Assembly (NCBI GenBank): GCA_043804895.1
Contig: JAZDIN010000033.1
Coordinates: 1 to 23,654 of the forward strand
From: Candidatus Altiarchaeota archaeon
GTDB lineage: Archaea > Altiarchaeota > Altiarchaeia > IMC4 > SCGC-AAA252-I15
Length of the DNA: 23,654 nucleotides
Direction: 5' to 3'
This document shows, one piece after another, positions 1 to 23,654 of this stretch. Position numbers and translations under genes: made by a program. Position 1 is the first letter of the stretch. Every line of letters begins with the position of its first letter. Under the pieces are notes generated by a model. It ran no database searches. It was not told the DNA's origin and saw nothing but the letters and a program-made list of their open reading frames with translations.

Positions 1-1329
1 CGATATTATAAGCACAGACTTCGCCTTTTTTGAGTCCACGATATCCTTTAGGACAGCAAGACAATCCTTAGCAGGCACTGTGATGACAGCAAGATCCACT
101 GATTCCTCGATATCTGAGAAAGATGAGTGGACTTTCTGGCCGCCTGTCTGGTCGCCTTTTTTAGCATTCCGGTCTACGGGTATGACCTCTGCAGTGCCAT
201 CGCTTAACAGTGTGTTAAAAATAGAACTGCCGGCCTTATGTGGTTTATCGAAAGTTCCGACGACGGCTATCCTCTTCGCTGAAAACAGGGAATCCATGCC
301 CTCAGTGTTCACTTTATATGGCTTGTATTCTGAAGCCACCCTCGGGGCTAAAGTCACTTTCACGTCCAACGGCACGATAAACCCTTCAGGTGTTATGACT
401 AGGGGATTAATTTCAAAGTTCTCTATCAGGAATTGCGAGTCAGGACTCTTGTTGTATTGGTCTATGAATCTCGCAAGTCTGGATAGTGTAGCAACGAGCT
501 CCTTCTTTGTAACAATTGGTTTCTGGCCACGTTTCGGCTCAAGTAGGGGGCCGTCTGACGGGACCTCATCGAGCATCTCCCTTATGCCTTCTTCTGTTAT
601 GTCAGTCATGCGGATAGCGAACCTGTTGTTCGGAGACTCGACATATATGCCGCCTTTAGGCGAGAAGACCATCATCGGGCCGAACTGCGGATCCATCCTG
701 AATCCGACGAACAATTGGCTTGCGTCCTTCGGCGAGGCTAACTCTATTTGTTCTGCAATTAGCACCCCATCGATGCGAGCATTAGGAGCCTTCTCTTGGA
801 CTTCACGCATCATTTCGTTATATGCCTGTAGTACGTGTTCCGGGTCTTTGGGCACGTTCAATCTGACGCCGCCGACGTCTGTCTTGTGCTTTAGGTCTTG
901 TGAGACGATCTTCATGACGACTTTGTCGGAGGATAAGACTCCAAGCAACATGGGTATTTCATCAGAGTTGGTTAATGTTATGTGCAGTGGGGGGAATACT
1001 CCGATTTGTCTCAAAAGTCTATATCCTTCTGATTCAGTGAGAATAGCGCGTCCGTCATGGGAGATGTGATTTTCAGCTGCGGTTGATATTGTCCCCTGAA
1101 TTAGGAGTTCGTTAAGTTTGCTGAGGTCGGCTTGATTTTCAAGAAGATGCGGAAAATAAAAAGGGCTTACACCACGAAGTTGAAGATAGTTTCTGGCACC
1201 ATTAGGCATGGATGGATCGACTCCCTTCTGAGAAATTACTGAATCTGGGAGATCAATGATGTCAAGCATATGCTCGTCGAGTTGTCTAGAAAGCATATTT
1301 TGGCCAGGTTTTTTGCGTTTATCACCCAT
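1..1329 (-). CDS. ADP-forming acetate/acyl-CoA ligase, fused beta(ATP-grasp)-alpha(CoA-binding) order; partial, runs off the left edge
   Basis: Manual translation of the minus strand from ATG 1329 is open to base 1 (MGDKRKKPGQ...). ATP-grasp motifs VVMKIVSQDLKHKTDVGGVRLNV, DGVLIAEQ, VGFRMDPQFGPMMVF and EINPLVIT are followed by the CoA-binding domain LFSAKRIAVVG...VDLAVITVPA...KSVLIIS. Absent from the ORF track because there is no stop in the window. Confidence 0.9.
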   Translation of the reverse strand, partial: MGDKRKKPGQNMLSRQLDEHMLDIIDLPDSVISQKGVDPSMPNGARNYLQLRGVSPFYFPHLLENQADLSKLNELLIQGTISTAAENHISHDGRAILTESEGYRLLRQIGVFPPLHITLTNSDEIPMLLGVLSSDKVVMKIVSQDLKHKTDVGGVRLNVPKDPEHVLQAYNEMMREVQEKAPNARIDGVLIAEQIELASPKDASQLFVGFRMDPQFGPMMVFSPKGGIYVESPNNRFAIRMTDITEEGIREMLDEVPSDGPLLEPKRGQKPIVTKKELVATLSRLARFIDQYNKSPDSQFLIENFEINPLVITPEGFIVPLDVKVTLAPRVASEYKPYKVNTEGMDSLFSAKRIAVVGTFDKPHKAGSSIFNTLLSDGTAEVIPVDRNAKKGDQTGGQKVHSSFSDIEESVDLAVITVPAKDCLAVLKDIVDSKKAKSVLIIS

Positions 1330-1415
1330 CTTCACCACATTGAACGATATATGAATTATGGGAAATTTAGGGATATATACTCCAGGACTATAGGGAAAAT
1401 GCGAAAGAAATTAAT

Positions 1416-1481
1416 TTGGGGGGTAGGGTGTTTTTCTCATATAGGGGGGTGAGAAATAACATAATATCAGCCCTACCCCAA
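1416..1481. other. Long imperfect stem-loop between the GNAT and acyl-CoA ligase genes
   Basis: GGGGTAGGG (1420-1428) pairs with CCCTACCCC (1471-1479); inner TGTTTTTCTCA (1429-1439) pairs with TGAGAAATAACA (1450-1461) with one bulge. Confidence 0.5.
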
Positions 1482-1735
1482 CCAATCTATCTTACGAAGC
1501 AGATGTATTTAAGTAGGATAGCCTTCAGCTGGGGGGTATGGCATATGACTGCTAAGTTTATAGTCGCTGGTTGATGAGGTTACGAAATTGGCTAAACGAT
1601 GCACGAAACTGCATTATCCCCCCATATTCAACGCCCACACCAAGAGCATATCGGCCGAGACAACCCCCGGGGAGTATAATAACCGCCAGTTTGTATGTTT
1701 TACGCTGATGTAAACCAACGAATCACATGATGCTG

Positions 1736-2320
1736 TTATTTGAAACGCATCAGGTAGGCTTTTATGTCCTTTGATGAGCCGACTTCCTCGAGGGCGTAGT
1801 TTAATGCAGGGTCATCCTGATACCTACTGAAGAAGCTTATGGCCTTCTTGTTATCGGGGTTTATGTCCACTTCTAGTTGGGTTATGCCGTCTGACTTAGC
1901 CATCTGGATTGTGCGCAACAAAAGCTCTCTGCCCGCGCCAGCCCCTTCATGGTCTTTTCCGACGAGTATAGATAAGTGAGGCTCCTCGAGGGGTGGGGTC
2001 GAGTATTGGCAGAACCCTGCTAATTTTCCTTCACGTGTCATGGCTAGTAGTATTTGACTTTCCAAGCTAGTCTCGACTGCATTTTTGGCGTATTTTTTTA
2101 TGTCTTCATCTGACATCTCATGGTTGAACCTGAACTCCAGCGCATCCTTAGGCTGCGCAAGCAAGAATTCCCTCAACATACGCTCATCACCCTTCCTAAT
2201 AGGCCTCAACGTCAAAATGACATTACCTAAGGAGGTCACATGCAGCTCGTCAATCTCCTTGGGAGGTGGGCCGCCGAACCCGAATGCAATTTCGCCTTGC
2301 TCTTTTTTCTTGAGCGTCAT
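1736..2320 (-). CDS. GNAT family N-acetyltransferase resembling the GNAT domain of Pat/PatZ protein acetyltransferases
   Basis: LTLRPIRKGDERMLREF...LEFRF N-terminal signature, motif A-like LVGKDHEGAGAGRELL, and INPDNKKAISFF. Confidence 0.8.
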   Translation of the reverse strand: MTLKKKEQGEIAFGFGGPPPKEIDELHVTSLGNVILTLRPIRKGDERMLREFLLAQPKDALEFRFNHEMSDEDIKKYAKNAVETSLESQILLAMTREGKLAGFCQYSTPPLEEPHLSILVGKDHEGAGAGRELLLRTIQMAKSDGITQLEVDINPDNKKAISFFSRYQDDPALNYALEEVGSSKDIKAYLMRFK

Positions 2321-2392
2321 CTTGGTTGATTATCGGGAAACATAAGTTAATAACATTGTTTTTATACTAGTCCTGCGGGTATATACAGCAGG

Positions 2393-2767
2393 ATGAAAAC
2401 ACGTTTTATTTTGGTCTTGATGATGTTTTTGGCATCATGGGTGAGTGCGGATTTCTCCCGCGCCCCAAACCCGTATTTCAGGATAACCGCAGTCCATGAG
2501 ATGCAAGTACTTGTTGGGGGGGATTTTGTGATGAGGATATACGGTGCTGACGGGAGGGAGTCTTACGGGGCGAAGGTGTCAGTGTACTCTAATGGAGTAT
2601 TGTATTACTCCGGGTTGACAGGCGTTGACGGGGTTTGTTCATTCAAGCCAATCGCAGGAGGCAAGTACGTCTACACCATAGACCAGGGTAGGTATTTCTC
2701 GGTAGGTGGCGAGTTCGACGTCATAGACCCGAACATGAAAGTTAATCCAGAACCTGAAGAGGAATAA
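2393..2767 (+). CDS. Secreted hypothetical protein, probable small beta-sandwich domain
   Basis: Signal peptide MKTRFILVLMMFLASWVSA; GAKVSVY...SGLTGVDGVCSF pattern typical of prealbumin/Ig-like surface domains. Confidence 0.6.
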   Translation: MKTRFILVLMMFLASWVSADFSRAPNPYFRITAVHEMQVLVGGDFVMRIYGADGRESYGAKVSVYSNGVLYYSGLTGVDGVCSFKPIAGGKYVYTIDQGRYFSVGGEFDVIDPNMKVNPEPEEE

Positions 2768-2771
2768 CCTG

Positions 2772-3968
2772 TCAGATCAGCTTGTTGTTCATAACCCACT
2801 TGAGGAGACCGAGATTCTCACGCAGGAGTGAAATGTTTTTCCACATATCAGGAGTATTGATGTCAGCCTTCCAGTGGTAATATTGGTTAGGAAGCCACCG
2901 TGTTGTTGCCACCAGACGTCCAATCGCCTCCAAAGGCAGAATCTCATGCTCCAACTTACTTAACCTAGTTATACTCTCATAACCTCTGAGGAACTCTGTA
3001 GCCTTCCTCACATCAACCTTCGAGCCAGTCTTGGAGAATGTTAACATCCCCCATGCCACATCGCATACCCTCTCCCTTGTCCCAGTCAAATCGAAGTCTA
3101 CAAGCCCAACTGACTCGCCTTTGGAAAAGAGGACATTCTCTGGAGTGTAGTCTCCGTGAGCTATCGCCTTAGGAACCGGAAACACAACATCAAGCACCTT
3201 ACCTTTAGAATCATACTCAACACGTAAGCCGATGTCATGGAGGCGTCCACGAATATGTTCTGAGGCCTCCTCCACCAGAGGAGCTGCAGCAAGGACTATG
3301 TCGTCTACGACCGACCTACCAGCCTCCGCCTTATCAACGAACTCGAGCATGCTCCAGGAGACACGGCGCCGCTCCTCCCTAGCATGATATGATACGTCCC
3401 CGCTCCCAGCAGGACTGTAAAACGGGGAGTCAACACACCGGCCTTCAGGCGCGAACTCGTGTATTATCATACCCCACACACCACCTATGTCAGGGTATCC
3501 TATCCGCCCTGCTGAAACAGAATCCTCAAGGACGATACTGGAGGTTTGGTGGTATCGCGCAAGAAACACCCCAGCATTAAAGACATCCCTGAGACTGCCA
3601 TCAGCTTTCACGCCGGAAATCCAAGGACTGACAGAGTACAGCAACCCTTCCACCTTAGCAGCATAGGGCATAGGAAAACCATCCTGGTCCACCTGAACCT
3701 CAGCCCCGACATTCTTCAGGGGAGGCGAAACATACTCGAACCCCTCCTTATGCAACCTCCACAGGAGGTGGTGGGAGAAGTTCAAACCCCTCAGACTAGC
3801 CGCATAATTTATCTGCCTGACAGCCAAATCCCCTGAACCTGAACCCACACGGTAGACTGAGCTTCTTGCACCCCAACTGAAGTCGGCAACAGAACCGAAC
3901 CTAACCCTAAAAGCCTTCTCCAATGCAGGGAAAACATCTTCGATAGCCTTCTCAGGGGAGTGTGTCAT
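2772..3968 (-). CDS. Aminoglycoside phosphotransferase / homoserine kinase type II family phosphotransferase
   Basis: Brenner motif HGDYTPENVLF and VDFD Mg-binding motif; AGVFLARYH helix. Likely ATG start at 3968 (MTHSPE). Confidence 0.8.
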   Translation of the reverse strand: MTHSPEKAIEDVFPALEKAFRVRFGSVADFSWGARSSVYRVGSGSGDLAVRQINYAASLRGLNFSHHLLWRLHKEGFEYVSPPLKNVGAEVQVDQDGFPMPYAAKVEGLLYSVSPWISGVKADGSLRDVFNAGVFLARYHQTSSIVLEDSVSAGRIGYPDIGGVWGMIIHEFAPEGRCVDSPFYSPAGSGDVSYHAREERRRVSWSMLEFVDKAEAGRSVVDDIVLAAAPLVEEASEHIRGRLHDIGLRVEYDSKGKVLDVVFPVPKAIAHGDYTPENVLFSKGESVGLVDFDLTGTRERVCDVAWGMLTFSKTGSKVDVRKATEFLRGYESITRLSKLEHEILPLEAIGRLVATTRWLPNQYYHWKADINTPDMWKNISLLRENLGLLKWVMNNKLI

Positions 3969-4006
3969 AATACATAATACTCCGCAGATAAACAAATAAG
4001 CACGGA

Positions 4007-4690
4007 CTACTTCTCAGACACTCTAGGGAACAGTTTTTCCATTAGCTCCAATCGAGTCTTATTTCTTGGCTCATCTCGGATTGCTTCAATATTTTTTCGC
4101 GTCAAGTCAGATGAACACCTTGCCATCTCTGATAGCTGCCAGTAGCATTCACCCTTCAGTCTAGGGTCTTTCATTTGTGGCACTACCCCCCGCACCACAG
4201 CCGGAAGTAGTGAAGAAGGACATTCCCTTCCAACCTCGCCCAATCTTGATATGGCTATGACCTTCAGTTCAGGGTCATTCTCACTGTTCAAGAACTGTAT
4301 TATGCCATCTACTGCACCGGCATTGATTTCATCCACTGCTCCTTTCTTCCCTATATCGACCAAGTCATCCAACGCAAGCCTCTTCATCTCAGGAGGGATA
4401 CTTCCGCTGTTCAAATATTTGACAATAGCACTCAAAGCATTCAGACTCTCAGTCGTCGGCTTCAACGCCTCAGGGTCAACGCCCACAGGAAACTCCAACG
4501 CCCTCCTCTTCAGCTCATCCAGTATCATAGGCGTCCTATAATGTGACTCCTTACTACCGAGAATTGAAACCAAATCCAGAACACTCTTGGACTTAACATC
4601 ACCGAAACCAGTAAAGAGAACCAACGGCGTATTGCCATCTGATGCATTATCCTTGTTATGCGTCCCTTCTACCCTTATTACCTTAGCCAT
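4007..4690 (-). CDS. Hypothetical protein with HEAT/ARM-like helical repeats
   Basis: Repeated IVKYLNS..PEMKRLALDDL / IIQFLNS..PELKVIAISRLGE pattern. Likely ATG start at 4690 (MAKVIRV). Confidence 0.6.
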   Translation of the reverse strand: MAKVIRVEGTHNKDNASDGNTPLVLFTGFGDVKSKSVLDLVSILGSKESHYRTPMILDELKRRALEFPVGVDPEALKPTTESLNALSAIVKYLNSGSIPPEMKRLALDDLVDIGKKGAVDEINAGAVDGIIQFLNSENDPELKVIAISRLGEVGRECPSSLLPAVVRGVVPQMKDPRLKGECYWQLSEMARCSSDLTRKNIEAIRDEPRNKTRLELMEKLFPRVSEK

Positions 4691-4766
4691 GTAACATATC
4701 CGGAAGTGTAAGAATAAAAGTATCCAAAAGTTAGTCTTATCTAACACTTTTATTGCCCTAAAACCC

Positions 4767-4775
4767 TAATATATT
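4767..4775 (+). promoter_or_regulatory. Putative archaeal TATA box upstream of the truncated tRNA-Ile 5' copy
   Basis: AAAACCC-TAATATATT starts 25 bp before 4792; no TATA-like element directly upstream of the intact tRNA at 4979. Confidence 0.5.
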
Positions 4776-4791
4776 CCCAAACAAAATCAGA

Positions 4792-4808
4792 GGTCCCGTG
4801 GCTCAGTT
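4792..4808 (+). repeat. Exact 17-bp duplicate of the tRNA-Ile 5' end
   Basis: GGTCCCGTGGCTCAGTT at 4792-4808 is identical to 4979-4995. Confidence 0.95.
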
Positions 4809-4978
4809 ACAGCCTTACTATGCACGGTTGGCTCAAGCCAATCGGCACCCCAAAACAGCAAGGCTGTTTTGAGGGAGGCTGGCGAAGGAGGGGCATGCGT
4901 TCGCTTACGCTCACTTAGCCCCTCAGAGCAACGGAGATATGATCCTGAAGTAAGTCAGGTGAGAAACAAAAAACAAAC
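4809..4978. mobile_element. Putative small non-autonomous hairpin-rich insert between tRNA-Ile 5'-end duplicates
   Basis: Hairpins CGGTTGGC-TCAA-GCCAATCG, CAAAACAGC-AAG-GCTGTTTTG and GAGGGGC...GCCCCTC; A-rich 3' end (GAGAAACAAAAAACAAAC); bounded by direct repeats. Mobility is inferred, not shown. Confidence 0.45.
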
Positions 4979-5053
4979 GGTCCCGTGGCTCAGTTTGGTT
5001 AGAGCGTCCGACTGATAATCGGAAGGTCTCGAGTTCAAATCTCGACGGGACCA
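4979..5053 (+). tRNA. tRNA-Ile (anticodon GAT)
   Basis: Cloverleaf: acceptor GGTCCCG/CGGGACC, D arm GCTC/GAGC, anticodon arm TCCGA-CTGATAA-TCGGA, T arm TCGAG-TTCAAAT-CTCGA, discriminator A; CCA not encoded. Confidence 0.97.
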
Positions 5054-5122
5054 TTGTGCCTCAAACCGAAGAAGAGTAGTATCTGTAATCCCTCGAGATA
5101 AGCGAGTCTAAAAGACGAGCGG

Positions 5123-5138
5123 AATCTCGACGGGACCA
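5123..5138 (+). repeat. Exact 16-bp duplicate of the tRNA-Ile 3' end
   Basis: AATCTCGACGGGACCA at 5123-5138 is identical to 5038-5053; CTCGAG (T-stem 5' strand) also recurs at 5092-5097. Confidence 0.95.
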
Positions 5139-5440
5139 AAGAGCCCCTTTCTTTCTTCCCAAGAAAGAATGTGGCTGAGACAAAAGTCTCAGACACACAC
5201 CCGAGCCTGAAAGGCTCGGCTGTGAGGCCCTCGGGTTCAAAGAAAGAAAGATAGGGGCATTCGCTACGCTCAGCCCCTCTGAGTAGGGTAATGCATTCGT
5301 GCCATCAGAGGATGACACAATCCGTTTCCGTGTGAACTGAGGATCAGTTCTGATAATGCATTCGTGGGGCTGAAAGACCAGTGTCTTTCAAGCGTCTCGC
5401 CAGGGCCAAACAACAAAGGTTCTTAGGGCATACTCCTAAA
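5139..5440. other. Dense array of stem-loops downstream of tRNA-Ile (structured RNA or palindromic element cluster)
   Basis: Perfect hairpins at 5149-5169, 5175-5192, 5201-5219, 5253-5278, 5334-5350 and 5371-5390; 13-bp direct repeat TAATGCATTCGTG at 5289-5301 and 5354-5366. Confidence 0.7.
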
Positions 5441-5445
5441 CCGTT

Positions 5446-6189
5446 CTATTTTTGTGATTGGATGTATTTCTTTAATTTTTCCGTATCCGTTAGCCAAGGA
5501 ATTATTTCAGGTATTGAGTGTGGAGTGGCCTCTTTGGGTGAATTTTTGATGCAGTCCTTTACGTAGCCGTTGGTCATACCCCAAACGGCATTAAGCGGAT
5601 CTTGAGGGTTCAGATGTAACTCTTCAGCGTTGGATAATGCCAGAGAGAGGTATGTACTTGAGACCTTTGTAGCTTTGTCGATTAGGGAGGGCGTATGGCT
5701 AATGGCGTCAGGTATATCCTCCCCAAGAGCATTGATGACGGCCCCCACCATGTACCCTGCAACAGTCCTAAGCCGTCGCTGGTGTTCAGCATAATTTTTT
5801 TCAACTTCCTTCTTCCTGGCGAGTGATTCTTCCCAGTTTAGGAGACCTAATGCTTCGGCGTTTTTCCTAAACTCCGAATAGTCTCCCTCCATGGAATCTC
5901 GAGGTACGTTACCGCCCTCCTTCCCATGGTCTAGGATTATGATACTATTTCTTAGAGTTGTCGCCAACATATTAAAGTGCATCCCGTCTAACGGATCAAA
6001 AGTCCCCTCACTGTTACGTTTTAGCGCATGAAATGTGCGAGTTCCCTGGGAATCCTTTAAAAAAACAAACCTGTACTTTTCACCATTATAAGGGGTGGTG
6101 AAGTCAATCTGGTTTTCATCTGTGATGGTTCTCGGAAGGTCTTTAGGTTCGGGAACCCCTCCACTCACAGGCTGCATTTCCTTATACAT
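5446..6189 (-). CDS. Hypothetical protein (247 aa)
   Basis: Long ORF with ATG start, protein-like composition and upstream TTATA-like element; no recognised motif. Confidence 0.65.
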   Translation of the reverse strand: MYKEMQPVSGGVPEPKDLPRTITDENQIDFTTPYNGEKYRFVFLKDSQGTRTFHALKRNSEGTFDPLDGMHFNMLATTLRNSIIILDHGKEGGNVPRDSMEGDYSEFRKNAEALGLLNWEESLARKKEVEKNYAEHQRRLRTVAGYMVGAVINALGEDIPDAISHTPSLIDKATKVSSTYLSLALSNAEELHLNPQDPLNAVWGMTNGYVKDCIKNSPKEATPHSIPEIIPWLTDTEKLKKYIQSQK

Positions 6190-6327
6190 AATACTATACT
6201 GGAGGGTTTAGGCTATAAGCAGGATTAGTCCCTGCGGTCAATCATACAGGACGACTCTCACGTATTGTATTATCTCAAGAATTAACAGGACGGTAGCATT
6301 TATTCCTGTATTACCTCCTTTTATGCT

Positions 6328-6783
6328 ATGCCTTTCACAGGTAATGTGACTGCGGTCCTCGGTAAGGGGTTCGCTGCCGAGTTCGGCCGTAAGGTTACGG
6401 CCAGTGACATCACCCCGTATAATCATAAGTTGGGGGATTGCATACTGTCTTTTGTGGAGCCTTCGGCGTATCCTGAGAAGGTGCAATCTCTGGTCTCGTC
6501 TTTCAACATGGCAGACCAGGTTGTTTTGAAGGTGGAGTCTGTTGACAGCTACCTGGCCGAGTGCATCGTCGCATTGGATGCACTGGGGATGAATAGGGGA
6601 CATCTCGTCTTTAGTGGAAAGGCGAGCCCTGACTCGGTGAGGCCGCTTCTGGCTGGTACTGTCGTCTCGTCGTATGAGGTGTTGGAGAATCAGGTGATGG
6701 CGGTTAAGGAGAGGCTCGCCAGCTTGAGGTATCCCACTGCCGAAGAGGAAAGTGTCAAAGAAGGAGTTGGATTAGGTAAGTGA
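6328..6783 (+). pseudogene. C-terminally truncated archaeal SelB/EF-Tu-like protein (degenerate G-domain only)
   Basis: AVLGK..A.EFGRK.TASDIT.YNHK....SFVEP..YPEK..SL.....MAD and ECIVALD..RPLLAGTV match the N-terminal half of the archaeal SelB-like family as I recall it (about 300 aa). The ORF ends where the beta-barrel domain II should begin. Confidence 0.6.
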
Positions 6784-7375
6784 GTAGGTTGTGGCTTCTT
6801 TTTGATTTAGCAGTTTCCAGCGCGTCTTTGTCCCTGTATTTGAGCGGCATCATCTTCTGCTGCAGCTTAGGGTTATCGCGTTCCATTATCTGCTGGGAGT
6901 CGTAGTACGTCTCCCATAGGCCTTCGTCGTTGGAGAGTTCATTGAGTGTGGGGTTTCGGGGGAGTTTGGATTCTAGGGTTGGCAGTACTTCTGTGAGGGG
7001 GAGGTTGTATCTGATTATTCGGCCGTCTGGTTGTATGACGTCTGTTACTTTGTCGTGTTCCAATGCTATGTGGAATGTCGGGAACCTGTTGTGGAAGTGG
7101 TTGAGTATCAGGTCTGCGACGTCGTGTTCTAGGTTGGTTTTAGCGTAGAGTATGCCGTGTTCTGAGATTTTCAGCCTCATGAAGCCTTTCTTCAGGTGCA
7201 TGCACCTGAGCACTGACCGCTGCATCTCATAGAGCTTCCTTGACTCGGAAGTGGCACAATTTTCAACGAGGGATGGATCTTGTTTAGCGACGGCGTCACA
7301 TAGTCTTTGGTCGAATTCCCTGTGCCTGCGGACTAGGTCGAATACGCCACCGCGCTTCCAGCCTCTTCTTCTCAT
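6755..7375 (-). CDS. DUF4130 domain protein (TIGR03915-like putative DNA metabolism protein)
   Basis: HLKKGFMR, LEHDV..LI..HF..RFP and LWETYYDS......RDNPKLQQKMMPLKY signatures; ATGA overlap with the upstream radical SAM gene. Confidence 0.85.
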   Translation of the reverse strand: MRRRGWKRGGVFDLVRRHREFDQRLCDAVAKQDPSLVENCATSESRKLYEMQRSVLRCMHLKKGFMRLKISEHGILYAKTNLEHDVADLILNHFHNRFPTFHIALEHDKVTDVIQPDGRIIRYNLPLTEVLPTLESKLPRNPTLNELSNDEGLWETYYDSQQIMERDNPKLQQKMMPLKYRDKDALETAKSKRSHNLLTYLIQLLL

Positions 7376-8499
7376 CTGAAGTACTCCGCCAGGGTCACCT
7401 GCCTGTTGCCGTTGATTTTGAGGAAAGGGTCCGCCCTTTTTAGGACTACGCCGATTGAATGAAGTTGGCTTCGTGAGCCGATTCTCACGCGGCTTCTCTG
7501 GAGATTGATTATCCGTTGGGCGCTTTGGGGTCCGATGCCAGGTACCCTGAGTAGTTCATCGTATGTTGCCTCGTTCACATCCACCGGGCCTTGGAAGTTC
7601 TGTCTTGCTAGGTGGACTTTGGGGTCGCCTACGGGGAGGTTGTCGTTGACGAGTATGTCCTTGAATTCGGCAAGTGGTATGCCGTATTTGCGCATCATGA
7701 AGTCGACGCAGTATAGGCTGTGTTCACGCGCAGCCGGTGTTTTGTCTTTTCCTGCAAGAGGGGTTTTCTCGATGGGGGTGAATGCGCTGTAGTAGACTCG
7801 GCGGACGTCCATCCTGGCGTACTCCCATCTTGCTGCTTCTAGTATCTCAAGGTCAGTCTCGTCTGATGCGCCGACAACCATTTGGGTGGTCTGGCCTGAG
7901 GGGAGTTTCAGTTCCTTAATCCACTCCTGGCGGCGGAGTATGTCTGTTGCGTAGTCTTTGACTTCGCTTATCTCAGCGAGCCTAGACTTGTTGGGGGCTT
8001 CAAGGTTTATTGACAGGCGGTCAGCGTATCCGCCGGCTTCTGTTATCAGGTCTTTGTCTGTGCCTGGGAGTACTTTGAGGTGGACGTACCCTTGGAACTT
8101 GTAGTCCTGGCGTATCAGTTTGACTGCCTCAAGCATCCTTTGGGTCGTTGAGTTGGGGTCCCGTGCTATGCCTGAGGATAGGAATAGGCCTTCCACGTAG
8201 TTTCCGAGGTAGAGGTGCATGAAGACTTTAGCAAGTTCCTGCGGCTCGTATGATGCTGGGTTCCTGCCGCAGTGTGTGCTGTTCTGGCAGTATTTGCAGT
8301 CGAAGCTGCAGCTCGTGGTGAGGAGGGTCTTGAAGAGCGACACGCAGCGGCCGTTTTCTGTGAAGGAGTGGCATATGCCTGCTGCGGCCGCGTTTCCTAT
8401 TCTGTCAGTTCCTGCCGTCTTCCTTGTTGAGGATGAGCTTGCGCAGGCGTCCCATTTGCCGGCTGCGCCGAGGATTTTTACCTTGTCTAGGAGGTTCAT
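7372..8499 (-). CDS. Putative DNA modification/repair radical SAM protein with C-terminal helix-hairpin-helix (TIGR03916-like)
   Basis: GICHSFTENGRCVSLFK, CSFDCKYC (CxxxCxxC), GLFLSSG, GYVHLKVLPG, GQTTQMVVGA, and HhH LLRVPGIGPQSA. Confidence 0.92.
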   Translation of the reverse strand: MNLLDKVKILGAAGKWDACASSSSTRKTAGTDRIGNAAAAGICHSFTENGRCVSLFKTLLTTSCSFDCKYCQNSTHCGRNPASYEPQELAKVFMHLYLGNYVEGLFLSSGIARDPNSTTQRMLEAVKLIRQDYKFQGYVHLKVLPGTDKDLITEAGGYADRLSINLEAPNKSRLAEISEVKDYATDILRRQEWIKELKLPSGQTTQMVVGASDETDLEILEAARWEYARMDVRRVYYSAFTPIEKTPLAGKDKTPAAREHSLYCVDFMMRKYGIPLAEFKDILVNDNLPVGDPKVHLARQNFQGPVDVNEATYDELLRVPGIGPQSAQRIINLQRSRVRIGSRSQLHSIGVVLKRADPFLKINGNRQVTLAEYFR

Positions 8500-8588
8500 G
8501 CGGTTACGTTCTGGTTTTGTTTTGGCTTAAGTTGTAGGAGAGAGCTATGGAAAAGTTAGACTATAAGGGCGTAAGCACATTATCTTAT

Positions 8589-9551
8589 ATGGTGGATTCA
8601 GGAGGTAGAATCAGAGTAATTGACGTACTCAGAGGTTTCGCCATAGTCCTGATGCTCTTCCAGCACACGCCGCTTTTCTTCCTGAACGACTTGGATTCTA
8701 AGCTCTACATCCATGCGCTCATCGCAAGCAGGCTTTCAGCCCCGCTTTTTGTGTTGATTGTTGGCTATTGCATCTTCCTGTCAGGCGGAAGGAGAATCGA
8801 ACGATCCGGGAGGGTCGGCTTCTTGCAGCATCTGGTTTTCAGGACCTTCCAGCTTATGGCATTGGGTTGTGCCATCAGCATATTCCGCTTTGAGAGCATA
8901 TTCTCGCTGAACGTGATACACCTGATAGCATTCGCTGTTCTTTTCACAGGGCTTTTGTACCTCAGCACAAGCAGGCTAGCGTACGCCGTGACTTTGACTG
9001 CCTTGAGCACATACTCTCTTATTGGGCCAGAGTATAATTCCGGCATTCTGGTAAAGACTCCCATCGACTCCCTAGCGTGGCTTATGACCTCTGGCGAGTA
9101 TCCGACAGGCTCTTGGATGGTATATGCCATTGTAGGGCTGGGTGTTGCGTGGTTTCTGAGGGGGGTGAGAGTGAGGTGGGAAAGAATATTCTATTTGGGG
9201 TGGATTTTGATAATCGCCTCCATGGCATTGGTTCTTGTAGGTGTGAAATTCGACATGGTCGGCAACAGCGCCCCATTTATGTTTTTTATCCTCGGCGCGA
9301 TGGTGTTCGTGTATGTCTTCGGCGCCTACGCAGCTAGGCAGGAGGAGTGGTCTTTCCTGTCGAATCCGCTGGCTGCCTTCGGAAGGCATTCGCTGCCGAT
9401 TTATGTCGTCCACCAGTTCTTGTTCATCACCGTACCGCGCATCGGCATGTTCAACAACACCCTCAACGAGCCTGAGGTCGTTTTATTGTTCCTTGCTTTT
9501 CTTGCGGCGGCATATGCCGTGATAGCGGCCTACGAGAGGAGGATGTGCTAG
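8589..9551 (+). CDS. DUF1624 / HGSNAT-like multi-pass membrane acyltransferase-domain protein
   Basis: RIRVIDVLRGFAIVLMLFQH, APLF...VG and GRHSLPIYVVHQ motifs; many transmembrane helices. Start at 8589 or 8547. Confidence 0.8.
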   Translation: MVDSGGRIRVIDVLRGFAIVLMLFQHTPLFFLNDLDSKLYIHALIASRLSAPLFVLIVGYCIFLSGGRRIERSGRVGFLQHLVFRTFQLMALGCAISIFRFESIFSLNVIHLIAFAVLFTGLLYLSTSRLAYAVTLTALSTYSLIGPEYNSGILVKTPIDSLAWLMTSGEYPTGSWMVYAIVGLGVAWFLRGVRVRWERIFYLGWILIIASMALVLVGVKFDMVGNSAPFMFFILGAMVFVYVFGAYAARQEEWSFLSNPLAAFGRHSLPIYVVHQFLFITVPRIGMFNNTLNEPEVVLLFLAFLAAAYAVIAAYERRMC

Positions 9552-10240
9552 TTCTTTAGGAATGTTTGGTTGCACTGCAGCTCGAATGCTCCGTCCTCAA
9601 TCAGGTTGCAAAGCCTAGGGTGTATGCCGACCGTTCCGCCAGTCCGGTTGTATAGGCCGATTTCGTGGAAGTAGCATTTGTCCTTCAGGGCGGGAGTGTA
9701 AATGTCGAAGCATTCCGTTGGGTCTGACCGCTCCCCCATCTTGTCAATGATGAAATCAAGCATGCACTTGTCCCTAATGTTTTGAGCGAATATGACCTTA
9801 CAGTATTTTATCTTGTTCCACTTGAATGCCATCATCCTGTAGCACCAGTCCTTATCGGTCTGCACGTCTATGTTGTCGCAGTGTTCCGCTTTGTCTTCGA
9901 GGTAGGCGTGGCACTTGAACCTCAAATTTGCATTGGTTATCTTCTGGCATATTTCCATGCTCTTGTCACGGGATGCTGTACTGTAGAGGCATGAGTCCCT
10001 GAGTGCGACATCACCGAGTGTAAGGCAGTGGCTTATGTTTGCAGGCCTGTACATGGTGGTTGTGGTCTCATCATAAGCCTCAGTAGTGGTTGTAGTCTTG
10101 ATTGTCGTTGTTGCAGTAGTGTGGACGGGGGCCTTGATTGTAGTGGTTGTGGAGGCGGACACACTCTTAGTCTGATTGCCGTTGATGCAACCTGCTGTTA
10201 AGATTAACAAAATCAGGAGTAACGGGGCGTTGAATTTCAT
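9548..10240 (-). CDS. Surface lipoprotein-like protein with Thr-rich linker and Cys-rich tandem repeats
   Basis: Signal peptide ending LTAGC; poly-Thr stalk; repeated C-x2-I/L-x6-7-C units. Confidence 0.75.
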   Translation of the reverse strand: MKFNAPLLLILLILTAGCINGNQTKSVSASTTTTIKAPVHTTATTTIKTTTTTEAYDETTTTMYRPANISHCLTLGDVALRDSCLYSTASRDKSMEICQKITNANLRFKCHAYLEDKAEHCDNIDVQTDKDWCYRMMAFKWNKIKYCKVIFAQNIRDKCMLDFIIDKMGERSDPTECFDIYTPALKDKCYFHEIGLYNRTGGTVGIHPRLCNLIEDGAFELQCNQTFLKN

Positions 10241-10265
10241 GGTTTAGTACATATGGCGGACGCAG

Positions 10266-10895
10266 TTAAAAACCTGGTTTAGGTTGGTGGAATTTCACAT
10301 TCTTCGGCTTGTAAGTGTTGTCTACGGTTATTCTGCCGTTTTTCACGCTGAATGCAAGCACCTGGATTTTAACTGTCTTTTTTTCCTTACCTTGGAACGG
10401 CCTCAAGATTTCCTCATCCAACGGGTGGTATGGGCCGCATCTTGAGAGGAGCATTCTATTGTCCATGGTTGATGATATCTCGCCGCTGCGCCTGTGGACT
10501 GAAGTTATCTTCGCACCTGCCTTCAGCGCCCTCAGGAGCCTGAGGTTGTCTTCCGGGCTGTCGTAGGCTGAACCTGCCTTGATGATGAAACCGTCCCCTA
10601 CTCTGTTGTCTTCAGCGAGGCTTGTTGTGTTGAACGGGTCAGCGTATATCCTGTACGCGGGGAGGCTGTAGTCGACGTCAGCTTCGGCGATTAACGCTAT
10701 CAGGTCCTCAGTCTGGCGTTCCTGAAGCTCCATCTGCAAGGCAGTGACGCCCTCAAACGAGACCTTGTTCTCTGATGTCGCAAGGAGGACATTCTTGTGT
10801 ATCAGATAGTCTTTGAGGGCTGTGGATTCAGCGATTCTCTTCCTGACATTCTCGTCAACCTTCCCGAGGAGCGCAAGGGTAATGTAAGTCATCAT
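10266..10895 (-). CDS. Hypothetical protein translationally coupled to fba
   Basis: 209-aa ORF with ATGA overlap on the fba stop; no motif recognised. Confidence 0.7.
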   Translation of the reverse strand: MMTYITLALLGKVDENVRKRIAESTALKDYLIHKNVLLATSENKVSFEGVTALQMELQERQTEDLIALIAEADVDYSLPAYRIYADPFNTTSLAEDNRVGDGFIIKAGSAYDSPEDNLRLLRALKAGAKITSVHRRSGEISSTMDNRMLLSRCGPYHPLDEEILRPFQGKEKKTVKIQVLAFSVKNGRITVDNTYKPKNVKFHQPKPGF

Positions 10896-12013
10896 CCCTT
10901 CTTTTCCGTGTATTTCCTGACTTTGGTCGCAGTACCCTCAGCCTTGAATGCCCTGAAAAACTCCAGTGCGCTCTTCTTGGTGGCATCATCCACCTTGGCG
11001 ACAGCCTCGGAGGGGAGGGCGTCTATCTCCGCCTTGAAGACCTTTATTGAGTTTTTGATGTTCTTTCCGATGAGTTCCACGTCAGATATGTTGGGCTTCT
11101 TGGCTCTGGCTTTCGCGGCGTGTTCGCTCTTTAGGGTCCAATCCTGCGCCCTCTTGATTAGGTCCTGCGGCATGGTCTCGAACGCTATGTTCTGCCAGTT
11201 CGTCGCCACGTTGCCTTTCGCAATCCCGGCATCGATTAACATTGGCATGTAGCTGAGCGGAGTGCCTGTTATACCGTGCTGGGCTATCCTAACCCCGAAA
11301 GGCCGTATGGCGTCCGCTATGGCTTTCGTCCTGGGTATGTCTACTCCAAGCTTCGGTATTGGCTTCCCGTCCTTGTCGTAGACGTTGCCATGTGATGTGC
11401 CGTTGTTGGTGGCCAACAGGTCTGGCTTGTATCCTGCAGCGTTTATGGCTTTGATGAATGTCGTTGCCTCATCAACAGTCGTGAGGGATTTTTCACCAGT
11501 TTTGGGATCGACTTTGCCGACTTCCCCGACCTCCACCTCAAGGCTTGCGGTCTTCGGTATGAGTGCACACAATTTATTGGTTATGTCGATGTTGTCTTTC
11601 AGCTGCTCCCTCACATCCGTGGCGTTCATGTTGAAGTTGTGACTAGCGTCTATGGCGAATGATGTGAATCCCGCAGCTATCTCCTGCTTTATCAAGTCAG
11701 CAGCTGAGTTGACGTCCTTCGGGTCAGTGCTTTTCACGCCTATGTGGTCGCCGTGGACTGCGTAAGGCTGGTTAAAGCCAAGCTCCCTAGCGCATTTGAG
11801 TATGTTGTCCATGAAAGTCTGCGGAGTCTGGCTAGTATATCCGAGTTCGCTCTTGGCTATCTCGAACATCACAGCAGCGTCAAGTTCCTTCGCAGCCATC
11901 ATAATCCCGCGGACGCTGTGGGTTATGCGGATGTTAGCTGCCATGACGATGCATTTCTCATTCTTCAGAGCTTCAAACAGGAGTTTCCCAGGAATAGGCT
12001 TAGTAAAGTCCAT
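10892..12013 (-). CDS. fba: Class II (metal-dependent) fructose-bisphosphate aldolase
   Basis: VHGDH, GFTSFAIDASH, LEVEVGEVG, GTSHGNVY, AQHGITG and KGNVAT motifs. Likely start ATG 12013 (MDFTKP). Confidence 0.92.
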   Translation of the reverse strand: MDFTKPIPGKLLFEALKNEKCIVMAANIRITHSVRGIMMAAKELDAAVMFEIAKSELGYTSQTPQTFMDNILKCARELGFNQPYAVHGDHIGVKSTDPKDVNSAADLIKQEIAAGFTSFAIDASHNFNMNATDVREQLKDNIDITNKLCALIPKTASLEVEVGEVGKVDPKTGEKSLTTVDEATTFIKAINAAGYKPDLLATNNGTSHGNVYDKDGKPIPKLGVDIPRTKAIADAIRPFGVRIAQHGITGTPLSYMPMLIDAGIAKGNVATNWQNIAFETMPQDLIKRAQDWTLKSEHAAKARAKKPNISDVELIGKNIKNSIKVFKAEIDALPSEAVAKVDDATKKSALEFFRAFKAEGTATKVRKYTEKKG

Positions 12014-12068
12014 TGTAGAAATCCATGGGAAGGAGGATATAAAAGGATTTTTCACTGAAATAGCAGTC

Positions 12069-12407
12069 CTAGTGATGCTTCATTAGATTATTAATGACGT
12101 CAACTACATCCTTGTACTGTTTGTCATTGACCCTACAAATCTTTCTCAGGATTTGGTTTTTGTTTGCAGTGAAAATCATATTCGCGCGGACAAGACTGTC
12201 TATTCGAAGGCTTCCGCCGAGGGTTTCGTTTTGTTTGACTTCAACGGAGTAATCGTCCTTTCGGATTTTTTGGGATGTGATTTGGCACAGGATTATGTCT
12301 TCGCCCATCTCATCTGATAAGACGAGACATGGCCTGAGTTTCCTGTCGGTTAGGTCCGTGTAAGGGAACGGGAACAGCACTATGTCCCCTTTTGTAAATG
12401 AGCCCAT
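12069..12407 (-). CDS. Type II toxin, PemK/MazF family endoribonuclease
   Basis: KGDIVLFPFPYTD...KLRPCLVLS...ILCQITSQ signature. Confidence 0.92.
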   Translation of the reverse strand: MGSFTKGDIVLFPFPYTDLTDRKLRPCLVLSDEMGEDIILCQITSQKIRKDDYSVEVKQNETLGGSLRIDSLVRANMIFTANKNQILRKICRVNDKQYKDVVDVINNLMKHH

Positions 12408-12628
12408 GCCTCATCCTCCTCCGGTGTAAGCCAGCTTCTGGCAAGAGATTTTTCACTGGCCCCGTAGGTGGAAAACCCCCCGAAAACATCAACTTCTCTT
12501 TTGAATAGCCTCTCCCTGAGGAGGTCCCTTATGAAATCCTGCAAGTTGTCAAAACCATGCACTTTCGCGTACACTCTCGCGGATGAGAACATACTATCAG
12601 ACAACTTGATGCTAATCTGAGTACCCAT
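12380..12628 (-). CDS. Antitoxin for the MazF-like toxin (ribbon-helix-helix N-terminus)
   Basis: QISIKLSD...FDNLQDFIRDLLRE RHH-like segment; C-terminal ASEKSLARSWLTPEEDEAWAHL tail typical of PemK-linked antitoxins; overlaps the toxin start. Confidence 0.8.
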   Translation of the reverse strand: MGTQISIKLSDSMFSSARVYAKVHGFDNLQDFIRDLLRERLFKREVDVFGGFSTYGASEKSLARSWLTPEEDEAWAHLQKGT

Positions 12629-12660
12629 AAGTACATATAGGTACGTTATTGTATTTAAAT
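12621..12660 (-). promoter_or_regulatory. Putative mazEF-like promoter/operator: GTAC repeats at 10-bp spacing plus TATA
   Basis: GTAC at 12621, 12631 and 12641 (GTAT at 12651); ATTTAAATAC on the minus strand about 25-30 bp upstream of ATG 12628. Confidence 0.55.
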
Positions 12661-12683
12661 TAGATTAGGGGATAAAATGTCGA

Positions 12684-12754
12684 CTTAACGAAGTTAAGGG
12701 GGGTTTAAGTTTCCTAAGAGCATTTATACATTAGTTTTACTTAGTGTTACTAAG
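12684..12754 (+). promoter_or_regulatory. Putative relBE-like promoter with CTTA-N7-TAAG palindromic operators
   Basis: CTTAAC-GAA-GTTAAG (12684-12698) and CTTAGT-GTT-ACTAAG (12740-12754) flank TTTATA (12723-12728). Confidence 0.5.
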
Positions 12755-12764
12755 GTGAGATAAG

Positions 12765-12998
12765 ATGGTCAATGCTTTAGTCCAAATCGATTATGACACG
12801 AATAAAGTCCTGAATATTGTTAAAGCAAGGTACGGGTTGAAGAACAAAGGCGAAGCCATACAGTTTGTGGTCGGTGAATTCGTAGAATATGAGAATGAAC
12901 CTGACCTTAGGCCGGAATTCATAGAGAGGATGAAGTTAATAAGCGAACAAAAGAGTATTCGAGTCGATAATTTTGCCAGAAGGTACGGTTTAGATTAG
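12765..12998 (+). CDS. DUF2683-like antitoxin
   Basis: MVNALVQID..TNKVLNIVKARYGLKNKGEAI...EPDLRPEF pattern; directly upstream of a RelE-like toxin. Confidence 0.8.
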   Translation: MVNALVQIDYDTNKVLNIVKARYGLKNKGEAIQFVVGEFVEYENEPDLRPEFIERMKLISEQKSIRVDNFARRYGLD

Positions 12999-12999
12999 G

Positions 13000-13281
13000 A
13001 TGTATCTCCTTGACATTAAACCCGAGGCAGACCAGATTTTCAAGAAACTGGCGAAGAAGAACCAGCTACAACTTAGGATAATCGATAAGAAAGTCGCGGA
13101 GATAAGGCAGAACCCGTTCCACAGGTACAAACCGTTAAAAAAACCATTACATTCCTTCAGTAGAGTGCATATCGACACGCACTTTGTCCTCATATTCAAA
13201 ATCAACCACGAAAACAAGGTAATCGACATCTACTACTACGACCACCACGACAGAGTATACCAATGGAGGCCAAAAAACTAG
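13000..13281 (+). CDS. Type II toxin, RelE/ParE (YafQ-like) family
   Basis: FKKLAKK...IRQNP..YKPLKKPL...SRVHI...FVLIFKI......IDIYYYDHHDRVY. Confidence 0.88.
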   Translation: MYLLDIKPEADQIFKKLAKKNQLQLRIIDKKVAEIRQNPFHRYKPLKKPLHSFSRVHIDTHFVLIFKINHENKVIDIYYYDHHDRVYQWRPKN

Positions 13282-13946
13282 ACACGCTGATTTAGTGTTC
13301 TTATTTTTTGCAGGTACCAGTTTGCTTCGGCACCGGCAACATTTATTTTTGCGTGCTTGATGGTCTTCCAGTTTCTTATGAACCAGTTTATATGGTTGCA
13401 GTCTGACGCAGTCAATCGAGGTTTTAACCCAATTGCAAGCATCAGAAAATGCATTTCAGCCAGCCTCATACCCCTGAACTTTTTTGGATAGGATAGGTCC
13501 CAGGTCCGGTATTGTTCAAGTTTTCTTCTGATTATGTTCTTATCCCAGTCGGTCAATTCTACCCGAACGCCTAACATTCTTGAGGAGTAAATGTTCCAAG
13601 CAACTCGCTCACCATCTCCGATATCTCTCCAGCGTGCGAGTTCGTTCCTCATTATACTTTCATCTTGGGCAGATAATAAGACTTTAAGCCCCACTGATCT
13701 GGTTAGGTTAAGTACACTAGCTAGAGGGTCTGGAAAAATTTGCTGCTGGAATTTTCTCCGTTCTCTCAAACCTTTCCTCATCAGTTCCTTGTCCTGTTTA
13801 GTGACTTGGACTGGGGCTCCAAGGTCTTTTAGGAACAGGTGCATTAACGCAATCCATAAGTAATGTTTTTTCTCTCGTGCCCAGTTTAATTGACTCACCC
13901 AACGCTGAATATTCTCCTCGGTAATAATTGGAGAGGGGTATTCCAT
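13278..13946 (-). CDS. Hypothetical basic protein with about four internal repeats of roughly 42-48 aa
   Basis: Repeats LGAPVQVTKQDKELMRKGLRERR / VGLKVLLSAQDESIMRNELARWR / LGVRVELTDWDKNIIRRKLEQYR / IGLKPRLTASDCNHINWFIRNWK. Confidence 0.65.
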   Translation of the reverse strand: MEYPSPIITEENIQRWVSQLNWAREKKHYLWIALMHLFLKDLGAPVQVTKQDKELMRKGLRERRKFQQQIFPDPLASVLNLTRSVGLKVLLSAQDESIMRNELARWRDIGDGERVAWNIYSSRMLGVRVELTDWDKNIIRRKLEQYRTWDLSYPKKFRGMRLAEMHFLMLAIGLKPRLTASDCNHINWFIRNWKTIKHAKINVAGAEANWYLQKIRTLNQRV

Positions 13947-13954
13947 TTTTGATG

Positions 13955-15178
13955 TTATTTGATTAGTTTTTCCATGACTTCGGTTATCTTCTCTTTTGTC
14001 ATGCCGCCGCCGAATCCTATCCTGAAGTGTTTTTTAAGGTGTTCGAATCCTTTGAAGTTGCCGCCGAAGCTAGAGCCAGGGACGAATGAGGTCTTCTCCT
14101 CCTTTATCATCCTCCTCACGAAGTCGTCTCCGTCTGAGCCGTCCGGCGTAGTCGGGAACAACATATATGCAGCCGCTGGCTTGTAGGGGAGTTTTGAGCC
14201 CCATTCTAAAAGGTACTTCTGTATCAGCTCACTCTTCAGCCTGTAGCCTTCGACGATAGGCCGTAGGAATTTTAGTTTAGGGTCTCTTTCCACCAGCGCT
14301 GTTATGCCTGCTTGGACGCCTCTTGGGGCTCCTGCGCTGAGGTTTCTAAGGTAGTAGCCGACCATTGCATGGGATTCGAGTATCTCTGGGGATACGCGTA
14401 TGAAGCCTAGTCTGATGTCTGGTTTCACAATCTTTGAGAATGAGGATATTAGGCTGACTTTCCTTTTGATGTCGCTTGCGAAGCTTACGGGTGAAGTGTA
14501 AGGGGTTTTTTCCATATCGTATATCGAATACTTGTAGGGTTCGTCTGAGATTATCTGCAGGTTGTTTGAGGCAGCCCAACCGCACATGTCCCTCAGCCCA
14601 GCCTCAGGCACTATTTCCCCAGTAGGGTTAACAGGGTAGTTGACGTACACGGCCCTTGTCTTCTTTGTTAAGGCTTTCGCCGCATTCTCTTCGATGAACT
14701 TTCCCCCCTTGAAAAGGGAGACTGGGACTCCTTTTACTCCGCTGTGGGCTGCCATGTTATGTATCGTCCCCCAGCAGGGTGTGTTGACGAGGACTTCGCC
14801 GCCGGCCGGGAACAGGGAGAATACGAACTGGAGGGCCTGTGAGGCGCCGACCATCACATAAAGTCTATCCACATCTTCGTCAGTCAATTCAGCCCCGAAG
14901 TTAGGTTCCATCCTGATGATGGCCTTCTTCAGGTTTTCTTCGCCGTCGAATGGCGGGTAGCTTGTCACCCCCTTAGCCTCTGACTCGTATTGGATTTTGG
15001 CGTAGAATTCAATGACATCTTTCGGTATCGGGTCTGGGACGCCGATTGTGAAGTTGTTGACTGCTCCAGCGTCTTTCGCAACTTTCACCCAGTATCTAAC
15101 CGGGTCTGGGACTATCCCGTCAAGGTTCTCTGTGAGTTTCAATTTCAACCGAAGAATGTCTCTGCTATCGAATACCAT
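13955..15178 (-). CDS. PLP-dependent aminotransferase class I/II
   Basis: NFTIGVPD, GASQAL, NYPVNPTG, ISDEPY, SFSK (PLP lysine), RLGF and PGSSFG...HFRIGF motifs. Confidence 0.92.
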   Translation of the reverse strand: MVFDSRDILRLKLKLTENLDGIVPDPVRYWVKVAKDAGAVNNFTIGVPDPIPKDVIEFYAKIQYESEAKGVTSYPPFDGEENLKKAIIRMEPNFGAELTDEDVDRLYVMVGASQALQFVFSLFPAGGEVLVNTPCWGTIHNMAAHSGVKGVPVSLFKGGKFIEENAAKALTKKTRAVYVNYPVNPTGEIVPEAGLRDMCGWAASNNLQIISDEPYKYSIYDMEKTPYTSPVSFASDIKRKVSLISSFSKIVKPDIRLGFIRVSPEILESHAMVGYYLRNLSAGAPRGVQAGITALVERDPKLKFLRPIVEGYRLKSELIQKYLLEWGSKLPYKPAAAYMLFPTTPDGSDGDDFVRRMIKEEKTSFVPGSSFGGNFKGFEHLKKHFRIGFGGGMTKEKITEVMEKLIK

Positions 15179-16176
15179 TCGTCGTCTACGTGCCGGTCTT
15201 TGACTGCCTCATCGAGTGATATGTACTCTATCCTGTTATTCCTCAAGGTCACCATTACCCCGAACGTGCTCATGGAGGCGAGGTATACCGCTTTCACGCC
15301 GAAGCGTGTGGCCAGTAGCCTGTCTTCCGCGCTGGGGGTGCCGCCTCGCTGAATGTGCCCCAGTATGGAGGCCCTGGTCTCGAAGCCTGTCTTCTCCTGG
15401 ATTTCGCGCTTGAGCCAGTTTGCGACGCCGCCCAACGCCACGTTGCCGAAGTCATCTTTTTCGCCACTTTTTTTGGTCACGCCTCCCCCTTTGGGCATAG
15501 CACCCTCTGCGACGACCACTATCGTGAATTTCTTCCGCTCGTGCCTCTTGCGTATCAGCGCGCAAATCTCATCCAAGTCGAACGGCTTCTCAGGTATCAG
15601 TATCAGGTCCGCTCCACCGGCTATTCCAGCGAGCGTCGCAATCCAACCCGCATGTCTGCCCATGACCTCCAGTATCATAATCCTGTGGTGGGACTCAGCA
15701 GTCGTGTGCAGTTTATCTATGGCGTCGACAACCGTGGTGAACGCAGTGCTAAACCCGATTGTGCGCTCAGTTCCGAGAAGGTCGTTGTCTATGGTCTTCG
15801 GTATGCCTATGACCTTGAGGCCCGCCTTCGACATCTTTGCAGCGACGCCCAGTGTGTCGTCGCCGCCGATGGTTATCAACACGTCAAGGCCCAGCTTCTT
15901 GAACCCGTCGTTGACTTTGTTTATGCCGTCGTCCATCTTCAGCGGGTTCGTCCTGGATGAACCGAGTATCGTCCCGCCTTTGACGAGTATCCCGGATACG
16001 TCGCCTTCAGTGAGTTCGAATCCGTCAGCCTCTATCATCCCCTTCCATCCGTCGCGTATTCCGACGAATGTCATCCCGTACTCTCGCATCCCCTTCCTGA
16101 CGACAGCCCTTATTGCAGCGTTGAGTCCCGGACAATCGCCTCCGCCAGTCAAGATTCCGATTTTCATCTTTTTCAC
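15145..16176 (-). CDS. pfkA: 6-phosphofructokinase, PfkA family, PPi-type signature
   Basis: LTGGGDCPGLN, GGTILGSSR, IGGDDT, PKTIDND, EVMGRHAGW and LGHIQRGG motifs. Confidence 0.92.
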   Translation of the reverse strand: MKKMKIGILTGGGDCPGLNAAIRAVVRKGMREYGMTFVGIRDGWKGMIEADGFELTEGDVSGILVKGGTILGSSRTNPLKMDDGINKVNDGFKKLGLDVLITIGGDDTLGVAAKMSKAGLKVIGIPKTIDNDLLGTERTIGFSTAFTTVVDAIDKLHTTAESHHRIMILEVMGRHAGWIATLAGIAGGADLILIPEKPFDLDEICALIRKRHERKKFTIVVVAEGAMPKGGGVTKKSGEKDDFGNVALGGVANWLKREIQEKTGFETRASILGHIQRGGTPSAEDRLLATRFGVKAVYLASMSTFGVMVTLRNNRIEYISLDEAVKDRHVDDEWYSIAETFFG

Positions 16177-17195
16177 CCTGAGAATATATCAGCCAGTGAG
16201 TGCCAGTAGTCGTCCACCCTCCGGTTTTTCACCGCCTCCCTAAGAGGCACCACCACTATCTCGTCGTTTCTGAGCGCCACCATCACGCTGAAGCGACCCT
16301 CCAGAACAGACTCGAGTGCCTTGACGCCGAAGCGTGTCGCTAGTATCCGGTCATCGACTGTCGGCGTCCCCCCGCGTTGCGTGTGGCCGAGCACGACCGT
16401 CCTTGTGTCGAACCCGAGCCTATTCCTTATCTCCCTCTTAAGCCAGTTGCCGACGCCCCCGATGGTGCTGTAGCCGAACGCGTCCTTTTCATCGGCGTTC
16501 GTCTGCACTCCCCCTCCCTTCTCATGGGCGCCTTCGGCCACGACGACGATTGTGAAGTTCCGTATCTGGTGCCTCTTCCTTATAGCCTCGCAGACTTCCT
16601 CTATGTCGAACGGCCTCTCTGGCACCAATATGAGGTCAGCGCCGCCTGCAATCCCTGACACCACCGCAATCCATCCTGCGTTGCGACCCATGACCTCGAC
16701 TATCATAACCCTATTATGCGACTCGGCCGTGGTGTGAACCCGGTCTATGGCCTCGACCGCGACAGTGACTGCTGTGTTGAACCCTATCGTCCTATCGGTC
16801 CCCAAGATGTCATTGTCTATGGTCTTAGGTATCCCTATCACGTTAAGCCCGGCGTCGCACATCCTGGATGCAACGCTTAATGTGCTGTCCCCGCCTATGA
16901 CGATGAGGGCGTCTAATACTACCTTACGGTAGCCGTCCAGTAGCTTCTTGAGTTCCACGTCCTTGTCGAAGATAGAGGAAGGTGTGGAGCCTAACATTGT
17001 GCCGCCCCGTATCAGGAGTCCTGAGACTACTGAGCGGTCAAGCGGTATGTAGTCGCCGTCTACCAGCCCCTTCCAGCCCTGTCTTATGCCAACGACTTCT
17101 GTGCCCGGCTCCTTCAATCCTCGCCTCACAATCGCGCGTATGGCTGGGTTGAGCCCGGGGCAGTCGCCTCCGCCTGTTAAGATTCCAACTCTCAT
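16173..17195 (-). CDS. pfkA: Second PfkA-family phosphofructokinase paralog with atypical phosphoryl-donor site
   Basis: LTGGGDCPGLN, GGTMLGSTP, IGGDST, PKTIDND, EVMGRNAGW and LGHTQRGG motifs. Likely ATG start at 17195. Confidence 0.88.
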   Translation of the reverse strand: MRVGILTGGGDCPGLNPAIRAIVRRGLKEPGTEVVGIRQGWKGLVDGDYIPLDRSVVSGLLIRGGTMLGSTPSSIFDKDVELKKLLDGYRKVVLDALIVIGGDSTLSVASRMCDAGLNVIGIPKTIDNDILGTDRTIGFNTAVTVAVEAIDRVHTTAESHNRVMIVEVMGRNAGWIAVVSGIAGGADLILVPERPFDIEEVCEAIRKRHQIRNFTIVVVAEGAHEKGGGVQTNADEKDAFGYSTIGGVGNWLKREIRNRLGFDTRTVVLGHTQRGGTPTVDDRILATRFGVKALESVLEGRFSVMVALRNDEIVVVPLREAVKNRRVDDYWHSLADIFSG

Positions 17196-17196
17196 G

Positions 17197-18141
17197 CTAG
17201 TAGTATTCCCTCGCGTCCCTGCAGGCCTTGAATATCTCCTCAAGGCTTTGGATGAGCTCCTTGTTTCCGATGTAGATCGGCACCCTTGAGTCCATGTTTA
17301 TCGGGTCTATGTCCAGGAGGTTCTTGGTCCCGCAGCTTGAGGAGCCTCCCGACTGTTCCGCAATCAAGGCCATCGGGTTGCCTTCGAACACTAGCCTAAG
17401 CTTACCCTTTGGCTTGTCTAGTGTGGCCGGGTACCCGAAGAATCCGCCGTTGTGTAGGACCTGGTTGAAGTCGCCGACGAAGCTGCCGCCGTAGCGTAGC
17501 TTCAATCCCTTGCTCCTCAGGAGTCGCACGAACAAGTCGAACTCCGGGACCCACTTGTCAGGGTTTCCTCCGACACCGTAGATTTTAGGTTCAGGCATCA
17601 TGAGATTCTCCGTTAGGAGCATGAACTCGTTTGTGGTTTTCCTGCCTTTAACGAACTCGTGGACTCCGTTGCCTGTTGTTATTACTAAAGTTGTGTTGGG
17701 GCCGTAGAGTTTGTAGAAGGCGGCTACCTGTTTCCTGCCTTTCCCGGGCTTGTCGGCGCCCTTGTAGACCCCAATTATCGTGCCGAAGAGGTTGTTGCTT
17801 TTCACATTGCTTGAGCCGTCCAACGGGTCCATTGCGACGTTGAACTTCCCCTTCCCGCCTTTGCTCTCGACAGGCTCAGGCAGCTCCTCGCTAACGACCA
17901 TCCTGACGAGGCCTGATTTTATCATCTCCTGAGTCAAAAGGTCATTGACCCACACGTCCAATGCCTTCTGGTCTTCGCCGTACTTGTTTTTTGTGCCAGC
18001 GTCGCCGAACCTGTGTGGGAACTCCTGGCGGATTGGTATCGCAAGAGAGGATACCAACATAATCAACTCAGCCAGGTCCTTGTCAACTTTCTTCTCAGCC
18101 AGAAAATCCTTTAGGGATACATCCTTTTCCAATTGAATCAC
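17197..18141 (-). CDS. fbp: Class 1 fructose-1,6-bisphosphatase
   Basis: NKYGEDQKALDV, VSEE, DPLDGSSN, LRYGGSFVGD, GKLRLVFEGNPMA and RVPIYIG motifs. Start is uncertain (GTG 18141, or TTG 18132 after a GGGGGTGA SD-like site). Confidence 0.92.
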   Translation of the reverse strand: MIQLEKDVSLKDFLAEKKVDKDLAELIMLVSSLAIPIRQEFPHRFGDAGTKNKYGEDQKALDVWVNDLLTQEMIKSGLVRMVVSEELPEPVESKGGKGKFNVAMDPLDGSSNVKSNNLFGTIIGVYKGADKPGKGRKQVAAFYKLYGPNTTLVITTGNGVHEFVKGRKTTNEFMLLTENLMMPEPKIYGVGGNPDKWVPEFDLFVRLLRSKGLKLRYGGSFVGDFNQVLHNGGFFGYPATLDKPKGKLRLVFEGNPMALIAEQSGGSSSCGTKNLLDIDPINMDSRVPIYIGNKELIQSLEEIFKACRDAREYY

Positions 18142-18211
18142 CCCCGGGGTAGATGGGATAATATTGAATATACGGTAATTTAAACTCGTGCCAGCTAGCA
18201 TGCTGTCCGCA

Positions 18212-19360
18212 TCAACTGAAGCCGCGTTTGATTCTGTCAAAGAGATTTCCTGATGGTTTGTCTTCTATCTTAGCTAGTTGCTCAACAAGTTCCCTCTGCT
18301 GTCGGCTCAGCTTCTTAGGCACCTCCACAGTCACCCGCACATTCTGGTCGCCTGCCCCGGACCTCTGTAGGCTTGGGAGGCCTTGGCCTCTGAGGCGGAA
18401 TACCGTGTGGCTTTGAGTGCCTGAGGGTATTTTCAACTTAGCCTTCCCTCGGATTGTTGGTACCTCAATTTCAGCGCCGAGGGCGACCTGGGTGAACGTT
18501 ACCGGGACTTCGCAGTTTAGGTCGTCTCCTTCCCTTCTGAAGAACGGATGCTCATTTTCGTGAATCACGACGTAGAGGTCTCCGCTCCCGCCACCGTATG
18601 CTCCGGCGTTGCCTTCGCCCTTGAGTCTGAGGTGATTGCCTTCGGCTATGCCTGCGGGAATCTTCACATCGATGTCCCTGCTCTTACGCTCTATCCCAGT
18701 ACCATTGCATGAAGGACACGGATTCTCAACAACCTTACCCCTGCCCCTGCATCGGCCGCATGTTGCCACAGTCTGGAAGACCCCAAACGGCGTCTTCTGC
18801 TGCCGCATCTGCTGGCCCCTGCCGTTGCATTCAGGGCATGTTTTCTGGCCACCAGTCTTGCTGCCTGTGCCCCTGCACTGGGAGCACCTCTCATAACGCG
18901 TGACATGTATCTTCTCCTCTTCACCGGAGGCTATCTCCTCGAGGCTGAGTTCTATGTCATATCTCATGTCAGCTCCCCTCGCCTCCCTAGGCTCCTGCCC
19001 TTGGAATCCGCGTTCTTGGCTGAAGAACATGTCGAATATGCTCCCGTGGCCGAAGAAGTCGGAACCCCGGAATAGGTCTTCTATGTCGCCGAAGTGGCTG
19101 AAGTCCTGCCACTGGAACCCGCCGCCTCCGGAGAAGTTGACTCCCTGGTGGCCGTACTGGTCGTAGTTGCCTTTCTTCGCAGGGTCAACCAACACCTCAT
19201 AAGCTTCGCTGAGTTCCTTGAACTTCCCCTCAGCCTCAGGACTTTTGTTAACGTCAGGGTGGTATTGTTTCGCAAGCTTCCGGTAGGCTGACTTGATCTC
19301 ATCCTCGCTCGCGCTCTTTGCGACACCCAACACCTCATAATAGTCGCGTTTCTCTGCCAT
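18212..19360 (-). CDS. dnaJ: Chaperone DnaJ
   Basis: J-domain HPD, G/F-rich region, four CxxCxGxG zinc repeats. Confidence 0.98.
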
Positions 19361-19397
19361 CGTGGTTTAAATAATATAGTCGCCCAGGATAAATCAC

Positions 19398-20555
19398 TTA
19401 AAGTATCCTCAAGTCCGTTATGAGCCTGTCCCAAGTGGGATATTCTTCGACGACTGCTGGTCTGAGGCCAATTCCTTTTAATCCTTCGGCGAGTTCCTCT
19501 ACAATCCAGGCCCCCGTGAGTATGCGCAGCCGTGATTCGTCCAGTTCGATTAATTTAGAGTCTAGACTGTACGTCGACTTTATCTTACGCATAGCCGACG
19601 ATATTTTCCTCGTCAACGTCGCCTTCCTCGCAGGTTTCATCCCTTCTACTTTCTCCTTGTATCCGAACGAAGGCACAGTCTCCGGCAGGTAGATGGCGCC
19701 TCGGATGAGGAGGCCTTCTGTAGTCAAGATGTCATATTCCTTCGCGACATTCCTGGCCCTCCGCTTCATCCTATTCCTGAGTTGGACTCCGTCCTTAAGC
19801 TTCACGGTGCAGTAGTGCACCCGCAACCTGGTGTTCTTGGAGCAGTATTTCAAAAGCCTGTCCGCCGTCTCTGAGCTGCCTTTGACTGCGAAGGAGACGT
19901 CGCTTTCCGCCTCGTATCCCCTGCCAAGTAAGGCCTTGGCATTTGTCTCAGACACCTCCATCTGGTTGAGGTTAAGGAAGTGGACTCCCAGCTTGTCTAT
20001 TTCTTTGATGAATTTCACAGTCTCGTTAAAATAGTTAGGCACTACAGGTATCTCGCACCCCACATCCCAGTCATACTTCAAGGCCTCCTCGACTGCCCTA
20101 AGGTCTGCGCCGGCCTTTACAAACTGCGGGTGGAACCGTATCTCATCCAACCCGACACTATGGAGTCTCGCAATAGCCTTCGGTGTTGCGTGTCTGCCAT
20201 CAGTATATAGGTGTATGTGGAATTTCCTGCCGAATTTCCTCTTCAGTAAGCGTATATAGTGTAATGTCCTGTCCAACCTGCAAAGCGGGTCGCCGCCAGT
20301 TATGCCAGCACCTTCCGCGTCACAGAGCCTCGCCTCATCAAGGATGTCTTTGTCCCGTTTCACCCACCATTCGTTCGCGACGACGACATCCTTGTTCTTC
20401 TTCCTCTCGGAGAGCGGACAATACCAGCATCGACTGGAACATACGCCTGTCACGAGGAGCACTAGCTTAGCTCCCTTCACGCAGAGACGGCAGCCCCCAG
20501 GTAGACTGCCAATCCTCCTGCTGTGATACGGGGTGTCGACTACCCTCATGCTCAT
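19398..20555 (-). CDS. Uncharacterised archaeal radical SAM protein (COG2108-like)
   Basis: [49 protein letters not shown] and LDEIRFHP motifs; C-terminal EEYPT.D. Confidence 0.85.
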
Positions 20556-22423
20556 TTGCCGTCTTTGTCGTCGACCTTGTATTCCGCATCGACGACGTTA
20601 TCGCCGTCCTTTCCGCCTTCTTTCTTCTCCCCGCCCTGCTGGCTCTGCGGCTGTTGCTGCTGGTACTTCTGGGCAGCCTCCTGGTAGACTTTGGTGAACA
20701 GCTCCTGGCTGCTCTTGGAAAGCTCCTCAGTCGCCTTCTTTATCTTCTCCACGTCCTTGCCTTTCAAGGCTTCCTTCAGTTCCGCGAGCTTCTTCTCAGC
20801 GTCGGCTTTCTTGTCCTTCTCAAGCTTGTCCCCAAGGTCCTTCATGGCCTTTTCGACCGAGTATGCGAGGGAGTCGCCTGCGTTCTGTGCTTCAGCTGAT
20901 TCCTTCCGTTTCGCATCCTCATCTGCGAATTTTTCCGCATTCTTCACCATCTGCTCGATTTCCTTGTCAGACAGCTTCTTGGATGCGGAGATGGTTATCT
21001 TCTGCTCGTTGCCTGTTCCGAGGTCCTTCGCAGAGACGTGCATTATCCCGTTGACGTCGATGTCGAATGTAACCTCAATTTGTGGGATTCCCCTCGGAGC
21101 CGGGGGTATGCCGACTAGGCTGAATCTTCCGAGCGTCGTGTTGTCTTGGGCCATCGGCCTCTCGCCCTGCTGCACGTGCACTTCGACTGTTGACTGGTTG
21201 TCTGCTGCTGTGCTGAAGACCTGGCTCTTTTTAGTGGGGATTGTTGTGTTGCGGTCTATCAGCTTTGTGAACACTCCGCCGAGGGTCTCAATGCCAAGGG
21301 ACAGCGGCGTGACATCCAATAGTAGTATGTCCTTCACCTCCCCAGCCAAGACGCCGGCCTGTATGGCAGCACCCATTGCCACGCACTCCATCGGGTCTAC
21401 TGCGCGCTCAGGGTCCTTGTTGAAGAACCGCTTAAACGCCTCCTGCACGCACGGCATCCTCGTTGGACCGCCGACGAGTATTATCTTGTCTATCTTGATC
21501 CTGTCGATTTTCGCATCCTCTATCGCCCTCTGCATTGGGGGAATCAGCCTCTGGATTATGTCATCGACAAGCTCCTCGAGCTTCGACCTGGACATGTTCA
21601 TCTCAAGGTGTTTCGGGCTGCCCTCCCGGTCCATTGTGATGAATGGAAGGTTTATGCTCGTAGTCGTAGTCGAGGACAACTCTATCTTAGCCTTCTCAGC
21701 AGCCTCCCTGACCCGCTGGATGGCCTTCTTGTCCTTACTTAAATCGAGACCCTCAACCTTCTTGAACTCGCCGACAATCCAGTCCATTATCCTCGCATCC
21801 ATGTCCGTGCCACCAAGCTGAGTGTCGCCGGACGTTGAGATCACCTCGAACACAGACTCGCCCATCTCCATTATAGTGACGTCGAACGTTCCTCCGCCAA
21901 GGTCAAGGACTGCTATCTTCATCTCCTTCCCGCCCTTGTCCAGTCCATAAGCCAATGCCGCGGCAGTCGGCTCGTTGATGATTCTCTTAACCTCAAGGCC
22001 CGCGATCTTGCCAGCATCCTTTGTGGCCTGGCGCTGGTTGTCGTTGAAGTACGCTGGAACCGTTATCACAGCCTCGTTCACAGTGTCGCCGAGGAACGCC
22101 TCCGCATCCTGCCTGATTTTTTGTAGTATGAACGCAGAAATCTCCTGAGGAGTGTAATCCTTGTTGTTGATTTTTACCTTATAGTCAGTGCCCATCTTCC
22201 GCTTGATAGCCTGAATCGTCCGCTCGGGATTGGTTGCAGCCTGCCTCCTCGCCGGCTCCCCCACCAGACGTTGCCCGTCGGCAGTAAACGCCACATACGA
22301 CGGGAAAGACTTCCCACCGATGCTCGTACCCTCCGCACTTGGGATGATCGTCGGCCTACCAGCTATCATCGCCGCAGCAGCCGAATTACTCGTCCCAAGA
22401 TCAATACCTATAACCTTAGCCAT
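20552..22423 (-). CDS. dnaK: Chaperone DnaK (Hsp70)
   Basis: [25 protein letters not shown] and DVTPLSLG motifs; lacks the N-terminal insert of proteobacterial DnaK. Start ATG 22423. Confidence 0.98.
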
Positions 22424-22910
22424 CCAAAACACCTCCGTTTTTAACAACAACGACCTTCGAAGCTCTAATGACCTTGCCGTTTAACATGTATCCTTTCTGT
22501 ATAACGTCTATTACCGTCCCGTCCGACTTTCCCTTGTCCGCCACGGTCTCGACAGCCTCGTGGAAGTCGTGGTCAAACTTTTCAGTAGGAATCTCAAGAA
22601 CGCCCTCGGCTGAAAGCACTGACATAAGCTGGCTGTGAACCTTCCTGAAACCATCTAAAATCCTAGCTTCACCATCACCCTTAGGCTGAACCTTCAAAGC
22701 AGCATCCATGGTGTCAACGACATCCAACAGCCGCACAACCAAACCTTTGGAAGCGTTCCTCACAAGCTCCCTACGCTCAGCCTCGCTCCGCTTCAAATGA
22801 TTCTCGAAGTCAGCCTGCAAACGCTGCAATAGGATGGTGTACTCCTCAAGCTGTTTCCCCAGTTCATCGGCTTCTGAGCCTTTCTTTTGGGGGTTTTTGT
22901 CTGAGTCCAT
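22416..22910 (-). CDS. grpE: Nucleotide exchange factor GrpE
   Basis: [17 protein letters not shown] and [18 protein letters not shown] motifs. Confidence 0.97.
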
Positions 22911-22988
22911 GGTAGTATCGAAAATGAGATGATGTATAGGTTTGCTCGTATATAAATCTTATTAACGACAAAAACAACTATTAATCAG

Positions 22989-23399
22989 ATGAGATATAAA
23001 ACCACAATACTCCTCCTAACACTACTCCTCATAGCAACCACAGCGGAAGCCCTCACAGGAGACCCCATAAAAGACGGCAAACGCATAACAGCATGCATAC
23101 TCAAACTCGTCAACGACACCGCACCATACATGACACTCCTGATGCTCATAATAGGAGGCATAACATACCTAGCATCAGAAGAAGACACGCAACAAAGACT
23201 AGTCGGGAAAAACTTCATGATGATAGGCGTAGTAGGCCTAATCCTCGTCACAGGACTAGTGGCCGTCGCAGCCATGGACCCGTTCAACATAACATTAGGA
23301 ACCTGCACACCGATGGGAACATTAACCCCGGAACCAATAACCGACCACAGCCGCCTGGAGGACCCCCCGCCCGGAACCGTAATAACAGGCAGCCCATAG
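22989..23399 (+). CDS. VirB2/TrbC-like pilin-domain membrane protein
   Basis: Signal peptide (ATTAEA), then two hydrophobic helices LLMLIIGGITYLAS-EEDTQQRLVGK-NFMMIGVVGLILV like T4SS-type pilins of CPR/DPANN; Pro/Thr-rich tail. Confidence 0.6.
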   Translation: MRYKTTILLLTLLLIATTAEALTGDPIKDGKRITACILKLVNDTAPYMTLLMLIIGGITYLASEEDTQQRLVGKNFMMIGVVGLILVTGLVAVAAMDPFNITLGTCTPMGTLTPEPITDHSRLEDPPPGTVITGSP

Positions 23400-23439
23400 A
23401 ATAGACCTAACCCCACGCAAATATTAACCCAAAAAGTTC

Positions 23440-23449
23440 TTGTAATATA
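23440..23449 (+). promoter_or_regulatory. Putative TATA box upstream of the truncated tRNA-Val 5' copy
   Basis: CAAAAAG-TTC-TTGTAATATA with the TATA-like part starting 25 bp before 23465. Confidence 0.45.
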
Positions 23450-23464
23450 CCCTGGTTATACAAT

Positions 23465-23484
23465 GGGCTCGTAGTCTAGTCCGG
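23465..23484 (+). repeat. Exact 20-bp duplicate of the tRNA-Val 5' end
   Basis: GGGCTCGTAGTCTAGTCCGG at 23465-23484 is identical to 23586-23605. Confidence 0.95.
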
Positions 23485-23585
23485 GAACCTTTTTCTTTCT
23501 TAGGAGAAAGAAAAACGTTCACGAAAAAGAAAGAACAAAAATTTAAACCCACCCAAACATAATACTCAAACCAAAGCAAAAAGAA
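23485..23585. mobile_element. Putative small hairpin insert between tRNA-Val 5'-end duplicates
   Basis: Hairpin GAAC-C-TTTTTCTTTCT-TAGG-AGAAAGAAAAA-C-GTTC (23485-23520) begins exactly at the breakpoint, followed by an A-rich tract. Mobility is inferred, not shown. Confidence 0.45.
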
Positions 23586-23654
23586 GGGCTCGTAGTCTAG
23601 TCCGGTTATGACGTCGCCTTTACGAGGCGAAGACCACCGGTTCGAATCCGGTCG
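23586..23654 (+). tRNA. tRNA-Val (anticodon TAC), 3' end cut by the window edge
   Basis: GGGCTCG acceptor 5' strand, D arm GTC/GAC, anticodon arm TCGCC-TTTACGA-GGCGA, T arm ACCGG-TTCGAAT-CCGGT. Confidence 0.93.

Follow-up and report, generated by a model that had tools for sequence, protein, structure and literature searches.

Partial copies of tRNA genes are a well-known trace of integration in archaea. Integrase-mediated integration of archaeal viruses, plasmids and islands leaves such copies as attL and attR, and the known elements are 1.8-23 kb long, carry a recombinase and are bounded by repeats of about 44 bp (PMC9897764, PMC3293823). In the casposon of Aciduliprofundum boonei, staggered cuts beside a T-loop palindrome at a tRNA 3' end duplicate the target, and the 15-bp duplication is reported to overlap the end of tRNA-Pro by 5 bp (PMC5137440). 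In Thermoproteales, as cited in a 2026 bioRxiv preprint (10.64898/2026.10.13.758758), families of tRNA introns move between positions, so that similar intervening sequences turn up in more than one tRNA gene and at more than one place, and integrons have been reported in Archaea in a paper that does not mention tRNA (PMC9668308). Here we analysed a stretch of 23,654 nt (the window; contig JAZDIN010000033.1 of the Candidatus Altiarchaeota assembly GCA_043804895.1) in which two tRNA genes are preceded by copies of their own 5' ends. A search of the literature found no description, for Altiarchaeota or DPANN, of inserts below 200 nt that have copies of a tRNA end on their flanks.

The inserts differ from integrase-borne elements: they measure 70-190 nt, contain no ORF and have repeats of 9-26 nt at their sides. 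They strike both the start and the end of genes, affect the genes for RNase P RNA and 5S rRNA as well, and are not accompanied by any integrase found in the assembly. Integrase-borne elements would also share the same core at one target, whereas here similar modules carry the repeat of each local tRNA. Regular 16-17-nt copies of tRNA 3' ends do resemble the casposon target duplication, but Cas1 (PF01867) has no match in any of the five genomes of the genus (this one, G000, and all four of the others), the inserts are tiny and lack terminal inverted repeats, the duplication lies wholly within the tRNA, and the 5' copies vary in length; the duplications as a whole, at 9-26 nt, stand against the fixed 14-15 bp of the casposon. 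Being short, non-coding, structured, multi-copy, found in either orientation, flanked by apparent target duplications and variably present between relatives, the modules are also reminiscent of SINE-like retroposons and MITEs, and a multi-copy family with presence/absence polymorphism, as in MITEs, is indeed found (17 matches in this genome and empty sites in others). They are set apart from SINEs by the lack of a reverse transcriptase source in the genus; from MITEs by the lack of terminal inverted repeats and of Y1, TnpB or DDE_Tnp_1 matches in the assembly; and from the two taken together by a duplication length that is not fixed and a strong bias to the ends of stable-RNA genes. A variable target duplication would in itself agree with SINE-type, target-primed retroposition. 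As in the Thermoproteales introns, the same modules occur at different places, here both in canonical introns and in gene flanks; those introns are spliced and have no duplicated exon ends, whereas the working gene is not interrupted by the inserts described here, which are external to it and bordered by copies of its end.

In the window, the first 17 nt of tRNA-Ile are repeated exactly 187 nt upstream and the first 20 nt of tRNA-Val exactly 121 nt upstream (Table 1), as reported in a preliminary description of this DNA. The further details given there were confirmed: the D-loop is where both 5' copies end, a stem is predicted to begin 2 nt past this break at tRNA-Ile and 1 nt past it at tRNA-Val, both inserts end in an A-rich tract, and neither contains an ORF (none of at least 80 aa on the plus strand) or an inverted repeat joining its ends. 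Removal of one repeat and the insert leaves, as had been proposed, a promoter-tRNA arrangement, which is collinear with the empty site of the same-genus genome G004. The two A/T-rich blocks ahead of the outer tRNA-Ile copy, which we regard as a putative promoter, are the same as those that directly precede the intact tRNA-Ile in the same-genus genomes G004, G003 and G001. The predicted fold of the insert ahead of tRNA-Ile has -76.9 kcal/mol and a z of -5.4, and that of the tRNA-Val insert is weak (z -1.6). A predicted helix pairing the tRNA-Ile stub with the insert tail was not relied on, because the copy ahead of tRNA-Lys, on reading of its sequence, has no matching complement. The trailer of tRNA-Ile is 97% identical over 110 nt (5140-5249) to the canonical intron of tRNA-Thr(GGU) at C4:79464-79573. 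The remainder of tRNA-Val lies on contig C47, which overlaps the end of the window by 141 exact bases and carries the gene's own insert Y and an 18-nt 3' copy. Copies of the 3' end accompany both tRNAs (16-18 nt, exact, 68-69 nt downstream) and had been overlooked.

Table 1. Features of the tRNA-Ile and tRNA-Val loci in the window.
Feature	Position	Strand	Basis or remark
Promoter-like A/T-rich blocks (putative)	4745..4773	+	ahead of outer 5' copy
Outer copy, tRNA-Ile positions 1-17 (candidate target duplication)	4792..4808	+	17/17 = 4979-4995
Insert X: K-turn-type module and tail	4809..4978	+	predicted fold, homologous copies
Insert X, closing helix (predicted)	4810-4815/4876-4881	+	
Insert X, two inner hairpins (predicted)	4821-4847 and 4848-4875	+	
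Insert X, K-turn-like hairpin (predicted)	4888-4924	+	
Insert X tail, small hairpin	4944-4959	+	
Insert X tail, A-rich end	4963-4978	+	
tRNA-Ile(GAU), working gene	4979..5053	+	ARAGORN; Rfam 73.8 bits
Insert Y: linker, 11-nt complement, inner hairpin	5054..5122	+	predicted folds
Insert Y, 11-nt complement to tRNA-Ile T-stem and acceptor 3' strand	5089-5099	+	
Insert Y, inner hairpin	5102-5120	+	
Outer copy, last 16 nt of tRNA-Ile (T-loop to discriminator)	5123..5138	+	16/16 = 5038-5053
Trailer modules: long hairpin around double hairpin, then K-turn-like hairpin	5140..5283	+	
Long trailer hairpin, arms	5143-5157 and 5244-5258	+	
Trailer, K-turn-like hairpin	5253-5283	+	
Outer copy, tRNA-Val positions 1-20	23465..23484	+	20/20 = 23586-23605
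Insert ahead of tRNA-Val: pyrimidine/purine hairpin module, A-rich tail	23485..23585	+	fold, inverted repeats
Pyrimidine/purine hairpin	23485-23520	+	purine tract on to about 23538
tRNA-Val insert tail, A-rich with two A/T-rich boxes	within 23485..23585	+	
tRNA-Val(UAC), 5' 69 nt	23586..23654	+	runs off contig end; anticodon TAC

The inserts at the two tRNAs are not the same element: the preliminary description had missed that they belong to different families, a K-turn-type module at tRNA-Ile and a pyrimidine/purine hairpin module at tRNA-Val. Multi-copy families nevertheless exist, as it had anticipated. Homologues of insert X are found at C11:54004-54113, ahead of tRNA-Lys, and at C25:107595-107712; the tRNA-Ile and tRNA-Lys inserts are 94% identical over 83 nt, and each is flanked by the repeat of its own local tRNA. 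R1, a covariance model of the K-turn-type module, was used to count copies, and matched 17 times in this genome (in insert X at 4856-4928) and in 24 of 40 relatives, with 0-22 copies per genome. Of the 15 pairs of its helices, eight have changed on both sides, which none of 500 shuffles reached. The module contains what we take to be a K-turn-like motif, suggestive of L7Ae binding. Rfam families matched at gathering score were limited to tRNA, 5S rRNA, RNase P RNA and 23S rRNA, and at E up to 1 the five loci searched gave no module family and one chance-level match overlapping a tRNA. Modules of the pyrimidine/purine type also open canonical introns, follow tRNA 3' ends and sit between clustered tRNAs.

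Of 11 K-turn-module copies, seven have at least 11 nt of their left flank repeated on the far side of the module, compared with 13 of 3000 random sites, and in these seven the repeat ends 0-6 nt from the first helix. The duplicated sequence is always local, tRNA-Ile, -Lys, -Phe, -Arg and -Val being among the sources. There is also a 22-nt duplication at the 3' end of the RNase P RNA gene, where the module is in reverse orientation, a 13-nt duplication at the 3' end of 5S rRNA and a 9-nt duplication at one site between protein genes. With this distribution, the earlier idea that the element recognises tRNA structure is not supported. Duplications are 9-26 nt long, and 58 nt at tRNA-Phe; we know of no transposase that a length this variable would fit. 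The right ends of the inserts vary as well, with tails of 14-97 nt, and several R1 modules begin 1-2 nt past a tRNA 3' end with no duplication. Fifteen of the 17 R1 matches are co-oriented with the neighbouring stable-RNA gene, the other two being the reversed copy at RNase P RNA and a match at C52:29909, whose neighbourhood was left out; this bias could reflect an RNA-level role rather than free transposition. A-rich tails are found where the insert precedes a tRNA and are absent from the RNase P, 5S and intergenic copies, and the empty tRNA leaders of relatives are A-rich too. Target-primed retrotransposition, which the target duplication and A-rich tail had brought to mind, is not supported, because no reverse transcriptase was found: RVT_1 has no match in the five genomes of the genus, all incomplete MAGs, and matches 1 of 20 same-family genomes. 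Cas1 matches 2 of the same 20. In this assembly, which is 88.7% complete, there was likewise no match to RVT_1, Phage_integrase, Y1_Tnp, the TnpB zinc ribbon, Resolvase or DDE_Tnp_1, including the tyrosine and serine recombinase families (PF00589, PF00239).

The search of every tRNA gene proposed in the preliminary description was carried out with the 5' or 3' 25 nt of each of the 26 tRNAs, taking copies of at least 11 nt within 400 nt on the expected side. Five tRNAs have such copies on the 5' side and five on the 3' side, nine genes having either, and the wrong-side controls gave 0/26 and 0/26. In the same-genus genome G003, end copies accompany 19 of 27 tRNAs (wrong-side controls, 0 and 1 of 27), and in G026, from another family, 3 of 22 tRNAs have them on the 5' side and 2 of 22 on the 3' side. 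With near-zero wrong-side controls, the counts in this genome and in G003 indicate a general phenomenon rather than two coincidences. End copies are also carried by the RNase P RNA and 5S rRNA genes. Genome-wide there are 87 exact direct repeats of at least 14 nt, not of low complexity and spaced 40-400 nt apart, about 17 of which, by reading of the list, lie at stable-RNA genes.

Comparison with relatives, which had also been called for, revealed both filled and empty orthologous sites, at tRNA-Ile and at RNase P RNA. The inner tRNA-Ile is the conserved gene, intact in all 11 relatives' loci examined. On its 5' side, the site is empty in G004, G005, G013 and G028, and G003, G018, G007 and G008 are filled with other modules at other break points (13-23 nt). 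The 3' end of RNase P RNA is filled in G000, G004 and G006 and empty in G003 and G002. The tRNA-Val(UAC) gene of G003 has a different module, and its locus is not syntenic with the upstream gene of the window. Outer copies are often perfect although the nearby sequence has diverged, and at the tRNA-Ile loci they follow the position-7/66 change of their own tRNA across genera. They are better kept than expected, and recent re-insertion, gene conversion or selection is therefore needed. Among sequencing runs, none contained more than a tenth of the sampled words, and no RNA run was listed among those with matches. Four runs that were aligned covered nothing beyond the tRNA, apart from a portion of the trailer module in one of them.

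In appearance, the 3' copies are unlike the 5' copies. They have fixed limits, from T-loop to discriminator (16-17 nt), a fixed spacing of 68-75 nt, and occur in tandem arrays of up to three units. In all six units folded, the 3' copy and its complement form a predicted hairpin with one bulged base. At tRNA-Ile, in the predicted fold, the complement at 5089-5099 pairs with 5124-5135 of the outer copy, with a single bulged base at 5131 and a 4-nt 3' tail left over, a shape that may correspond to the acceptor/T-arm-like minihelix, ending at a discriminator base, of a t-element. The layout of insert Y, with the complement fitted to each tRNA, recurs at two tRNA-Val genes, at tRNA-Ser and at many tRNAs of G003. 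Copies of the tRNA-Glu 3' end bound three cassettes of 0.7-1 kb, which encode an NYN protein and a MazE/ParE pair, and two of the three distal copies have the same hairpin. Integron attC sites form arrays of units that each end in an imperfect hairpin with an extrahelical base. The 3' copies, regularly built hairpins that delimit small gene cassettes as well, appear somewhat integron-like, and the likeness, which applies to the 3' side, extends to small cargo such as toxin-antitoxin pairs. They differ in that the tRNA's own end provides the 3' arm of the hairpin, and the assembly yielded no integron integrase. Such sites may be a new kind of cassette platform.

The best reading of the 5' copies, and one that we consider somewhat probable, is the recurrent insertion of small non-autonomous modules with a target duplication of variable length. 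Small, non-coding, structured modules would have entered tRNA genes within their first 11-26 nt and would each time have duplicated the stretch between two staggered breaks, so that the complete gene survives downstream of the insert; the upstream copy would then be a target duplication, made by the insertion itself. The old promoter would now drive a long structured leader, which RNase P, whose RNA gene is present in the genome, would presumably remove. The process would be recurrent and fast-turning, would affect both ends of stable-RNA genes, and would draw on several module families, the same ones that populate tRNA introns and trailers. If the insertions are active, they show a way in which mobile DNA can enter a tRNA, RNase P RNA or 5S rRNA gene and leave it undamaged, because the duplication rebuilds the gene. 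Recurrent insertion, if true, would also offer a route by which tRNA leaders, trailers and introns become filled with shared modules, a route to fragmented tRNA genes in archaea, and a sign of insertion or repair activity beyond recognisable transposases in genomes that lack them. A broader proposal, possible but doubtful, is that Altiarchaeota harbour an undescribed form of DNA movement without known transposases, integrases, Cas1 or reverse transcriptases, in which tiny structured modules enter the ends of stable-RNA genes with long and variable duplication; at tRNA 3' ends, the related hairpin of tRNA end and complement would be where an integron-like cassette system docks, with the tRNA gene as attachment site.

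Break repair with no dedicated element could yield a similar picture. Where stable-RNA genes are heavily transcribed, breaks at their ends, caused by a nuclease or by conflict between replication and transcription, would be followed by copying of the sister chromosome past the break and by filling from abundant local modules through template switching, leaving a duplication and a templated insert. Such repair would be in keeping with the failure to find a transposase, integrase, reverse transcriptase or Cas1 in this assembly, with ill-defined right ends whose tails resemble ordinary tRNA leaders or inter-tRNA spacers, with 3-nt overlaps between D-loop and module start seen on reading some junctions, and with duplications that vary in length and upstream limit, mostly starting at tRNA position 1, but 12 nt ahead of it in G008 and 44 nt ahead at tRNA-Phe. 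We nevertheless think it unlikely: the left end of the K-turn module is sharp in the seven copies with a repeat, a single family spread over more than half of the relatives resembles an element and not random filler, and no nuclease could be tied to the sites, the one LAGLIDADG_3 match lying inside a 512-aa frame far from any tRNA. Site-specific recombination, under which the end copies would be cores of the att type and each insert either a minimal cassette or what is left of an integrated element, would suit the fixed limits, fixed spacing, tandem arrays and hairpins of the 3' copies and the cassettes at tRNA-Glu, and has precedent in the partial tRNA copies left by integration. The 5' copies, however, have variable break points (11-26 nt) and no complement or hairpin, tRNAs that differ in their cores harbour near-identical modules, the recombinase searches of the assembly were negative, and the inserts are far smaller than the 9-23 kb elements of the cited work. 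We hold this explanation to be quite unlikely.

The copies might instead be kept for a job at the RNA level, the leader and trailer structures controlling or marking processing, the 3' hairpin serving as a 't-element', a minihelix resembling tRNA that RNase Z or RNase P would cut, and the modules being small RNAs released from tRNA precursors. The co-orientation of modules directly abutting tRNA ends, the presumed L7Ae-binding motif, the complement in insert Y that covaries with each tRNA and outer copies that track their own tRNA all argue for such a role. T-elements have been reported from Haloferax and plant mitochondria (PMC4326828, PMC1920247). We judge the RNA-level explanation very unlikely, since several relatives keep the tRNA but have lost, shortened or decayed outer copies or none, the modules are reversed at RNase P RNA in two species, the copies per genome vary so widely, and no Rfam family matches. 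Non-canonical introns in the D-loop or T-loop, with the outer copies as exons and the inner copies intronic, are disfavoured and highly improbable. The genome does contain many long tRNA introns (15-256 nt by ARAGORN), the same modules lie inside canonical introns, and a correct tRNA would result wherever in the repeat the splicing took place. Unlike the segments around a bulge-helix-bulge intron, however, the outer tRNA-Ile copies are not conserved, being decayed in G001, truncated in G004 and G007 and missing on the 5' side from 4 of the 11 loci, whereas every locus keeps a complete inner gene; at tRNA-Ser, the outer 3' copy would break a pair in the acceptor stem; and the minimum-free-energy folds show no helix uniting the two junctions. 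The chance of an assembly artefact is close to nil. The tRNA-Val locus does lie at a contig end and the junctions are known from the assembly alone, but the same architecture is present in independent assemblies of at least ten other genomes, and a repeat present in two copies, one at each tRNA-Val locus, accounts for the contig break.

Several smaller candidates were set aside. The idea that a 5' stub is the spare half of another, split tRNA was dropped because every stub matches the adjacent complete gene. Derivation of the tRNA-Lys stub from tRNA-Met, with which it has 14 nt in common, was rejected, as the last bases of the stub fit tRNA-Lys. On C2 and C45, tRNA 3' ends are matched over 14 nt inside coding sequence, but the hairpin is missing there and the two matches are probably fortuitous. 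Annotation of tRNAs is misled by such stubs and long leaders. In this genome, ARAGORN called 26 tRNA genes and the Rfam model 17 at E ≤0.01.

The window is contig C33 of an assembly, here called G000, that totals 1.58 Mb in 71 contigs (51% G+C, 88.7% complete). Each of its two tRNA genes is accompanied by outer copies of its own ends, separated from the complete (inner) gene by an insert (see table). The upstream duplicates of the first 17 nt of tRNA-Ile and the first 20 nt of tRNA-Val, reported in the preliminary description, proved exact; overlooked there were exact copies of the last 16-18 nt of both genes, lying 68-69 nt downstream. The end of the window has 141 exact bases in common with the reverse complement of contig C47. 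Since the tRNA-Val(GAC) locus on contig C15 has the same 3' gene part, downstream insert and 3' copy as tRNA-Val(UAC), the contig break is attributed to this repeat common to both tRNA-Val loci. The end duplications at the two tRNA genes are real. The flanking genes, all on the minus strand, encode an APH-type phosphotransferase (2772-3995), a DUF4130 protein and, adjacent to it, a radical-SAM protein with helix-hairpin-helix motifs (6755-8499) and DnaK (20552-22450); the ORFs on either side of the tRNA-Ile locus (4007-4747 and 5446-6189) had no Pfam match.

Coordinates of the tRNA genes of the window and of the outer copies of their ends
Feature	Position	Match
tRNA-Ile(GAU)	4979-5053	
Outer 5' copy, tRNA-Ile nt 1-17	4792-4808	exact
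Outer 3' copy of tRNA-Ile	5123-5138	exact
tRNA-Val(UAC)	from 23586, continues past contig end	
Outer 5' copy, tRNA-Val nt 1-20	23465-23484	exact
Outer 3' copy of tRNA-Val	on C47	exact

As the preliminary description had envisaged, every tRNA gene was scanned for copies of its own ends, using 400 nt on the stated side and copies of at least 11 nt. Among the 26 tRNAs found by ARAGORN in G000, five have a 5' copy upstream, five a 3' copy downstream and nine either one, with wrong-side controls of 0 and 0; this tally omits the 5' copy of tRNA-Val(UAC), whose flank is cut on C47. The corresponding numbers for the 27 tRNAs of G003, a genome of the same genus, are 11, 11 and 19 (controls 0 and 1), and the complete genome of a member of another family (G026, 22 tRNAs) has three 5' copies and two 3' copies, one of the latter being a generic T-loop word (controls 0 and 1). 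End copies of tRNAs thus exceed chance and are general. Exact direct repeats of at least 14 nt, spaced 40-400 nt apart and with low-complexity sequence left out, number 87 in G000, among them repeats at the 3' ends of the RNase P RNA and 5S rRNA genes. The ARAGORN set is small, with introns of 15-256 nt, and by our reading mislabels at least three tRNAs (Glu, Gln and a Ser); interrupted tRNAs beyond this set are suggested by a T-arm scan, as at C25:36560-36704 and at the end of C20.

The insert ahead of tRNA-Ile (4809-4978) has a strong fold (z -5.4). Its predicted structure comprises a closing helix and two inner hairpins, a further hairpin whose sequence signature we read as suggestive of a kink-turn, and a tail that has a small hairpin and ends in an A-rich stretch. 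Identity with the insert preceding tRNA-Lys is 94% over 83 nt, and with a copy sited between two protein genes 85% over 115 nt. Six sequences with 15 pairs went into a covariance model for the short form of the K-turn-type module; 8 of the pairs changed on both sides, a number equalled by none of 500 shuffles. The model matched 17 places in G000 at E <=0.01 and detected the family in 24 of the 40 relatives, copy number per genome ranging from 0 to 22. By our reading, 15 of the 17 matches have a tRNA, 5S rRNA or RNase P RNA gene no more than about 200 nt away and, the RNase P RNA copy excepted, share the orientation of that gene; five start 1-2 nt past the last base of a tRNA. A different module precedes tRNA-Val. 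It combines a pyrimidine/purine hairpin with a purine tract behind it and was also found at the start of canonical introns, after tRNA 3' ends and in tRNA-cluster spacers. The trailer that follows the outer 3' copy of tRNA-Ile (5140-5249) matches the canonical intron of tRNA-Thr(GGU) at 97% identity. Two Rfam searches gave no name for any of these modules.

Duplications accompany the modules. The left 30 nt of 11 K-turn-type copies were compared with the 300 nt that follow the module start. A shared stretch of at least 11 nt and at most 26 nt, whose end lay 0-6 nt from the module, was present in seven, against 13 of 3000 random G000 positions; the duplicated stretch was always local sequence. 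The 3' end of the RNase P RNA gene of G000 (C58:9721-9837, locus L095) is repeated over 22 nt, 95 nt apart, with a K-turn-type module reversed relative to the gene. The same site is empty in G003 and G002; in the same-genus genome G004 (C161, L119) it has its own 20-nt duplication and a reversed larger module of the family, and in the relative G006 (C1, L112) a 19-nt duplication surrounds an unrelated 200-nt insert. The 5S rRNA 3' end of G000 likewise recurs 167 nt away, in a 35-nt repeat that includes 13 nt of the gene end and trailer. In G003 an 18-nt 5' copy accompanies tRNA-Val(UAC) together with a K-turn-type module, unlike the module at this gene in G000. Taken together, the duplications and modules fit insertion that was recurrent and independent and that duplicated the target. 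The RNase P RNA gene lies just downstream of the 23S rRNA 3' end. After the 5S rRNA gene (C30:415-812, L096) there are two K-turn-type modules with a reversed pyrimidine/purine hairpin module between them, the 35-nt repeat covering the last gene bases plus trailer and the module start.

If the outer copies were exons and the inserts were spliced out as introns, the outer copies should be needed. Examination of the tRNA-Ile(GAU) loci of 11 relatives argues against this. The inner tRNA-Ile is intact in all 11, and the 5' copy is present in five (break points 13, 14, 16 and 23 nt, with differing inserts), one of these being split by an additional insert; one same-genus genome retains it in badly decayed form, and four relatives lack it. 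Among the latter is G004, in which conserved promoter-like blocks directly adjoin the gene, an empty site of the kind the preliminary description had anticipated. The 3' copies are present in five relatives, tandem-doubled in one and reduced to 7-8 nt in two, and at tRNA-Ser(GGA) of G000 the outer 3' copy would give an acceptor-stem mismatch. Because outer copies are lost, decayed or cut down while the inner gene persists, the inner gene is, judging from these comparisons, the working one and the outer copies are dispensable. RNase P RNA was detected in G000 (81.5 bits), so a long leader could be removed.

The earlier idea of a small element was broadly right; its option of target-primed retrotransposition found no support. 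The G000 assembly had no match to RVT_1, Phage_integrase, Y1_Tnp, TnpB zinc ribbon, Resolvase, DDE_Tnp_1 or Cas1. RVT_1 was matched in none of four same-genus and one of 20 same-family genomes, and Cas1 in none of four and two of 20. Insert tails vary, an A-rich tail occurs only ahead of tRNAs, and empty tRNA leaders are likewise A-rich, so that the tail is weak evidence of retroposition. There are no terminal inverted repeats at the insert ends of the tRNA-Ile and tRNA-Val loci. Insertion with target duplication has two serious rivals: repair, in which breaks at gene ends were mended with templated filler, and an RNA-level role of the co-oriented modules. The outer copies are often perfect despite diverged neighbouring sequence and, at tRNA positions 7 and 66, track the change specific to their lineage, which calls for recent re-insertion, gene conversion or selection. 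Not even a Xer-type recombinase was found in G000, which is odd and may reflect its 88.7% completeness.

On the 3' side the pattern is more regular and looks like that of a second system. Downstream inserts measure 68-75 nt, the 3' copy invariably spans T-loop to discriminator, and each insert holds an 11-12-nt complement of the copy, matched to its own tRNA. The complement is predicted to pair with the copy in a hairpin that has one bulged base and encloses an inner hairpin. The units occur in tandem arrays of up to three, in which the inserts differ and the copies are identical or nearly so. Downstream of a gene on C4 that ARAGORN calls Ser and we read as tRNA-Glu(UUC), copies of its last 14 or more nt also delimit three cassettes of 0.7-1 kb (C4:91558-94294, L180), which encode a protein with a NYN domain and a MazE/ParE-type pair. 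The complement-hairpin-copy structure is found at two of the three distal copies. The units resemble cassette arrays with folded recombination sites, although an integron integrase was not found in G000.

Partial tRNA copies are the textbook footprint of integrating elements. The phenomenon is known in kind, as target- or att-type duplication at tRNA genes, but differs in its miniature, ORF-less form, its presence at both gene ends and its extension to other stable RNAs. In the literature searched we found no account of ORF-less modules below 200 nt flanked by copies of stable-RNA gene ends. In the archaeal integration cases of PMC3293823 and PMC9897764, the DNA concerned measures 1.8-23 kb and comes with a recombinase, and the repeats are about 44 bp long. 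The 3' copies resemble the casposase target at the tRNA T-loop described in PMC5137440; Cas1 was not found in G000. Families of tRNA introns common to several genes occur in Thermoproteales, as cited in bioRxiv 10.64898/2026.10.13.758758.

The pyrimidine/purine hairpin with a second purine tract, a mirror-repeat layout, starts most long canonical introns and follows many tRNA 3' ends in G000, and it optionally contains, always at the same point, a nested 57-nt double hairpin. In several tRNA trailers, the K-turn-type module is followed by a second conserved module, located at 5284-5380 in the window and also present after tRNA-Pro, Met, Gly and Val(GAC), the two making a composite trailer of about 130 nt; a 13-nt word occurs twice in the Ile trailer (5289-5301 and 5354-5366). 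A 171-nt contig from a soil metagenome run carries the trailer hairpin module (window 5141-5248) in permuted order, differing by 3 substitutions and an insertion of one base, and the module is thus present in at least one other sample.
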